NCBI GenBank assembly: GCA_043825875.1
Contig: JBDRRF010000057.1
Location: 24,240-88,239, forward strand
Length of the DNA: 64,000 nucleotides
Direction of reading: 5' to 3'
Source: Pseudomonadota bacterium
Lineage (GTDB): Bacteria > Desulfobacterota > Desulfobacteria > Desulfobacterales > RPRI01
The translations under genes and the position numbers were made by a program. This document shows positions 1 to 64,000 of this stretch, one piece after another. The stretch's first letter is position 1. Each line of letters begins with the position of its first letter. The notes beneath the pieces are model-generated. The model did no database searches and had not been told where the DNA came from. It was given only the letters and a program-made list of their open reading frames with translations.

Positions 1-1
1 A

Positions 2-199
2 GCCGACGAAGATTTAAAGGCTAAGCTGGCGGCCTTAAAAGATACTATGTCAAAAGAAAAAGAAGCGGCAATTAACCTGGAAATAAAAAAAGCAATTGAA
101 GAGTATTCAAAAAATGCTGAGGCTGAAAAAAAGACCGAATCCGAACAAGTCGAATCCCGAAAGGATGAATCTGCAGATATACCCAAGGAGGAAAAATAG
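2..199 (+). CDS. 3' end of a gene cut by the window edge; probably HmcB
   Basis: Open frame ADEDLKAKL...DIPKEEK ending TAG at 197-199, abutting the hmcC ATG; identity from gene order only. Confidence 0.5.
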   Translation, partial: ADEDLKAKLAALKDTMSKEKEAAINLEIKKAIEEYSKNAEAEKKTESEQVESRKDESADIPKEEK

Positions 200-1372
200 A
201 TGTCACAAGAAACGGCTGGTGCCGACAAATCCATTTTTACGCCTTTTAACATAATTGCCGGTATTATTATTATTGTGGGTTTAATAGTTACGGTTCTGCG
301 TTTCACAAAAGGCCTTGGAGCTGTCACAAATCTTGATAACAATAACCCATGGGGAATCTGGATAGGTTTTGACCTGCTTTGTGGTGTGGCTCTTGCGGCT
401 GGCGGTTATGTAACTTCAGCTTCTTGTTATATCTTCGGTTTAAAAAGATATCACTCTGCTGTAAGGCCTGCTATTCTTACCGCTTTTCTCGGGTATGCAT
501 TGGTTGTTTTGGCCTTGCATTATGATGTAGGCCGTCCATGGCGTTTGCCTTATCCGTTGTTTATCTCCCAGGGAACTACTTCTCTTTTATTTGAAGTAGC
601 CTTATGCGTATTTCTTTATCTTTCGGTACTATTTATCGAATACAGTCCGGCTGCCCTTGAATGGCTTGGCTTGAAAAAAATAAGAAAGATTGTAGTACGG
701 TTAACACTTGTTTTGACCATCTTCGGCGTTATTCTTTCAACACTGCACCAATCATCATTAGGGGCGCTCTTCATGATTGCACCATCCAAGCTTCATCCGC
801 TGTGGTACTCAAACTATCTGCCGGTTTACTTTTTTGTCTCAAGCATTTTCGCAGGTTTATCCATGGTAATATTTGAGGGCTCACTTGCGCATCGGCATTT
901 TCATCACAAGATGGATGAAACCCATCTTAAGGAAAGTAAAGATGTTACTCTCGGATTCGGCAAGGCAGCATCTTTTGTTATGATGGGATATGTTGCGGTT
1001 AAATTAATCGGTATATCAATTGATAACAACTGGCATTATCTTACTACAGGCTGGGGAGCATGGTATTTATTTGAACTGTTAGGTTTTGTAGCCCTTCCGG
1101 CTTTTATCTATGCCATAGCAGTCAGGGAAAAAAACCTGTATCTCATACGATGGGCATCATTAATTTCTGTTTTGGGAATTGTGTTGAACCGGCTGAATAT
1201 ATCTCTTGTAGCATTCAACTGGCAACTTCCTTCCGCCGAAAGATACTTTCCAAGTTGGTCTGAAATAACAATCTCGGTGTTTGTTGTAACCGTAGGTATT
1301 GTTGTCTACAGATTTATTGTAACACGGATGCCTATTTTTTATGAGCACCCGGATTATCAAAACGATCACTAA
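200..1372 (+). CDS. hmcC: NrfD/PsrC-family membrane subunit HmcC
   Basis: PWGIWIGFDLLCGVALAAGG, DVGRPWR and LHQSSLG NrfD motifs; many TM helices; operon context. Confidence 0.85.
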   Translation: MSQETAGADKSIFTPFNIIAGIIIIVGLIVTVLRFTKGLGAVTNLDNNNPWGIWIGFDLLCGVALAAGGYVTSASCYIFGLKRYHSAVRPAILTAFLGYALVVLALHYDVGRPWRLPYPLFISQGTTSLLFEVALCVFLYLSVLFIEYSPAALEWLGLKKIRKIVVRLTLVLTIFGVILSTLHQSSLGALFMIAPSKLHPLWYSNYLPVYFFVSSIFAGLSMVIFEGSLAHRHFHHKMDETHLKESKDVTLGFGKAASFVMMGYVAVKLIGISIDNNWHYLTTGWGAWYLFELLGFVALPAFIYAIAVREKNLYLIRWASLISVLGIVLNRLNISLVAFNWQLPSAERYFPSWSEITISVFVVTVGIVVYRFIVTRMPIFYEHPDYQNDH

Positions 1373-1391
1373 CTTTATAGGAATTATTGAG

Positions 1392-1535
1392 ATGCATACA
1401 ATATTTCATACACTTCACGATTTTTTGCTTCATTCAAAAAGCATCACATATATTCTGGTAGGAGGAATTCTGATCGGTTTGATGCTGTTCTGGTTTTTTC
1501 TTACCGGCAGAGATGAAAAAAAACGCACTTTTTAA
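1392..1535 (+). CDS. hmcD: Small membrane subunit HmcD (47 aa)
   Basis: MHTIFHTLHDFLLHSKSITYIL...FWFFLTGRDE; one TM; between hmcC and hmcE; internal ATG preferred over the track start. Confidence 0.7.
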   Translation: MHTIFHTLHDFLLHSKSITYILVGGILIGLMLFWFFLTGRDEKKRTF

Positions 1536-1544
1536 GGGTATCAT

Positions 1545-1606
1545 GGCGGCATAATAAAATGTCGCCCTACCGAATATGATTGTAGGGCGGGGTTTTATAC
1601 CCCGCC
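1545..1606. repeat. Back-to-back GTAG-type REP doublet
   Basis: GTAGGGCGGGGTTTTATACCCCGCC on + (1582-1606) and GTAGGGCGACATTTTATTATGCCGCC on - (1545-1570). Confidence 0.55.
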
Positions 1607-1626
1607 GATAGATAACGGAGGTACAT

Positions 1627-2304
1627 ATGTACGAATTTCTAACCGGGCCCATGTTCTGGTTATCCTTATGTATTTGCTTGATCGGCATGATTGTAAGGTT
1701 TGTACTCTATTTTAAAGGATTAAGCTGGCAGCTTGAGCGCGTAGCATATAAGGCATATCCGGTTCAGGGCTTTAAAGGAGCGCTAAAATCCATCTTCAAA
1801 TGGCTGATACCATTCGGAACACACGGCTGGCGTAAACAACCTTTTATGACTGTGATATTTTTCGGATTTCATATAGGAGCCGTTCTCATCCCTTTGTTTC
1901 TTTTGGCACATAACGTATTTTTAAAAGAAAAAATCGGAATATCTTTTATCACTTTAAATCCTGCGATTGCCGATATCTTATCCTGGTCTGTCATAGTATG
2001 TGCTTTTCTTCTTATCTTGAGAAGAATTTCTTTACCGGAAGTAAGAATTTTAACAACAGCATATGATTATTTTATTTTACTTTTATCCATAGCCCCATTT
2101 GCTACCGGTCTTATAGCAAGGTATCAAATCGGAGATTATTCTTTCTGGCTGACAACACATATTTTATGCGGAGAAGCACTATTAATTGCCATTCCTTTTA
2201 CAAAGCTTTCACATATAGTTCTTTTCTTTGCGTCAAGAGCTCAACTGGGAATGGATTATGCGATAAAACGTGGCGGAATGCAGGGAAAAGGCATGGCCTG
2301 GTAG
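1627..2304 (+). CDS. hmcE: NarI-like membrane cytochrome b HmcE
   Basis: MYEFLTGP start, TM histidines, IPFTKLSH motif; GGAGG RBS. Confidence 0.85.
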   Translation: MYEFLTGPMFWLSLCICLIGMIVRFVLYFKGLSWQLERVAYKAYPVQGFKGALKSIFKWLIPFGTHGWRKQPFMTVIFFGFHIGAVLIPLFLLAHNVFLKEKIGISFITLNPAIADILSWSVIVCAFLLILRRISLPEVRILTTAYDYFILLLSIAPFATGLIARYQIGDYSFWLTTHILCGEALLIAIPFTKLSHIVLFFASRAQLGMDYAIKRGGMQGKGMAW

Positions 2305-2348
2305 AAAAAATGAGGCATTGAAACTTAACAATTAAGGAGAAATAGCAA

Positions 2349-3737
2349 ATGCCTGAAGGAAAATTATGCAACAAAAAGCCCATTGAAACCGAAGAAGATC
2401 TCAAGACGCTTCTTAACGACACCAGTGGGAAACAATATTATGAAGAAATGAAATCGCTTGATGTGGATAGCGACCTTCTCTGGAAAACAATCGGCAATAC
2501 TCTTAAATCCAGAACAAAGACCTGGCTTGAGATTTGTGCCCATTGCGGCATGTGTGCCGACAGCTGTTTTCTTTACCTTGTTAATGATCGTGACCCCAAG
2601 CAGGTTCCCGCCTATAAAATACAATCCACTTTAGGTGAAATCGTTAAACGCAAAGGCAAGGTAGATAATGAATTCATGCATATGGTTATGGAAACCGCCT
2701 GGGCGAAATGTACTTGTTGTAATCGTTGCGGCATGTATTGCCCACATGGAATCGATATGGGGATTATGTTCAGCTACCTTAGAGGTTTGTGTTACCAGCA
2801 GGGTTTTGTCCCCTGGGAGTTGAAAATCGGCGCTGGCATGCATCGCGTTTACCGCGCACAAATGGATGTCACAGACGAAGATTTTGTTGAAACATTCAAG
2901 TGGATGGTAGAAGAATACGAGGAAGACTATCCCGGACTTGAGGTCCCTATTGATAAAGAAGGTGCCGATATTTTGTATACGGTTAATGCAAGAGAAGTTA
3001 AACACTACCCTGAGGATCTTGCGGAGGCTGCGGTTCTTTTTCATTTAGCAGGAGAAAACTGGACTGTTACTTCAAAAGGATGGGAACAAACCAGTCTGGC
3101 CATGTTTGCCGGAGACTGGGCCGCTTGTAAGATGCAGGTTGAAAGCGTTTACGATGCTATGGAAAGACTAAAGCCCAAAAGGATGATAGGAACTGAATGT
3201 GGCCATGCTCACAGGGCTACCGTAATAGAAGGGCCTTACTGGGCAGGAAGAAGCAATGGGAAACCGCCCGTTGAATCAATTCATTATGTGGAGTGGCTGG
3301 CTGAAGCACTGAGGAAAGGCAGGCTTAAAATTGATCCGGCAAAACGCATCAAGAAAAAAGTCACCCTTCAGGATTCGTGCAATTATATACGCAACCACGG
3401 TTTAAAAGAAATAACGCGTGAGATTATTAGTTATATAGTCGAACCCGGATATTTTATAGATATGTCGCCGAACATGGAACACAATTATTGCTGCGGTGGC
3501 GGTGGCGGTTTTAACGGAATTGGTTTATTCAGACCTCAAAGAAATAAAGCTCTGATTACCAAAAGAGACCAGATAATAAACACCGGTGCCGAATTGGTAA
3601 TAGCGCCGTGTCACAATTGCTGGGATGCAATCAGGGATCTTGAAGAAGAATATAAGATCGGCATCAAATGGTCTTTTTTAAAACCATTGGTTATCAGTAT
3701 GGTCGAAATTCCTGAACATCTTAAACCAGAAGAATAA
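2349..3737 (+). CDS. hmcF: HdrD-like Fe-S/CCG protein HmcF
   Basis: [29 protein letters not shown] motifs; [12 protein letters not shown]-terminus. Confidence 0.88.
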
Positions 3738-3776
3738 TATAGTACATCCCAAAATCCTATGATGATGAGGTGAATC

Positions 3777-4676
3777 ATGTTTAAAAAGATTTTGTTTGCC
3801 ACATCCGCAACTGAAGCGAGTGATCATGCTGCAAGAGTGGCCTTTAATATGGCACAAACATATGATGCAAACATTTGTATTTTCCATGTTCTGGGAGTTC
3901 CAACCCGCGGTTTCAGCCAAATAGTAATGGATGTTAAAACCAAAGAAAAGGTTGAAATCGATGATGAATACATTGCCTGGGTCAAAGAAGAAATCAAAAT
4001 TTATTATTCCAAACAACTCGAAAAGGCGAAATCCTATGATATTAAAGTTGCCATTGGTTTCCCTCATCGTGAAATTTTAAGAGAAGCCAGATCCTCTTCT
4101 CCGGATTTAATTGTTTTAGGGGGCAGCACCGGGAATGAAGACGATTCGGTTTATAAAAAAAGTATAGTCGGAACCACGCTTCAACGGGTTGCTAAAGTTG
4201 CGCCGTGCCCTCTTCTTGTCGTAAACCGGCCTGCTGCATCCTTCTGGGGCGGAATATCTAAAATTGTTTTCGGTACGGATTTTTCAAAAGCATCAGACTC
4301 AGCCTTTAAATTTGCAGTCAAGCTGGCAAAGAATATCGGATGTGAACTTCATATTTTTCATGCGCTAGATATCAGTAATATGCACATGGGAAGACTCCTA
4401 ACTCAAGATGAAATTGAATCACAAATAAGAGAATCTCTAAGACGCATTAGGGGACGCTATGTTGATGCTATGGAAGGAATAAAGGATTACACTTTTGATG
4501 TCTGGGAAGGGTTGCCCTATATTGAAATCGTAAAATATGCGCGTGAAAAGCATGCTGATCTTATTATCATGGCTCATCATACCCAAAAAACATCAAAGGA
4601 AGATGCAAGGCTTGGAAGTAATATCGAACAGGTGATTGTCAGAGCCGGATGTCCGGTCATCAGCATTAACAGATAA
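3777..4676 (+). CDS. Tandem-domain universal stress protein
   Basis: Two USP domains (KKILFAT...CPLLVV; KIVFGTDFS...GCPVISI). Confidence 0.9.
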   Translation: MFKKILFATSATEASDHAARVAFNMAQTYDANICIFHVLGVPTRGFSQIVMDVKTKEKVEIDDEYIAWVKEEIKIYYSKQLEKAKSYDIKVAIGFPHREILREARSSSPDLIVLGGSTGNEDDSVYKKSIVGTTLQRVAKVAPCPLLVVNRPAASFWGGISKIVFGTDFSKASDSAFKFAVKLAKNIGCELHIFHALDISNMHMGRLLTQDEIESQIRESLRRIRGRYVDAMEGIKDYTFDVWEGLPYIEIVKYAREKHADLIIMAHHTQKTSKEDARLGSNIEQVIVRAGCPVISINR

Positions 4677-4703
4677 AACTTTACAGTAAAAAGAGAGGAT
4701 TTA

Positions 4704-5054
4704 ATGAAAAAAATACTTATTGTTGATGATGACCCCAATATTGTCGAATACCTTACCACACTTTTTGAAGACAATGGTTATGCAACTTTTACAGCGCACA
4801 GTGTTAAGGAAGCTATGGAAACAGCCAGAAAAGAAATTCCTGATCTTATTACCCTTGATCTGGAAATGCCGGAAGAGTGGGGCCCCCGTTTTTACAGGAA
4901 ATTATCGCAGGAAAAAAATCTGAAGAATATACCTGTAATTGTTATCAGTGGTCTGTCTGGCAGTAGTCACGCAATCGCCAAAGCAGTTGCATGCCTGCAA
5001 AAACCATTTGACAGGGATGAGTTGTTAAAAATCGTTAAAGAAAATCTTAAATGA
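4704..5054 (+). CDS. Single-domain response regulator (DVU0259/DivK-like)
   Basis: ILIVDDD, LDLEMPEEWGPRFYR, KPF motifs. Confidence 0.85.
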   Translation: MKKILIVDDDPNIVEYLTTLFEDNGYATFTAHSVKEAMETARKEIPDLITLDLEMPEEWGPRFYRKLSQEKNLKNIPVIVISGLSGSSHAIAKAVACLQKPFDRDELLKIVKENLK

Positions 5055-5090
5055 AACAACTTTTCCGCCAATGTACGTACAAATAACAGT

Positions 5091-6575
5091 ATGGCAAACG
5101 AAATACTGATCATAGATAAAGACATCAGTCATGCTAACGCTTTAGGAATATACCTGAAGCGGAAGAAGATGCATGTTTATACAGCAAACAACAGTGATGA
5201 TATTTTAAAGCTGTTTGACAGGGTAAACATAAAAATCATACTAGCCGATCCCTCCTGCCCTGATAATAATTTTGTCAGTATTCTTAAAAAGATAAAAAAA
5301 ACTCACCCCCATGTTCAAATTATTATTATGGCAACACCGGAAGAATTTGATTCCGCCATGGCATATCTTAAAAATGAAGCAGTTCACTGCATGTTCAAGC
5401 CCGTAAAGAGCATCATGCTTGATATGGCCTTGAAACAGGCAAAGACCTGGGTTTCTGTAAACAAAAAGCTTTTAAGTTATGAAAAAAAGCTCAACGCTTT
5501 TAAACAGGCGCAAAATCTTTTTCAGCAGCTTTTCGATGAAATACCTTGCTATGTCTCAGTACAGGACAAGAATTTCCGCCTCACTGCTACAAATAAAATG
5601 TTCAAGCGAGATTTTGGTGATGAAATCGGGTCTCATTGTTATGAAGTATACAAACACAGAGGAGCACCTTGCGAACAATGCCCCGTTTCGGATACATTCG
5701 AAGATGCCTTATCCCACTCTACCGAAGAAGTAGTAACATCCAAATCAGGAAAGCAGTATAATGTTATTACATGGACTGCTCCAATAAAGGATTCGCACGG
5801 ACAAATAACACAGGTTATTGAAATATCGACAAACATCACACAAATCAGGCAATTGCAGGATCATTTGATATCACTCGGACTGATGATCGGTTCCATGTCT
5901 CACGGCATAAAGGGAATGCTAACTGCCCTGGATGGCGGTATTTATCAGCTTGAAACCGGGCTGGCAAGCCAGGACATGAAACGAACAAATAGGGCATTTG
6001 ACCAGATTAAACAGATGGCTGGCAGAATCCGAAAAATGGTTCTCGAAATACTATATTATGCAAAATCGAGAGAGCTGGTATATAAAAATGTTGAGATTGA
6101 AAAAATGGCCAAAAAAGCTGCTGAAGATGGAATGGCCATAGCTATAAAAAATGGTATCCGCCTTAAATTGAAAATTGCCCCATCATTGGGAACTATTGAG
6201 GTTGATCCTAACTGGATACATGCAACTCTCGTTAATCTTCTTGAAAATGCTATCGATGCATGTATATATGACCGCAGCAAAAATAAGCATTTTGTTAAAT
6301 TTGATGTATTTGAAAAATCACCTGACCAACTATGCTTTATAATTAAAGATAATGGTATGGGTATGGATCAGGAAACCAAAGAAAAAATGTTTACGCTCTT
6401 TTTTACTTCAAAGGGTTCTCAGGGAACCGGATTGGGTTTGTTTATAGCAAATCGTGTTATTTACCAACATGGCGGTACTATCGAAGTCAAATCAGAACCC
6501 GGAAAAGGGTCATGCTTTACGATCATATTACCGAGGAAGAAGCCGGAACTATTCCCCATAGTTTATTTTCCATAA
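5091..6575 (+). CDS. Hybrid histidine kinase (degenerate REC, PAS, HisKA, HATPase)
   Basis: SMSHGIKG H-box, NLLENAIDA, DNGMG, GTGLGL; Cys-rich PAS (CY...PCEQCP). Confidence 0.9.
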   Translation: MANEILIIDKDISHANALGIYLKRKKMHVYTANNSDDILKLFDRVNIKIILADPSCPDNNFVSILKKIKKTHPHVQIIIMATPEEFDSAMAYLKNEAVHCMFKPVKSIMLDMALKQAKTWVSVNKKLLSYEKKLNAFKQAQNLFQQLFDEIPCYVSVQDKNFRLTATNKMFKRDFGDEIGSHCYEVYKHRGAPCEQCPVSDTFEDALSHSTEEVVTSKSGKQYNVITWTAPIKDSHGQITQVIEISTNITQIRQLQDHLISLGLMIGSMSHGIKGMLTALDGGIYQLETGLASQDMKRTNRAFDQIKQMAGRIRKMVLEILYYAKSRELVYKNVEIEKMAKKAAEDGMAIAIKNGIRLKLKIAPSLGTIEVDPNWIHATLVNLLENAIDACIYDRSKNKHFVKFDVFEKSPDQLCFIIKDNGMGMDQETKEKMFTLFFTSKGSQGTGLGLFIANRVIYQHGGTIEVKSEPGKGSCFTIILPRKKPELFPIVYFP

Positions 6576-6596
6576 AAAAAAAGTGATAATTATAAG

Positions 6597-7076
6597 ATGA
6601 GATTAACAACAAAAAGCAGATATGGCACACGCCTTATTCTCGATCTTGCTATTTATGCAAAGGAACATCCTGTCCCTTTAAGTGATATAGCAAGACGTCA
6701 GAATATTTCTTTAAAATACCTTGAACATTTGATCAAAAAACTAAAAGATGCGGGTTTAATAAAAAGCCGGAGAGGACCTTTTGGCGGGCACATGTTGAAG
6801 AAGTCACCAGATAAAATTACAGTTGGTGATATTGTTCGAACACTTGAGGGAACGGCCGCTATCACTGACTGTGCTGAAACGGAAGACAAACTTTGCGGTG
6901 TGTGTAACATGGCAGGCGATTGTCTCTCCCGTTGGGTTTGGATTGAAGCCAGCAAGGCAATATTTAACCGCCTTGATGAAATAACTATAGGAAACTTAAT
7001 ATCAGGCAAGAAAAAGCAGATAGATGAAGCAAGGAAATACAGAGAAGAACTTAAAAATAACAAAAAAAAGAAATGA
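6597..7076 (+). CDS. Rrf2-family transcriptional regulator
   Basis: MRLTTKSRYG, SRRGPFGG, three Cys. Confidence 0.92.
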   Translation: MRLTTKSRYGTRLILDLAIYAKEHPVPLSDIARRQNISLKYLEHLIKKLKDAGLIKSRRGPFGGHMLKKSPDKITVGDIVRTLEGTAAITDCAETEDKLCGVCNMAGDCLSRWVWIEASKAIFNRLDEITIGNLISGKKKQIDEARKYREELKNNKKKK

Positions 7077-7117
7077 TGCTTTTAATAACTATCAAAAATT
7101 TTAAGGATCCAACAAAA

Positions 7118-7152
7118 AAATCCCGTTAGGAATCAGTTTCCTAACGGGATTT
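7118..7152. terminator. Bidirectional intrinsic terminator
   Basis: 15-bp stem AAATCCCGTTAGGAA/TTCCTAACGGGATTT between convergent genes. Confidence 0.8.
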
Positions 7153-7179
7153 AAATTAACAACAAATGTTTTTGATCAT

Positions 7180-7506
7180 TTATGAAAATCTTGCAGACCT
7201 GGGTGCTTTTCCTGCAAGAGGATTATAAATTTTCATAATTGCAAATTTCATAACATCTAAAGTCTTCATATCGGTTACAATGCCAAAAAGAGTATTTTCG
7301 GCACCTTCAGGAATAGTACAACCATTGGATGCGTCAAAAGCTAAATCAGGAAAACCTTTGACAAGTTTTTTATGTTCTTTGGCGCTAAAAGGCACTTGGA
7401 CTGCCTTCTTGCCATCTATCTCTGTAATCTCTCCGGACAACCCGGCTTCTTCAATTTTTTTTAATTTTTCATCATCCAAAATAATGTTGATAGTATAATC
7501 CGCCAT
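7180..7506 (-). CDS. Hypothetical protein (108 aa)
   Basis: AGGAGG RBS, clean ORF ending at the terminator. Confidence 0.75.
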   Translation of the reverse strand: MADYTINIILDDEKLKKIEEAGLSGEITEIDGKKAVQVPFSAKEHKKLVKGFPDLAFDASNGCTIPEGAENTLFGIVTDMKTLDVMKFAIMKIYNPLAGKAPRSARFS

Positions 7507-7679
7507 TCAAATAACCTCCTGTTAAATTTACTGATATTTTTATTAAATAATCCTCAATACATTTATATAAACGAATACCCATGATTTTAAAAAATTTTGG
7601 AAGGTGTATTATATCATACTATTTTTGTCAAGAATCTTATCTTGAAAACAGGCAATCATTAAACCCTTTAAAATTTTAA

Positions 7680-8849
7680 CTATCTTGATTTTGTGCTAAA
7701 TTTTGTGCCAAAAATTCTATATAAAACAAAAATCATTCCCCCCGCAAAAGCTATTAAGCTGCTTAAGCCAAAAAGTGCATATGAACCTGCTTTTTCGTAA
7801 AGCCACCCGCTCAAAAAAAATCCAACCATCAGCCCAAGCCCGTAAGTAACTGCATTGTTTAGTGCCTGGCCAAGAGTCTTGGTTTCATTGGAAGTCATGG
7901 AATCGATATACAGAAGGCCTGATATATGAAACGCAGCGTAAGTAAACGCATGCAAGGTCTGAGATAAAAGAATAATAACAGGAGATACCGCCAGAGAAAG
8001 AATCAACCACCTTAACACCGCTACGGCAAACGCAAAAATAATAACCGAATTGATTGTAAAATTCTTAAAAATTCTGTTTGAATTTATCATTACAAGGATT
8101 TCCGCCATTGAAGCCAAGCCCCAGGCAGCCCCTATAAATGTACGGTCATATCCAAGATTTTCAAGATGTATAGAAAAAAAGCCATAATACATTCCATGAC
8201 TTACAAGCATTAAAAAAGCGCTTACAAGAAAAATTATTACCTCTTTTTTTCTTAAAAGTGTTATTGCCTCATGGTAGAAAGGCTTCTTATTTAGAGGTTT
8301 TACTTCCGGAATTTTGATTGCAAAAGCAGCTTGTATTGCTGAACCTGCAAAAATAAAAAGAAGAATTATTCTTATAGGATAAATATCAAGAACTTTTCCC
8401 AATATAAATACAGTTACAATAAAAGCTATAGTACCCCATACTCTGATACTGCCATATTTCTTCTTTCTTTTTCCAAGGATGTCTATTGTGAAGGCTTCAA
8501 GGAAAGATATTATAGGAGCATAAAATGCGGTATAGCAAACTGTAATTATGAGCATTGCCCAGAAGTCTGAAGTTAAAAAATAAAAACACCAGATTGCAGC
8601 GCTAGTAAAATGGCATAAAAGATATATTTTTTTTCTTGTCTGAAAACGGTCTGCAAGTGCTCCCATCAAAAGAGGCGATATAATCATTATAACGGATCTT
8701 GAAGCTGATAATGCACCTATCTGAAAACCTGTAAACCCAAGTTTGTAACAATACAGGTTAAAATAGGGTAAAAATGCCCCCATTACACCGAAATATAAAA
8801 AGTACTGTGAAGCAAGGATATATCTGTCTTTAGGAGAGGATTCAGTCAT
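7680..8849 (-). CDS. MFS transporter (HcaT/MFS_1-like)
   Basis: About 12 TM helices, GALADR and YGSIRVWGT motifs. Confidence 0.85.
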   Translation of the reverse strand: MTESSPKDRYILASQYFLYFGVMGAFLPYFNLYCYKLGFTGFQIGALSASRSVIMIISPLLMGALADRFQTRKKIYLLCHFTSAAIWCFYFLTSDFWAMLIITVCYTAFYAPIISFLEAFTIDILGKRKKKYGSIRVWGTIAFIVTVFILGKVLDIYPIRIILLFIFAGSAIQAAFAIKIPEVKPLNKKPFYHEAITLLRKKEVIIFLVSAFLMLVSHGMYYGFFSIHLENLGYDRTFIGAAWGLASMAEILVMINSNRIFKNFTINSVIIFAFAVAVLRWLILSLAVSPVIILLSQTLHAFTYAAFHISGLLYIDSMTSNETKTLGQALNNAVTYGLGLMVGFFLSGWLYEKAGSYALFGLSSLIAFAGGMIFVLYRIFGTKFSTKSR

Positions 8850-8970
8850 AGTTATTTAATACGATATTTGGAGGAAAACTTCAAATGAATATGAGTTGAT
8901 TAGCAAATTTATACCGTATGAACGTTTTTGTTTTTCGATTTAATAAGAAAGGTAAAGGCGTAAATAAGTC

Positions 8971-9006
8971 AAAAAAAAGGAGAGCCGGCTATTGGCTGGC
9001 TCTCCT
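8971..9006 (-). terminator. Intrinsic terminator of hsp20
   Basis: AGGAGAGCC...GGCTCTCCT stem followed by a T run on the minus strand. Confidence 0.8.
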
Positions 9007-9022
9007 GAATGTATTTACAATA

Positions 9023-9472
9023 TTAATCTACTTTTACTAAAACTTGTTTCGGTTTATCTTCTTCAGGCTTAGGAATTTCCACTTTTAAAATTCCATCCTT
9101 AAATGTAGCCTTTATTTTATCCGAATTCACAGCAGAAGGTAAAGTAAACGCTCTGTAAAATGATCCGTAACTACTTTCTTTGCGATAGTAGTTTTCTTTA
9201 TTTATTTCTTTATCTTTAACTCTCTCGCCTTTTATAGAAACAATATTATCCTTAATCTCAACAGATACCTCTTTCTTATTTACTCCGGGAAGCTCTGCTT
9301 TTATGACTAAGGAATCTTCATCATCATAAATATCCACTACAGGTTTCCAAGTATAAAGATTCATATCATCTTCAACATCTTTTGAACGCACAACATCATC
9401 AAAAATTCGATTTATGCGGTCCTGAAGACTTGTCATACTTGTAAATGGAGTCCATCTTACAATTTGTGTCAT
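9023..9472 (-). CDS. Hsp20/alpha-crystallin protein
   Basis: PVVDIYD, AELPGV, YGSFYRAFTLP, ATFKDGILKVEIPK; GAGGAGG RBS before ATG 9472. Confidence 0.93.
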   Translation of the reverse strand: MTQIVRWTPFTSMTSLQDRINRIFDDVVRSKDVEDDMNLYTWKPVVDIYDDEDSLVIKAELPGVNKKEVSVEIKDNIVSIKGERVKDKEINKENYYRKESSYGSFYRAFTLPSAVNSDKIKATFKDGILKVEIPKPEEDKPKQVLVKVD

Positions 9473-9656
9473 AATAACACCTCCTCTTATCATTTAGCCA
9501 ATAATTATTAATTAAAATAAGTGGCTCTCCTTTTTGCTAAAAAGTTAATCACAAGTTTTTTCTTGTCAAGAGGTATCTCAAAGTTGTAATTTATAAAATG
9601 ATTGTTATTATTTTCCTGTAATATAAAATTTAAGCGTTATAAATCAGGAGCCGAAA

Positions 9657-10103
9657 ATGGATTATATCAAAATAAAATTTGGCAATGATTACGGAATGTT
9701 TAATCCGGAACACAAAAAAACTATTGAAGACATATTCCAATCGATAAGCCCTATGTTTTCTTTCTATGAACGTTCGTGGAAACCCCCGATGGATATTTAT
9801 GAAACCGTCAAGGAAGTTGTGGTTATTGCCGAAATCGCCGGGATTAACAAAGATACTCTTGAAGTAGAGATCAGCAGCATGGCACTTAAGATAAAAGGAA
9901 CGCGCAATGAACTTCCGCGTACTGAGAATACAACATTCAGGCTTGCAGAAATACAATACGGAACCTTTGAGCGGATACTCTATTTTCCTGTTCCTGTAGA
10001 TACTGAAAACGTTTTGGCATCTTACGCAAATGGTTTTTTACATATAAAACTTGCCAAAATATCAACTAACAGAACATATAAGGTTTCTATTGTTGATGGA
10101 TAA
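9657..10103 (+). CDS. Hsp20 family protein upstream of lon
   Basis: PPMDIYET, AEIAG, EIQYGTFER, ASYANGFL. Confidence 0.88.
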   Translation: MDYIKIKFGNDYGMFNPEHKKTIEDIFQSISPMFSFYERSWKPPMDIYETVKEVVVIAEIAGINKDTLEVEISSMALKIKGTRNELPRTENTTFRLAEIQYGTFERILYFPVPVDTENVLASYANGFLHIKLAKISTNRTYKVSIVDG

Positions 10104-10188
10104 TTTTAACGTTTTTTTCTAATCCGGTTTTCAAACTTAATTTATCCCTGTTTTTTAAAATTATTCATAGAGTCGCTTGGAGGTATCA

Positions 10189-12549
10189 ATGGATCAACAG
10201 CAATCACCGTTTGATTTAAAAACAGAGAAACTTCCTGAAATTCTTCCGGTCCTTCCTTTGTTTGATAATTTGCTTTTTCCAAAAATGGCTTTACCTCTTG
10301 TAGTAATGCAGGCAGAATCTATTCAGCTTGTTGACGAGGCAATGTCTACAGACCGCATTATAGGCCTTATTGCCTCCAAAAAACCCGGCACCGAGCCTTA
10401 TAATCCGCAGGAGGATCTTTACACTTTTGGAACAAGTGCCATAATATTACGAATGGCAAAGTCTTATGATAACAGCACCCAGCTTCTTGTCCAGGGACTT
10501 GGAAGATTTAAAGCAATAGAATACATGGAAGGAAAGCCTTATCTTAGAGCAAGGGCAGAATACATACTGGAGAAAGAACCAAAAGGCAAAGAAACACAGG
10601 CTCTTGTCGCAAATATGCTAAGCCTTTTTTCAAGAATAGTTGAGCTTACGCCCGGTTTGCCGAAAGATACTGCAAATATGGCCAAATCGATTCAGGAACC
10701 GGGAATACTGGCCGATATGGTAGCTTCGATTATGAATACAACCTTAGAAGAAAAACAAAAAATAATTGAAACAGAAGATGTACGCAAAAGATTAAAAGAA
10801 GTTACCAGGCAGGCCACACATCATCTTGAAATCCTCGAGCTTGGGAACAAAATACAAACCCAGGTTAAAGGGGATATGGAAAAAGGCCAGAGAGAATATT
10901 ATTTGAGGCAGCAGCTTAAAGCTATAAAAGAAGAACTGGGGGAAAAAGACGATACCAATGTGGAAGTTGAGGAGTACAAAACCAAGGTAAAGGAGAAAAA
11001 TCTGCCTCCCGAAGCGCTTAAAGAAGCCGAGCGTGAATTAAACCGCCTTTCGCGCATGCATCCGTCATCTGCCGAATATACTGTGGCATCAACTTATCTT
11101 GACTGGCTTACAACTCTTCCCTGGAATGAAAGTACAAAAGATAATCTTGATATAAAGAAAGCAAAAAAGGTTTTGGATGAAGACCATTTCGGGCTTGAAA
11201 AGGCAAAAAAGCGTATCATTGAGTTTCTTGCTGTACGAAAATTAAAACCCGAATCAAAAGGACCAATCCTTTGCTTGGCAGGCCCGCCGGGAACAGGCAA
11301 AACATCTCTTGGCAAATCAATAGCAAGAGCGCTTGGACGCAAGTTCATACGCATATCATTAGGAGGTGTCCATGATGAAGCCGAGATCAGGGGACACAGA
11401 CGCACATACGTTGGGGCTCTTCCCGGACGTATTATTCAGGGAATTAGAACCGCCGGCGCAAATAATCCGATTTTCATGCTTGATGAGATAGACAAAGTAG
11501 GAAGCGATTTTCGCGGTGATCCTTCATCAGCACTTCTTGAAGTACTTGATCCTGAACAAAACTTTTCGTTTTCCGATCATTATCTTGATGTTCCTTTTGA
11601 CCTTTCAAAAGTTATGTTTATAACAACGGCAAACGTTCTTCACACAATACCGCCTGCATTAAGAGACAGGATGGAAGTCCTTGAGCTTTTGGGATATACG
11701 GAAGAAGAAAAACTTAAAATAGCTAAGCGCTACCTTATTCCCCGCCAGCGTGAAGCTCACGGTCTTAAATCCGGACATATAGTATTTTCGGACGGAGCAG
11801 TTAAAAAAGTCATCTCCGACTATACGCGTGAAGCAGGCTTGAGAAATCTTGAAAGAGAATTGGCGACAATATGCAGAGGGGTTGCAACCAGCATTGCCGA
11901 TGAATCTGTAAAAAAAGTTGAAATCACGGCACAAAATATATCAAAATATCTTGGACCCGAACGCCGATATCCTGAAGTTCTTACAAGAACAGCCACGCCA
12001 GGAGTTGCTACAGGTCTTGCGTGGACTCAGGCAGGCGGTGAAGTGCTTTTTGTTGAAGCTACTGCCATGAAAGGAAAAAGGGGCCTGATCCTTACAGGTC
12101 AACTCGGCGATGTTATGAAAGAATCTGCTACAGCCGCTTTAAGTTTTATAAGATCAAACGCAAAGCTATTGGATATCGATGAAGAATATTTTGAAAACAA
12201 TGAAATCCATATCCATGTTCCTGCTGGCGCAATACCCAAAGACGGTCCTTCGGCAGGCGTTACAATGCTTACAGCTTTATATTCCCTGCTAAAAAACAAA
12301 CCTATAGAAAAATATCTTGCAATGACCGGTGAAATTACTTTAAGAGGATTGGTGCTCCCTGTGGGAGGAATAAAGGAAAAGGTTCTTGCAGCACACAACA
12401 TTGGAATAAAAACCATCATTTTGCCAAAATGGAATGAAAAAGATCTTTTTGAAGTTCCCAAAAAAGTGCAAAAAGCAATTAAGTTTCACTTTGCAGATAA
12501 AATGATAGATGTTTTAAAAATCGCAATTAAAGATAACAACCTTAAATAG
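10189..12549 (+). CDS. lon: Lon protease
   Basis: GPPGTGKTS, LDEIDK, PKDGPSAG; GGAGG RBS before ATG 10189. Confidence 0.97.
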   Translation: MDQQQSPFDLKTEKLPEILPVLPLFDNLLFPKMALPLVVMQAESIQLVDEAMSTDRIIGLIASKKPGTEPYNPQEDLYTFGTSAIILRMAKSYDNSTQLLVQGLGRFKAIEYMEGKPYLRARAEYILEKEPKGKETQALVANMLSLFSRIVELTPGLPKDTANMAKSIQEPGILADMVASIMNTTLEEKQKIIETEDVRKRLKEVTRQATHHLEILELGNKIQTQVKGDMEKGQREYYLRQQLKAIKEELGEKDDTNVEVEEYKTKVKEKNLPPEALKEAERELNRLSRMHPSSAEYTVASTYLDWLTTLPWNESTKDNLDIKKAKKVLDEDHFGLEKAKKRIIEFLAVRKLKPESKGPILCLAGPPGTGKTSLGKSIARALGRKFIRISLGGVHDEAEIRGHRRTYVGALPGRIIQGIRTAGANNPIFMLDEIDKVGSDFRGDPSSALLEVLDPEQNFSFSDHYLDVPFDLSKVMFITTANVLHTIPPALRDRMEVLELLGYTEEEKLKIAKRYLIPRQREAHGLKSGHIVFSDGAVKKVISDYTREAGLRNLERELATICRGVATSIADESVKKVEITAQNISKYLGPERRYPEVLTRTATPGVATGLAWTQAGGEVLFVEATAMKGKRGLILTGQLGDVMKESATAALSFIRSNAKLLDIDEEYFENNEIHIHVPAGAIPKDGPSAGVTMLTALYSLLKNKPIEKYLAMTGEITLRGLVLPVGGIKEKVLAAHNIGIKTIILPKWNEKDLFEVPKKVQKAIKFHFADKMIDVLKIAIKDNNLK

Positions 12550-12552
12550 AAT

Positions 12553-13329
12553 ATGAATAAAATAATAAATAATCGTAAAGCAATTTTTAGTCTCCTGGTT
12601 TTTGGTCTTTTTCTTATATGCAGCTGTTCAACAGGCAGACAGCCGGTATCGGTGTCTTCAAAATATCCACCAAAAGCTACTTATCCCCCAAAAGCTAATT
12701 ATCCAAAACCCTATAAGGTTTTCGGGAAATGGTATCAGCCTATACCTGATTCAAAAGGCTACCGTGAGCGCGGAATAGCATCCTGGTATGGTAAAGATTT
12801 TCATGGAAAGAAGACATCAAACGGCGAAATTTATAATATGCATGATATGACGGCTGCCCACAAAACCCTTCCCCTCGGAACAATTGTAAAAGTATTGAAT
12901 CTTGATAATAACAAGGAAATAACCTTAAGAATCAATGACAGAGGACCGTTTGTAAACAAACGTATAATAGATCTTTCCTATGAAGCAGCAAAAAGGATCG
13001 GGATAGTAGGTCCGGGCACTTGTTCTGTAGAAGTTGCCGCCATAGGACAGGAAGTTAAATCAGAAACAGACAGGGTGGCTCCGGTTGATTATTACTCTGG
13101 CAATTTTACTTTCCAGGTAGGATCTTATGCAGATAAAAGTAATGCGGAAAGTTTAAAAGCCAAACTCGATGCGAAGTATAAAAACGCTCACATAGCTGTT
13201 TTTAATGACGGAAATAAAATTTTATATAGAGTCCGTGTAGGATTATGTTCAAATCTTGATGATACTGCCAAATACGAAAAAATCCTTGCAGAAGACGGAT
13301 ATGCTGATGTGTTTACAGTTGCTGAATAA
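12553..13329 (+). CDS. rlpA: RlpA lipoprotein with SPOR domain
   Basis: Lipobox Cys, ASWYG, TAAHKTLP, RINDRGP, C-terminal SPOR. Confidence 0.92.
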   Translation: MNKIINNRKAIFSLLVFGLFLICSCSTGRQPVSVSSKYPPKATYPPKANYPKPYKVFGKWYQPIPDSKGYRERGIASWYGKDFHGKKTSNGEIYNMHDMTAAHKTLPLGTIVKVLNLDNNKEITLRINDRGPFVNKRIIDLSYEAAKRIGIVGPGTCSVEVAAIGQEVKSETDRVAPVDYYSGNFTFQVGSYADKSNAESLKAKLDAKYKNAHIAVFNDGNKILYRVRVGLCSNLDDTAKYEKILAEDGYADVFTVAE

Positions 13330-13339
13330 TTCGAATAAT

Positions 13340-13562
13340 TAACTACCAGGCACAAATATGAATTAAGCCGTGAAATAGAACGAATGCTTAGCAGTTTAAT
13401 CAGGAAGTTAAGCGGTAAATAGACAAAAACAGGGAAGAGACAAAGGTAAAGACGTGAAGGTGGTTACAAAAATTTATGATGTATATGTGTCTGGGTCCGA
13501 AAAACGGGCATACAGAAAAAACTTTGTGCCTTTGTGCCTCTGTCCCCATGAACCTGAGTAGT
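13340..13562. mobile_element. Degenerate repeat element carrying a four-helix-bundle 3' remnant
   Basis: Imperfect inverted ends AACTACCAGG / CCTGAGTAGT, CTTTGTGC octamers, start-less frame YELSREIERMLSSLIRKLSGK*. Confidence 0.45.
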
Positions 13563-13575
13563 CAGGTATCAGTTC

Positions 13576-14190
13576 ATGACCAGCAACAATGACAAAACAT
13601 ACATTTTTCTGGACAGAGACGGAGTTATCAATAAAGACTCCCCTGATTATATAAAAAACTGGTCCGAATTTGAGTTTATCCCCGGAAGCATTGAAGCCAT
13701 AAAGATTCTTTCAAATAATGACTATCCTGTAATAATTATTACTAACCAGTCCATGATAAACCGCAAAATCTCAACATTCGATAATCTTGAATTTATTCAT
13801 GTAATGATAAATAAAACTGTGAAGATTGAAGGCGGCAACATTAAAGATATCTTCTTCTGCCCCCATACACCAGAAGAAGAGTGCGAATGCCGGAAACCCA
13901 AGCCCGGGCTTATTGACCAGGCGCAAAAAAAATATGCCATAAATATAGCTAAATCGGTTATGATCGGCGACAGCTCAAAAGATATCGAATGCGCAAGAAA
14001 TGCTGGTTGCGGATATGCAATTCTTGTTAAAACCGGAAATTACAAGCATGCAATGGATTTACTGAAAGAAAAGAATATACTACCTGACTATATTGCAGCA
14101 GATCTTTTTGATGCCGCCGGATGGATAATGAGTGTTGGCGAAAGCCAACAGCAGGATTCAAGGGGTCAAGGGGTCAAGGAGTCAAGTTGA
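13576..14190 (+). CDS. gmhB: Heptose 1,7-bisphosphate phosphatase
   Basis: FLDRDGVIN, ITNQS, CPH...CECRKPKPG, MIGD. Confidence 0.92.
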   Translation: MTSNNDKTYIFLDRDGVINKDSPDYIKNWSEFEFIPGSIEAIKILSNNDYPVIIITNQSMINRKISTFDNLEFIHVMINKTVKIEGGNIKDIFFCPHTPEEECECRKPKPGLIDQAQKKYAINIAKSVMIGDSSKDIECARNAGCGYAILVKTGNYKHAMDLLKEKNILPDYIAADLFDAAGWIMSVGESQQQDSRGQGVKESS

Positions 14191-14243
14191 ATCTCGCTTA
14201 CATCTAAGTCTTGAACCCTCGAATCCTTGAACCCTGGAACCCT
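14154..14243. repeat. Octamer-repeat hairpin (GGRKTCAA)n...(CTTGAACC)n
   Basis: Four octamers per arm in inverted orientation; left arm encodes the gmhB tail. Confidence 0.7.
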
Positions 14244-14298
14244 TTTAACTCAAAACAATTCCGAACAGGACAATAAATTAATGGATAAATATAAATAA

Positions 14299-16488
14299 AT
14301 GATAGATAACGATCATCATTTAACAACCATTGAAGGCTATCTTGAAAATGTCACTTATTTTAATGAAGAAACCCACTATACCATTGCCAAAATCAGAACT
14401 CCTGGCATAGAAAACCCTGTAACAGTTGTTGGTTTTATGGCAGCTGTCAGTCCTGGTGAAACACTAAAAATTGCCGGCAATTGGGAAACCCACCCCAAAT
14501 ACGGAGAGCAGCTTAAAATAAAATCTTTTGAAGTAACTCTTCCTGCAACAGTTGAAGGAATAAAAAAATATTTAGGCTCAGGAATTATCAAAGGGATAGG
14601 ACCTTCGGCTGCCGCAAAACTGGTTAATTGTTTTGGATCATCAACTCTTGAAATTATCGAAAAGCATCCGGAAAGACTTCTTGAAGTATCCGGTATAGGC
14701 AAAGCAAAAGCTGCATCAATAACCGATGCATGGCAAAACCATCATCTTGTAAGAAGCATTATGAATTTTTTGCAGGATATGGGAGTCAAAACTTCATATT
14801 GCAGCAAAATTTTAAAACTTTACGGCGAAGATTCAGTAAAAATTTTAAGCGATAACCCTTATCGCATCGCAGAAGATATTGCCGGAGCCGGTTTTTATAT
14901 TGCTGATGCAATAGCAAAAAAACTTGGCTTTTCACATGATAAACCGGAAAGAATAAGAGCATGTATTCTTCATTTGCTGGCACAGGGCGCAAATGACGGA
15001 CACGTTTTTTTATACGGAAAAAATATTATTGATAAATGCAGAACTGCTTTTGAGATAGGATATGATTACGTAATAGATGAGATAAATTATCTGGCGGAAA
15101 CAGGCGATATTTTCATCGAAAATAATTCCGAATATTTTGAGACCAACGCAGTATATCTTAAGGAATTATATCTTGCAGAAAAGGGCATTGCTGATCGCCT
15201 CATTGCTTATATGTCAATACCGGTGTCTCCTTTTTCCCTGCAATCTGATGAAATTATTCAAAAGGTTCAAAAAAAACTTGCCATAAAACTTTCAGAAGAA
15301 CAACTTAATGTTATCAAAGGAGTATTTTCCCATCGTATAGCTATAATAACCGGAGGACCGGGAACCGGCAAAACAACTCTTATAAGATCGGTTGCCGCAA
15401 TTTTTGACTCGTTCGGTAAACAAGTCAAGCTTGCCGCCCCTACTGGTAGAGCCGCAAGACGCCTTAGCGAAGTTACCGGAAGAAAAGCTCAGACTATTCA
15501 CAGACTCCTTGGTTATAATGCAATCGACGGATATTTTGACAAAGATCAGGATAATCCCTTAGAAGCTGATGCAATAATAATTGATGAGGCATCAATGGTA
15601 GATACTTTTTTGATGTATAGTCTTATCCGTGCGATTCCGGCAAGTTCCGCTCTAATACTTGTAGGTGATATTTTTCAGCTTCCTTCTGTTGGACCGGGAA
15701 ATATTTTATCCGATCTTATATTTTCCGAACAGATCCCTGTTTTTTATTTAAGCAAAATATTCAGACAAGCCAAGGAAAGCCCTATCATAATCAATGCGCA
15801 TAAAGTCCGGCAGGGAGAATCTCCTGTATTCGAGACCCCGGCAGATAGAGGCAGTATTTCCGAGTTTTATTTTATTGAACAAAACAAATCCGACCGCATA
15901 GCTCCTCTCATACTTGAACTATGCAAAAAAACAATCCCGCATTTTTGCGGATTCGATCCGGTAGAAGATATTCAGGTTTTAACTCCCATGCATAAAGGAT
16001 TTGCAGGAACCATATATCTTAACCAGGTATTGCAGAAAGCCTTAAATCCTAGTCCTGTTTTTATTGAAGCTGCGGGAAGCAGGTTCAAGGAGGGCGACAA
16101 GGTGATGCATCTTAAAAACAACTATCAAAAGGAAGTATTTAACGGAGACATAGGATCTATTGTCTCAATAGATGTTAACAAGAAAGAACTTCTGGTAAAT
16201 TACTATTACAGAACAGTCGAATATGCATTTGATGAACTGGACGAACTTACACCAGCATACGCCATATCGGTTCATAAATCCCAGGGTTCCGAATACCCGG
16301 CAGTAATTATTCCGCTTGTAACAGAACACTATATACTCCTTCAAAGAAATCTTCTTTATACCGCAATTACAAGAGGAAGCAGGATAGTAATATTAGTCGG
16401 TTCCAGAAAGGCTTTGGATATCGCATTAAATAATGACAAACCCAGTGAAAGGCTTTCAGGGCTTAGAGACAGACTAAATGGGAGGTAG
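14299..16488 (+). CDS. recD2: RecD2-like SF1B helicase
   Basis: HhH motifs, GGPGTGKT, DEASM, VHKSQGSEY, YTAITR. Confidence 0.93.
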   Translation: MIDNDHHLTTIEGYLENVTYFNEETHYTIAKIRTPGIENPVTVVGFMAAVSPGETLKIAGNWETHPKYGEQLKIKSFEVTLPATVEGIKKYLGSGIIKGIGPSAAAKLVNCFGSSTLEIIEKHPERLLEVSGIGKAKAASITDAWQNHHLVRSIMNFLQDMGVKTSYCSKILKLYGEDSVKILSDNPYRIAEDIAGAGFYIADAIAKKLGFSHDKPERIRACILHLLAQGANDGHVFLYGKNIIDKCRTAFEIGYDYVIDEINYLAETGDIFIENNSEYFETNAVYLKELYLAEKGIADRLIAYMSIPVSPFSLQSDEIIQKVQKKLAIKLSEEQLNVIKGVFSHRIAIITGGPGTGKTTLIRSVAAIFDSFGKQVKLAAPTGRAARRLSEVTGRKAQTIHRLLGYNAIDGYFDKDQDNPLEADAIIIDEASMVDTFLMYSLIRAIPASSALILVGDIFQLPSVGPGNILSDLIFSEQIPVFYLSKIFRQAKESPIIINAHKVRQGESPVFETPADRGSISEFYFIEQNKSDRIAPLILELCKKTIPHFCGFDPVEDIQVLTPMHKGFAGTIYLNQVLQKALNPSPVFIEAAGSRFKEGDKVMHLKNNYQKEVFNGDIGSIVSIDVNKKELLVNYYYRTVEYAFDELDELTPAYAISVHKSQGSEYPAVIIPLVTEHYILLQRNLLYTAITRGSRIVILVGSRKALDIALNNDKPSERLSGLRDRLNGR

Positions 16489-16552
16489 CTCATAAGCTGA
16501 TAAGTTCATAAGCTCATGAGGTTGGAGATTGTGGATTCAAGTAGTATGAGCT
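16487..16552. repeat. Octamer repeat (AGCTCATA)x4 with one inverted copy
   Basis: agctcata agctgata agttcata agctcatg ... tatgagct. Confidence 0.55.
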
Positions 16553-17096
16553 ATAAGATCTTTTTGAAGGTGGCTAAAAATTCTTTTTCATCGGATGTGT
16601 CATCAAAGGTTTTCAGCCATTTTTCTATGTAGCAGATGTCTATGTTAGGATTTTGCAACATTACATTATGCACATCTTCGATATCTCTCGGGCGTCCTGC
16701 AAAAATTTTATGTATAATTAGATCTTCAACTGAAGCGAACCAAACATCCTGATTAAGGATTTTTATTTTTTTTGCTCTTTGGATAGCCTGGGATTCATAA
16801 GGAGTAAAAGAAAATATGAAATCTATCCGGATGCCGGTAACCAAATCCTGAGCAGGCAATACCATAGTTTGGCGAACAAAGGCTGATAGATCTTCCGGGA
16901 GGGGTTTGAGAGAAAGATACTCCACTATAGCAAGAATGGCTTCAAGCCGGTCTATATCAATACCAAGAGTTATATCTATATCGCGTGTTAGGCGTGGCTC
17001 ACCATATAACAAAACAGCTTGGCCACCGATTATCATATAAGGTATTTTGGCTCTTTCGAGAGAAGCACCTAATCGGGCAAGGATTTTGTCAAACAT
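16551..17096 (-). CDS. Nucleotidyltransferase (DUF6036/AbiEii-like fold)
   Basis: IIGGQA, PRLTRDIDI, EDLIIHK...RPRDIED. Confidence 0.8.
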   Translation of the reverse strand: MFDKILARLGASLERAKIPYMIIGGQAVLLYGEPRLTRDIDITLGIDIDRLEAILAIVEYLSLKPLPEDLSAFVRQTMVLPAQDLVTGIRIDFIFSFTPYESQAIQRAKKIKILNQDVWFASVEDLIIHKIFAGRPRDIEDVHNVMLQNPNIDICYIEKWLKTFDDTSDEKEFLATFKKIL

Positions 17097-17290
17097 GTGT
17101 TTAGAATCCGGGATATTCGAATATCAGTCTCGATGCCTGACATAGGGTTAACTGGAGGAAACACTCCAAGCGTTAAGCCTTCTTCCCACATAGCAGTAAA
17201 GATTTTTAGCGACTGTTTATAGCCAATGCGCTTCTGTCCGCTTATAAAATCACGTTCAAATTTTCTGAGTGTTTCCGAATCATTGATCAT
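17069..17290 (-). CDS. Small partner protein overlapping the nucleotidyltransferase (putative antitoxin)
   Basis: MINDSETLRKFERDF...; overlaps the NTase start; GTGACA-17-TATATA just upstream of the ATG. Confidence 0.6.
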   Translation of the reverse strand: MINDSETLRKFERDFISGQKRIGYKQSLKIFTAMWEEGLTLGVFPPVNPMSGIETDIRISRILNTCLTKSLPD

Positions 17291-17340
17291 AATCCATATA
17301 TACCAGACTCTTTCCGGCATGTCACGTGTTAACCTATAGT

Positions 17341-17605
17341 CAATCGTTGAATTAAGAAAAAAACCTTGCAACTTAATCATAACATGTTAAAATAAATCAA
17401 ATTCATCAATAATCAATAAGGAGAATAAAATAATAGGACAATTTTGGTAAATTGACAAAGTTGTCACGGATCATGATTTTCCATAAGTGTGCCAAAACTC
17501 ATTAAGCACCTTGAAAATATTATCGAATCACCTGATTTCCAAGCCCGTCATAAAGAATCTCCAAGTAATTTTATTCGGAATCGCTCGCTTTCTTTTTCAC
17601 CTTAG
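17341..17605 (+). mobile_element. IS4-family left-end remnant with frameshifted transposase N-terminus
   Basis: CAATCGTTGAATTAAG end-like motif; MIFHKCAK/LIKHLENIIESPDFQARHKESPSNFIRNRSLSF* resembles the F-x-R-x-R-x-L-x-F motif of IS4 transposases. Confidence 0.45.
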
Positions 17606-17694
17606 AAAAATGAAATTGGCCATCTCAAAAATTCCTCATAGAAAAGAGGCTACTCACTAATTCCCCCTTAAAGGGGGAATCAGGATGGTAGAGT

Positions 17695-17810
17695 CCTCGA
17701 ATGTTAAAGTTTCTTCCCACACAGCGGTAAAGAGTTTCAGCAACTGTTTGCAAGCAACGGGCTCCGCGTTGCTTATGTAATCGCATCCAAAATTTCTTAG
17801 TTTTTCCGGT
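17695..17810 (-). pseudogene. Degenerate copy of the 17069-17290 gene
   Basis: Colinear DNA similarity to about 17165-17280 (TTCTTCCCACA.AGC.GTAAAGA.TTT.AGC.ACTGTTT). Confidence 0.7.
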
Positions 17811-17816
17811 TAAATT

Positions 17817-18227
17817 TTGTGTTCAGTTATTGCTGTTGATACGAACATTATTGCCTATTTGTATCTTCCAACTGAATATACAAAATATGCTGAAAAGCTT
17901 CTTATTAAAGAACCGGTTTGGTCAGCCCCCTCTCTTTGGAGAAGTGAATTTCGAAACGTGCTTGCACTCTATCTGCGTAAAGACTTTATTACTTTTGAAC
18001 AAGCAATACAAATTCAAACTGAGGCAGAACTGTTAATGGAGGGAAACGAATTTGAACTCAATTCCATTGATATTTTAAAATTGGTTAAAGATAGCTCTTG
18101 CTCTGCTTACGATTGTGAATTTGTTGCACTTGCTCAACAGTTGGAAACCACTCTTGTGACAGCAGATAAAAAAATAATTTCCGAATTTCCCAATACTGCG
18201 ACTTCTATCCAACTCTTTTTAAAATGA
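17817..18227 (+). CDS. PIN-domain VapC-like protein, no antitoxin, doubtful start
   Basis: AVDTNI, LWRSEFRN, SAYDCEFVALA, LVTADKK; only a TTG start with no RBS. Confidence 0.8.
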   Translation: MCSVIAVDTNIIAYLYLPTEYTKYAEKLLIKEPVWSAPSLWRSEFRNVLALYLRKDFITFEQAIQIQTEAELLMEGNEFELNSIDILKLVKDSSCSAYDCEFVALAQQLETTLVTADKKIISEFPNTATSIQLFLK

Positions 18228-18232
18228 AATTG

Positions 18233-18285
18233 AATTCAGATTTTCCGAGTGGCTCCAGATTATCAATCATGATTCATATATACCG
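18233..18285 (-). pseudogene. Second fragment (5' end and -10 region) of the 17069-17290 gene
   Basis: TTCAGATTTTCCGAGTGGCTCCAGATTATCAATCATGATTCATATATACC aligns with about 17255-17305. Confidence 0.6.
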
Positions 18286-18333
18286 CAATCAATCGGGCGT
18301 GTAAGCTTTACTCTATAAATATAAAAAATACCA

Positions 18334-18651
18334 TGTCGGGATTCTTTACATTCTTTTAAATCATCCTTGATCACACCTAACATACTGCAATTAAATTATA
18401 ATAATTATACAGTCTTTAATTCTACATAACTTAATATAAAATATCACACCACATAATAATATTAATAATTCAAAACAGATAACACCTATAGCTATAAAAT
18501 TGCCTTCTATTTTTTCTTTTTCAATGTCGGATTTCTTTACGTTTTCCCAATTCATTGTTTTTCATATACAACTATTTGTATTTAAATAATAATATTTTTA
18601 TTGTGTGTATTTAACCTTAACTTATATAAAAAAATGTCGGATTTCTTTACG
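18334..18651 (+). promoter_or_regulatory. Three TGT-N11-ACR enhancer-type sites
   Basis: TGTCGGGATTCTTTACA 18334-18350; TGTCGGATTTCTTTACG at 18525-18541 and 18635-18651. Confidence 0.75.
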
Positions 18652-18715
18652 ATTTGGCAATGCACCACCACCCTATTATTATATAATATGTTATACAAAC
18701 AGTAAGTTATGTTTA

Positions 18716-18731
18716 TGGCACTATATTTGCT
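18716..18731 (+). promoter_or_regulatory. Sigma-54 -24/-12 promoter
   Basis: TGGCACTATATTTGCT (GG-N10-GC). Confidence 0.85.
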
Positions 18732-18860
18732 TAAACTGATTACGTATAAAATAAGTCAGGTTTTGGAGTTGTAAGGTATGAAAAATTAAGAATAAAGAAA
18801 AATAATGGGTTTTATTTTTACGATTAATATTAACAATAAGGAGAAAAGGAGAAAAAAGAC

Positions 18861-19889
18861 ATGAAGAAATTTTTTTTATTATTAACGGTAATTAGCTTTT
18901 TGTTATTTCCAATGGCGGCAATGGCGGATGATATTTCGCCGGCCAGCTACTCCGACACAATAGGTGTTGGAGAAAGTGTTACGATTGAAAAGACAGTTAC
19001 AGTGTCTGCAGTACCCCCATCAACAGCACCTGTAGACGTATTTTTTCTGGCAGACACCACCGGGAGCATGTATTCTGAGATTGCCGCTGTTGCAAGTGGG
19101 GCATCGGCCATAATGACCGGTACTGCCGGGCTTGGCGATGTGTCGTTTGGTGTAGGTTCATACAGAGATGCGGGTGATGCTTATATTTACAATTTGGAAA
19201 CAGACATCACTAGTGATACTGTTACTGTGCAGGCCGGCATTGATACGTGGACTGCTGCTGGAGGTGGCGACTGGCCAGAAGCAAATTTATTTGCCCTTAC
19301 AGAGGTTGCTGAAACCACATCCTGGAGAGCAGGGTCTACTCGTATCCTTGTCTGGTTTGGAGATGCACCGGGCCATGACCCAAGCGTAAGTGGTGTTACC
19401 GAAGCAGATGCTACTGCAGCTCTTGTGGCTGAAAACATTACAGTGGAAGCCATTGATGTGGGAAGCTTAGATGCTTATGGACAAGCCTCTGCCATTGCAA
19501 CTGCCACAGGCGGTGACTACTATGCAGGAATTAATACTAGCACGATTGTTGCAACAATCAGCGATGCAATTGCATCCGTTATTGCGACATACAGCACTGT
19601 AGGTATTGATCTCTCAGAAGTGCCTACCGGCCTAACTGCCTCTGCAACACCTGATTACACTGGCGATTGGGAACGAGATATGGATCGTGAATTTGTTTTT
19701 ACAATCTCTATTATCGGTGATGCAGCAGGAGATTACACTTTCCCCATTTATGCAACAGTAGATGGTGGACGTGTCGCAATCGAAAAGGATAGAATCATTG
19801 TTGGCGCTGCAGTTCCTGAGCCTGGCACCATGCTGCTTTTGGGACTCGGTTTGTTAGGCCTTGCGGGATTGAGAAGAAAAAATAGCTAA
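18861..19889 (+). CDS. PEP-CTERM surface protein with VWA domain
   Basis: Signal peptide, DTTGSM MIDAS motif, VPEPG-TM-RRKNS C-terminus. Confidence 0.92.
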   Translation: MKKFFLLLTVISFLLFPMAAMADDISPASYSDTIGVGESVTIEKTVTVSAVPPSTAPVDVFFLADTTGSMYSEIAAVASGASAIMTGTAGLGDVSFGVGSYRDAGDAYIYNLETDITSDTVTVQAGIDTWTAAGGGDWPEANLFALTEVAETTSWRAGSTRILVWFGDAPGHDPSVSGVTEADATAALVAENITVEAIDVGSLDAYGQASAIATATGGDYYAGINTSTIVATISDAIASVIATYSTVGIDLSEVPTGLTASATPDYTGDWERDMDREFVFTISIIGDAAGDYTFPIYATVDGGRVAIEKDRIIVGAAVPEPGTMLLLGLGLLGLAGLRRKNS

Positions 19890-19912
19890 TATTTAGATTA
19901 TAGCTTTTAAGT

Positions 19913-19955
19913 AAAACAGGCAGACGGAGAAAATCTTCGCCTGCCTGTTTTTTTT
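19913..19955 (+). terminator. Intrinsic terminator
   Basis: AAAACAGGCAGACG...CGCCTGCCTGTTTTTTTT. Confidence 0.85.
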
Positions 19956-20154
19956 GTATATCTGTTTAATGTTTTTTATTAATAATCATCCTATTATTAT
20001 CAAATATTCGATAGTCACCCTTCCATTAGTTAGCCCCTGTTGTATTTAATTGCAAAAAAGGATGTATTGATATAATTGTATAATTTGTTATTTATTTTGA
20101 TAAGAATTATTTGAAATATTTAAGAAGTAACTCAAAAAGGAGGTTATCAAACAA

Positions 20155-21972
20155 ATGCGGGAAAACAACTCTAAGATTAAATGGAATATTATAATTTTTA
20201 TGTTAATGGTAGCATTTATCTTTGAACATGGAACCTGTTTGGCAGTCCCTGTGACAGAACCCGTACTAAGTAATGATATGCTGACTCCTAATGAAAAGAC
20301 GCTTAAAAAAGCTTTATATTATATAAATGAAGGTAAATATGACACCGCAATTGCAATAGTAAAAGAGTTCCTTGTCGAGGAACCTGATTCTGCCGTTGCT
20401 TATGAGATACTTGGAACGGCACTGGTTAAAAAAGGAAAAATAGAAGAAGGTCTTAAAGCACTGAAAGTGGCTGCAAAACTGGACTCAAAACATAGTTCTG
20501 CCATCACTAAAATCGGTGATGTTTATATGGCCAAAAAAGAATATAAAAAGGCTAAAGAGGCGTTTGAGAAGGCAGTCAAAATTACACCATGGGATTACAG
20601 GGCGCATCAAAGGCTTGGAATACTCTATGAAAAAGAAGGCAAATATGATCAGGCAATAAGGCATTTTGAAAAAGGCATTATCGGAACCCCAAAAGAATAT
20701 GTGGGAATAAAAGTAAATCTGGGTGCATTATATAATAACTCAAATCAATTTGAAAAAACTGTGAACTTATTAAAAGATGTTGTTACAGCAAAAAATAAAA
20801 ACGCAACAGCACATTTTGTACTTGGAACCGCCTATCTGGGCTTGAAAGATACGGATGAGTCTATAAAGGAGTTTTTGATTGTTCGTAAACTTGAACCTGA
20901 AACTGAAAAGACCTATCTGTCACTTGGGATTGCTTTCAGAGAAAAGGGTGAATACAAAAAATCATTAAACGAGCTTGAAGCCTTAAAAAAGATCCAACCG
21001 AAATCTTCAACAGTATATTTTCAGATGGGGGAAACTTATTTTGCCATGAAGGACCATAAAAAAGCCCTCCATGAATACCAAAAGGCGGAAAAACTAAGTA
21101 GTAATCCGGGCCTGATAAAAAAGAGAATCGCTGATACATATATAGCACAGAAAGATTTTAATAAGGCCATTGACACATATAAGGAAATTTTAAAATCAGA
21201 GAAAGATGATCCAAAAGTATATGATTTGCTGGGGTCTGCATATCAAATGACCGGACAATTCGATCAGGCCGAAGATACATTTCAGGCTATGTGTAAAAAA
21301 TATCCTAAGGACGCTTTTTCATTTTATCGGCTTGGTCTTTTTTATGGCTTTATCAAAAAATATGATAATGCTGTCTCCCAATTTAAAAAGGCCCTTTCAT
21401 TATCTCCCGGAAGTGTTCTTATATTAAAGGCGCTTACAGTTTCTTATGTACAAAAAGGTGATACAAAAAAAGCAATCGAAACTGCAAAAAAAATTACAAG
21501 AATTCAGCCTGATAATCTGGATGATCAGTTTTATCTTGCCGCTCTATACCAGGATGCCGGAAAGAACGGCAATGCAGAAAAAATATACAGGGCGATAATC
21601 GAAAAAGACCCAAAAAATGCCCCGGTACTTAATAATCTTGCAAGTATTCTTTCCAAGACCGGCAGGTTGAAAGAGGCAAAAGATCTTGCAAAACAGGCCG
21701 TATCTGCTGCTCCTGAAAATCCTATAATACTGGATACGTTGGGATGGATTTTATTCAAACAGAAAGATAATAAGAAGTCCCTTGAAGTTCTTGATAAATC
21801 TGTTTCATTAAATCCTGACAACCCTGTTGTTCTTTATCATATTGGAGCAGTCAAACACGCATTGGGGATGGATAAAGCCGCAAAGGAAAGCATTGAAAAA
21901 GCGTTAAATATTTCCAACGATTTTAAAGAAGCAAAAGAAGCGAAAACCCTGCTAAATTTTTTGAGTAAATAA
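20155..21972 (+). CDS. Exported multi-TPR protein (PrsT-like)
   Basis: Signal peptide, many TPRs, LNNLA...ILDTLGWI C-terminal pattern. Confidence 0.8.
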   Translation: MRENNSKIKWNIIIFMLMVAFIFEHGTCLAVPVTEPVLSNDMLTPNEKTLKKALYYINEGKYDTAIAIVKEFLVEEPDSAVAYEILGTALVKKGKIEEGLKALKVAAKLDSKHSSAITKIGDVYMAKKEYKKAKEAFEKAVKITPWDYRAHQRLGILYEKEGKYDQAIRHFEKGIIGTPKEYVGIKVNLGALYNNSNQFEKTVNLLKDVVTAKNKNATAHFVLGTAYLGLKDTDESIKEFLIVRKLEPETEKTYLSLGIAFREKGEYKKSLNELEALKKIQPKSSTVYFQMGETYFAMKDHKKALHEYQKAEKLSSNPGLIKKRIADTYIAQKDFNKAIDTYKEILKSEKDDPKVYDLLGSAYQMTGQFDQAEDTFQAMCKKYPKDAFSFYRLGLFYGFIKKYDNAVSQFKKALSLSPGSVLILKALTVSYVQKGDTKKAIETAKKITRIQPDNLDDQFYLAALYQDAGKNGNAEKIYRAIIEKDPKNAPVLNNLASILSKTGRLKEAKDLAKQAVSAAPENPIILDTLGWILFKQKDNKKSLEVLDKSVSLNPDNPVVLYHIGAVKHALGMDKAAKESIEKALNISNDFKEAKEAKTLLNFLSK

Positions 21973-22170
21973 TACAGAAATATTTAAAGAATAAATATAG
22001 TAACGGATAAACACGAAAACCTCCAAAAATACTACGGCAGTATTCTTGGAGGATTGCACGATCTTAAGACTAATGCCTGTTGTTGCGATGAAAGTTCCAT
22101 GCCTTTGAATATCCGGGAAATTATAAATGAAATTGACCATGAAATAATTGACAGGTTTTATGGATGGGCA

Positions 22171-22872
22171 TTAAGTAGTACTTTTCAATATATCCATCAA
22201 TGCCTGTTGCATATCCTGCGTAACTATTTTACGGTCATGCCCGGTTGTCAACCGCTTCCCCAGAAGTATGCCGGCATCCGCTGCTCTTGCCATGACTTCC
22301 GGTTGCCTGGTTACATCCGGAATGTTTTCAGGTGTAATTTTTACACCTTTTCCGTATACCATAACAGGAATTCCTACGCCGCATGTTTCCCCATATCCGC
22401 AGGAATAACAAGCTGCAGCTCCCTGACCGCTCACTTTTGCAACTGTTTCAATAAAGCTGTACATCAAAAATCTTTCAATATCATCTGCCGGAATCTTGCC
22501 GTCCATGCCGCCAACTCCAACAGCAACGGCCAATTTTCCCCAAAGCAAATCTCCTTCCTGATGACGAAACTGATACAACCGCTCCAAAAATGCGTGAGTA
22601 ATGGCATTTAAGGTAGAATAATAATTCAGGGCCCCTATAACATATGCATCCGCATCAATGATTTTTTCACGAAGCGCTGACATATCATCTTCAACTTTGC
22701 ATATATTATCTTTGGCACACTTCAGACAGGCAATACACCCTCCTATCTTTTTGCCTCTAAGAGAAATAAGCTCATATTCTATTCCTGTGTTTTCAAGAAC
22801 GGTTTTTACCAATTTATAAACGCCTGATGTTTCATCTTTTCTTGGGCTTCCGGAAATTCCTAGTATTTTCAT
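22171..22872 (-). CDS. Flavodoxin-family iron-sulfur flavoprotein
   Basis: ISGSPRK, CIACLKC...C, extra CYSCGYGETC. Confidence 0.85.
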   Translation of the reverse strand: MKILGISGSPRKDETSGVYKLVKTVLENTGIEYELISLRGKKIGGCIACLKCAKDNICKVEDDMSALREKIIDADAYVIGALNYYSTLNAITHAFLERLYQFRHQEGDLLWGKLAVAVGVGGMDGKIPADDIERFLMYSFIETVAKVSGQGAAACYSCGYGETCGVGIPVMVYGKGVKITPENIPDVTRQPEVMARAADAGILLGKRLTTGHDRKIVTQDMQQALMDILKSTT

Positions 22873-23115
22873 AAATCAAATCCTTTCCTGATAAAAATCC
22901 AAACCTCAGTTTGTTATAAACCTGGTAAGACTTTGTGTGTTAGAATTTCTTGCTCCAATAGGTTATCCCTCTTGCCGCAGGCAATGGCTTATTGCCTGTC
23001 CGACTTCCGGGCGGCAGGTAAAACATCCTGTCCATCCTGTTAATCCTTTCTAAAACATCGGTGTGTCAATGCGTTGTATTGGGAACACTCCTCCGATATA
23101 TCACCAACTAAATTT

Positions 23116-24036
23116 TTATTGGGTTGATTCTTGAGGCTTTTCATTCTTTGATGGCTGCAAATTATGCAGTATTACCGGCATATTTGTATGAAAAAGAGCA
23201 TTTGCAGTTTTTATAAGAAACCAGAATGAGAGCAATGGCAAAATAATAACCTGAATAAGAAAAATTCCTACATACAGAAATGTAAGCCTTAATAGATTAT
23301 CGATTATATCTCCAGCATTTGCAACAGTTGCTATAAGAGCATTTTTTAGTTCCGTTGATTTTATCTTAAGAAACAATGCACTGTTTTCTATAGTTCCTAA
23401 AACACCGTCAATCTTTGGAAGTGAGAAATCTTTTATTCTATCAAGTTCGGATGAACCGGCTGACAGCTTTTGGTTTGCTTCCGATATTTGTTCCGCAAAA
23501 TAATGCGTTTGAAGATATTCATTTGCTAAAGATGATGCCGGAAGACAAAAGCGGGCAACAACAATGATTAACATAAACCTGATCAAGGTTTTCTGCAAAA
23601 AACTTAATCTTTCATTTTCAAACCATATCAATATAGACAAAACAAACAGAAATACGGAAAGGATGGGCGGCGCAACCGATACGCCGATTTCATATGCCAG
23701 TTTCTGTACCCCTAATGAAGTAATTGCCGTCACAAGCACATCGGACAAACGCTCGGTCATATCATCAATCGGGTCCAATGCCTGCCCCACAGCCAATGAT
23801 ACGCCTACCCCGGCGGGTTCCAGCTGCAAGCTTGAATCCTTTATAATCGAAACGGAAGCATTGATCACTCTGCATGTAGCATAGGCTATCCCTGCTTTGC
23901 TTATTGCTTCTCTGAAATAAGTATCAGTAGTGGCATCTAAGACAGGAAGTCTTAAACCGGATGAAAAAAACAGCAATATAGATACCATTATTCCAACACC
24001 CGACCTGATTATTTTTTGTTTTGTAGTGGTTTTCAT
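23116..24036 (-). CDS. Hypothetical membrane protein
   Basis: 306 aa, several TM segments, GQALDPIDDMTERLS; preceded by GTTAAGA. Confidence 0.75.
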   Translation of the reverse strand: MKTTTKQKIIRSGVGIMVSILLFFSSGLRLPVLDATTDTYFREAISKAGIAYATCRVINASVSIIKDSSLQLEPAGVGVSLAVGQALDPIDDMTERLSDVLVTAITSLGVQKLAYEIGVSVAPPILSVFLFVLSILIWFENERLSFLQKTLIRFMLIIVVARFCLPASSLANEYLQTHYFAEQISEANQKLSAGSSELDRIKDFSLPKIDGVLGTIENSALFLKIKSTELKNALIATVANAGDIIDNLLRLTFLYVGIFLIQVIILPLLSFWFLIKTANALFHTNMPVILHNLQPSKNEKPQESTQ

Positions 24037-24096
24037 TGTCTGCTTAAATTCCTGCGGCGATTTGATAGCAGCGGTCTGTTTAAAAGTGCCAAAACA

Positions 24097-24161
24097 TCTT
24101 AACGGCAGTGTAATTCAAAGCGCCACGGCTTTAGCCGTATGAGTATAAAGACATGTTGGCG
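24097..24161 (-). mobile_element. Degenerate attC-like site
   Basis: Minus strand CGCCAAC...ACGGCTAAAGCCGT...GTTAAGA, 65 bp, 13 bp after the yoeB stop. Confidence 0.55.
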
Positions 24162-24174
24162 GATTTGATGATTT

Positions 24175-24471
24175 TTAATAATGATAACGAGCTTGTACAA
24201 AATCGACTTTATCATGCCCAACAACATAAACCAGCCGATGTTCTTGCGTTATTCGACGGGACCAGACGCCAGATCCCAAAAACTTAAGTGGTTCAGGTTT
24301 ACCAATCCCCTGAAAAGGGTCTCGCATAATAGCCTCGATCAGTTGAAAAATACGGAGGGCTGTCTTGCGATCAGTCTCCACCCAGTAACGTACATCCTCT
24401 CTGAATTCTGGCTGAAATACAGATTCTCTCAGTTTTTTAGCACTGGATGGTTTCTTATCCTTTTTGCTCAA
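24175..24471 (-). CDS. yoeB: Txe/YoeB toxin
   Basis: PFQGIGKPEPLK, WSRRITQEHRLVY, RYHY; TTG start overlapping the antitoxin. Confidence 0.9.
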   Translation of the reverse strand: MSKKDKKPSSAKKLRESVFQPEFREDVRYWVETDRKTALRIFQLIEAIMRDPFQGIGKPEPLKFLGSGVWSRRITQEHRLVYVVGHDKVDFVQARYHY

Positions 24472-24742
24472 TGCCGACCTCATTGCGAAGATCATCAATC
24501 GTTTGAGAGGAACCTGATCCTTTGCGAACTCTGTCAAGAGCTGTAAGAAGTCTTTTTGCATTTTTAGGTGACCGAAGAAGGTGTGCCGTTTCGAGCACAC
24601 CGGCCAACTCATCGGCGGATATCATGGCGACATCTTCACATCCACGTCGCTGAATAATTACAACTTCTCTGTTCTTTGTGACTTCATCCAATAAAGAAGC
24701 CAAGCCAGCCCGAGCTTGAGTATATGTTGTTTGTATAGCCAT
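24455..24742 (-). CDS. yefM: Phd/YefM antitoxin
   Basis: TYTQARAGLASLLD, ETAHLLRSPKNA; AGGAGG RBS. Confidence 0.9.
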   Translation of the reverse strand: MAIQTTYTQARAGLASLLDEVTKNREVVIIQRRGCEDVAMISADELAGVLETAHLLRSPKNAKRLLTALDRVRKGSGSSQTIDDLRNEVGIEQKG

Positions 24743-24760
24743 ACCTGCCTCCTGTTTTTA

Positions 24761-24800
24761 TGTACAGTTGTACAGTACATGTTTTAGGCAAGCTTGTCAA
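24761..24800 (-). promoter_or_regulatory. yefM-yoeB promoter and operator
   Basis: TTGACA-17-TACTGT with repeated TGTACA palindromes, the YefM operator core. Confidence 0.7.
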
Positions 24801-24809
24801 TAGTAATGC

Positions 24810-26069
24810 TTATTGCCCAACCGAGTAGGGGTTCAGGAACTGCCGCCTCCAAAGAAGTTTCTTATCCACCTCATTCAGCTCAGCTTCCTCACAGACGGCA
24901 TCCCAATTCTGTTCGATTTCAGCAGTCAGGGCACCGAATGTTTCGCGGGCTTCTTCCTCAGAGAGAAGAAAGTTGTGCGCGGTTTCAAGGCAAGTTTTGA
25001 GTTGGCTCAGATTGTTGTCGCCGGATATGAGCATGGCTTGAGAGGCCTCATTGCCTGCGCGGCCTTGCGGACAAATGTCATAAGCAGGCGTCAGGGACAG
25101 CATTTCCCCGTCCCAAAACGCCGAATGGTTTCGCGCATGGTCGTCGGTATTTCCACAAAGAATATTAAAAACTATCCGGGAGAACAGCTCTTTCAGCGTG
25201 TGCTTCGGATCGGTAAAACGGTGGCGTATAATTTCGGCTAACGTTTCATAACTAGCGTACCGCGCCATCATATCATCTAAGCCAAGCAGAGTTAGTGCGG
25301 AGACCATAGCCTTTCGTGCCCACCTGTTACCTTTTGATACTCGGTCAAAGCGCTCGATCAAAAGTACATATTTGTTTGCCGCTGTGATCATTCTTACTGG
25401 TGCAACATTCAGCCCGGCCAATTCAGCCAGGCGCATGGCGATGAATTCAGCTTTAACTACACTGTACAGATCGGTGCTGGATGAAAACTTGGCCACGTAT
25501 TTTTTACCTTGATCTTGAATTAAGGCTTTAGGACGAGCGCCACCAATAGAGCTGCCATGAAACAACGCCTGGTCCAATTCCGGTGTTAGGGGCACTCCTT
25601 TTTCGACCCGTTCTGCAGATTCAATTAATTCTTCCATGCATACATTATTAGCGGTACGCGGTACATACTCTGTAGGGGAGCGCTGAAAATCAAGCGCGCC
25701 GATTCGGTCCGAGCCAGACTCCAACAGATAGGTCAGTTCATCCAGCTCGGCAGTATCTGTGTCTACACCTTTAAGTCCCAACTTTTTGTTGATAATTACA
25801 CGCCTGCCCCACGCATCGGGCGCTGCATCCCTGATACAGCCAGGCATTGTCAAGCCCTCGGGCAAGGGAAGAATTCCAGCCTTTAACGGCAATTCCGGTT
25901 CGTAAATGGCAATCGCCGGTTTGCTGTCACCGATACGATTCAGATAGCTTTTACCATAGTTGAACAGGAGATTATTGTTATCAGCTTCAAGCCGTCCGGC
26001 CACGACAGGCTCGGTTTCGCCCGGCAACCATATCCAGACATAGGCTTCTTTCTCGGCCTTAGAAGTCAT
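24810..26069 (-). CDS. HipA-family kinase toxin
   Basis: PDAWGR, SIGGARPK, ERFDR, NTDDHARN, LTPAYD. Confidence 0.92.
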   Translation of the reverse strand: MTSKAEKEAYVWIWLPGETEPVVAGRLEADNNNLLFNYGKSYLNRIGDSKPAIAIYEPELPLKAGILPLPEGLTMPGCIRDAAPDAWGRRVIINKKLGLKGVDTDTAELDELTYLLESGSDRIGALDFQRSPTEYVPRTANNVCMEELIESAERVEKGVPLTPELDQALFHGSSIGGARPKALIQDQGKKYVAKFSSSTDLYSVVKAEFIAMRLAELAGLNVAPVRMITAANKYVLLIERFDRVSKGNRWARKAMVSALTLLGLDDMMARYASYETLAEIIRHRFTDPKHTLKELFSRIVFNILCGNTDDHARNHSAFWDGEMLSLTPAYDICPQGRAGNEASQAMLISGDNNLSQLKTCLETAHNFLLSEEEARETFGALTAEIEQNWDAVCEEAELNEVDKKLLWRRQFLNPYSVGQ

Positions 26070-26400
26070 CTCGCACCGCTTTGGGTTTCTTGCGAACAGA
26101 TTTTGGCAGTAGTGCCAGCTTTTCCTTGGTTTGACGCAGATATTTCGTCAGCGTACTTTCATCAACATCAAAAAGTTTAACGCCAACAATGGTTGCCGCT
26201 TCGAACACAGCCCCAATTTCACATTTGAGGTTGCCTTTTTCAATGCGCTGCAGCAGTCCTCTGGAAATACCAGCGCGATCGGCCAATTCTTGAGCAGTTA
26301 GCTTGCGCTCATTACGCGCTTCTCGGATCAATGCGCCGAGCAAGACAGCCGCATCGCGGCTAGAGCGTGAGTAGGTGCGTGTGATTGACTTTGGCATCAT
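26059..26400 (-). CDS. Xre/HipB-like HTH antitoxin
   Basis: LTAQELADRAGISRGLLQRIEKG; overlaps the hipA start. Confidence 0.85.
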   Translation of the reverse strand: MMPKSITRTYSRSSRDAAVLLGALIREARNERKLTAQELADRAGISRGLLQRIEKGNLKCEIGAVFEAATIVGVKLFDVDESTLTKYLRQTKEKLALLPKSVRKKPKAVRDDF

Positions 26401-26537
26401 TTTTCCTTTGATTCGTATATAGACCATAAAATAAATTAATGATCTTTCTATGAATCAAAGCATGATAATTTTTTATCAATTTGTCAAGATAATATTGGCT
26501 TATATATAGATCTTATAGCTCTCTAATGGGCTATATA

Positions 26538-26596
26538 CAGAATCGGCGCTAATCAGTCGCTCGGCTTTGTGCGTCGGCTGATTAGCCTTGTTGCGC
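26538..26596 (-). mobile_element. attC-like site of the higBA cassette, R' disrupted
   Basis: Minus strand GCGCAAC-AAGGC-TAATCAG...CTGATTA-GCGCC-GATTCTG; higA stop lies inside. Confidence 0.7.
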
Positions 26597-26890
26597 CAAA
26601 GCCTCAGACCAAGGTTTAATGCTTTTCAGCGTGGGACCCATTGTACGCTCTGCAACTTCGGTATCATAGGCAGCTTGAGCACGCAGCCAATAACCGTTGG
26701 ATAAACCAAAGAATCGACATAACCTCAAATCGGTATCTGCCGTTATCGAACGCTTACCAGCAACAATTTCACCTATTCGTTGTGCAGGAACGCTAATTTC
26801 TTTTGCCAGACGATACTGGCTGAGCCCCATAGGTTTTAGAAATTCTTCTAACAGGATTTCACCTGGTGTAATGGGTTCAAGCTTTTTCAT
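26582..26890 (-). CDS. higA: HigA antitoxin
   Basis: PGEILLEEFLKP, ITADTDLRL, YWLRAQ. Confidence 0.92.
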   Translation of the reverse strand: MKKLEPITPGEILLEEFLKPMGLSQYRLAKEISVPAQRIGEIVAGKRSITADTDLRLCRFFGLSNGYWLRAQAAYDTEVAERTMGPTLKSIKPWSEALAQQG

Positions 26891-26902
26891 AATAGACCCT
26901 CC

Positions 26903-27181
26903 TCAGTGGTAATCAATAATTTCCACATTTTCTGCACCTCCATCCACCCAATGAAAGCAGACTCGCCACTGATCGTTGATTCGAATGCTGTATTGACCTG
27001 AACGATCACCCTTAAGTGCTTCAAGACGATTGCCGGGTGGCACCCTCAAATCATCAAGCCGGTTAGCAATTTCAAGCTGTCTAAGTTTTCGCCGTGCCAC
27101 CTTTGCAATGTTTAGGAATTGCCTGACATGTTGGCCTTGTGATAGCGCATCAGTATATTGACATTTGAATGATCTGATCAT
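26903..27181 (-). CDS. higB: HigB toxin
   Basis: LRVPPGNRLEAL, YSIRINDQWR, EIIDYH. Confidence 0.92.
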   Translation of the reverse strand: MIRSFKCQYTDALSQGQHVRQFLNIAKVARRKLRQLEIANRLDDLRVPPGNRLEALKGDRSGQYSIRINDQWRVCFHWVDGGAENVEIIDYH

Positions 27182-27188
27182 GTTCTAT

Positions 27189-27217
27189 ATAATAATGCAT
27201 TGCGTGATTAACGTCAA
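27189..27217 (-). promoter_or_regulatory. higBA sigma-70 promoter, probably leaderless
   Basis: TTGACG-17-TATTAT ending 7 nt before the ATG; no SD. Confidence 0.6.
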
Positions 27218-27240
27218 GCGTGATTGTTATAGGGCACAAC

Positions 27241-27330
27241 GAGACTGTCGAAAAAGTCCCAAATCGGTTAATTCGGTCATTTTGTATTCTATAATATCAG
27301 ATAGTTACAAATTAGAAATGGGACGCTGTT
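27241..27330. mobile_element. Probable isolated IS terminus
   Basis: GAGACTGTCGAAAAAGTC resembles IS5/IS1182-type ends; followed by an IHF-like ATCAGATAGTTA; no transposase; extent uncertain. Confidence 0.4.
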
Positions 27331-27519
27331 ATGATTTAAGGTTTAGCCTTTAATCAGAAAGTTAGATTGGCAAGAAGCGCTATATGAACTTAAAAACCTA
27401 ACAACGTTATATTTCTTCTAATTTTGAGATATTTTTTGCAATAATATATTTTGATGTTCTTTATTTATCCAACCAATATTTTACCAAAGTCGGATATATT
27501 TTCTTAAAAGACCTCATTA

Positions 27520-27807
27520 TTAGACTGGTTCTTTTGGTAGCTGTGCGCTATGCCAAACTGCAACAATCCATACAAGATCGTCTTTGATTTTATAAAAAAA
27601 GCGATACGGCGATATAATCATCTCCCGGTATGGCAGTTCCGGAAATTCAGGTATGATTCTTCCGGATTCCGGAAAGTCTTCAAGTCTTCGCAAAATTTTT
27701 TCACTTCGATTCCTAAAGTTGACTGCCGCCGAAGGTTTATCCCGTGAGATATATGATAACGCCGAAAGGAATTGATTCTTGGCAGAAGGAGTAAATTGAA
27801 CTTTCAA
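27520..27807 (-). CDS. RelE/ParE toxin
   Basis: FPESGRIIPE, YRE, YRFFY, VAVWH. Confidence 0.88.
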   Translation of the reverse strand: MKVQFTPSAKNQFLSALSYISRDKPSAAVNFRNRSEKILRRLEDFPESGRIIPEFPELPYREMIISPYRFFYKIKDDLVWIVAVWHSAQLPKEPV

Positions 27808-28085
27808 TAGGGCTCTCTATCCAAAAGGGCATCGGCTTCGGCAAGGACGGTATCTATGTCATAACCTTCACCTTTTTCTATTTCCCTATCTCCTTTGGCT
27901 AAAAGACGCAGAAGTTCTTTTTCGTGTTCAGATTTTTCATAGGCATCCACACCCATTATTACCGCTGTTGCCCGCCCTCTTTGTGTAATGATTAAGGGCT
28001 CTTTATTGTTTCGCAATTGTTTCAGCAGCTTGGCTGCATCCTGCCTCAAATCGCTTACTGGTATGATATTTGATAGTTTACCCAT
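27804..28085 (-). CDS. Phd/YefM antitoxin
   Basis: IIPVSDLR, PLIITQRGRATAV; 4-bp overlap with the toxin. Confidence 0.88.
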   Translation of the reverse strand: MGKLSNIIPVSDLRQDAAKLLKQLRNNKEPLIITQRGRATAVIMGVDAYEKSEHEKELLRLLAKGDREIEKGEGYDIDTVLAEADALLDREPY

Positions 28086-28295
28086 ATGGCACCTCCTATT
28101 GTATTTTTACATGTACCATCAAACGTCCTATAAGGCAAGCATTTATGCAACCTATATAGTATGGTCAGATACACCAACATCACAATAATTTGTCAAAATC
28201 GGATATTTTTTTGACGATGAATAAAATTTTTGATAGTCTATAGAACATATCGCAATAACCGCATCAAATTGAAAATTATTTACAAGGAAAACGAT

Positions 28296-28646
28296 ATGGC
28301 AGATACACCTTTTCCATCAAAAATTGAAAAGTTTGAAATTCAGGCTTATAAAAAGCCGAAAGATTTTAAAGCTCTTACAGAAACACATGTTCCGTTTTCA
28401 GGCTCTCCGCAGCGACACCCTTATGATGATGAAAAGATTTTACTTATTACAGACCCGTTTAGCAGCAATACAACTTATTATGAGTTTAAAAACAAAGATA
28501 TTGATTATCTGGAAGAGCTTTCAAATATTGTCGATATAAGGGGAAAAGCGATTACAATGGTTCGTATATGGATAAGAAAATTAAGTGTCGGTATTCGTTG
28601 TGCCCCCTTTATTGTTGAAGATATCCAAACCATAAAGGCAGATTAA
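28296..28646 (+). CDS. Hypothetical protein
   Basis: AAGGA RBS before ATG 28296; HVPFSGSPQRHPYD. Confidence 0.7.
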   Translation: MADTPFPSKIEKFEIQAYKKPKDFKALTETHVPFSGSPQRHPYDDEKILLITDPFSSNTTYYEFKNKDIDYLEELSNIVDIRGKAITMVRIWIRKLSVGIRCAPFIVEDIQTIKAD

Positions 28647-29630
28647 TTACCCGGTTGAGATTCTCCATAAATTGTAACCTAAATATAAAGTTACCAATAG
28701 TACTCCTTCCCGGCGCATTATTCTGTTTTTATTAGTAAGACACATAGGTAATAAAAATAGGGAAAGGAACAGCATCATCAAAAGATCATAGGTGCCGCCT
28801 TTTGCTGGAACGGGGATTGGTCGAAATGATGCGCAAAAGCCGTTGACCAGCAGAAGATTAAATATGTTTGATCCGACAACATTGCCTATGGCAATATCTG
28901 TTTGTCCCTTCCATGTAGCTATACCTGAGGTCACGAGTTCGGGCAGGCTGGTACCGATAGCAATAATTGTCAAACCAATGATTACACGTGGGACATTGAG
29001 TAATTCGGCAACCACTACCGCAGCATCTACTGCTATCTTGCCCCCGGCAACCAGAAGAATTAGTCCTGCAATGAAAAGAAATAGATTATATACAGATGCT
29101 TTAAAACTTTTTTTCTCTGTAAACTCCTCAAACTGCTGAATAAGCGGATCTGCCTTCCTTTTGCGTATAACATCACCAATGGTGTAAAACATGAAAACAC
29201 AAAAAATAAGCAGGAAAATAAGCCCATCCGAGCGGTCGTAAACATTTGGAGAGTTGCGGAGAAAAGTATCCATTCCTGCAACCAAGGCCAAAAGAGATGC
29301 AAGCACCATCATGGGAATTTCGCGTGCTATGATTACACCTTTGATAGCCAATGGCCTGATTATTGCTGAAATTCCAAGTACTAATCCAATATTGGCAATG
29401 TTTGAACCGATTATATTACCAAAAGAAATATCTGAGTTACCATTATATGCAGCCAGAAGATTAACAGACAGTTCCGGCGCACTGGTTCCAAAAGCTACTA
29501 CGGTAAGGCCTATAACAAGCGGAGAAACCCCAAGATTTTTTGCTAAAGCAGAGGCACCTCTAACAAGGATATCGCCACCGCCCAGAAGAAAGGCAAGGCC
29601 AACAAAAAGGAGAAGAAGGTTTATAGCCAC
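28647..29630 (-). CDS. Ca2+/Na+ antiporter (YrbG family)
   Basis: GTSAPE/GSNIAN and GTSLPE/GSNIFN alpha repeats. Confidence 0.92.
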   Translation of the reverse strand: MAINLLLLFVGLAFLLGGGDILVRGASALAKNLGVSPLVIGLTVVAFGTSAPELSVNLLAAYNGNSDISFGNIIGSNIANIGLVLGISAIIRPLAIKGVIIAREIPMMVLASLLALVAGMDTFLRNSPNVYDRSDGLIFLLIFCVFMFYTIGDVIRKRKADPLIQQFEEFTEKKSFKASVYNLFLFIAGLILLVAGGKIAVDAAVVVAELLNVPRVIIGLTIIAIGTSLPELVTSGIATWKGQTDIAIGNVVGSNIFNLLLVNGFCASFRPIPVPAKGGTYDLLMMLFLSLFLLPMCLTNKNRIMRREGVLLVTLYLGYNLWRISTG

Positions 29631-29654
29631 AAATACACCCCGTTAAATATACTT

Positions 29655-30470
29655 TCAAATTTCTTTTCGATTAAAAAAAACCAGCGTTAGCGCCATTATT
29701 AAAAGAATAAAAAAGGAAATATTGAAAAGCGGGTGCAAAGGCCCCATATTATGAAATTCACTTTTGCCAAGTATTGAATCTGCATAAGACTGCACCATGA
29801 ATACTTTTGGATATAAAATCCGCCATAAAGCAAGTTCAGAACTTGCTGAGGAATTGGTGGCATATCTTACAATATCACTATTTAAAATCTGATACCCGCC
29901 ATCGGAAATAAAACCAACGAACAAAATGCCCATAGTAAAAAGCGCACTTATAAAATCAGGCATAAAAAGAGAAAGTAAGCAGACACATACAATCACAAAA
30001 AGAAGATTAACCGAACATATCAAAGATGCACCCAGATATCCCGTAATGAAGGTTCCTGTTTTTAACCATACAGTCAAAAAGATCGTTGAGTGAAGTATTA
30101 ACATGAAAATAAGACAAAGTACCCATGTGCCTGTTACCCTGCCAAGAACATATTGCCATCTGCAAACTGATCTTGAAAGAAACAAAACAACACTTCCATC
30201 TTCATGATCCCGGCTGAATATCTTCATTGATAACATGGAAACCATCAGAAACATTCCGGCGGTAACCAGATGAAAAACAATTTTTGAAACATGCCAGGCA
30301 ACCGAAGCATTATCTACCTGTTCTCCATTAATCGTATATCCGCCGTCATAACATCCGCGGATCATCAGTATAAACATAACAGATAACCCCAGCAGTATAT
30401 AAAAGCTTTTATTCCTCAGCTGGTCCAGCATGGTATAGCCTATAATTTTTATTACATTATTCATTTTCAT
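29655..30470 (-). CDS. ABC-2-type permease
   Basis: About 6 TM helices; overlaps the ATPase. Confidence 0.8.
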   Translation of the reverse strand: MKMNNVIKIIGYTMLDQLRNKSFYILLGLSVMFILMIRGCYDGGYTINGEQVDNASVAWHVSKIVFHLVTAGMFLMVSMLSMKIFSRDHEDGSVVLFLSRSVCRWQYVLGRVTGTWVLCLIFMLILHSTIFLTVWLKTGTFITGYLGASLICSVNLLFVIVCVCLLSLFMPDFISALFTMGILFVGFISDGGYQILNSDIVRYATNSSASSELALWRILYPKVFMVQSYADSILGKSEFHNMGPLHPLFNISFFILLIMALTLVFFNRKEI

Positions 30471-31170
30471 GCTCTATGTATCGAATAAAAACATCTTCGA
30501 GTGTTTCGTGATCTTTCACGATTGCATTGATGTTATCCTTGACAAGTATTTTTCCCTTGTACATTATAGCCGCAGTATCACATGTTTTTTCCACTTCTGA
30601 AAGCAGGTGGGAGTTTAATACCACGGTCACCCCTTTGCCGAGAAGATTTTCAACAATTTTTCTTACATCGCGGATGCCGATAGGATCAAGCCCGGTGATG
30701 GGTTCATCCAATATCAGCAGTTTTGGCTCTCCCAGCATGGCAGCCCCCAGACCGACGCGCTGTTTCATGCCTCTTGAATATGCTGCTGTTTTTTTCCTTT
30801 CCTCTCCTTTCATGGAAACCATTTCAAGAACCCTGTTTGCTTCGTTTTTTGCGTCTTGCCCGGTCAGGCCGATTAAAGCAGCATTACGCAACAGATATTC
30901 AAGCCCTGAAAGATACGGAGGAATCATATGCTGTTCGGCAACATATCCAATATGCTTGCGGACTTCCGGGTCGGAGGCAGACAGTCCGTTTATAGTAATA
31001 CTTCCTGAAGATGGTTTGATAAAATCAAGAAGCATACGAACGATGCTTGTCTTCCCAGCGCCGTTTGGCCCAAGCAAAGCAAAAGACTCTCCCTTTTTAA
31101 TCGAATATGAAACATTATCGACCGCAGTAAAGGAACCAAATTTTTTTGTAACGGAATCAAGTGTGATCAT
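30457..31170 (-). CDS. ABC ATP-binding protein
   Basis: GPNGAGKT, YSRGMKQR, LDEP, NSH. Confidence 0.92.
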   Translation of the reverse strand: MITLDSVTKKFGSFTAVDNVSYSIKKGESFALLGPNGAGKTSIVRMLLDFIKPSSGSITINGLSASDPEVRKHIGYVAEQHMIPPYLSGLEYLLRNAALIGLTGQDAKNEANRVLEMVSMKGEERKKTAAYSRGMKQRVGLGAAMLGEPKLLILDEPITGLDPIGIRDVRKIVENLLGKGVTVVLNSHLLSEVEKTCDTAAIMYKGKILVKDNINAIVKDHETLEDVFIRYIEHENE

Positions 31171-31469
31171 ATCAACTCAATTGTAAAATAGTTTAGGACA
31201 ACCGCTCAGGTTGTCCAGGTAATATCTATATATAAAAATGCTTTTAGCACCCTTTATCTGCCAGCGCAAGGGGCTTGGGGGAATGATAGTTATTTGTACC
31301 CTAAAACCTCGATAATGAGATTGTCGAAAAACCACTTTACAGCTCGGATATGTCTTCTTCAAAGTGAATTTACTCATTTGCTTATATGCCCGAATGTTCC
31401 AGAAAAACAGCTCAACAATACCCAAGCGTTTACTATAGGGATGGCGACCATCAGCAGTGCCGATCTTGT

Positions 31470-33398
31470 TTATTCTATTGTCCTTGCAAGTCGGAATCCA
31501 ACGTCGGCTATGCCGTGATAAATTTCTTTATTGCGCCTGTTCGCGGATCCCACCGTTTTGTTTCTCCAAGAACCGCCCCTGATCATCCGGGAACGACAAT
31601 TTCCTGTTGTCCATGCGCTTCCGTCTGTCGGCGCCCACCTATAGTCAGGGTTATCGCAATCCTCCAGCCACTGCCAGACATTCCCAGCCATGTCATATAG
31701 GCCGAATGCGTTTGGTGCAAAGCTGCCTACAGGGGATTTTGATTTGTCGTCCCACCGGCTTCCACAGATAGTGCAGTTAGCGTGACCTGAGCCGATTTCA
31801 TCTCCCCAGTAAAACTTCGTAGTTGTTCCAGCTCTTGCCGCATACTCCCACTCGGCTTCGCTTGGCAGTCGATACTGCTTTCCCGTCTTCTTGTTAACCC
31901 ATGTGATATAATCCTGCATTTCCTCCCAGTCCATCGAAGTTGCCGGCAGATCGCGCCCGGTCCATCGATCAGCGTGCCAAGTGTTTCTATCGCACCCACC
32001 ATCCTCAACACAGGATTCCCACTGATCATATGTAACAGGGTATTTACCGATCTCAAATTGCTTGATATCAACCCAGTGCTGAGGTTGTGCACATCTGCAG
32101 AAGCCGCAGTGTGGATCGCAAGGGTCGGGTGAGCCCATAAGAAATCGCCCTGCTGGAATTTTCACCATTTGGCCTGTGGCCAAGCGGCTAAGCTGTTCCT
32201 GCCATGCCTCTATCTTATCTCGCGCGTTCCTTCCTGTAGGGGGGGTATCTCCCGCAATTGCTTGGACACGCCGCATGTCATGAATTGCAGCCCCGTATTG
32301 GTTGACGACCGCAAGGGCGAGCCCTCGTTGGTAGTTTGCCTCGGCCCACCAAGGTGCAATTTCGATAGCCTTATCGAATAGATCAACAGCTGATCTGCTG
32401 TTTTTATCTTTGTAAGCTTCAATTCCTCGTGCCATGAACTGCCTTGCTTCGTTTGGAATCTCCAGTTCGGCTGGTTGCTTTCCCTCCCGCTTGACCATGT
32501 GATCTGCTGTTGTAAGCTCGGTAAGGTTGCACTCGTTGTTTAGGTTGAAGCTCTTGCCATCCGTGATCAGGTAATAACCTGACCATACTGACGATGAGAG
32601 GGTACACACCTTTCCACTTGGAGGAAAGATGAATGGGTACAGGGAACGACCACGCTCAAGCCGGTACACTCCGCGCTTCATCGATAAATACTTGTCGCCA
32701 AACGAGTAAGTGAGCCAACCCTCTGCAAAGTAATCATCAATGCCATCAAAGTTGATATCGACGGCAATTACCTTCTGGAAGAATCTCTTGGGAAGGCCGG
32801 GAATGAATATCTCTATTGTCCGATACATCTCATCGATACGTTTCTCGTTGTATGCCTTACCTACCTTCTTACCTTCGACAATCCAGGCTCGCTTCTGATC
32901 CGGGTAGACGATGCATACATTCTTCTCGAAATTCGAGAGCACCAGTTCTCTTATGGGATAGAGATCGATGCGCTTCGTCTTAAAACGGATCGACAGAGCA
33001 TGGTCTTCGAAGACCTTTCCGTTTTTCACTGCAGCGAAAAGGTCCTTTAGCTTGTCTTTTCGCCAGTACTGATAGACGTCATAGTTGAATCCAGGTATAT
33101 CAAGTGATACCAGAGCCCAGATTTTCTTCTTCTTTCCCTCAGACCAAGTTTCGTAACAGCTGTAGCCGATCTTCTTATCCGGATCGATCCACTCTACGTT
33201 TAAGTAGGCCTCGCACATTGGAAATTTTTCTTTCCACGCCTGAGGCGGATCATCTATGAAACCCCTATTTGTAGCACTCGGGGTATCAGCGTTGCTTGAT
33301 GCTGCAAAGGTTAAGGATTGCATACCCATCAGTATAATAACCGCAATGAGAACGAGTACCGTATATAGATCGAGAGAAAGGTGTCGAATGTTTGCCAT
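31470..33398 (-). CDS. Exported protein: unknown N-domain, TPR, FGE-sulfatase domain
   Basis: Signal peptide; TPR; RLPSEAEWEYAAR, NAFGLYDMAGNVWQW, RGGSW, GFRLAR. Confidence 0.85.
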   Translation of the reverse strand: MANIRHLSLDLYTVLVLIAVIILMGMQSLTFAASSNADTPSATNRGFIDDPPQAWKEKFPMCEAYLNVEWIDPDKKIGYSCYETWSEGKKKKIWALVSLDIPGFNYDVYQYWRKDKLKDLFAAVKNGKVFEDHALSIRFKTKRIDLYPIRELVLSNFEKNVCIVYPDQKRAWIVEGKKVGKAYNEKRIDEMYRTIEIFIPGLPKRFFQKVIAVDINFDGIDDYFAEGWLTYSFGDKYLSMKRGVYRLERGRSLYPFIFPPSGKVCTLSSSVWSGYYLITDGKSFNLNNECNLTELTTADHMVKREGKQPAELEIPNEARQFMARGIEAYKDKNSRSAVDLFDKAIEIAPWWAEANYQRGLALAVVNQYGAAIHDMRRVQAIAGDTPPTGRNARDKIEAWQEQLSRLATGQMVKIPAGRFLMGSPDPCDPHCGFCRCAQPQHWVDIKQFEIGKYPVTYDQWESCVEDGGCDRNTWHADRWTGRDLPATSMDWEEMQDYITWVNKKTGKQYRLPSEAEWEYAARAGTTTKFYWGDEIGSGHANCTICGSRWDDKSKSPVGSFAPNAFGLYDMAGNVWQWLEDCDNPDYRWAPTDGSAWTTGNCRSRMIRGGSWRNKTVGSANRRNKEIYHGIADVGFRLARTIE

Positions 33399-33865
33399 AA
33401 TCTAACCAAATACCTGTATGTTCAATGCATTATTTATGATGTTTACCTAGTCGTTATACAGTTCAGGATAATAAAAAATTATTTTTACTCCCCTAAACAA
33501 TCAGCAATCAATTAAATTTATTTGAGATTATATAATCTTTTGAGGGGTTTTTTGCAATAATATATTTTATTTCCAATTATAGCATTGAAATTATCTCTAC
33601 ATTTAAAAAGAGATTTCTATATGCTGTGTATCAATTCTCTATAGTGGTCGGCTTCTGTCGGTATTACGATCTGTGGACTTTTTGCAAAACCGTCATTATT
33701 GATTTGTTTGTAACCAGTTCGTTATTTATTACAATATTGAAATTACTTTCATATATTAATGCACATAATTGTAATTTTATTTATCCGGTTTTTAGCTGCA
33801 ATTCTTAGATAATAATAGCATAACTGCTTATTATCACAATGTCATACTATTCATAAAGCATGACA

Positions 33866-33881
33866 TGGTATATTCCTTGCT
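33866..33881 (+). promoter_or_regulatory. Sigma-54 promoter of amtB
   Basis: TGGTATATTCCTTGCT (GG-N10-GC). Confidence 0.7.
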
Positions 33882-33948
33882 CTTAATTTTGGTTTACAAT
33901 TTTTTTGTACCTTTTATAAAACAAAATGTAACGATAGGAATAATACTT

Positions 33949-35277
33949 ATGAAGAATAAATCTTTACTTACCGCTGTTGTTTCCGTTTTTTTTGCGTTAA
34001 CTCCACAAATTATTCTTGCAGCTGAAAATACGCCTGTGGATACAGGCACTACCTCATGGATGCTTACTTCAACCGCATTTGTGCTTTTGATGGTTCCCGG
34101 CCTTGCCATGTTTTACGGGGGGCTTGTTAGAACAAAAAACGTGCTTAGCACCATGATGCTCAGCTTTGTATCAATGGCTGTTATCGGTGTTCTCTGGGTA
34201 GTATGCGGCTACAGCATTGCATTCGGCCCAAATATTCTTGGCGGTTTTGCCGGATGGAGCAATGATTATTTCTTTCTAAAAGGCATTGATGATGTAATTG
34301 TAAATGGAGTACCGGAATATGTGCTTGCTATGTTTCAGGGCAAGTTTGCGATCATTGCTCCGGCTTTAATCAGCGGAGCGCTGGTGGAACGCGTTTACTT
34401 TCGCGGCTATATCACCTTTATAATACTTTGGATGCTTTTTATTTACTGCCCGTTGTGCCACTGGGTATGGGCTACAGACGGCTGGCTTTATAATGCAGGA
34501 GCAAGCGGTGTTATTGATCTTGCGGGAGGACTTGTAATTCATGTATCCGCAGGATTCAGCGCACTTGTTGTAGCGATATTTCTGGGCCCCAGGATTGGTT
34601 ATCCCAAAACTCCGATGGCCCCCAATAATCTGGTAATGACTTTGACAGGAGCCGGTCTTTTATGGGTAGGCTGGTTTGGATTCAATGCCGGTTCGACAGT
34701 ACACAGCGGTCTGGATACTGCCCGGGCGCTGACCATGACACAGGTTTCGGCCGCAAGCGGTGCTCTGACCTGGCTCATTATAGAATACTTTAAGTTCCGC
34801 AAGGCTACAGCACTTGGATTTGCTTCAGGCATACTTGCAGGGCTTGTTGCAATAACTCCTGCTGCAGGCGTGGTAATGCCATATGGCGCTATTATATTAG
34901 GAGCCCTGTCATCAGTTATATGTTTTTATGCTCTTAACGTTAAAGTGAAGTTAGGATATGACGATAGTCTGGATTGTTTTGGAATACACGGTGTGGGAAG
35001 CGGTCTGGGAGTGATTATGCTTTCCTTTTTTATCCGTGACAGCTGGATGCAAAGCGCTTCTGCTGCCGCCCATAAAGTCTGGACTATCTGGGATCAGCTT
35101 TCAATTCAGTTGATAGGCATCGGCGCTACAATATTGTTTGCGGTAGTCAGCACCCTGGTAATTTGTTTTCTTGTTGAAAAAACTGTTGGCTTCAGGATTG
35201 CTGCTGATTTAGAGGCTATAGGGCTTGACCAGTCCATCCACGGTGAACATGGATATGGTTCCATGCAGGAATACTAG
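33949..35277 (+). CDS. amtB: Ammonium transporter
   Basis: FYGGLV, DLAGGLVIH, LWVGWFGFNAGS, DDSLDCFGIHG; start moved downstream of the sigma-54 site. Confidence 0.95.
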   Translation: MKNKSLLTAVVSVFFALTPQIILAAENTPVDTGTTSWMLTSTAFVLLMVPGLAMFYGGLVRTKNVLSTMMLSFVSMAVIGVLWVVCGYSIAFGPNILGGFAGWSNDYFFLKGIDDVIVNGVPEYVLAMFQGKFAIIAPALISGALVERVYFRGYITFIILWMLFIYCPLCHWVWATDGWLYNAGASGVIDLAGGLVIHVSAGFSALVVAIFLGPRIGYPKTPMAPNNLVMTLTGAGLLWVGWFGFNAGSTVHSGLDTARALTMTQVSAASGALTWLIIEYFKFRKATALGFASGILAGLVAITPAAGVVMPYGAIILGALSSVICFYALNVKVKLGYDDSLDCFGIHGVGSGLGVIMLSFFIRDSWMQSASAAAHKVWTIWDQLSIQLIGIGATILFAVVSTLVICFLVEKTVGFRIAADLEAIGLDQSIHGEHGYGSMQEY

Positions 35278-35283
35278 GAAAGA

Positions 35284-35357
35284 AGGGTTCGAGTGAAATG
35301 CTTAAAGCATTATAAAGCCATCACTTGAACCCTGGAATCCTCGAATCCTTGAACCCT
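35284..35357. repeat. Octamer-repeat hairpin of the 14154 family
   Basis: AGGGTTCGAGTG...CACTTGAACC CTGGAATC CTCGAATC CTTGAACCCT. Confidence 0.7.
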
Positions 35358-35366
35358 TTTTGGGAT

Positions 35367-36269
35367 TTATTCCAAACCAAGATCAAAAAGACTGTTGGCA
35401 TTTTTCCAGAAAATGTTTTCAAGCTGTTCTTTTGTAATTTTGCCTGTTTCATGTAATTTTACAAATTTTTCTATTTCATATTTCTGAAACTGCCAGGGGG
35501 TATCGGTACCAAAAAGTAATTTGTCCTGATTATGATTATTTAACATATAAAGAAAATTTTCAAGACTTACATCATGATCATTTCGCGGCCAGTCGCAATT
35601 ATAGTAACTGCTGGACAGTTCTATATATATACCGCTGTCGATTAAATTCCTGCGCTCAAAATCATAAATAAAAAGCCCGCCGCCGTGAGCGGCAATAATT
35701 TCTAAATTGGGCAAAATATCATGCAGCTTAAGCAATTTACTGGGATTGGCATAATATTCCGGCAAATCATCATTAGTAAGATGTTTTGGAGGTACTCTGG
35801 AAGTATCAAATATTACGGGAAAACCCATATCAGCAATTTTTTTGAAAAACTCTAAAGACTGGCGTGAAGTAATATTAAAGCGCTGAAAGACACTATGGAG
35901 CTTTATCATCCTGGCATTTTTTGATTTAAGATCAGCCAGTATTTCATCAAGGCGCGGATGGTTCGGGTGCAAATTTCCACAAAATACGGCCCGTTCGTCT
36001 CTTTTGCTTTCATTGTAGTAAAAATCATTGATACGTTCTATTTTTCTCGGATCTTTTACTACAGGTAGAATAAAGTATTTTGCTATGCCATTTTCATCAG
36101 CAGATTTTGAAAGGTCGTCCAAAGTACCGTCCGCACCACGCCTGAAATTCAACTCGGTTGCAAAATCTATGGAAAAGGTGTCTTCAATATATTTTTCACG
36201 GTATTCCTCTTCAAAGATGTGGGTATGAGTATCTATAATATGTTTGGGTCTAACACTGTAATCACTCAA
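35367..36269 (-). CDS. Amidohydrolase_2-family protein
   Basis: IDTHTH, IKLH, AAHGGG, LFGTDTPW, FWKNA. Confidence 0.85.
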   Translation of the reverse strand: MSDYSVRPKHIIDTHTHIFEEEYREKYIEDTFSIDFATELNFRRGADGTLDDLSKSADENGIAKYFILPVVKDPRKIERINDFYYNESKRDERAVFCGNLHPNHPRLDEILADLKSKNARMIKLHSVFQRFNITSRQSLEFFKKIADMGFPVIFDTSRVPPKHLTNDDLPEYYANPSKLLKLHDILPNLEIIAAHGGGLFIYDFERRNLIDSGIYIELSSSYYNCDWPRNDHDVSLENFLYMLNNHNQDKLLFGTDTPWQFQKYEIEKFVKLHETGKITKEQLENIFWKNANSLFDLGLE

Positions 36270-36299
36270 TTAACTTTCTCCTGAAACAACAATATTTTT

Positions 36300-36442
36300 G
36301 AGCCACTTCCAAAATGTTTCAGCCTGGTCAAGCTCAAGGCGGGAGATAATTTCAACCACAGAAATACATTTAGTATTTCGAGGATTGAAATTTGAACCCA
36401 ACGCTTAAGATCGGCCAAAATGGGGCGTTTTGAAACTGGCTC
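36300..36442 (+). mobile_element. MITE copy 1 (diverged), TSD TTTT
   Basis: TIRs GAGCCACTTCCAAAATG / CGTTTTGAAACTGGCTC. Confidence 0.85.
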
Positions 36443-36444
36443 TT

Positions 36445-36546
36445 TTATTTATCTTTTTTCTTATCCTTTTTCTCCTGCTTTTTTTCCTTTAAGCTTTTAG
36501 CTGGTTTCTTTTTGTCTTCTTTTTTTTTATCCATTCCTTTTCCCAT
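36445..36546 (-). CDS. 33-aa Lys-rich peptide MGKGMDKKKEDKKKPAKSLKEKKQEKKDKKKDK
   Basis: Hand-translated; AAGGAGG RBS; absent from the ORF track. Confidence 0.65.
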   Translation of the reverse strand: MGKGMDKKKEDKKKPAKSLKEKKQEKKDKKKDK

Positions 36547-36627
36547 GTTTACCCTCCTTTTTCGTCATATCCTGTTTTAAACGATGTTTGCTCCTGATTT
36601 TTTCAACAACAAAAATTCAATGCAACT

Positions 36628-36769
36628 GAACCACTTTCAAAACGTTTCAGTTTGGTCAAGCTCAAGGCGGGCGAAAATTTTAACCACAGGAATACATTGA
36701 GTATTTCGAGGATTGAAATTTGAGCCCAACGAAGAGATCGGCCAAAATGGGGCGTTTTGAAACTGGCTC
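36628..36769 (+). mobile_element. MITE copy 2, TSD AACT
   Basis: 142 bp, same TIRs, AACT on both sides. Confidence 0.88.
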
Positions 36770-36967
36770 AACTGTTTTTATCTCAAACATTAATGCCCTT
36801 AAAATAAAAAAATACTGGAAATAGCAATAAAATCTTTTGTATATTATTCCATCCGAATTTTCAAATGAATTTGCATTTTACCTCTTTGACCTTTATATGA
36901 TTTTTTGTTAGTTGTATACATACTAATAATGATGTTTACGAAAAATCATTACAGGAGAAAATAGCAT

Positions 36968-37837
36968 ATGAACTATGAAGGAAATATTATAAGGCCGCCA
37001 AGCGAGGCAAACAGTATCCTGATTCAGGTTACGGTGGGATGCTCCAGAAATAAATGCACTTTTTGCGGCACTTATATGGGAGAGCGTTTTAAAATAAAAC
37101 CCGATTCCATTATTATGGAGGATATAGCTTTTGCGGCAAAATACTGCAAACGCCAGCTGCGTGTTTTTCTGTGCGATGGGGATGTTCTTATAATACCGCA
37201 GAAAAGACTTGTTAAAATCCTTACCGAAATAAAAAAGCAGCTTCCCTGGGTTGTAAGGGTCGGCTCATATGCCAATGCCAAAAGCCTTAATTCAAAAACC
37301 CTTGATCAGCTTAAGGAACTCAAAGCTCTCGGTTTAAGCATTGTATATATGGGGCTTGAATCAGGTGATGATGTTACTCTGGAAAATATTAAAAAGGGTG
37401 CCTCTTCAGAACATATGATAGAAATGGGCAAAAAAGCCAAAGAGGCCGGATTTAAAATTTCAATTACAGTTCTTCTTGGAATAGCAGGAAGAGAGCGCTC
37501 TATTATTCACGCAAAAGAAACCGGAAGAGTGCTTTCTGCAATCAGCCCGGAATATATGGGAGCATTGAGTCTTATGCTGATACCCGGAACTCCTTTGCAT
37601 GACGATTATGAATCCGGTAAATTTGAGCTTATTACTCCGCTTGAAATGTTAAAAGAACTGCGGGCAATGATAGAGGCCACAAATGTTTCAAAAGGCCAGT
37701 TCCATGCCAATCATGCTTCAAACTATCTGTCGATAAGAGCAAGGTTGCCAAGAGATAAGGAATCTACATTAGCACAGATCGATAAGGCTCTTTCCGGCAA
37801 AATTTCATTAAGACCTGAATATCTTAGGGCAATGTAA
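36968..37837 (+). CDS. Radical SAM protein
   Basis: IRPPSEA, CSRNKCTFC, HANHASNY. Confidence 0.9.
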   Translation: MNYEGNIIRPPSEANSILIQVTVGCSRNKCTFCGTYMGERFKIKPDSIIMEDIAFAAKYCKRQLRVFLCDGDVLIIPQKRLVKILTEIKKQLPWVVRVGSYANAKSLNSKTLDQLKELKALGLSIVYMGLESGDDVTLENIKKGASSEHMIEMGKKAKEAGFKISITVLLGIAGRERSIIHAKETGRVLSAISPEYMGALSLMLIPGTPLHDDYESGKFELITPLEMLKELRAMIEATNVSKGQFHANHASNYLSIRARLPRDKESTLAQIDKALSGKISLRPEYLRAM

Positions 37838-37995
37838 AATACATATAAAGGGAAGCTGCTAACTTCCTGGTAATTAAATTGATTTTATCAGACTTCAATA
37901 AATCCTTGCGTATGTTTTAAAACAGGTATAACAAATTCCTTCAAAATTATATAAATCGACTTTAAAATAAGATGGATTTGCAAAAAGACATAATT

Positions 37996-38122
37996 GAAAC
38001 GGCTTCGTAAAAGCTTCATATGCAAGGCGCGCAATTCTTGAGGAATGAAGCGTACTTATTCGTACGCTGCAATGACGAAAGAAAAAGCGCAACACAGCAG
38101 AGGAAGTTTTTACAAAACCGTC
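37996..38122. repeat. Second MITE/REP-like family element
   Basis: Imperfect inverted ends ACGGCTTCGTAAAAGCTTC / GAAGTTTTTACAAAACCGT, internal GCGTAC..GTACGC hairpin; related half-sites near 37971 and 33675. Confidence 0.7.
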
Positions 38123-38138
38123 AATAAGGAGAAAAAAC

Positions 38139-40160
38139 ATGGGTAATGATACGCCTGAAAACCAAAAGAATATAGATCAACTTTGTATAAACACTATACG
38201 GGCACTTGCAATGGATGCAATTCAGAAGGCCAATTCCGGGCATCCGGGTGCTCCTATGGGCCTTGCGCCTTTAGCTTATACGCTCTGGACTCGCATATTA
38301 AAACATAATCCGGCAAATCCTGCATGGTTCAACAGAGACAGGTTTATACTTTCCGGCGGGCATGCATCCATGCTTCTTTACAGCATGTTGTATCTGACAG
38401 GCTATGACCTTTCACTCGATGACATTAAAAATTTCAGGCAATGGCAAAGTAAAACTCCCGGGCATCCTGAATACGGGCATACACCCGGAGTTGAGACGAC
38501 CACAGGACCTCTGGGCCAGGGATTTGCCAATGCAGTTGGCATGGCAATGGCAGAAAGACACATTGCAGCCTGTTATAACACCCAAGAGAGTGAAATCATA
38601 GATCACCACACATTTGTGGTTTGCGGCGACGGGGATCTCATGGAAGGAATCACTTCTGAAGCCGCTTCTATTGCAGGACATCTCGGCCTTTCAAAACTCA
38701 TATGCATTTATGATGACAATAAGATATCGATAGAAGGAACAACAGCTATCGCATTCACCGAAGACGTAGGCGCAAGATTCAAAGCCTATAACTGGCATGT
38801 ACAAAAAGTTGAAGACGGAAATGATGTTGATGCAATCTTAAAAGCTCTTAAAAAAGCAAAAGCCGAGAAAAATAAACCTTCTTTAATAATGCTGCGTACC
38901 CACATAGCTTATGGTAGCCCAAACAAGCAGGATACTCCCGATGCTCATGGAGCACCTTTGGGCGAAGAAGAAATCAAGCTTACAAAGAAAAACCTGGGTT
39001 GTCCCGATGATACCCCTTTTTGCGTAACTGATCAGGCACTTGAGTTTTGCCGTAAATGTATTGATAAAGGTAAAAAAGCCGAGAAAAAATGGCAAAGACA
39101 ATTCAAATCATATGAAAATGATTCTCCCGATCTTGCAGCCGGATTAAAGGATGCGATAAACGGCAATTTACCCGAAGGCTGGGAAAGCGGACTTCCTTCT
39201 TTTTCAAGTACGGATAAGGCAATTGCTACCAGATCGGCATCAGGCAAGGTCTTAAACGCAATTGCCCAGAAAGTAACTAATCTTATTGGAGGATCAGCAG
39301 ACCTGGCCCCTTCAAACAATACTATTATAAAAGAATCATTTGACTTCCAAAAAGGCAGCTATGATGGCCGTAACATTCGTTTCGGGGTTAGAGAACATGC
39401 AATGGGCGCTATACTTTCCGGTTTGGCTCTTCACGGAGGAATAAAGCCGTTTGGCGGAACCTTTCTCGTATTTTCCGATTATATGCGCCCATCAATTCGC
39501 CTTGCAGCTTTGATGAAAATACCGGTAATATATGTATTTACCCACGACAGCATAGCTGTTGGAGAAGACGGCCCGACTCATCAGCCAGTCGAACATACTG
39601 CAAGCTTACGCGCTATTTCCGGATTAACGGTTATCAGACCCTGTGACGCCAATGAAACAAAAGAGGCCTGGCGCTTTGCAATTAAAAACACACAAGGACC
39701 GGTTGCACTCATTCTTAGCCGCCAGAATCTTCCGATAATAGAAAGAACTGAATCCAATTCAGAAAGCCTTCTTGAAAACGGCGCATATGTTATTTACGAT
39801 TCAGGACAAAAGCCAACTATAGTACTTATTGCTACAGGCTCTGAAGTTCATATAGCAATTGAAGCGGCAAAAACCCTTGAGCAAAAAGGAATTCCGGCAA
39901 GAGTAATAAGCATGCCAAGCACAGAGCTTTTTGAAAATGCGAGCGAAGAATATAAAGAAAAAGTTCTTCCACAGGAAATTTCGAATCGAATCGTAGTTGA
40001 AGCAGGAATTACTATGGGTTGGGAGCGTTATGCCGGAGATAAGGGAGAAATAATAGGCATTACAGGATACGGAGCTTCAGCGCCCGGCGGCACACTGATG
40101 AAAAATTATGGTTTTACTACAGACAATATAGTACAAAGAGCTGAGAAAATACTAAAATAA
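38139..40160 (+). CDS. tkt: Transketolase
   Basis: [32 protein letters not shown]. Confidence 0.97.
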
Positions 40161-40161
40161 G

Positions 40162-40303
40162 CAGCCAGTTTCAAAACGCCCCAGTTTGGCCGATCTCTGC
40201 GTTGGGCTCAAATTTCAATCCTCGAAATACTCAATGTATTCCTGTGGTTAAAATTTTCGCCCGCCTTGAGCTTGACCAAACTGAAACGTTTTGAAAGTGG
40301 CTC
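40162..40303 (-). mobile_element. MITE copy 3 (inverted), TSD TAAG
   Basis: Near-exact reverse complement of copy 2; TAAG at 40158-61 and 40304-07. Confidence 0.88.
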
Positions 40304-40325
40304 TAAGAAATAAGGATATATCTTT

Positions 40326-40613
40326 ATGTTTATGGATTACAAGATATTGACAACCACCTTTATGATGGTTTTTCTTGCGGAACTTGGAGACAAAACACAG
40401 CTTGCAACATTTTGTTTAAGCGCTGAAAATAATTCAAAGCTTTCCGTATTTTTAGGTTCTGCCGGTGCGCTTGTTTTAAGTTCACTTATAGCGGTTCTAT
40501 GCGGAACCGCTATAAGCAGGTTAATACCTGTAAACTACATCAAAATAGCAGCGGGTGTGTTTTTTATCGCAGTAGGTGCATGGACTATTTATAGCGTGGT
40601 AAAAGCCGCTTAA
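40326..40613 (+). CDS. TMEM165/GDT1 (UPF0016) single-repeat protein
   Basis: AELGDKTQ, 3 TM. Confidence 0.88.
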   Translation: MFMDYKILTTTFMMVFLAELGDKTQLATFCLSAENNSKLSVFLGSAGALVLSSLIAVLCGTAISRLIPVNYIKIAAGVFFIAVGAWTIYSVVKAA

Positions 40614-41129
40614 TCACATAAGCCCGGTTACAGCTTTAATTACAGCATCATAATCGGGCTCATCAGCAATTTCTTTCACAATTTGTATATACTGAATAAT
40701 TCCTTTTTTATCCACTACAAAAACAGCCCTTGCAAGCAGCCTCAACTCTTTTATCAAAACACCGTATGCTTTACCAAAAGAAGCATTCATATGATCAGAA
40801 AGAGTAATAACCTTGTCCACACCGGCAGCCCCGCACCAACGTTTCTGGGCAAATGGCAGATCCATGCTTATTGTTAAGATAACAACATCATTGCCAAGTT
40901 TGCCAGCTTCAGTATTAAACCGCCTGGTTTCCATATCGCAAACAGGAGTATCAAGCGAAGGCACTGATGAGATAATACAAACCTTTCCGGAAAAAGATGA
41001 TAAACTTGCAGCTTTCATGTCATTATCGGTAACTTCAAAATCCGGCGCTTTATCTCCGACATTTAAACTTTGACCGACAAGAGTCAATGGATTTTTCTTC
41101 ATTGTTACCAATCCGGTTCTTTCCTGCAT
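40614..41129 (-). CDS. tpx: Thiol peroxidase
   Basis: VPSLDTPVC, SMDLPFAQKRWC, EPDY. Confidence 0.95.
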   Translation of the reverse strand: MQERTGLVTMKKNPLTLVGQSLNVGDKAPDFEVTDNDMKAASLSSFSGKVCIISSVPSLDTPVCDMETRRFNTEAGKLGNDVVILTISMDLPFAQKRWCGAAGVDKVITLSDHMNASFGKAYGVLIKELRLLARAVFVVDKKGIIQYIQIVKEIADEPDYDAVIKAVTGLM

Positions 41130-41158
41130 TTTGGCCTCCTTGCTTATGTGGTGATTAT

Positions 41159-41482
41159 TTAATCTTCTTTATTAGGAATTATAATTACCCTCTTTTGCGG
41201 ATCTTTATTTTGTTTATAAAACGTTGCAATATGCCCGATAATCCCTGCAAGTTCGCATTCAGCCATTCTTTCGATTTCAGACGATATTTCATCTTTCATC
41301 TCTTTTTCTTTAAAATCAAGAAATTTGACTTTTATAAGTTCGTGTATTTCAAGAGCATCGGAAACCGATTGTATAAGAGATTCCGTTAATCCCTTTTGAC
41401 CTACAAAAACATACGGCTTAAGCTTGTGTGCGAGGCCTCTTAAATATTTTTTCTGGTAACCTTTTAATTTTTTCAAAAGCAT
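41159..41482 (-). CDS. yhbY: YhbY/CRM RNA-binding protein
   Basis: LRGLAHKLKP, HELIKVK, IIGH. Confidence 0.9.
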   Translation of the reverse strand: MLLKKLKGYQKKYLRGLAHKLKPYVFVGQKGLTESLIQSVSDALEIHELIKVKFLDFKEKEMKDEISSEIERMAECELAGIIGHIATFYKQNKDPQKRVIIIPNKED

Positions 41483-41486
41483 CCTT

Positions 41487-42317
41487 TCATTTTTCTACCT
41501 TTATTGAAATCGAAAAATTTGATTCCCTATCATTTCCACCACTTGCAAAAAAAGTTTGCAATACTTCATTTTGTTTTTTGTCTGCACCACCTACTGTAAC
41601 CCACTTGCCCAAAGGCACATCCAAAGAAGTGGCTGCCTCGCTATATCTGATTATGCCTCCATGTTTGCCTCTATGATGATCAGCATCTGATATTCTCGGA
41701 ACAATTTTTACATAGGCCCGATCACCTCTTATTATCGGGGTTATTTCAAAACCGGTTTCAACATTTTCATAAACAACCGTGTCCATTGCAACAGGGTGCC
41801 TTTTGTTAAGGTTTACCCATCTTTCACGGTAAGGAACCCTTTGGCCGGTTACAATATAAGCCGGACTTCCCGAAGCAGTTCTTACGAAATATTGCCTGCC
41901 AGTGCTTTTTCTTTTGTTACTATCTTTTAAACGAACATCCACCCCATCGGATTTTCTTCCCGAAGAGATTTTCCAGTTTTTCCCATGCACACCGCCTTTT
42001 ACTGCAACAGCCCTGTTTTCATCGATTTCATTTTCATTAAATCTTATAGTTATTTTCGCCTGCTCAATTGCTTTGTCAAATTTTTTCATTACCTGAAGAA
42101 TTCTTGCAACCGATTCCTCGCTATCTTTTACAACAAGAGAATTTGTCCGCTGATCCATAGTTACAGAGCCATCTTGCGTAAGCAGATTTTCAACTATCAT
42201 AAGAGCATCATCTGCACTGCGATAATGAACCTGTATTATTTCAACTGTATCTGCAAAGCATACGCAGTAACTAAAAAACCATAATATTACGATTTTAAAA
42301 AAGGATATTGTTTTCAT
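41487..42317 (-). CDS. Small secretin-like protein (N-domain plus short secretin-like region)
   Basis: Signal peptide, DQRTNSLVVKD, TGFEITP, VPLGKWVTVGG. Confidence 0.65.
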   Translation of the reverse strand: MKTISFFKIVILWFFSYCVCFADTVEIIQVHYRSADDALMIVENLLTQDGSVTMDQRTNSLVVKDSEESVARILQVMKKFDKAIEQAKITIRFNENEIDENRAVAVKGGVHGKNWKISSGRKSDGVDVRLKDSNKRKSTGRQYFVRTASGSPAYIVTGQRVPYRERWVNLNKRHPVAMDTVVYENVETGFEITPIIRGDRAYVKIVPRISDADHHRGKHGGIIRYSEAATSLDVPLGKWVTVGGADKKQNEVLQTFFASGGNDRESNFSISIKVEK

Positions 42318-42555
42318 ATAAATCCCTTATCAATCTTTTTGCACATCTTGAAAACACAACTGCGGTTTTAATTGAATTATCTCTTTTTTAAAGGTATATG
42401 GCAACTATAGATTTAAGACACGGCTGCTTCAAAGATGTTTTTTGTTGTCAACTTAACCTTGACATAAAAAGAACTCATGGTAATATGCATAAAAAATGTA
42501 GCCCAACTAATTGTTATGCTTCATTCTCTTAAATAATATTTGCTGGAGAAGGATC

Positions 42556-43617
42556 ATGCCTAAAAAGAATCCATTTTCAAAAACTGCCAGATGCAGTTTT
42601 TTATTTATAATAGCACTATCAATATTATGCAGTGTTTTCTGCCCGGAATTTTTATACGCTGAAAACATCCCTGCGAAAAAAATTATTATTAAAGATAAAT
42701 TTACTCCTGCTCCAGGGCCGACAATCGGAAAAATTCTTTATGTAAAACCCAATGTTATTATAATTCATTCCGATAAAAGATGCGGATACAAAGCCAAAAA
42801 GAATCTCCCCCTTTTTTCCGGAGACAGGCTTATCACGCAGGATACTGGGCGCATTGAAATCGGTTTAAACGATGGAAGCACTTTGATTCTTTCTCCTAAA
42901 ACAGATATGGAATTATCTGAAAATGTTTATGACCATCAAAAGAAGATAAGATCCTCATTGATAAATATGTATCTTGGAAAAGCTCGTTTTCTCGTTACAA
43001 AACTTGTAAAATTCAGACTGTCTGCTTTTAAAGTAAGGACACCAACAGCTATAGCCGGGGTACGGGGTTCCGATTTTGTCATTACAGCATCTCCCATTTC
43101 TACAGAAATAGCGGCCCTGGCAAAAACAAGCCTTGAAGTTGCAAGTACAAAATCTCCGTATAACATCACTTTTCTTTCCGATTTCAAGAAGGTATCTGTT
43201 GGAAAAGATGCCCTGCCCTCTTCAGTCGAAAAAATTTCGGCAGAAGAAATTGATCTGATCCTGAAGGAATTTCAGCCATCACCAGGTTCCAATATATCCG
43301 AAGGGAGTGCTATTATTAACAGCCTTTCTGAAAAAGGTCTGACAAACATTGCAATAGGAAAAGGAAGCGAGGCTAACCTTGGCAATGTAAAAATAAAAGG
43401 CTCCAATATCAAAGGTGCGATAATCAATAACGCATCGGGTTCAAATATGACGAATATCGCTATAGGAAAAGACAGCAAAGCAAATCTTGGCTCTGTTACA
43501 GTTGAAGATTCAGATGTAAAGGGTGCAATAGTAAATAAAAGCAAGGGAACAAATGTTACTAATGTCGCCGCAGGAACCGATGCAGAAGCGAACACTAGTT
43601 CTGTTATAATTGAATAA
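42556..43617 (+). CDS. FecR-domain protein with C-terminal 36-aa repeats
   Basis: GDRLIT, LNDGSTL, TPTAIAGVRGSDF; TTGACA-16-TAATAT at 42459-42486. Confidence 0.8.
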   Translation: MPKKNPFSKTARCSFLFIIALSILCSVFCPEFLYAENIPAKKIIIKDKFTPAPGPTIGKILYVKPNVIIIHSDKRCGYKAKKNLPLFSGDRLITQDTGRIEIGLNDGSTLILSPKTDMELSENVYDHQKKIRSSLINMYLGKARFLVTKLVKFRLSAFKVRTPTAIAGVRGSDFVITASPISTEIAALAKTSLEVASTKSPYNITFLSDFKKVSVGKDALPSSVEKISAEEIDLILKEFQPSPGSNISEGSAIINSLSEKGLTNIAIGKGSEANLGNVKIKGSNIKGAIINNASGSNMTNIAIGKDSKANLGSVTVEDSDVKGAIVNKSKGTNVTNVAAGTDAEANTSSVIIE

Positions 43618-43641
43618 AAGATATTGATGGAATAATACCGC

Positions 43642-45204
43642 TTGAACAAATCCGGCATTAAAATAATACTTGCTGTAATAAGCGGCATACTCCTTACAGC
43701 TTCTTTCCCAAGGATAGATTTATCATGGCTTGCCTGGCTTGCTCTTGTTCCCCTTCTTGCAGCAATAAACAATCTTGGATTTAAGCAAAGCTTTAAGCTG
43801 GGACTGTTAACCGGCCTGGTGCATTATATCACGCTGCTTTACTGGCTTTCGTATACAATGGGAACATACGGACATCTTCCCCCATACCTTTGCCTTCCAA
43901 TACTTTTTATTTTTTCTTTATATCTTGCCCTTTATATAGCTTTGTTTTCAGGGTTGGCAACAAAGTTGATTAACAAACCGGCATACCTTTTTATTTTAAT
44001 CCCTGCTTTATGGGTTTGCATTGAATACATCAGATCCAATCTTTTTACGGGTTTTCCCTGGGAACTTATCGCATATTCACAATATAAGTCATTGCACATT
44101 ATACAGGTTGCAGATATATTAGGATCATATGGAGTGTCTTTCCTGATAACCTTATCCAATACAGCGGTTTTTGTTCTGTTTCTGTTTCTGGCTAAAATAA
44201 AATGGCAGGGAAAAAGGATATCTTTTAAAGATGTTGCAATATCAATGCTTTTATTTATATTTGTTTTTTCTGGATGCTGGTATTATGGAAAAGAGCGGAT
44301 AAATGAAATTGATAAAATCGCATCGGGTTCTGAAAAAATCAGGGTATCTGTAATACAGGGTAATATAAAGCAAACTGAAAAATGGGACCCTGCATTTCAG
44401 CTATCAACTATAAAAAAGTATAAAAATTTATCCAGCTCTGTTACGCTCAACAAACCCGATCTTGTCGTATGGCCGGAAACAGCGGCTCCTTTTTACTTTA
44501 TTTACGATACGGGTTTGACAAAAATTGTGCAGAATGTTGTTTCTGAAACAAAAACTAATTTCTTGATAGGCAGTCCCTCTTTTATAAGAAAAACGGACAA
44601 AATTGAGTATTATAATACTGCGTACCTACTTGGTCCTGATGGAAATGTAACCGGTAAATATAACAAGTCACACCTTGTCCCTTTTGGTGAATATGTCCCT
44701 TTAAAAAAGTGGCTTCCCTTTATAGGAAAAATTGTAGAAAATGTGGGCGATTTTTGTTCAGGCAAAAAAGGAAGCACAGTAAGTTTAAACGGTAATAACC
44801 TCGGTGTGCTTATATGTTATGAGCTTATTTTTCCTTATCTTGCAAGGGAACAAGTTAAAAACGGAGCAGGGCTGCTTGTAAATATTACAAATGACGCATG
44901 GTACGGAACAACAAGTGCACCATATCAGCATTTTTCAATGGCAGTGTTCAGAGCCGTTGAAAACAGGCGCTCATTAGCAAGAGCGGCTAACACCGGAATA
45001 AGCGGATTTATTGACCCTGTGGGCAGAATAATTTATTCCACAAATCTTTTTGAAGATGCCACCATGACAAAAACCGTTCCTGTATTAACCGGAAAAACTT
45101 TTTATACGCATTACGGAGATTTATTTGCATTTGCCTGTATGGCAATAGTAATATCATTTTTTATGATAATATTATTAAAGAATAAACAGCATCAAAACCA
45201 ATAA
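43642..45204 (+). CDS. lnt: Apolipoprotein N-acyltransferase
   Basis: GFPW, VWPET, HLVPFGEY, ICYE, NDAW, RAVENRR. Confidence 0.95.
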   Translation: MNKSGIKIILAVISGILLTASFPRIDLSWLAWLALVPLLAAINNLGFKQSFKLGLLTGLVHYITLLYWLSYTMGTYGHLPPYLCLPILFIFSLYLALYIALFSGLATKLINKPAYLFILIPALWVCIEYIRSNLFTGFPWELIAYSQYKSLHIIQVADILGSYGVSFLITLSNTAVFVLFLFLAKIKWQGKRISFKDVAISMLLFIFVFSGCWYYGKERINEIDKIASGSEKIRVSVIQGNIKQTEKWDPAFQLSTIKKYKNLSSSVTLNKPDLVVWPETAAPFYFIYDTGLTKIVQNVVSETKTNFLIGSPSFIRKTDKIEYYNTAYLLGPDGNVTGKYNKSHLVPFGEYVPLKKWLPFIGKIVENVGDFCSGKKGSTVSLNGNNLGVLICYELIFPYLAREQVKNGAGLLVNITNDAWYGTTSAPYQHFSMAVFRAVENRRSLARAANTGISGFIDPVGRIIYSTNLFEDATMTKTVPVLTGKTFYTHYGDLFAFACMAIVISFFMIILLKNKQHQNQ

Positions 45205-45219
45205 ACAGGAGAAAATAAA

Positions 45220-46318
45220 ATGTCTTACGAAATAAAACAAAGCTTAAAGGATATCAGTCTGAAATTAGAAGAACTAAAGTACTGTCTTTGACTTAGATAA
45301 CAAGGAAAAAAGATTAAACGAAATAGAGTTTTTAATATCAAAAGATACTTTCTGGGAAAACCATGATAATACAACCCCTCTTCTTAAGGAAAGAAGACTT
45401 CTTGCTGGAAAAGTTGAAAGTTTCAAAAGCCTTGCCAAAGATCTGGAAGAAAGTGAAATACTTCATAATCTCGCAATAGAAGAGTCCGATTCTAAAACCA
45501 TTGAAGAAGTTTCCGGCCTGATCCAAACTCTTAAGGCAAAAATAAAAGGCTTAACTCTTACCCTCATGTTAGACGGTGAAGACGATCCGAATAACGCCAT
45601 TGTTTCCATAAATGCCGGTGCAGGCGGAACCGAAGCTCAGGACTGGGCTGAAAAACTCTTTAGAATGTATACAAGATGGGTTGAACAAAAAGGTTTCAAG
45701 TTTAACCTTATTGATTTTCAGCCGGGTGATGAGGCCGGAATAAAAAGCGTAACCTTCACTGTTGAAGGAGAATATGCTTACGGATACCTGAAAACAGAAA
45801 TAGGCGTACACAGACTTGTCAGAATTTCCCCTTTTAATGCAAACGGAAAAAGACATACTTCTTTCGCTTCAGTTTTTGTATATCCGGAACTTGACAATGA
45901 CATAGAAATTGATATCGACGAAAAAGACATACGGATAGATATATTTAGAGCAAGCGGTGCCGGCGGTCAGCATGTCAATAAAACAAGCAGCGCTATCCGA
46001 ATAACCCATATGCCAACTGGCATAGTTGTTCAATGCCAGCAGGAAAGATCTCAGCATAAAAACAAAGATATGGCAATGAGCGTTTTAAAATCGCGCCTGT
46101 ACCAGCTTGAAAAGCAGAAACAGGATGATAAGATGCAAGAGATCCATGACAGTAAAGAAGAAATTGCATGGGGAAGTCAGATCAGGTCATATGTACTTCA
46201 TCCTTATCAGTTGATAAAAGATCACAGAACAAATCTTGAAACAGGAAATACAGCCGCTGTTCTTGACGGGGCAATTGATCCTTTTATAGAAGGTGTTCTT
46301 CTTTCCCGGAAAACATAA
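45220..46318 (+). CDS. prfB: Release factor 2 with programmed +1 frameshift
   Basis: 23 codons, then CTT TGA C at 45286-45292; the +1 frame joins the ORF bearing SPF and GGQ. Confidence 0.95.
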
Positions 46319-46332
46319 AAGGATTTTTATAA

Positions 46333-46896
46333 ATGCTGCAAAAAGCCTTAATTGATCCGATAGAAATAATCAGTAATTATTACGATCCTGATTCGAGATT
46401 GTTTTATATTCTTATGCAACATAATGAACATGTATTACAAAAAGCTCTTGATGCAGCATCTAAGGTACCACATCTTAAACCGGATCTGGATTTTATAAAA
46501 GAAGCAGCTCTTTTACATGACATAGGAATTATTAAAACGGATGCGCCAAATCTTGGCTGCTTCGGCAAATACCCTTATATACAGCACGGTGATCTTGGCC
46601 GCATGATTCTTGAAGATATCGGTCTTTTTCCGCATGCTCTTGTTTGTGACAGGCATATGGGAGTTGGAATGTCAAAAGAAGAAATTGCAAAAAACGGACT
46701 TCCACTTCCTGCGCGCGATATGATTCCCTTATCAATCGAGGAACAGATCGTATCCTATGCCGACAAGTTTTTTACAAAAAACTGGGAGCGTATTGTAGTA
46801 AAAAATTCCGTTGATAAGATAATTAATCAGCTTGAATCATACGGTGGAACAGGTTACTCAAACAAATTCAAATCATGGTTGGAAATGTTTGGATAA
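46333..46896 (+). CDS. HD-domain protein
   Basis: H...LLHDIG...H...RH...ADKF. Confidence 0.85.
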   Translation: MLQKALIDPIEIISNYYDPDSRLFYILMQHNEHVLQKALDAASKVPHLKPDLDFIKEAALLHDIGIIKTDAPNLGCFGKYPYIQHGDLGRMILEDIGLFPHALVCDRHMGVGMSKEEIAKNGLPLPARDMIPLSIEEQIVSYADKFFTKNWERIVVKNSVDKIINQLESYGGTGYSNKFKSWLEMFG

Positions 46897-46899
46897 TAT

Positions 46900-48510
46900 A
46901 TGCTTCGTGAACATCTTAAAAAAGCTCTTCGCTTTTATTTTATTACAGACGATTCGGCTCCAGCGCTTAAGCCGTTGGAGCAGGCGCAGATTGCGATAAG
47001 AGCAGGAGCCGGTATTATCCAGTACAGGAATAAATTATTTTCTCCCGTTTATTATAACGAAGCAAAAGCAATAAGAGATATTTGCAGATGCAACGGAGTT
47101 TTCTTTATTGTAAATGATAATATACTTCTTGCAAAACTTTTAAAAGCAGACGGAGTCCACCTTGGCCAGGATGATGAGCCTGCTTCTGCTGCAAGAATAA
47201 TTCTTGGCTTAGATGCTATTATCGGAACATCAGTTTCAAGCACTGACGAACTTTATAATACCGATCTTTCGGAGTGTGATTATATAGGAACCGGGCCTGT
47301 TTTTGCCACAAGTACCAAAAAAGACGCAAAAAAGGTGATCGGACTTTCAGGACTAAAATCCGTAACGGAACAGTCACCTGTTCCTGTTGTAGCAATTGGA
47401 GGGATAGATGCTTTGTCCGCCCCCTCTTGTTTTGATAACGGGGTAGCAGGCGTTGCTGTTATCAGCTCTGTTTCAAGAGCTTTTGATCCTATGCAAAGCG
47501 CTTTAAAGCTTGGAGCAGCCTGCTCTTCTTCTCCGCGCTTCTTTATTGAAAGCCCATGGAGTTCAGAATCAGGGCCTGGTGAATTCGGGCTTATTGAAAA
47601 CCTAATAAAAACCATCCCGGTAAATTCAAAAATAATAGTTTCCACCGGTGATGATGCTTGTCTTTTAACTTCTCTTTCAAATCCTGTAATTACTACTGAT
47701 ACGCAAAGAGAAGGGGTTCATTTCAGGCTAAACTGGCAAAGCCCTTATGAAATAGGAATCAAAGCAGTTGAAGTTACCTTAAGCGATCTTGCAGCAAGTT
47801 ATGCAAGGCCCGTATCGCTTTTCATCAATCTTTGTCTTCCCGCTTATGTTTCGGGGAGCATGATAGAAGAAATATATAAAGGCGCTCTTTTTACCTTAAA
47901 CAAATATGATTGCGCCCTTGCTGGAGGAAATGTTTCATCGGGAAGCGAACTTGCTCTTGATCTTTTTGCAGTAGGTGAAGCAAATATTGATATTTTCCCT
48001 AAACGTTCAAATGCTAAACCGGAATATGGACTATACTGCACCGGCCATTTAGGCCTTGCCCGTGCAGGACTTGAATTATTAAATAATAATGATTTGGCTT
48101 TCCCAGATCTTATTTTAAATTTCAAGTTTCCTAAAGCAAGATTTGATGCAGCCCTAATTCTTGCAGAAGCAGGAATCGACTGCGTTATGGATATAAGCGA
48201 CGGGCTTTCCGGTGATGCCGGTCATATTGCAAAAGCGTCGGAAGTAACAATAGAACTTGATCTTAAATCATGCCCTGTTTCTTCTTCTCTTTTATCATAT
48301 TGTCAAAAATATGAAAAGCGCCCCAAAGAAATAATAGCAAACGGTGGAGAAGATTACGAACTTCTTTTTGCTTGTCATCCAGATATTTACAAATTAATTG
48401 AAGAAAAGCTTAATACTTCTTTTCAGATAGGAAGATGTATTCCCTTTAATGGAAAATATATCATAAGCCCTTTTAAAATTGGCTCCTTTTGCCATGGGGA
48501 AAAATTATGA
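46900..48510 (+). CDS. Fused thiamine-phosphate synthase / thiamine-monophosphate kinase (ThiE-ThiL)
   Basis: QYR, VND, GVHLGQDD, AIGGI; then GEFGLI, GDDA, LSDLAA, DISDGL, GGEDYEL. Confidence 0.88.
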   Translation: MLREHLKKALRFYFITDDSAPALKPLEQAQIAIRAGAGIIQYRNKLFSPVYYNEAKAIRDICRCNGVFFIVNDNILLAKLLKADGVHLGQDDEPASAARIILGLDAIIGTSVSSTDELYNTDLSECDYIGTGPVFATSTKKDAKKVIGLSGLKSVTEQSPVPVVAIGGIDALSAPSCFDNGVAGVAVISSVSRAFDPMQSALKLGAACSSSPRFFIESPWSSESGPGEFGLIENLIKTIPVNSKIIVSTGDDACLLTSLSNPVITTDTQREGVHFRLNWQSPYEIGIKAVEVTLSDLAASYARPVSLFINLCLPAYVSGSMIEEIYKGALFTLNKYDCALAGGNVSSGSELALDLFAVGEANIDIFPKRSNAKPEYGLYCTGHLGLARAGLELLNNNDLAFPDLILNFKFPKARFDAALILAEAGIDCVMDISDGLSGDAGHIAKASEVTIELDLKSCPVSSSLLSYCQKYEKRPKEIIANGGEDYELLFACHPDIYKLIEEKLNTSFQIGRCIPFNGKYIISPFKIGSFCHGEKL

Positions 48511-49322
48511 AAACAGCTTTAACAATAGCAGGCTCAGACCCTTGTGGCGGTGCAGGAATACAGGCCGATCTTAAAACTTTCGCTGCTCATGGTGTTTACG
48601 GTACAAGCGTAATAACTGCTGTAACAGTACAAAACACTTTAAAAGTTTATAGCGTACAGGAGATCAATCCCGATATAGTATATGACCAGATCATATATCT
48701 CTTTGATGATATACGTATTGATGCAGTTAAAATAGGGATGGTTTCAAGCATAGAACTTATCGAAACAATTGCTGCCGCATTAAAAAAAGTCAAAGCTTTA
48801 GCAATTGTTCTTGATCCTGTTATGATTTCAAAAAGCGGATACAGTCTTTTAAACACTGATGCCGGAAATGCTCTTGTAAAAAATTTATTCCCACTTGCAG
48901 AAGTTGTAACTCCTAATATTTTTGAAGCCGAAGCTCTTACAGGAAGTAAAATATCAACGCTGAAAGAAATGAAACTTGCAGCAGCAAAAATATTAAATTT
49001 CGGTGCAAAGAAAGTGGTTGTTAAAGGAGGGCATCTTGAAAAAGAACAGGCAATAGATATACTGTTTGATGGAAACATCTATACGGAATTAACAGCGCAA
49101 AGAATAGAAACAAAAAACACTCACGGAACCGGCTGCACCTTTTCTTCGGCTATAGCTGCAAATCTTGCTAAGGGCATGGGCTTTAAAGAAGCCGTTTCAA
49201 ATGCAAAAATTTACATCTCCAAAGCTATAGAGCATTCACTTAATATCGGGCACGGTCATGGCCCAGTTGATCACTTTTTTAATTTTCCGTCAAATTTTCC
49301 CACTAAAGCGCCAATTACATGA
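48507..49322 (+). CDS. thiD: HMP/HMP-P kinase
   Basis: TIAGSD, GGAGIQADLK, DPVM, THGTGC. Confidence 0.95.
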   Translation: MKTALTIAGSDPCGGAGIQADLKTFAAHGVYGTSVITAVTVQNTLKVYSVQEINPDIVYDQIIYLFDDIRIDAVKIGMVSSIELIETIAAALKKVKALAIVLDPVMISKSGYSLLNTDAGNALVKNLFPLAEVVTPNIFEAEALTGSKISTLKEMKLAAAKILNFGAKKVVVKGGHLEKEQAIDILFDGNIYTELTAQRIETKNTHGTGCTFSSAIAANLAKGMGFKEAVSNAKIYISKAIEHSLNIGHGHGPVDHFFNFPSNFPTKAPIT

Positions 49323-49430
49323 CACCATTATCCTAAGCTTTATGCCAATAACACATGAAAACTATATTATATATGCAAATTTAAACAAATTTTATTTTAT
49401 ATTTTAATTGCTTATAATCAATAATATTGT

Positions 49431-49446
49431 TGGCACATTATATGCT
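49431..49446 (+). promoter_or_regulatory. Sigma-54 promoter ahead of the receptor array
   Basis: TGGCACATTATATGCT (GG-N10-GC). Confidence 0.7.
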
Positions 49447-49645
49447 GTTCACATCTATTTATAAGTAGATATAAATTGATAGTGCCGTAAAAAACCCAAC
49501 TCGTCATGCCGAGCTTAATCTGACATTAATAACTTATTTAATTAACTGGATATAGGCTATGGTAGCTATGATGAAAACTGGCATTTTACGTCTTAATATG
49601 AATTAGTTTGTTTGCCTTTATTTGGAAGCATAAAAAGTATGGGAT

Positions 49646-51745
49646 ATGCAAAATAACAGCCTTATTATAAATAATATTTCAAAATATATAAAAATCTCCT
49701 TAATTCTTAAATTAATCGGGGTATTACTATTTATTTCTTTAACTTTCCTGCCTGGCGTAGCATGGGTAAGTATATGCAATGCGGAAACAAAATCCACCGC
49801 TGACCTGACAGAGCTAAGTATCAGGGAGTTAATGGAAGTTGAAATTGAAATTACCACTGGTTCCAGAAAGAGCCAGACACTTGCAAATACCGCAGCAGCA
49901 GCTTTTGTTATCACACAGGAAGATATCAGACGCTCCGGCGTGACCAGTATTCCCGAAGCCCTGCGCATGGTTCCCGGATTGCAGGTTGCCCGAATAGACG
50001 CAAACAAGTGGGCCATATCATCTCGCGGATTTAACAGTCGCGTTTCCAATAAGCTGCTTGTGCTTATAGATGGGCGAACGGTTTACTCCCCTCTTTACAC
50101 TACTGTTTTCTGGGATATCCAGGATACCCTTCTTGAAGATATTGACAGAATAGAAGTAATCCGCGGGCCAGGCGCATCTTTATGGGGTGCGAATGCCGTA
50201 AACGGAGTTATAAATATCATCACCAAAAATACTAAAGATACAACCGGCGGGCTTGTAAGTGTGGGAGCCGGAAAGGAAGAAAGGGGCTTCGGAAGTTTTC
50301 GTTTCGGTGACAAGCTTGGCGAAAATGCGCACTACCGCATCTTTGGCAAATATGCCGACAGAGATGAATCCATATATTCATCAGGACGTGATGCCGCAGA
50401 TGACTGGGATATTTATACTTTAGGATTTCGAATGGATTGGAATCCAACAGAAACTGATTCCGTAATGTTTCAGGCAAATAATTCCAGTACGGATAGCGGC
50501 TCGGCAACAACTACCCCAAACTTGACACCGCCCTATTTAACAACTTTGGTAGAAGATAATCACAATGAGGACATAAACTTTCTTGTAAGATGGCAAAGTA
50601 TTTTTTCGAACACATCGGAAATGATTCTTCAGTTATATTATGACAGAACAAAACAAAATCTGTCTATAGTTGGCGAAACAAGAGATACATACGATCTGGA
50701 TTTTCAACACCGGATTTCCCCATTAAAAGATCATGAGATTATATGGGGACTCGGGTACCGGCTTACAAAAGATAATATAAAGCCTTCCTGCAATGTATCT
50801 ATTGATCCGAACAGTCGCACCGATGATCTTTTAAGTGCGTTTGTACAAGATGATATAAAAATATTTGAAGATTATCTGAGGTTAACCATTGGTGCAAAGT
50901 TTGAATACAATGATTATACAGGTTTTGAATTCCAGCCTAATATACGTGCACTATGGACACCTGATAAACAAAACTCTATATGGGCATCTTTTTCAAAGGC
51001 AATCAGAACACCTTCAAGAGCCGAAAGTAATGCAAGGGTTAATTTTTCTTTACTGCCCCCCGGTATTCCCCCAAACTCATCAGGGCTCCCCATGCTTCTA
51101 CAAAATATTCCCAATGATAATCTTAAATCCGAGATCCTATATGCCTATGAAATAGGCTACCGGAATCAGATAAGCGACTTAATTTCAATGGATATCACCG
51201 CTTTCTATAATAAATATAATAACCTCAGGTCAACCAATTTGGATTTTACGGCTGTATTTTTTGAATCTGATCCTCTTCCGTCTCATCTTGTAGCACCCAT
51301 ATTGCTTGACAACGATATTCATGGGCATACTTATGGCGTAGAAGTATATGGGCAATGGCAGCCTTTTGCATGGTGGAAAATCAAACCGGCTTATTCCTTT
51401 TTTAATATTAACCTTACAAAGTCTTCCGGAAGCTATTCTATTGAATCACTTGACAATGCAGCTCCAAGGCATCAACTATCTTTACGATCTAACATGGATC
51501 TTCCCATGAATCTTGAGCTTGACCTGTGGCTACGTACTGTTGACGATCTGCCGGTTATAAATATTGACGGATATTGTATGGTGGATGCCCGCTTAGGGTG
51601 GAAGCCCACTCAAAATCTTGAATTATCTCTTGCAGGACAAAATATTTTTGACAACCAGCACAAGGAGTTTAATGACTCAGTTCTGAATTTAGTTTCTACC
51701 GAGGTGGAGCGTACATATTATTTAAAGGTTACATGGCATTTTTAA
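49646..51745 (+). CDS. TonB-dependent receptor 1
   Basis: Plug motifs ALRMVPG, IDGR, IEVIRGP...GVINIIT; terminal WHF. Confidence 0.93.
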   Translation: MQNNSLIINNISKYIKISLILKLIGVLLFISLTFLPGVAWVSICNAETKSTADLTELSIRELMEVEIEITTGSRKSQTLANTAAAAFVITQEDIRRSGVTSIPEALRMVPGLQVARIDANKWAISSRGFNSRVSNKLLVLIDGRTVYSPLYTTVFWDIQDTLLEDIDRIEVIRGPGASLWGANAVNGVINIITKNTKDTTGGLVSVGAGKEERGFGSFRFGDKLGENAHYRIFGKYADRDESIYSSGRDAADDWDIYTLGFRMDWNPTETDSVMFQANNSSTDSGSATTTPNLTPPYLTTLVEDNHNEDINFLVRWQSIFSNTSEMILQLYYDRTKQNLSIVGETRDTYDLDFQHRISPLKDHEIIWGLGYRLTKDNIKPSCNVSIDPNSRTDDLLSAFVQDDIKIFEDYLRLTIGAKFEYNDYTGFEFQPNIRALWTPDKQNSIWASFSKAIRTPSRAESNARVNFSLLPPGIPPNSSGLPMLLQNIPNDNLKSEILYAYEIGYRNQISDLISMDITAFYNKYNNLRSTNLDFTAVFFESDPLPSHLVAPILLDNDIHGHTYGVEVYGQWQPFAWWKIKPAYSFFNINLTKSSGSYSIESLDNAAPRHQLSLRSNMDLPMNLELDLWLRTVDDLPVINIDGYCMVDARLGWKPTQNLELSLAGQNIFDNQHKEFNDSVLNLVSTEVERTYYLKVTWHF

Positions 51746-51795
51746 CAGGATATGCACCATATTTAAATATCGCAGCAGTTGTTACTTATAATATT

Positions 51796-52353
51796 ATGAA
51801 TAAAACTATAAAAAATATCCTCCGGATTATTTTGGTTCTGATGATATCCGTATTGATTCCGATATCGGAAAGCTATGGATCGGAATCATCAAAAATGGAA
51901 CCCAAACTGAAGGCGGCATTTATTTATAATTTTGCCAAATTTGTCGACTGGCCTGCCAAAGACAGTAAAGGCAAATCATCCCAACCTTTTGTAATAGGTG
52001 TACTTGGCAATGACCCCATAACCGAAGAACTTTTAGCTATTGAAGGAAAACTCATAAAGGGCAGAAAAATGCTTGTCAGAACACTGTCGGATGTTCAAGA
52101 CATAAAAGGAAGTCAAGTTATTTTCATAAGCGCTTCCAAGAAAAATAATCTTACTAGTATTTTGAATGCTATTAAAAACAAAGATATACTTACTATCAGC
52201 GATATGAATAATTTTGTTGATAACGGTGGAAACATTGGATTTGTCAGAATAGACAATAAGATACGTTTTGATATTAACTTAATAACAGCCAAAAAATCCA
52301 ATTTAAAAATCAGATCGGATCTTTTGTCGCTTGCAAGAAAAATTATAAATTGA
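51796..52353 (+). CDS. YfiR/DUF4154-family periplasmic protein
   Basis: Signal peptide, KAAFIYNFAKFVDWP, IRFDIN, LLSLA. Confidence 0.88.
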   Translation: MNKTIKNILRIILVLMISVLIPISESYGSESSKMEPKLKAAFIYNFAKFVDWPAKDSKGKSSQPFVIGVLGNDPITEELLAIEGKLIKGRKMLVRTLSDVQDIKGSQVIFISASKKNNLTSILNAIKNKDILTISDMNNFVDNGGNIGFVRIDNKIRFDINLITAKKSNLKIRSDLLSLARKIIN

Positions 52354-52445
52354 GGAGATAGTAAAAAGTTATCAAAATTTAGATAGAATCATAATTAGCT
52401 CAATTCTATCTTGAATTTACTATTTTTAAACCAAAAAGGTGCGTT

Positions 52446-54518
52446 ATGTTAAAAAATATTCTTCGTATGAGGAAGACAGGGGGTAATGCAAAATTTTACC
52501 CGATTATGAAATTCATCTTTGTTCTGCTATGTATTGCTTCAGCCTTGTTTCCCTGCACTGTACTGGTTGATACATGCTATGCACAAAGAGCCTCCTCCAC
52601 TGACCTGACCGAGCTAAGCATCCTGGACCTGATGGAAATCGAAATTACCACGGGTTCCAGAAAGAGCCAGAAACTTGCAAATACTGCCGCTGCCGCTTTT
52701 GTTATCACACAGGAAGATATCAGACGCTCCGGGGTAACCTCTATTGCCGAAGCTTTGCGTATGGTTCCCGGTTTACAGGTTGCCAAAATTGATGCAAACA
52801 AATGGGCCATATCATCACGCGGATTCAACAGCCGTTATGCAAATAAGCTGCTTGTACTGATGGATGGACGTTCGGTTTATTCTCCTCTTTATTCCGGTGT
52901 TTTCTGGGATGTTCAGGACACTGTTCTTGAAGATATCGACAGAATAGAAGTAATCCGTGGGCCCGGTGCTGCTTTGTGGGGAGCAAATGCGGTAAACGGT
53001 GTTATAAATATCATCACAAAAAGCACTCACGAAACAAAGGGTGGACTTGTAAGCGCCGGAGCAGGAAAGGAAGAAAGAGGTTTCGGGAATTTCCGCTTCG
53101 GAGATTCGCTTGGCGAAAATGCCAGCTACCGCATTTTTGGCAAATATACAGACAGAGATGAATCCAAATTAACATCGGGACGTGATGCTTCAGATGACTG
53201 GGATATTTATACATTTGGATTTAGAACGGATTGGAACCCAACGGCAACTGATTCTGTTTTGTTTGAAGGAAACCACTATCGTTCAGACGATGGACAAACA
53301 ATGACTCTTCCTGATATATCTCCACCATATTCGCAAACTTTTAATGAAGATGCCAAATCCGATGGCATAAACTTTCTTGCCAGCTGGGAACGGTACTTAT
53401 CAAACACATCGGATATGAAGCTACAGATATATTATGACAGATCGAAGATAGAACAAGCGGCACTTAAAAATATAACAGATACATACGACCTGGATTTTCA
53501 GCACCGCTTTTCTCCCCGGAATAAACATGAAATTATATGGGGCGTTGGATACCGGCTTATAAGCTTTGACACAACTTCCTCCCCCACTGTCATAGTTGAC
53601 CCTGAAAACCGCACAGATGACCTTTTAAGCGCATTTGTTCAAGATGATATCACAATAGTGAAAGATCATCTGAGACTGACTCTTGGCGCAAAGTTTGAAC
53701 ACAACGATTACAGCGGCTTTGAATTCCAGCCCAATATCCGGACACTCTGGACTCCTGATAAACAAAACTCCATATGGGCATCATTTTCAAGGGCGGTAAG
53801 AACCCCTGCAAGAATCGAACATGATGTGCGTACTAATTTATTTATGATTCCGCCCGGCACACCTCAAAATCCATCAGGTCTTCCAATGGTTATATCAAAT
53901 ATTGCTACCGGTGATTTCAAGCCGGAGGTCCTCTATGCCTATGAAATGGGGTATAGAAATCAGATAAGCAGTTCAGCTTCAATAGATATTGCGGCATTCT
54001 ACAACAGATATAAAAATCTTAGATCACATAATTATGATACCCCGTTTCCTGTGTTTACTTCCATTGTGCCTCATATTTTGCTGCCTGTCTCGATCGATAA
54101 CGATAATAACGGACACACATACGGCATGGAAGCATTTGCGGAAATAAAACCTTTTTCATGGTGGAAAATCAAACCGGCTTACTCCTTTATACATGTAAAC
54201 CTGTCGGAACCTGCAGAAGACTCTTCCGACGAAGCACCAAGACATCAATTCTCTTTTCAATCCAACATGGATCTTCCCATGAATCTTGAGCTTGATCTTT
54301 GGCTTCGTTATGTTGACGATCTTTCGGATTCGGATGTGGACAGCTACAGTATGATTGATGCCCGTTTAGGATGGAAGCCTTTTGAAAATCTTGAATTATC
54401 TCTTGTGGGGCAAAATATTTTTGACAGCCAGCACCAGGAATTTAAAGAAGACTATTTGAATTTTGCTACATACGAGGTGGAACGCACAGTATATATTAAG
54501 GCTACCTGGCATTTTTAA
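52446..54518 (+). CDS. TonB-dependent receptor 2
   Basis: Paralog of receptor 1; terminal WHF. Confidence 0.93.
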   Translation: MLKNILRMRKTGGNAKFYPIMKFIFVLLCIASALFPCTVLVDTCYAQRASSTDLTELSILDLMEIEITTGSRKSQKLANTAAAAFVITQEDIRRSGVTSIAEALRMVPGLQVAKIDANKWAISSRGFNSRYANKLLVLMDGRSVYSPLYSGVFWDVQDTVLEDIDRIEVIRGPGAALWGANAVNGVINIITKSTHETKGGLVSAGAGKEERGFGNFRFGDSLGENASYRIFGKYTDRDESKLTSGRDASDDWDIYTFGFRTDWNPTATDSVLFEGNHYRSDDGQTMTLPDISPPYSQTFNEDAKSDGINFLASWERYLSNTSDMKLQIYYDRSKIEQAALKNITDTYDLDFQHRFSPRNKHEIIWGVGYRLISFDTTSSPTVIVDPENRTDDLLSAFVQDDITIVKDHLRLTLGAKFEHNDYSGFEFQPNIRTLWTPDKQNSIWASFSRAVRTPARIEHDVRTNLFMIPPGTPQNPSGLPMVISNIATGDFKPEVLYAYEMGYRNQISSSASIDIAAFYNRYKNLRSHNYDTPFPVFTSIVPHILLPVSIDNDNNGHTYGMEAFAEIKPFSWWKIKPAYSFIHVNLSEPAEDSSDEAPRHQFSFQSNMDLPMNLELDLWLRYVDDLSDSDVDSYSMIDARLGWKPFENLELSLVGQNIFDSQHQEFKEDYLNFATYEVERTVYIKATWHF

Positions 54519-54524
54519 TAGTAT

Positions 54525-54585
54525 AAAAATGCTTGTCAGAACACTATCGGATGTTCCAGGCATAAAAGGAAATAATAACTATCAG
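54525..54585 (+). pseudogene. Internal yfiR scar
   Basis: AAAATGCTTGTCAGAACACTATCGGATGTTCCAGGCATAAAAGGA matches about 52065-52110. Confidence 0.8.
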
Positions 54586-54682
54586 GGAGAGGTGATAGCA
54601 AAAAGTTATCATAATTTTAATAGAATCATAATTAGCTCAATTCTATTTTAAATTTACTATTTTTAAACCAAAAAGGTGCGTT

Positions 54683-56776
54683 ATGTTAAAAAATATTCTT
54701 CGTATGAGGAAGACGGGGGGTAATGCAAAATTTTACCCGATTATGAAATTCATCTTTGTTCTGCTATGTATTGCTTCAGCCTTGTTTACCTGCACGGTAC
54801 TGGTCGATACATGCTATGCACAAAAAATATCATACACCGACCTTACCGAGCTAAGCATCCAGGACCTGATGGAAATCGAGATTACCACGGGTTCCAGAAA
54901 AAGCCAGAAACTTGCAAATACTGCCGCTGCCGCTTTTGTTATCACGCAGGAAGATATCAGGCGCTCCGGGGTAACCTCTATTGCCGAAGCTTTGCGTATG
55001 GTTCCAGGTTTGCAGGTTGCCAAAATTGATGCAAACAAATGGGCTATATCCTCCCGCGGCTTTAACGGGCATTATGCCAATAAGCTTCTTGTATTAATGG
55101 ATGGCCGTACTGTTTACACGCCTCTTTTTTCCGGGGTTTTCTGGGATATTCAGGATACTCCTTTGGAAGATATTGACAGAATAGAAGTAATCAGAGGACC
55201 CGGGGCAGCTTTATGGGGAGCAAATGCTGTAAACGGAGTTATTAACATAATCACAAAGAGCGCCCATGACACAAAAGGAGGGCTTGTCAGCGCGGGAGCA
55301 GGAAAGGAAGAAAGAGGTTTTGGAACTTTTCGTTACGGTGATTCAATTAACGAAAAGGCTTCCTACAGATTCTTTAGCAAATATTTTAACAGGGATGAAT
55401 CAAAAGTTTCATCGGGTCGTGATGCCACAGATGACTGGGATATTTATACATTAGGATTTCGAACGGATTGGAACCCGACAGCCACGGATTCTGTAATGTT
55501 TCAGGGAAATCACTTCCATGCTGATGAAAGCCAGTCGTATTCTTTTCCATCTCTGACTGCACCCTATTCATTTCCTGTTGATGAAGTCACTAAAACCGAT
55601 GGAGTAAACTTTCTTTATAGGTGGAACCATTTATTCTCAGACAAATCGGATATGACACTGCAACTATATTACGACAGAACAAGAATACAGCAAACAGTGG
55701 TTAGTGAAACAAGAGACACATATGATTTTGATTTTCAACATAGGTTTTTCCCCTGGGAAAAACACGAACTCATATGGGGCATAGGTTACCGGATTACAAG
55801 CGATAATATAAAATCTTCATACATGATATCTGTTGATCCTAAAAGCCGTACGGATGACCTATTAAGCACATTTGTACAAGATGATATCACAATAGTGGAA
55901 GATCATCTCCGGTTGACCCTTGGCGCAAAGTTTGAGTACAACGATTATAGTGGTTTTGAATTCCAGCCCAATATCCGAGCACTCTGGACCCCTAATAAAC
56001 AAAACTCCATTTGGGCATCATTTTCAAGGGCTGTAAGAACACCTTCAAGAGCTGAACATGATGCGCGTTTGAATATTCTTATGATTCCCCCTGGCTTACC
56101 TCCAAACATATCAGGCATGCCCATGACTATATCTAATATTCCAAACGATGATTTTAAATCTGAGACCCTCTATGCCTATGAAATCGGCTATCGCAATAAT
56201 ATAAGCGAAACAATTTCAATGGATATTACTGCTTTTTATAATAAATATAAAGATCTCAGGTCATATACAATTAATGCCGCCTCTACATTTTTAGAGCTTT
56301 CTCCTCTTCCGCCCCACCTGGTGTTACCTGCCACAATAGGTAACGATATTCATGGGCATACATATGGCATAGAAGTATCTACAGAATGGAATCCGATTTT
56401 GTGGTGGATGATTAAACCGGCTTACTCATTTTTACATATGAACCTGTCGGGATCTCCGGATGGCTTTACTAGTGGAACTTTTGACACCGCAGCTCCAAGA
56501 CATCAATTCTCCATAAGATCTTCTATGGATCTACCAATGGATATTGAGTTTGACCTGTGGCTTCGTTATGTTGACGATCTTCCGGTCATAAATATTGACG
56601 GATACTGCACGATGGATCTTCGCTTGGGATGGAAGCCTACTCAAAACATTGAATTATCTCTTGTAGGGCAGAATATTTTTGACAACCAACATCCTGAATT
56701 TCAGGAAGAACTTTTAAACTTAGATAGAACAGAAGTGGAACGTACTTTTTATCTTAAGGTAACCTGGCGTTTTTAG
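54683..56776 (+). CDS. TonB-dependent receptor 3
   Basis: Leader and N-terminus almost identical to receptor 2; terminal WRF. Confidence 0.93.
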   Translation: MLKNILRMRKTGGNAKFYPIMKFIFVLLCIASALFTCTVLVDTCYAQKISYTDLTELSIQDLMEIEITTGSRKSQKLANTAAAAFVITQEDIRRSGVTSIAEALRMVPGLQVAKIDANKWAISSRGFNGHYANKLLVLMDGRTVYTPLFSGVFWDIQDTPLEDIDRIEVIRGPGAALWGANAVNGVINIITKSAHDTKGGLVSAGAGKEERGFGTFRYGDSINEKASYRFFSKYFNRDESKVSSGRDATDDWDIYTLGFRTDWNPTATDSVMFQGNHFHADESQSYSFPSLTAPYSFPVDEVTKTDGVNFLYRWNHLFSDKSDMTLQLYYDRTRIQQTVVSETRDTYDFDFQHRFFPWEKHELIWGIGYRITSDNIKSSYMISVDPKSRTDDLLSTFVQDDITIVEDHLRLTLGAKFEYNDYSGFEFQPNIRALWTPNKQNSIWASFSRAVRTPSRAEHDARLNILMIPPGLPPNISGMPMTISNIPNDDFKSETLYAYEIGYRNNISETISMDITAFYNKYKDLRSYTINAASTFLELSPLPPHLVLPATIGNDIHGHTYGIEVSTEWNPILWWMIKPAYSFLHMNLSGSPDGFTSGTFDTAAPRHQFSIRSSMDLPMDIEFDLWLRYVDDLPVINIDGYCTMDLRLGWKPTQNIELSLVGQNIFDNQHPEFQEELLNLDRTEVERTFYLKVTWRF

Positions 56777-56848
56777 CAATATCCGTATGGTATTTTAATG
56801 ATTTTGCATAACCAATTTTAAATATTATAAGACATTACAACTAATAAT

Positions 56849-57409
56849 ATGGCTAATAAGGCAATAAAATATATCCTTTGGGTTATCCTGGTTCTGATGA
56901 TATCCGTATCAATCGCGATATCGGGAAGCTATGGATCAGAATCATCAAAAATGGAACCCAAACTGAAGGCGGCATTTATTTATAACTTCGCCAAATTTGT
57001 CGACTGGCCTGCCAAAAACAGTAAAGGTAAGTCATCCCAACCGTTTGTAATAGGCGTACTGGGCAATGACCCCATAACCGAAAAACTTTTAGCTATTGAA
57101 GGAAAACTCATAAAGGGCAGAAAAATGCTTGTCAGAACACTATCGAATGTTCAAGACATAAAAGGATGCCAAGTTATTTTTATAAGTGCTTCAGAGAAAA
57201 ATAATCTTACTAGTATTTTGAAAGCTCTTAAAAACAAAGATATACTTACGGTAAGCGATATGAATAATTTTGTTGATAATGGTGGAAACATTGGATTTGT
57301 CAGAATAGATAATAAGATACGTTTTGATATTAACTTAATAACAGCCGAGAAGTCCCATTTAAAAATCAGGTCGGATCTTTTGTCGCTTGCAAGAAGAATT
57401 ATAAATTGA
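56849..57409 (+). CDS. YfiR/DUF4154-family protein, copy 2
   Basis: Near-identical to 51796-52353. Confidence 0.88.
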   Translation: MANKAIKYILWVILVLMISVSIAISGSYGSESSKMEPKLKAAFIYNFAKFVDWPAKNSKGKSSQPFVIGVLGNDPITEKLLAIEGKLIKGRKMLVRTLSNVQDIKGCQVIFISASEKNNLTSILKALKNKDILTVSDMNNFVDNGGNIGFVRIDNKIRFDINLITAEKSHLKIRSDLLSLARRIIN

Positions 57410-57418
57410 GAATGTATT

Positions 57419-59521
57419 ATGCAAAATAATAGCCTGCTTATAAAAAAGACAGCAAAAGATATAAAAATTTCCTTGATTCTTAAATCCATCGGGATTTTGT
57501 TATTTATTTCTTTAACTTTTTTGCCCGGCATGGCATGGGTAAGTCTATGCAATGCGGGAACAATATCCACCGCTGAACTTACAGAGCTAAGTATCAGGGA
57601 GTTAATGGAAGTTGAAATTGAAATTACCTCAGCTTCCAGAAAAAGCCAGACACTTGCAAATACCTCCGCTGCTGCTTTTGTAATCACGCAGGAAGATATC
57701 AGACGCTCAGGGGTAACCAGTATACCAGAGGCTCTGCGCATGGTTCCCGGTTTGCAGGTTGCTAAAATTGATGCAAACAGGTGGGCCATATCATCGCGCG
57801 GATTCAACGGCCGTTTTTCCAATAAGCTGCTTGTGCTTATGGATGGCCGAACGGTTTACTCACCTCTTTACACCCTTGTTTACTGGAGTATTCAGGACAC
57901 CGTTCTCGAAGACATAGACAGAATAGAAGTAATCCGGGGGCCCGGTGCGGCTTTATGGGGTGCCAATGCTGTAAACGGCGTTATAAATATCATCACCAAA
58001 AACTCCAAAGATACAACCGGTGGGCTTATCAGCGCCGGAGCCGGAAAGGAAGAAAGAGGCTTTGGGAGTTTTCGTTTCGGTGATTCGCTTGGTAAGAATG
58101 CATACTACCGTATTTTTGGCAAATATGCCGACAGGGATGAATCCAAATTTATATCGGGACGTGACGCAGCAGATGACTGGGATGTTTATACTTTCGGATT
58201 TCAAACAGATTGGACTCCAACAATAATGGATTCCGTGATGTTTCAGGGAAGTAATAGTCGTGCAGATATTGGCCAGACAATCACTTTTCCATCCTTCACT
58301 CTGCCCTATTCAACAACTTATGAAGAAGATGAATTATACGATGGCGTAAACTTTCTTTTAAGGTGGAACAGGATTTTATCAAATACTTCAGATATGACTC
58401 TTCAGATATATTATGACAGGACAAAACAACAGCAAACAGTAATCAGCGAAACAAGAGATACATATGATCTGGATTTTCAGCACCGCTTTTTCCCCTGGTA
58501 TAACAATGAAGTGATATGGGGTTTCGGATACAGGCTTACAAGTGATAATATAAAATCTTCCTTAATAGTATCTGCTGATCCGGACAGTCGCACTGATGAT
58601 ATTTTAAGCGCATTTATCCAAGACGATATTACATTAGTGGAAGATCATCTCAGGCTGACTCTTGGCGCAAAGTTTGAACACAATGACTATAGCGGTTTTG
58701 AATTCCAGCCCAATATCCGGGCACTTTGGACTCCCGATAAACAAAACTCAATATGGGCGTCATGGTCAAGGGCGGTAAAAACGCCTTCACGAGGCCAACG
58801 TAATTTGCGTAATATCAAAGGGGTACTTCCCCCCGGTATTCCTCCAAACACATCAGGCTTTCCCATGATAATATCAAATACTATCAGTGATGATCTTGAT
58901 TCCGAAATTCTTTATGCTTACGAAATTGGGTATCGCAATCAGATAAATGAATCGCTTTCAACTGATATTGCTGTATTCTATAATAAATATGAAGACATCA
59001 GATCATATACTTTGGATTATACTGCTATATTTTTTGAACCTTCTCCTTCTCCACCACACCTTGTGTTACCCTTTGTTATTGGTAATGATGTTTATGGGCA
59101 CACATACGGAATGGAAGTATCTGCGGAATGGAAACCAGTATTATGGTGGAAAATCAAACCGGTTTACTCATTTTTGCATATGAATCTAAGGTCGAAAAAT
59201 GCAGAGCCATCTTTAACTAATGCTCTTGACACTGCGGTTCCAAGGCATCAGCTATCTTTTCGATCTAACATGGATCTTCCCATGAATCTGGAACTTGATC
59301 TTTGGCTTCGTTATGTGGATGAACTTTCTAATACTGATATTGATAGCTATTGTATGATAGATGCGCGTCTGGGCTGGAAGCCCACTCCAAGTATAGAATT
59401 ATCTCTTGCGGGACAAAATATTTTTGACGACAGACACCAGGAATTTAAAGAAACCTTTGTAAATTACAGTGAAACCGAGGTAGAACGCACATTTTATTTT
59501 AAGATTACATGGCGTTTTTAA
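57419..59521 (+). CDS. TonB-dependent receptor 4
   Basis: N-terminus of the receptor-1 type (MQNNSL); terminal WRF. Confidence 0.93.
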   Translation: MQNNSLLIKKTAKDIKISLILKSIGILLFISLTFLPGMAWVSLCNAGTISTAELTELSIRELMEVEIEITSASRKSQTLANTSAAAFVITQEDIRRSGVTSIPEALRMVPGLQVAKIDANRWAISSRGFNGRFSNKLLVLMDGRTVYSPLYTLVYWSIQDTVLEDIDRIEVIRGPGAALWGANAVNGVINIITKNSKDTTGGLISAGAGKEERGFGSFRFGDSLGKNAYYRIFGKYADRDESKFISGRDAADDWDVYTFGFQTDWTPTIMDSVMFQGSNSRADIGQTITFPSFTLPYSTTYEEDELYDGVNFLLRWNRILSNTSDMTLQIYYDRTKQQQTVISETRDTYDLDFQHRFFPWYNNEVIWGFGYRLTSDNIKSSLIVSADPDSRTDDILSAFIQDDITLVEDHLRLTLGAKFEHNDYSGFEFQPNIRALWTPDKQNSIWASWSRAVKTPSRGQRNLRNIKGVLPPGIPPNTSGFPMIISNTISDDLDSEILYAYEIGYRNQINESLSTDIAVFYNKYEDIRSYTLDYTAIFFEPSPSPPHLVLPFVIGNDVYGHTYGMEVSAEWKPVLWWKIKPVYSFLHMNLRSKNAEPSLTNALDTAVPRHQLSFRSNMDLPMNLELDLWLRYVDELSNTDIDSYCMIDARLGWKPTPSIELSLAGQNIFDDRHQEFKETFVNYSETEVERTFYFKITWRF

Positions 59522-59571
59522 CAGGATATGTACCATGTTTAAATATTGCAGCAGTTGCTACTCATAATTTG

Positions 59572-59856
59572 ATGATTGTCAGGCCATTATTGGACATTAA
59601 TAAAATAAAAGGATGCCAAGCTATTTTCATAAGCGCTTCAGAGAAAAATAATCTTAATAGTATTTTGAACGCTATTAAAAACAAAGAAATAGTTACTATC
59701 AGCGATATGAATAATTTTGTGGATAACGGTGGAAACATTGGATTTATCAGGATAGAAAATAAGATACGTTTTGATATTAACTTAATAACAGCCCAAAAAT
59801 CCCATTTGAAAATCAGATCGGATCTTTTGTCGCTGGCAAGAAGAATTATAAAATGA
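59572..59856 (+). pseudogene. N-terminally deleted yfiR
   Basis: Upstream DNA matches that of yfiR1, but signal peptide and the KAAFIYNF half are missing. Confidence 0.8.
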
Positions 59857-59988
59857 GAAGGTTTTCATTCCTTCAGCTTTATCTTTAAAAGACCTTCCTT
59901 TACCCTGATATCCTCAACACCATCAGAAAAAGTCTTCCAGAAGCCATCATTGTATTTAAAAGTGGGATTAAAGTTAATAATTGATTTT

Positions 59989-60762
59989 CTAATCACTTGA
60001 AATATGCGCATAAGCATTATGATTATGAATGGATTCAAAGTTTTCAGCACTTACGGAAAACCAGATTATGTTATCATCTTTTTTTATTTTTGCGGCAACA
60101 TCACGCACAATATCTTCAACAAACTTTGGATTGGAAAAAGCCCTTTCCGTTACACTTTTCTCATCTACCCGTTTTAAGACAGAAAAAACATCGCAGGAAG
60201 CTGAACTTTCAACAAGCTCTATCATATCTTCCATCCAGATAAATTTTTTAAACCTTGTAGAAAGCCTCACTTCTCCCCTTTGGTTGTGTGCTCCGATTTC
60301 GCTTATTTCCTTAGAACAGGGGCAAACAGATGATATTGGAACAATAACTTCAGATACGATATCGATTTTATCACTGGGATCACTTGATCCTATAATACGG
60401 CAGGTATAATCCATAAGGCCTGGAGCATTGCTTACCGGGGCTTTTTTTTCTATGAAATAAGGAAAAGTGACTTCGAGATGTGCTGATTCTGCATTCAGAT
60501 GTTTTTTCATCTGATTTAATATGGTCGCAATTTTTTTTAATGACACTTCGTCATGCAGGAATAGATGAAGGAGTTCCACAAAACGGCTCATGTGTGTCCC
60601 CTTATATTTATGGGGCAAATCAACGTACATGTTGATCGTAGCAACGGTATTCTGAACCCTGTTTTGCCTGTCAAGAACAGTAATTGGGTAACGAATGTTT
60701 TTTATACCAACCTTATTGATCGATATATTTCTGTAATCTCTCTGACCCTGTACATCTTTCAT
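59989..60762 (-). CDS. folE2: GTP cyclohydrolase IB
   Basis: KGTHMSRF, CPCSKEIS, AHNQR, FVED, ESIHNH. Confidence 0.95.
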   Translation of the reverse strand: MKDVQGQRDYRNISINKVGIKNIRYPITVLDRQNRVQNTVATINMYVDLPHKYKGTHMSRFVELLHLFLHDEVSLKKIATILNQMKKHLNAESAHLEVTFPYFIEKKAPVSNAPGLMDYTCRIIGSSDPSDKIDIVSEVIVPISSVCPCSKEISEIGAHNQRGEVRLSTRFKKFIWMEDMIELVESSASCDVFSVLKRVDEKSVTERAFSNPKFVEDIVRDVAAKIKKDDNIIWFSVSAENFESIHNHNAYAHISSD

Positions 60763-60841
60763 TTAAAATACGCCGCCTCTTTAACCGGCAAGCAACAAAA
60801 TCAACTAAGCCCTTGAACCATTGATTGTCAGACAATAGCAA

Positions 60842-61072
60842 TTATTCTTTGTCGTCAATATTGCTGTTTTCAACTTTAATATCTTCTTGTTTAAGAACAA
60901 TTTTACCTGCGGCAATTTCCCTAAGCGCTATAACGATATCTTCGTTTTTTGGTGCGCTGACAAGATATTCGGAACCTTCCCGAATCTGCCTGACCCTTTT
61001 TGCAACCATGTTTACAAGTATAAAACGGTTAGGTACTCTTTTCATACAATCTTCAATTGTTATTCTTGCCAA
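60842..61072 (-). CDS. rpoZ: RNA polymerase omega subunit
   Basis: ARITIEDC, NRF, ALREIAAG. Confidence 0.95.
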   Translation of the reverse strand: MARITIEDCMKRVPNRFILVNMVAKRVRQIREGSEYLVSAPKNEDIVIALREIAAGKIVLKQEDIKVENSNIDDKE

Positions 61073-61111
61073 AATCCAACCTCCGTCTGCGACACTCTTT
61101 TATGAATAAAA

Positions 61112-61579
61112 TTATAATATTTCAACCAGTTCATAAAACCTCTTACCACCGGGAGCCTGGAGCACTATCTCTTCACCCGGTTTTTTACCTATAATGGCCA
61201 TTCCAAGAGGAGAAGAAACCGATATTCGTCCTTTTTCAATGTCAGATTCATCGGGACCTACAAGCTGATATTCTATACTTTCACTCGTATCTATATTTTC
61301 AAGAACAACATTGCAACCAAAAACAGCCTTATCTTTCGGCAATGAGTCCGGATCAATTACATCTGCATTTCCAAGTTTATAACTAAGCTCGCCTATCCGG
61401 CATTCAAGAAATGCCTGCCGATCCTTGGCAGCCGCAAACTCGGCATTTTCAGAAAGATCACCGTGTGCTCTTGCTTCCTCAATAGCTTTTATGTTGCCAG
61501 GCCTTTCAACTTTTTTTAAATGTTCTAGTTCTTTTTTAAGAGTTTCATAGCCTCTTGTTGTAATGGGTATTCGTTCCAA
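61112..61579 (-). CDS. greA: Elongation factor GreA
   Basis: ARAHGDLSENAEF, ISVSSPLG. Confidence 0.95.
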   Translation of the reverse strand: MERIPITTRGYETLKKELEHLKKVERPGNIKAIEEARAHGDLSENAEFAAAKDRQAFLECRIGELSYKLGNADVIDPDSLPKDKAVFGCNVVLENIDTSESIEYQLVGPDESDIEKGRISVSSPLGMAIIGKKPGEEIVLQAPGGKRFYELVEIL

Positions 61580-61594
61580 CTTTACACTCCTGTA

Positions 61595-62617
61595 TTATAA
61601 ATACTTATCCGCCAGAATTTCTGCAATCTGAACGGCATTGGTTGCGGCTCCCTTTCGGATGTTATCCGCAACAATCCAAATATTTATCCCGTTTGGTATC
61701 GACTCGTCCTGCCTGATGCGCCCTACCATCGTCAGATCCTGACCGGCTGCATCTATCTGAAGAGGATAAACATTATTCTTGACATCATCAACCAGCTTAA
61801 CCCCTGGGGCTTTTTCAAGCAATGCTTTAACCTCACTGGCAGAAATGAATGCTTTTGTCTCAATATTAACGGACTCGGCATGACTGAAAAAGACAGGCAC
61901 CCTTACAGTTGTAGCTGTTACTCCGATAGTATCGTCTTCCATTATCTTTCTGGTCTCATTTAACATTTTCATTTCTTCTTTGGTATAGCCGTTATCAAGA
62001 AACACATCTATATGAGGAAGACAATTAAAAGCTATTCTGTGCGGATAAACATTTTTCTTATATTCAATACAGTTTATCATGGCCCTTGTCTGATCAAAAA
62101 GCTCATCTATAGCCTTTTTACCGGTACCTGAAACCGCCTGATATGTTGAGACAACAATTCTTTTGATTCCGCATTTTTTCTGTATAGGGTTTAAAGCAAC
62201 GACCATTTGAATTGTAGAACAGTTCGGGTTTGCAATAATCCCCTTCTTTTTATAACCGGCAATGGCATGGGGATTGACTTCCGGAACCACAAGCGGAACA
62301 TCGACATCCATCCGCCATGCACTGGAATTATCAACTACTACACATCCGCTATTTGCAGCAATCGGCGAAAATTTAAGGCTTGTTCCTCCGCCAGCTGAAA
62401 ACAAAGCAATATCCATGCCTTTAAAAGAGTTTTCCGTAAGTTCTTCTACTGGTACTCCATCTCCCTTAAACTGCAATGTTCGCCCAACCGAACGGCTTGA
62501 AGCTAAAAGCTTAATTGACTTTACAGGAAAATTCCTCTCTTCAAGACACTTTAGCATCTGATTGCCGACAGCACCCGTTGCCCCGGCTACTGCAATATTA
62601 AATTTTTTTTCAGACAT
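61595..62617 (-). CDS. asd: Aspartate-semialdehyde dehydrogenase
   Basis: GATGAVG, ANPNCST, DNIRKGAA; start at MSEKK after AAGGA. Confidence 0.96.
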   Translation of the reverse strand: MSEKKFNIAVAGATGAVGNQMLKCLEERNFPVKSIKLLASSRSVGRTLQFKGDGVPVEELTENSFKGMDIALFSAGGGTSLKFSPIAANSGCVVVDNSSAWRMDVDVPLVVPEVNPHAIAGYKKKGIIANPNCSTIQMVVALNPIQKKCGIKRIVVSTYQAVSGTGKKAIDELFDQTRAMINCIEYKKNVYPHRIAFNCLPHIDVFLDNGYTKEEMKMLNETRKIMEDDTIGVTATTVRVPVFFSHAESVNIETKAFISASEVKALLEKAPGVKLVDDVKNNVYPLQIDAAGQDLTMVGRIRQDESIPNGINIWIVADNIRKGAATNAVQIAEILADKYL

Positions 62618-62635
62618 TGTTCTTTCCTTAATCAT

Positions 62636-62713
62636 GGTTCAAGGTTCAACGTTCACGGTTCACAGTTATTGTAAACCACCAATAGCCAACTGTGAACCCG
62701 GAACCGTGAACCC
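62636..62713. repeat. Heptamer-repeat hairpin (GGTTCAM)n...(GTGAACC)n
   Basis: ggttcaa ggttcaa cgttcac ggttcac agtt ... aact gtgaacc cggaacc gtgaacc. Confidence 0.7.
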
Positions 62714-62714
62714 A

Positions 62715-63782
62715 TCAACCTTTTATTATATAACCTTTTATCAGATCGCCGACTCCACTTGTAGTATAACCCATTTTACCGGCAGCTACATCTATTATGT
62801 CATTGCGAAGAACATTTTTAACTGCATTTTCAATCATAACGGCAGCCCGTTCTTCTCCTAATGTCTCAAGCATAACTTGAGCTGCCGAAATTGCTGCTAT
62901 CGGATTTATAATCTGTTTGCCGGTATATTTTGGAGCAGAACCACCTATTGGCTCAAACATTGATACTCCTTCAGGATTAATATTGGCACCTGCGGCTATA
63001 CCCATACCACCCTGAATCATGGCGCCAAGATCGGTAATTATATCTCCAAACATATTGTCTGTAACAATGACATCAAACCATTCCGGATTTTTTACCATCC
63101 ACATACAAATCGCATCAACATTGGCATAATCGGTTTTGATATCAGGATATTCCTTCGCAACCTCATTAAAGGTGCGCTCCCAAAGATCAAAAGCATAGGT
63201 CAAAACATTAGTCTTGCCGCAAAGAGTGAGTTTTTTTTCTTTGTTTCTTTTACGGCAGTACTCAAATGCAAAACGCACACATCGTTCAACACCTTTACGG
63301 GTATTGATCGATTCCTGAATAGCAACTTCATCAGGTGTATCCTTTTTAAGAAAACCGCCTGCTCCTGTGTAAAGTCCCTCGGTATTTTCACGAACAACTA
63401 CAAAATCTATATCTTCCGGACCCTTGTTTTTAACAGGAGTTTCAACTCCTTCATAAAGCCTTACAGGTCTTAAGTTTATATATTGATCACAACGAAATCT
63501 TAAATTTAACAGTATTCCCTTCTCAAGGATTCCGGGTTTAACGCCAGGATGGCCGATTGCGCCAAGATACATAGCGTCATTAGTGAGCAAAGATTCAATA
63601 ACAGTTTCTGTAAGTAGTTCTCCCGTAGCCAGATAATGCTCTCCACCTAAATTATAATTATGATAGGAAAGTTTAAACCCGCACTTTTCGGAAACTGCAT
63701 CCAATACCTTGATCCCTTCGGCAACAACTTCAGGCCCGGTGCCGTCGCCGGGTATAACAGCTATCTTGTATTCCTTTGTCAT
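62715..63782 (-). CDS. leuB: 3-isopropylmalate dehydrogenase
   Basis: [36 protein letters not shown]. Confidence 0.9.
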
Positions 63783-63862
63783 CTTTTCACCGCAATAAAT
63801 ATTTTGCTAAAAGCCTAAAAAACCCGGCGTTAGCAATAATTAAATTTTATATTTTCCAAACT

Positions 63863-64000
63863 GAGCCACTTTCAAAACGTTTCAGTTTGGTCAAGCTCAA
63901 GGCGGGAGAAAATTTCAACCACAGGAATACATTGAGTATTTCGAGGATTGAAATTTGAGCCCAACGCAGAGATCGGCCAAAATGGGGCGTTTTGAAACTG
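63863..64000 (+). mobile_element. MITE copy 4, cut by the window end
   Basis: GAGCCACTTTCAAAACG start, near-identical to copy 2; left flank AACT. Confidence 0.85.

Follow-up and report, generated by a model that had tools for sequence, protein, structure and literature searches.

The arrangement closest to the locus described here is a trio catalogued in NCBIfam, consisting of a TonB-dependent receptor (TOL_0244; NF053590), a YfiR-like protein (TOL_0243; NF053591) and a YfiR-like-associated kinase (NF053592), for which the literature records available to our searches contained no functional study. Its parts recall other systems. In YfiBNR of Pseudomonas aeruginosa (PMC4655355, PMC4887326), a periplasmic DUF4154 relay, YfiR, which carries two cysteine pairs (PMC4655355), works with a CHASE8-HAMP membrane sensor that is a cyclase and with YfiB, an OmpA lipoprotein. 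In FecA-FecR-FecI/FpvA signaling (PMC9249621), a plugged receptor of the outer membrane signals to an anti-sigma/ECF sigma pair through an N-terminal domain, folded and some 80 residues long, that adjoins the TonB box. Lastly, in Desulfovibrio a yGTCA-N6-TGACr motif, itself a prediction, has been assigned to DVU2894, the FlrA/FleQ-like activator of a sigma-54 flagellar regulon (PMC4641369).

The locus lies in a 64,000-nucleotide stretch of DNA (the window), to which all coordinates refer, and every feature named below is on the + strand. It has the receptor-yfiR order of the NCBIfam trio but with four receptors apart from any sensor. The first receptor, R1 (699 aa; 49646..51745), scored 658.6 bits against NF053590 (cut-off 645 bits) and is followed by Y1, an intact YfiR-like periplasmic protein (185 aa; 51796..52353; PF13689; 145.1 bits against NF053591, cut-off 125 bits), whose start was picked by alignment (51733 in the list of open reading frames). 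Next come R2 (690 aa; 52446..54518; 666 bits), with a 47-nt remnant from the middle of a yfiR behind it that is not a gene (54525..54571), and R3 (697 aa; 54683..56776; 693.4 bits) with a second intact relay, Y3 (186 aa; 56849..57409; 149.7 bits). The array ends with R4 (700 aa; 57419..59521; 652.1 bits) and Y4 (59509..59856), a 5'-deleted yfiR that matches only positions 55-143 of the Pfam model, falls short of NF053591 at 75.1 bits and is likely a pseudogene, as its leader, first 63 mature residues and helix 1 are missing. Two surplus yfiR copies have thus evidently been lost, and of the four receptor-yfiR units claimed in an initial annotation of this DNA, the four receptors are intact while only two yfiR genes are whole. 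In agreement with that annotation, no kinase, cyclase or tonB gene follows the array; no ABC transporter gene adjoins it either, and its downstream neighbor is folE2 on the opposite strand.

Neither YfiBNR proper nor Fec-type signaling accommodates these genes. A profile of the relay matches solved YfiR (E 8e-10; DUF4154), yet Y1 and Y3 fail the model of YfiR proper (NF053586) with 32-37 bits against a cut-off of 85. With no cysteine in mature Y1 and one in Y3, the relays lack the disulfides of YfiR, no OmpA-domain lipoprotein of the YfiB kind occurs within the array, and the CHASE8 sensors of the genome are kinases, not a cyclase. Each of R1-R4 has the Plug and TonB barrel domains and no other Pfam domain. 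Hence, unlike Fec-type receptors, they have no folded N-terminal signaling domain, only an extension of about 18 residues, with neither anti-sigma/ECF sigma genes nor a Fur-box match at the array; the candidate partner is a soluble YfiR-like protein with a kinase. Contrary to what had been suggested, the system is already on record in databases, given that NCBIfam lists all three families; the parts of the array are catalogued, no study of their mechanism was found, and the arrangement is a variant of a known, unexplained system.

The initial annotation had also proposed that the array lacks a cognate sensor and feeds a distant, YfiN-like one. This is correct for the locus, where no CHASE8 sensor adjoins a yfiR, but not for the genome, which encodes two CHASE8 proteins on other contigs; both are histidine kinases and not the expected CHASE8-HAMP-GGDEF cyclase. 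Contig C79 carries a complete receptor-yfiR-kinase operon, the full trio, whose kinase has CHASE8, HAMP, PAS, HisKA and REC domains. Contig C76 carries an orphan CHASE8 hybrid kinase of 963 aa (HisKA, two REC, Hpt), followed by a REC-PAS-GGDEF-EAL protein. Both kinases miss NF053592 (177.6 bits for C79 and 167.2 for C76, cut-off 194 bits) and pass Pfam CHASE8. The C79 receptor (R5) and relay (Y5, which passes NF053591) are the closest kin of the array genes in the genome. Array and operon receptors form one in-genus clade (support 99/100), with 67-72% identity to R5, and Y3 is 63-71% identical to C79-type operon relays and at most 50% identical to any relay outside the genus. Judged from these sequences, the array and the C79 operon genes share common descent.

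How the receptors might reach a relay was suggested by a co-fold that covered one receptor-relay pair, namely Y3 with R3 residues 1-34, the tail in front of the plug. It scored 0.82 (best of three controls, 0.03), with at least 88% of contacts agreeing between runs and a partner pLDDT of at least 61. Among solved complexes, 116 of 157 attain the mark used, and among mismatched pairs 2 of 215 do so, counts that are only rough here because custom alignments were used, and the pass may owe something to likeness, since YfiB-YfiR complexes have already been solved. The predicted docking segment comprises mature residues 7-22 of R3 (54839..54886), as indicated by the co-fold, an alignment and a tail profile; this 16-residue tail includes the TonB-box position and is present in R1-R4. 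On the relay it would contact helix 1, strand 7 and helix 4. As in YfiBNR, the outer-membrane partner would pair a strand with strand 7 of YfiR; however, that partner would be a short-tailed beta-barrel receptor, and the predicted site adjoins that of YfiB, overlapping it only partly. Y1, Y3 and Y5 do not differ at any of the 20 residues predicted to make contact, as would suit the shared YfiR previously suggested, and across the family these residues are better conserved than other positions (0.75 vs 0.56). Y1 and Y3, previously called nearly identical, are 90% identical over the full length, with 146/157 residues matching in the mature part. Of 79 family rows, 69 scored 10 bits or more with the tail profile, as did both non-family receptors that lie beside a yfiR, as opposed to none of nine rows (eight distinct) of other TonB receptors; the orphan family receptor on contig C15, without an adjoining yfiR, also carries the tail. 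A PDB sequence search with the tail peptide gave no match. The receptors are thus predicted to hold YfiR via a short N-terminal tail, so that the earlier idea of a receptor replacing YfiB is supported by computation, with the predicted contact moved from the plug to the tail before it.

The promoter region links the array to motility genes. A sigma-54-type -24/-12 site, assigned by consensus (GG-N10-GC; 49430..49446), is the sole + strand match to this pattern within 49201-60000, and 108 bp before its -24 GG lies a palindrome with 7/8 agreement to GTCA-N6-TGAC (49309..49324), a candidate enhancer for a sigma-54 activator; in sister genome G008 the palindrome is 8/8. In 8 of 10 in-genus units, such a palindrome precedes the sigma-54 site by 98, 108 or 120 bp (shuffles, P ≤ 0.01 each). 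A palindrome of this kind about 100 bp ahead of a sigma-54 site resembles the FlrA/DVU2894 regulon, whose motif is a prediction for Desulfovibrio; here, binding by the flagellar activator is putative. As genome-wide weight-matrix ranking of promoters is circular for the receptor sites, we relied on consensus patterns and a reversed control. A strict pattern matched 18 times in 17 genomes (reversed control, 0), preceding flagellar/chemotaxis operons in 11 cases, receptor/yfiR units in five, all from the training set, and a ParA-like gene in two; the window's own 7/8 palindrome falls outside these strict matches. Outside the genus, one of 58 receptors had the palindrome nearby and one of 60 the sigma-54 pattern. 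Six of the 116 intergenic sigma-54-like sites had a palindrome of at least 7/8 at 90-125 bp, as opposed to four, none and none in the three further distance bands, a modest contrast drawn from one genome. The genome encodes 39 sigma-54 activator domains, and scans for sigma-70 promoters (39 vs 36) and terminators (7 vs 8) stayed at chance level. By these sequence patterns, the array and the C79 operon share a sigma-54 site and GTCA-N6-TGAC palindrome with the flagellar/chemotaxis operons of the genus.

We favor, with a probability of roughly 0.6, the reading that the array is a tandem-expanded, sensor-detached front end (receptor plus YfiR-like protein) of the TOL_0244/TOL_0243/CHASE8 cassette, in which the four receptors, predicted to bind a shared YfiR pool via the 16-residue tail, probably report distinct surface signals to the C79 kinase. 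If YfiBNR and the movement of the TonB box in FecA and BtuB are a guide, binding of an external ligand would free the tail, which would then capture YfiR at the outer membrane and lift repression of the kinase; TonB, competing for the same strand, might reset the switch. The odds for this direction of signaling, which is drawn from analogy, are about even. The module would be expressed with the motility program and could tune swimming or settling. More tentatively, and with the balance against it, the locus may represent a third cell-surface signaling route, in which the TonB-box segment itself docks a YfiR-like relay with TonB as competitor, and in which detachable, recombining receptors, their tail constant and their barrels exchangeable, serve one or two CHASE8 kinases and are transcribed with the flagellar regulon like an outer-membrane chemoreceptor set. 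The locus makes a common trio testable through a 16-residue peptide, a 20-residue surface, four natural receptors and a promoter link to motility. If the reading is true, outer-membrane receptors can use a soluble relay to signal to kinases, a path distinct from the known sigma-factor route, and can multiply independently of their sensor.

The array might instead signal mainly to the orphan C76 kinase, with c-di-GMP as output given the REC-PAS-GGDEF-EAL protein behind that kinase; we regard this as improbable, at something like one chance in five, and the two routes are not mutually exclusive. The C76 pair occurs, without an adjoining receptor or yfiR, in G000, G008, G011 and G016, precisely the four genomes that have a sensor-less receptor-yfiR unit, intact or as a remnant, and the sequences fetched from G013 contain neither. 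In addition, the kinase's five best full-length matches among the fetched loci all adjoin receptor and yfiR genes. However, the five genomes compared are related rather than independent, the greater similarity of Y3 to C79-type relays than to those outside the genus argues for the other kinase, and none of the four genomes carrying the C76 kinase has the shared promoter motifs upstream of it.

A comparably low likelihood attaches to the idea that all copies sense one ligand and that their loops differ by drift, gene conversion or phage/bacteriocin pressure, as antigenic or dosage variation; PDB titles show TonB receptors as colicin and microcin receptors. R1-R4 are 66-72% identical in pairs, and their leaders pair as stated earlier, R1 resembling R4 and R2 resembling R3. 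Variation is enriched at the surface, with 163 of 271 extracellular columns variable vs 93 of 228 elsewhere. The dN/dS of the extracellular parts is 0.36, with no loop above 0.66, and receptor pairs range from 0.15 to 0.29 at a synonymous divergence between paralogs of 0.6-0.9; together with the intact relays (0.13-0.17), all four receptors are, by these ratios, under purifying selection. In pairwise counts, the scope of our search, positive selection was not found, pN slightly exceeding pS in 2 of 129 windows. As the variation among the paralogs also mirrors family-wide constraint, the counts lend no support to selection for new ligands, and the receptors called diversified have diverged, with segment exchange, under purifying selection. 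A run test for conversion gave a clear result for R2/R3 alone (P 0.0005), with a weak one for R1/R2 (0.02, one of 10 pairs) and nothing in the remaining comparisons. The upstream spacer and first ~120 codons of R2 look recently converted from R3, so receptor copies evidently swap segments. The operon receptor barrel, 71-82% identical to its G008 counterpart where neighbor genes reach 86-96%, suggests barrel replacement, and copy number and order of the array genes differ between sister genomes. Two observations speak against a single ligand. First, receptor types are kept across species, with counterparts at 88-89% identity for R1, 88% for R2 and 92% and 85% for R3, although no close counterpart of R4 was present in the contigs fetched from G008. 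Second, the plug, previously described as nearly invariant, is conserved, with 80% of its 122 columns invariant among R1-R4, yet two short segments, which we take from FhuA and BtuB to face the ligand, differ among R1-R4 at positions conserved family-wide, and these differences mostly recur in the counterparts.

Less probable still is that these are ordinary TonB-dependent importers that came to differ in the metal chelates or vitamins they take up, with yfiR as a passenger being lost. The R3 model is a 22-strand barrel with plug (pLDDT 88.7; strands counted from the DSSP list) that resembles PirA, Cir and BtuB (TM 0.75-0.79), and the family profile aligns, at the TonB-box position before the plug, with Cir residues 7-12, presumably the Cir TonB box. 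R3 as modeled fits the TonB-dependent transporter form of barrel and plug, a TonB-box-like strand stands in the usual place, and two tonB genes over cut-off lie elsewhere in the genome. Two of the four yfiR copies are destroyed, and the C15 receptor, the sixth of the family receptors that all pass NF053590, stands alone. Against mere uptake stand the purifying selection on the intact relays, the conserved tail and predicted binding surface, the promoter resembling those of motility operons, the lack of an adjoining ABC transporter or tonB, and the lack of a match within three mismatches to a Fur consensus, a weak test in this lineage. That the array is a decaying duplication by-product without a current role, as could be implied by the breakage of two yfiR copies and by the frameshifted remnant that occupies this site in G011, is largely excluded by the selection data, with four intact receptor frames kept at dN/dS < 0.3 despite that synonymous divergence, and with promoter motifs retained.

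The receptor family is common, with at least 7,935 database proteins matching (identity ≤55% beyond the first 15 matches) and the receptor present in 80 of 401 genomes of the class. Outside the genus, both yfiR and a sensor were found at 45 of 49 fetched receptor loci, a tally that leaves out four loci from a separate contig scan, and the seven multi-receptor loci among the 49 all have a sensor. Within the genus, the five genomes (of 17) with DUF4154 are also those with CHASE8. The array is dispensable, since only a frameshifted, deleted remnant is left in G011 and no receptor over cut-off occurs in 13 of 16 congeners. Mis-assembly was rejected on read depth and because G008 has a comparable array at the corresponding site: in a sequencing run that is possibly the source sample, 28 of 30 bins along the contig had a depth of 26-41, and the copies accordingly look neither collapsed nor inflated. 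Almost nothing from one RNA run of the same study aligned, which does not bear on expression. Two other runs contained relatives only; in one of them, a low-depth contig connects an R4-type end with another relay end and an R4-type start, a weak hint of a longer array.

Between thiD and folE2 lie four receptor ORFs, all intact (R1-R4; 699, 690, 697 and 700 aa) and each carrying Plug and TonB barrel domains. The initial annotation had described four receptor-yfiR units; the receptors stood, but only two whole yfiR-like genes are present (Y1 and Y3). R2 is followed by a 47-nt fragment from the middle of yfiR, and at the truncated Y4 the spacer runs into an internal Met, with leader and helix 1 gone (leaders of the array proteins were assigned by eye, with no predictor). 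Pairwise identity is 66-72% among the receptors and 90% between Y1 and Y3. The array is real, since contig depth was even in run X1, possibly the source sample (26-41 in 28 of 30 bins), and a similar array is present in the sister genome G008, in the order thiD-R-Y, contig break, R-Y-R-R-Y-folE2. A YfiR-like database match at 68%, labelled Desulfobacterium, suggests a sulfate-reducer lineage. Nearby, at 46900-48510 of the window, a thiamine-phosphate synthase is fused to an AIR-synthase-related (ThiL-like) domain, an arrangement kept across the genus.

R1-R4 passed the cut-off of NCBIfam NF053590 (TOL_0244 receptor), and Y1 and Y3 that of NF053591 (TOL_0243 YfiR-like). Receptor matches (E <= 1e-150) occurred in 80 of 401 genomes of the class, 39 of the 80 above the NF053590 cut-off; three candidates were scored per genome, meaning that per-genome copy numbers are lower bounds. 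Among 49 receptor loci from outside the genus (9 from one survey and 40 chosen for high score or tandem look), 45 had both yfiR and a CHASE8-type sensor. Two or three receptors were found at 7 of the 49, all 7 with a sensor, and an Opitutales contig reads R-Y-R-Y-R-Y-sensor; loci with several receptors per sensor therefore recur. The unusual point of the present array is its isolation, with no sensor adjoining it. Title-level searches by trio or family names, mostly in the open literature, returned no paper on the receptor/YfiR-like/CHASE8 trio. The array is a sensor-detached, recombining copy of an envelope-signalling front end that is catalogued in databases but unexplained.

The earlier claim that there is no cognate sensor holds for the surroundings of the array but not for the genome (99.8% complete), where two CHASE8 proteins turn up alongside four DUF4154 matches; a search for sensors with a YfiN-like periplasmic domain thus found candidates, though both are kinases. 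On contig C79, a receptor (R5) and a relay (Y5) accompany a 756-aa protein of CHASE8-HAMP-PAS-kinase-REC architecture. The other CHASE8 protein, a 963-aa hybrid kinase encoded on C76, is an orphan, and a gene for a REC-PAS-GGDEF-EAL protein comes after it. Both kinases missed the cut-off of NF053592 (YfiR-like-associated kinase). A single in-genus clade joins array and operon receptors (support 99/100; tree unrooted for direction), and operon-type relays match Y3 at 63-71% identity, whereas no relay from beyond the genus exceeds 50%; array and C79-type operon thus descend from the same stock. Within the genus, 5 of 17 genomes have DUF4154, and these are also the ones with CHASE8. The thiD site is occupied by the array in this genome and G008 and by a deletion remnant in G011; other genes fill it in the remaining 12 of 15 thiD loci. 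An operon of G013 (L118:9407-11336) lacks a receptor in the space from cooS to yfiR, although its promoter motifs, yfiR and kinase are kept. A sixth family receptor, encoded by itself on C15, precedes a 765-aa protein without Pfam or NCBIfam match (L006:4724-9961), each about 96% conserved in G008; the same stretch holds a fusion of lipocalin-like (CrtC-type) and polyprenyl synthetase domains adjoining an ABC transporter (L006:594-2789).

We give a probability of roughly 0.6 to the reading that the array is a sensor-less front end whose receptors bind a shared YfiR pool by their tails and likely signal to the C79 kinase. A rival partner is the orphan C76 kinase, which is found in four genomes without receptor or relay alongside. 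The array was rejected as a member of both YfiBNR and Fec-type signalling. Binding of YfiR by the tail draws on structural predictions. AlphaFold2 models mature R3 (pLDDT 88.7) as a plugged 22-strand barrel, closest to PirA, Cir and BtuB, with an N-terminal tail of low confidence, and a conserved tail motif immediately precedes the strand aligned to the Cir TonB-box region. Co-folding Y3 with R3 residues 1-34 scored 0.82 (best control, 0.03). Among solved complexes 116 of 157 attain the mark applied, and among mismatched pairs 2 of 215, counts that are approximate here because our own alignments were used; at least 88% of contacts agreed between runs, with partner pLDDT of at least 61. Because YfiB-YfiR is already solved, likeness to it may help this score; the tail sequence itself had no match in the PDB. 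The predicted contacts of tail residues 7-22 fall on helix 1, strand 7 and helix 4 of YfiR, a site that by our own mapping from the YfiR profile match overlaps only in part with the YfiB site described in PMC4655355 and PMC4887326. The 20 predicted contact residues of YfiR are identical in Y1, Y3 and Y5. A tail profile was positive in 69 of 79 family rows (a partly circular count, with some rows repeated), in both non-family receptors adjoining a yfiR and in 0 of 8 other TonB receptors. G011 has a yfiR with a TonB receptor behind it that does not belong to the TOL_0244 family yet bears the tail motif; the stretch analysed there contains no CHASE8 sensor (L119:7725-10385). The array would work most like YfiBNR, the receptor tail standing for YfiB. 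By analogy with ligand-induced TonB-box release (PMC9249621), bound ligand would free the tail, which, as in YfiR sequestration, would capture YfiR and release the kinase; this direction is a guess that we rate as likely as not.

Diversification of the receptors had been proposed to focus on the surface. Variable columns are indeed enriched outside (163/271) relative to membrane strands and turns (93/228; P 2e-5), although conservation across the family follows a similar order. No positive selection was found, only 2 of 129 windows in a scan having pN just over pS. Whole-receptor dN/dS between array copies is 0.15-0.29; by region, on our own topology with 9 residues per membrane strand, it rises from 0.11 in the plug through 0.18 in membrane strands to 0.36 outside. 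Two plug segments, presumably ligand-facing as judged from other transporters, vary among copies at positions conserved family-wide. Receptor types are kept across species (identity to G008 counterparts: R1 88-89%, R2 88%, R3 92%). Since codons 1-40 of R2 and R3 share 98% nucleotide identity, against 78% between R2 and its own counterpart, we infer recent conversion, which would account for the leader pairing of 2 with 3 noted initially. The second receptor of G008 has an R4-like leader on an R1-like body, and the operon receptor barrel is 71-82% identical between this genome and G008, below the 86-96% of its neighbours, which suggests barrel replacement.

R1 is preceded by a sigma-54-type site at 49430-49446, with a 7-of-8 match to GTCA-N6-TGAC lying a further 108 bp upstream. 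The same palindrome, yGTCA-N6-TGACr, is itself a predicted site of a FlrA/FleQ-like flagellar activator in Desulfovibrio (PMC4641369). The pair recurs in 8 of 10 in-genus units at a spacing of 98, 108 or 120 bp (P <= 0.01 each against shuffles). A strict combined pattern, for which the R1 site is too degenerate, matched 18 sites across 8 of 17 genomes and none in a reversed control: 8 before an operon leading to flgB/fliF, 3 before PilZ-cheA-cheD, 2 before a ParA-like gene and 5 before receptor/yfiR units, the last being training sites and orthologous sites not being independent. Four of the nine perfect intergenic palindromes in this genome precede motility or chemotaxis operons, and fliF is present in 5 of 5 relay-bearing genomes and 8 of 17 overall. 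Because the motifs are nearly absent outside the genus (1/58 and 1/60), the promoter-motility link may be confined to this lineage. Perfect palindromes also lie upstream of a glycogen phosphorylase, with a sigma-54-like site (C14, L155:4053-6590), and about 400 bp ahead of a REC, NMT1-like binding domain and CheW fusion (C83, L157:1504-3465). Behind the same palindrome on C38 (L158:846-4140), a small binding-protein-like gene, a 397-aa no-Pfam protein and a methyl-accepting chemotaxis protein may form a further envelope-spanning sensory trio. In three receptor promoters a 142-nt element with inverted ends is inserted between sigma-54 site and receptor start. The element resembles a miniature mobile element and has about 249 copies of at least 120 nt across the genome, among them C79:197450-197591 and window positions 36300-36442, 36628-36769, 40163-40303 and 63863-64000.
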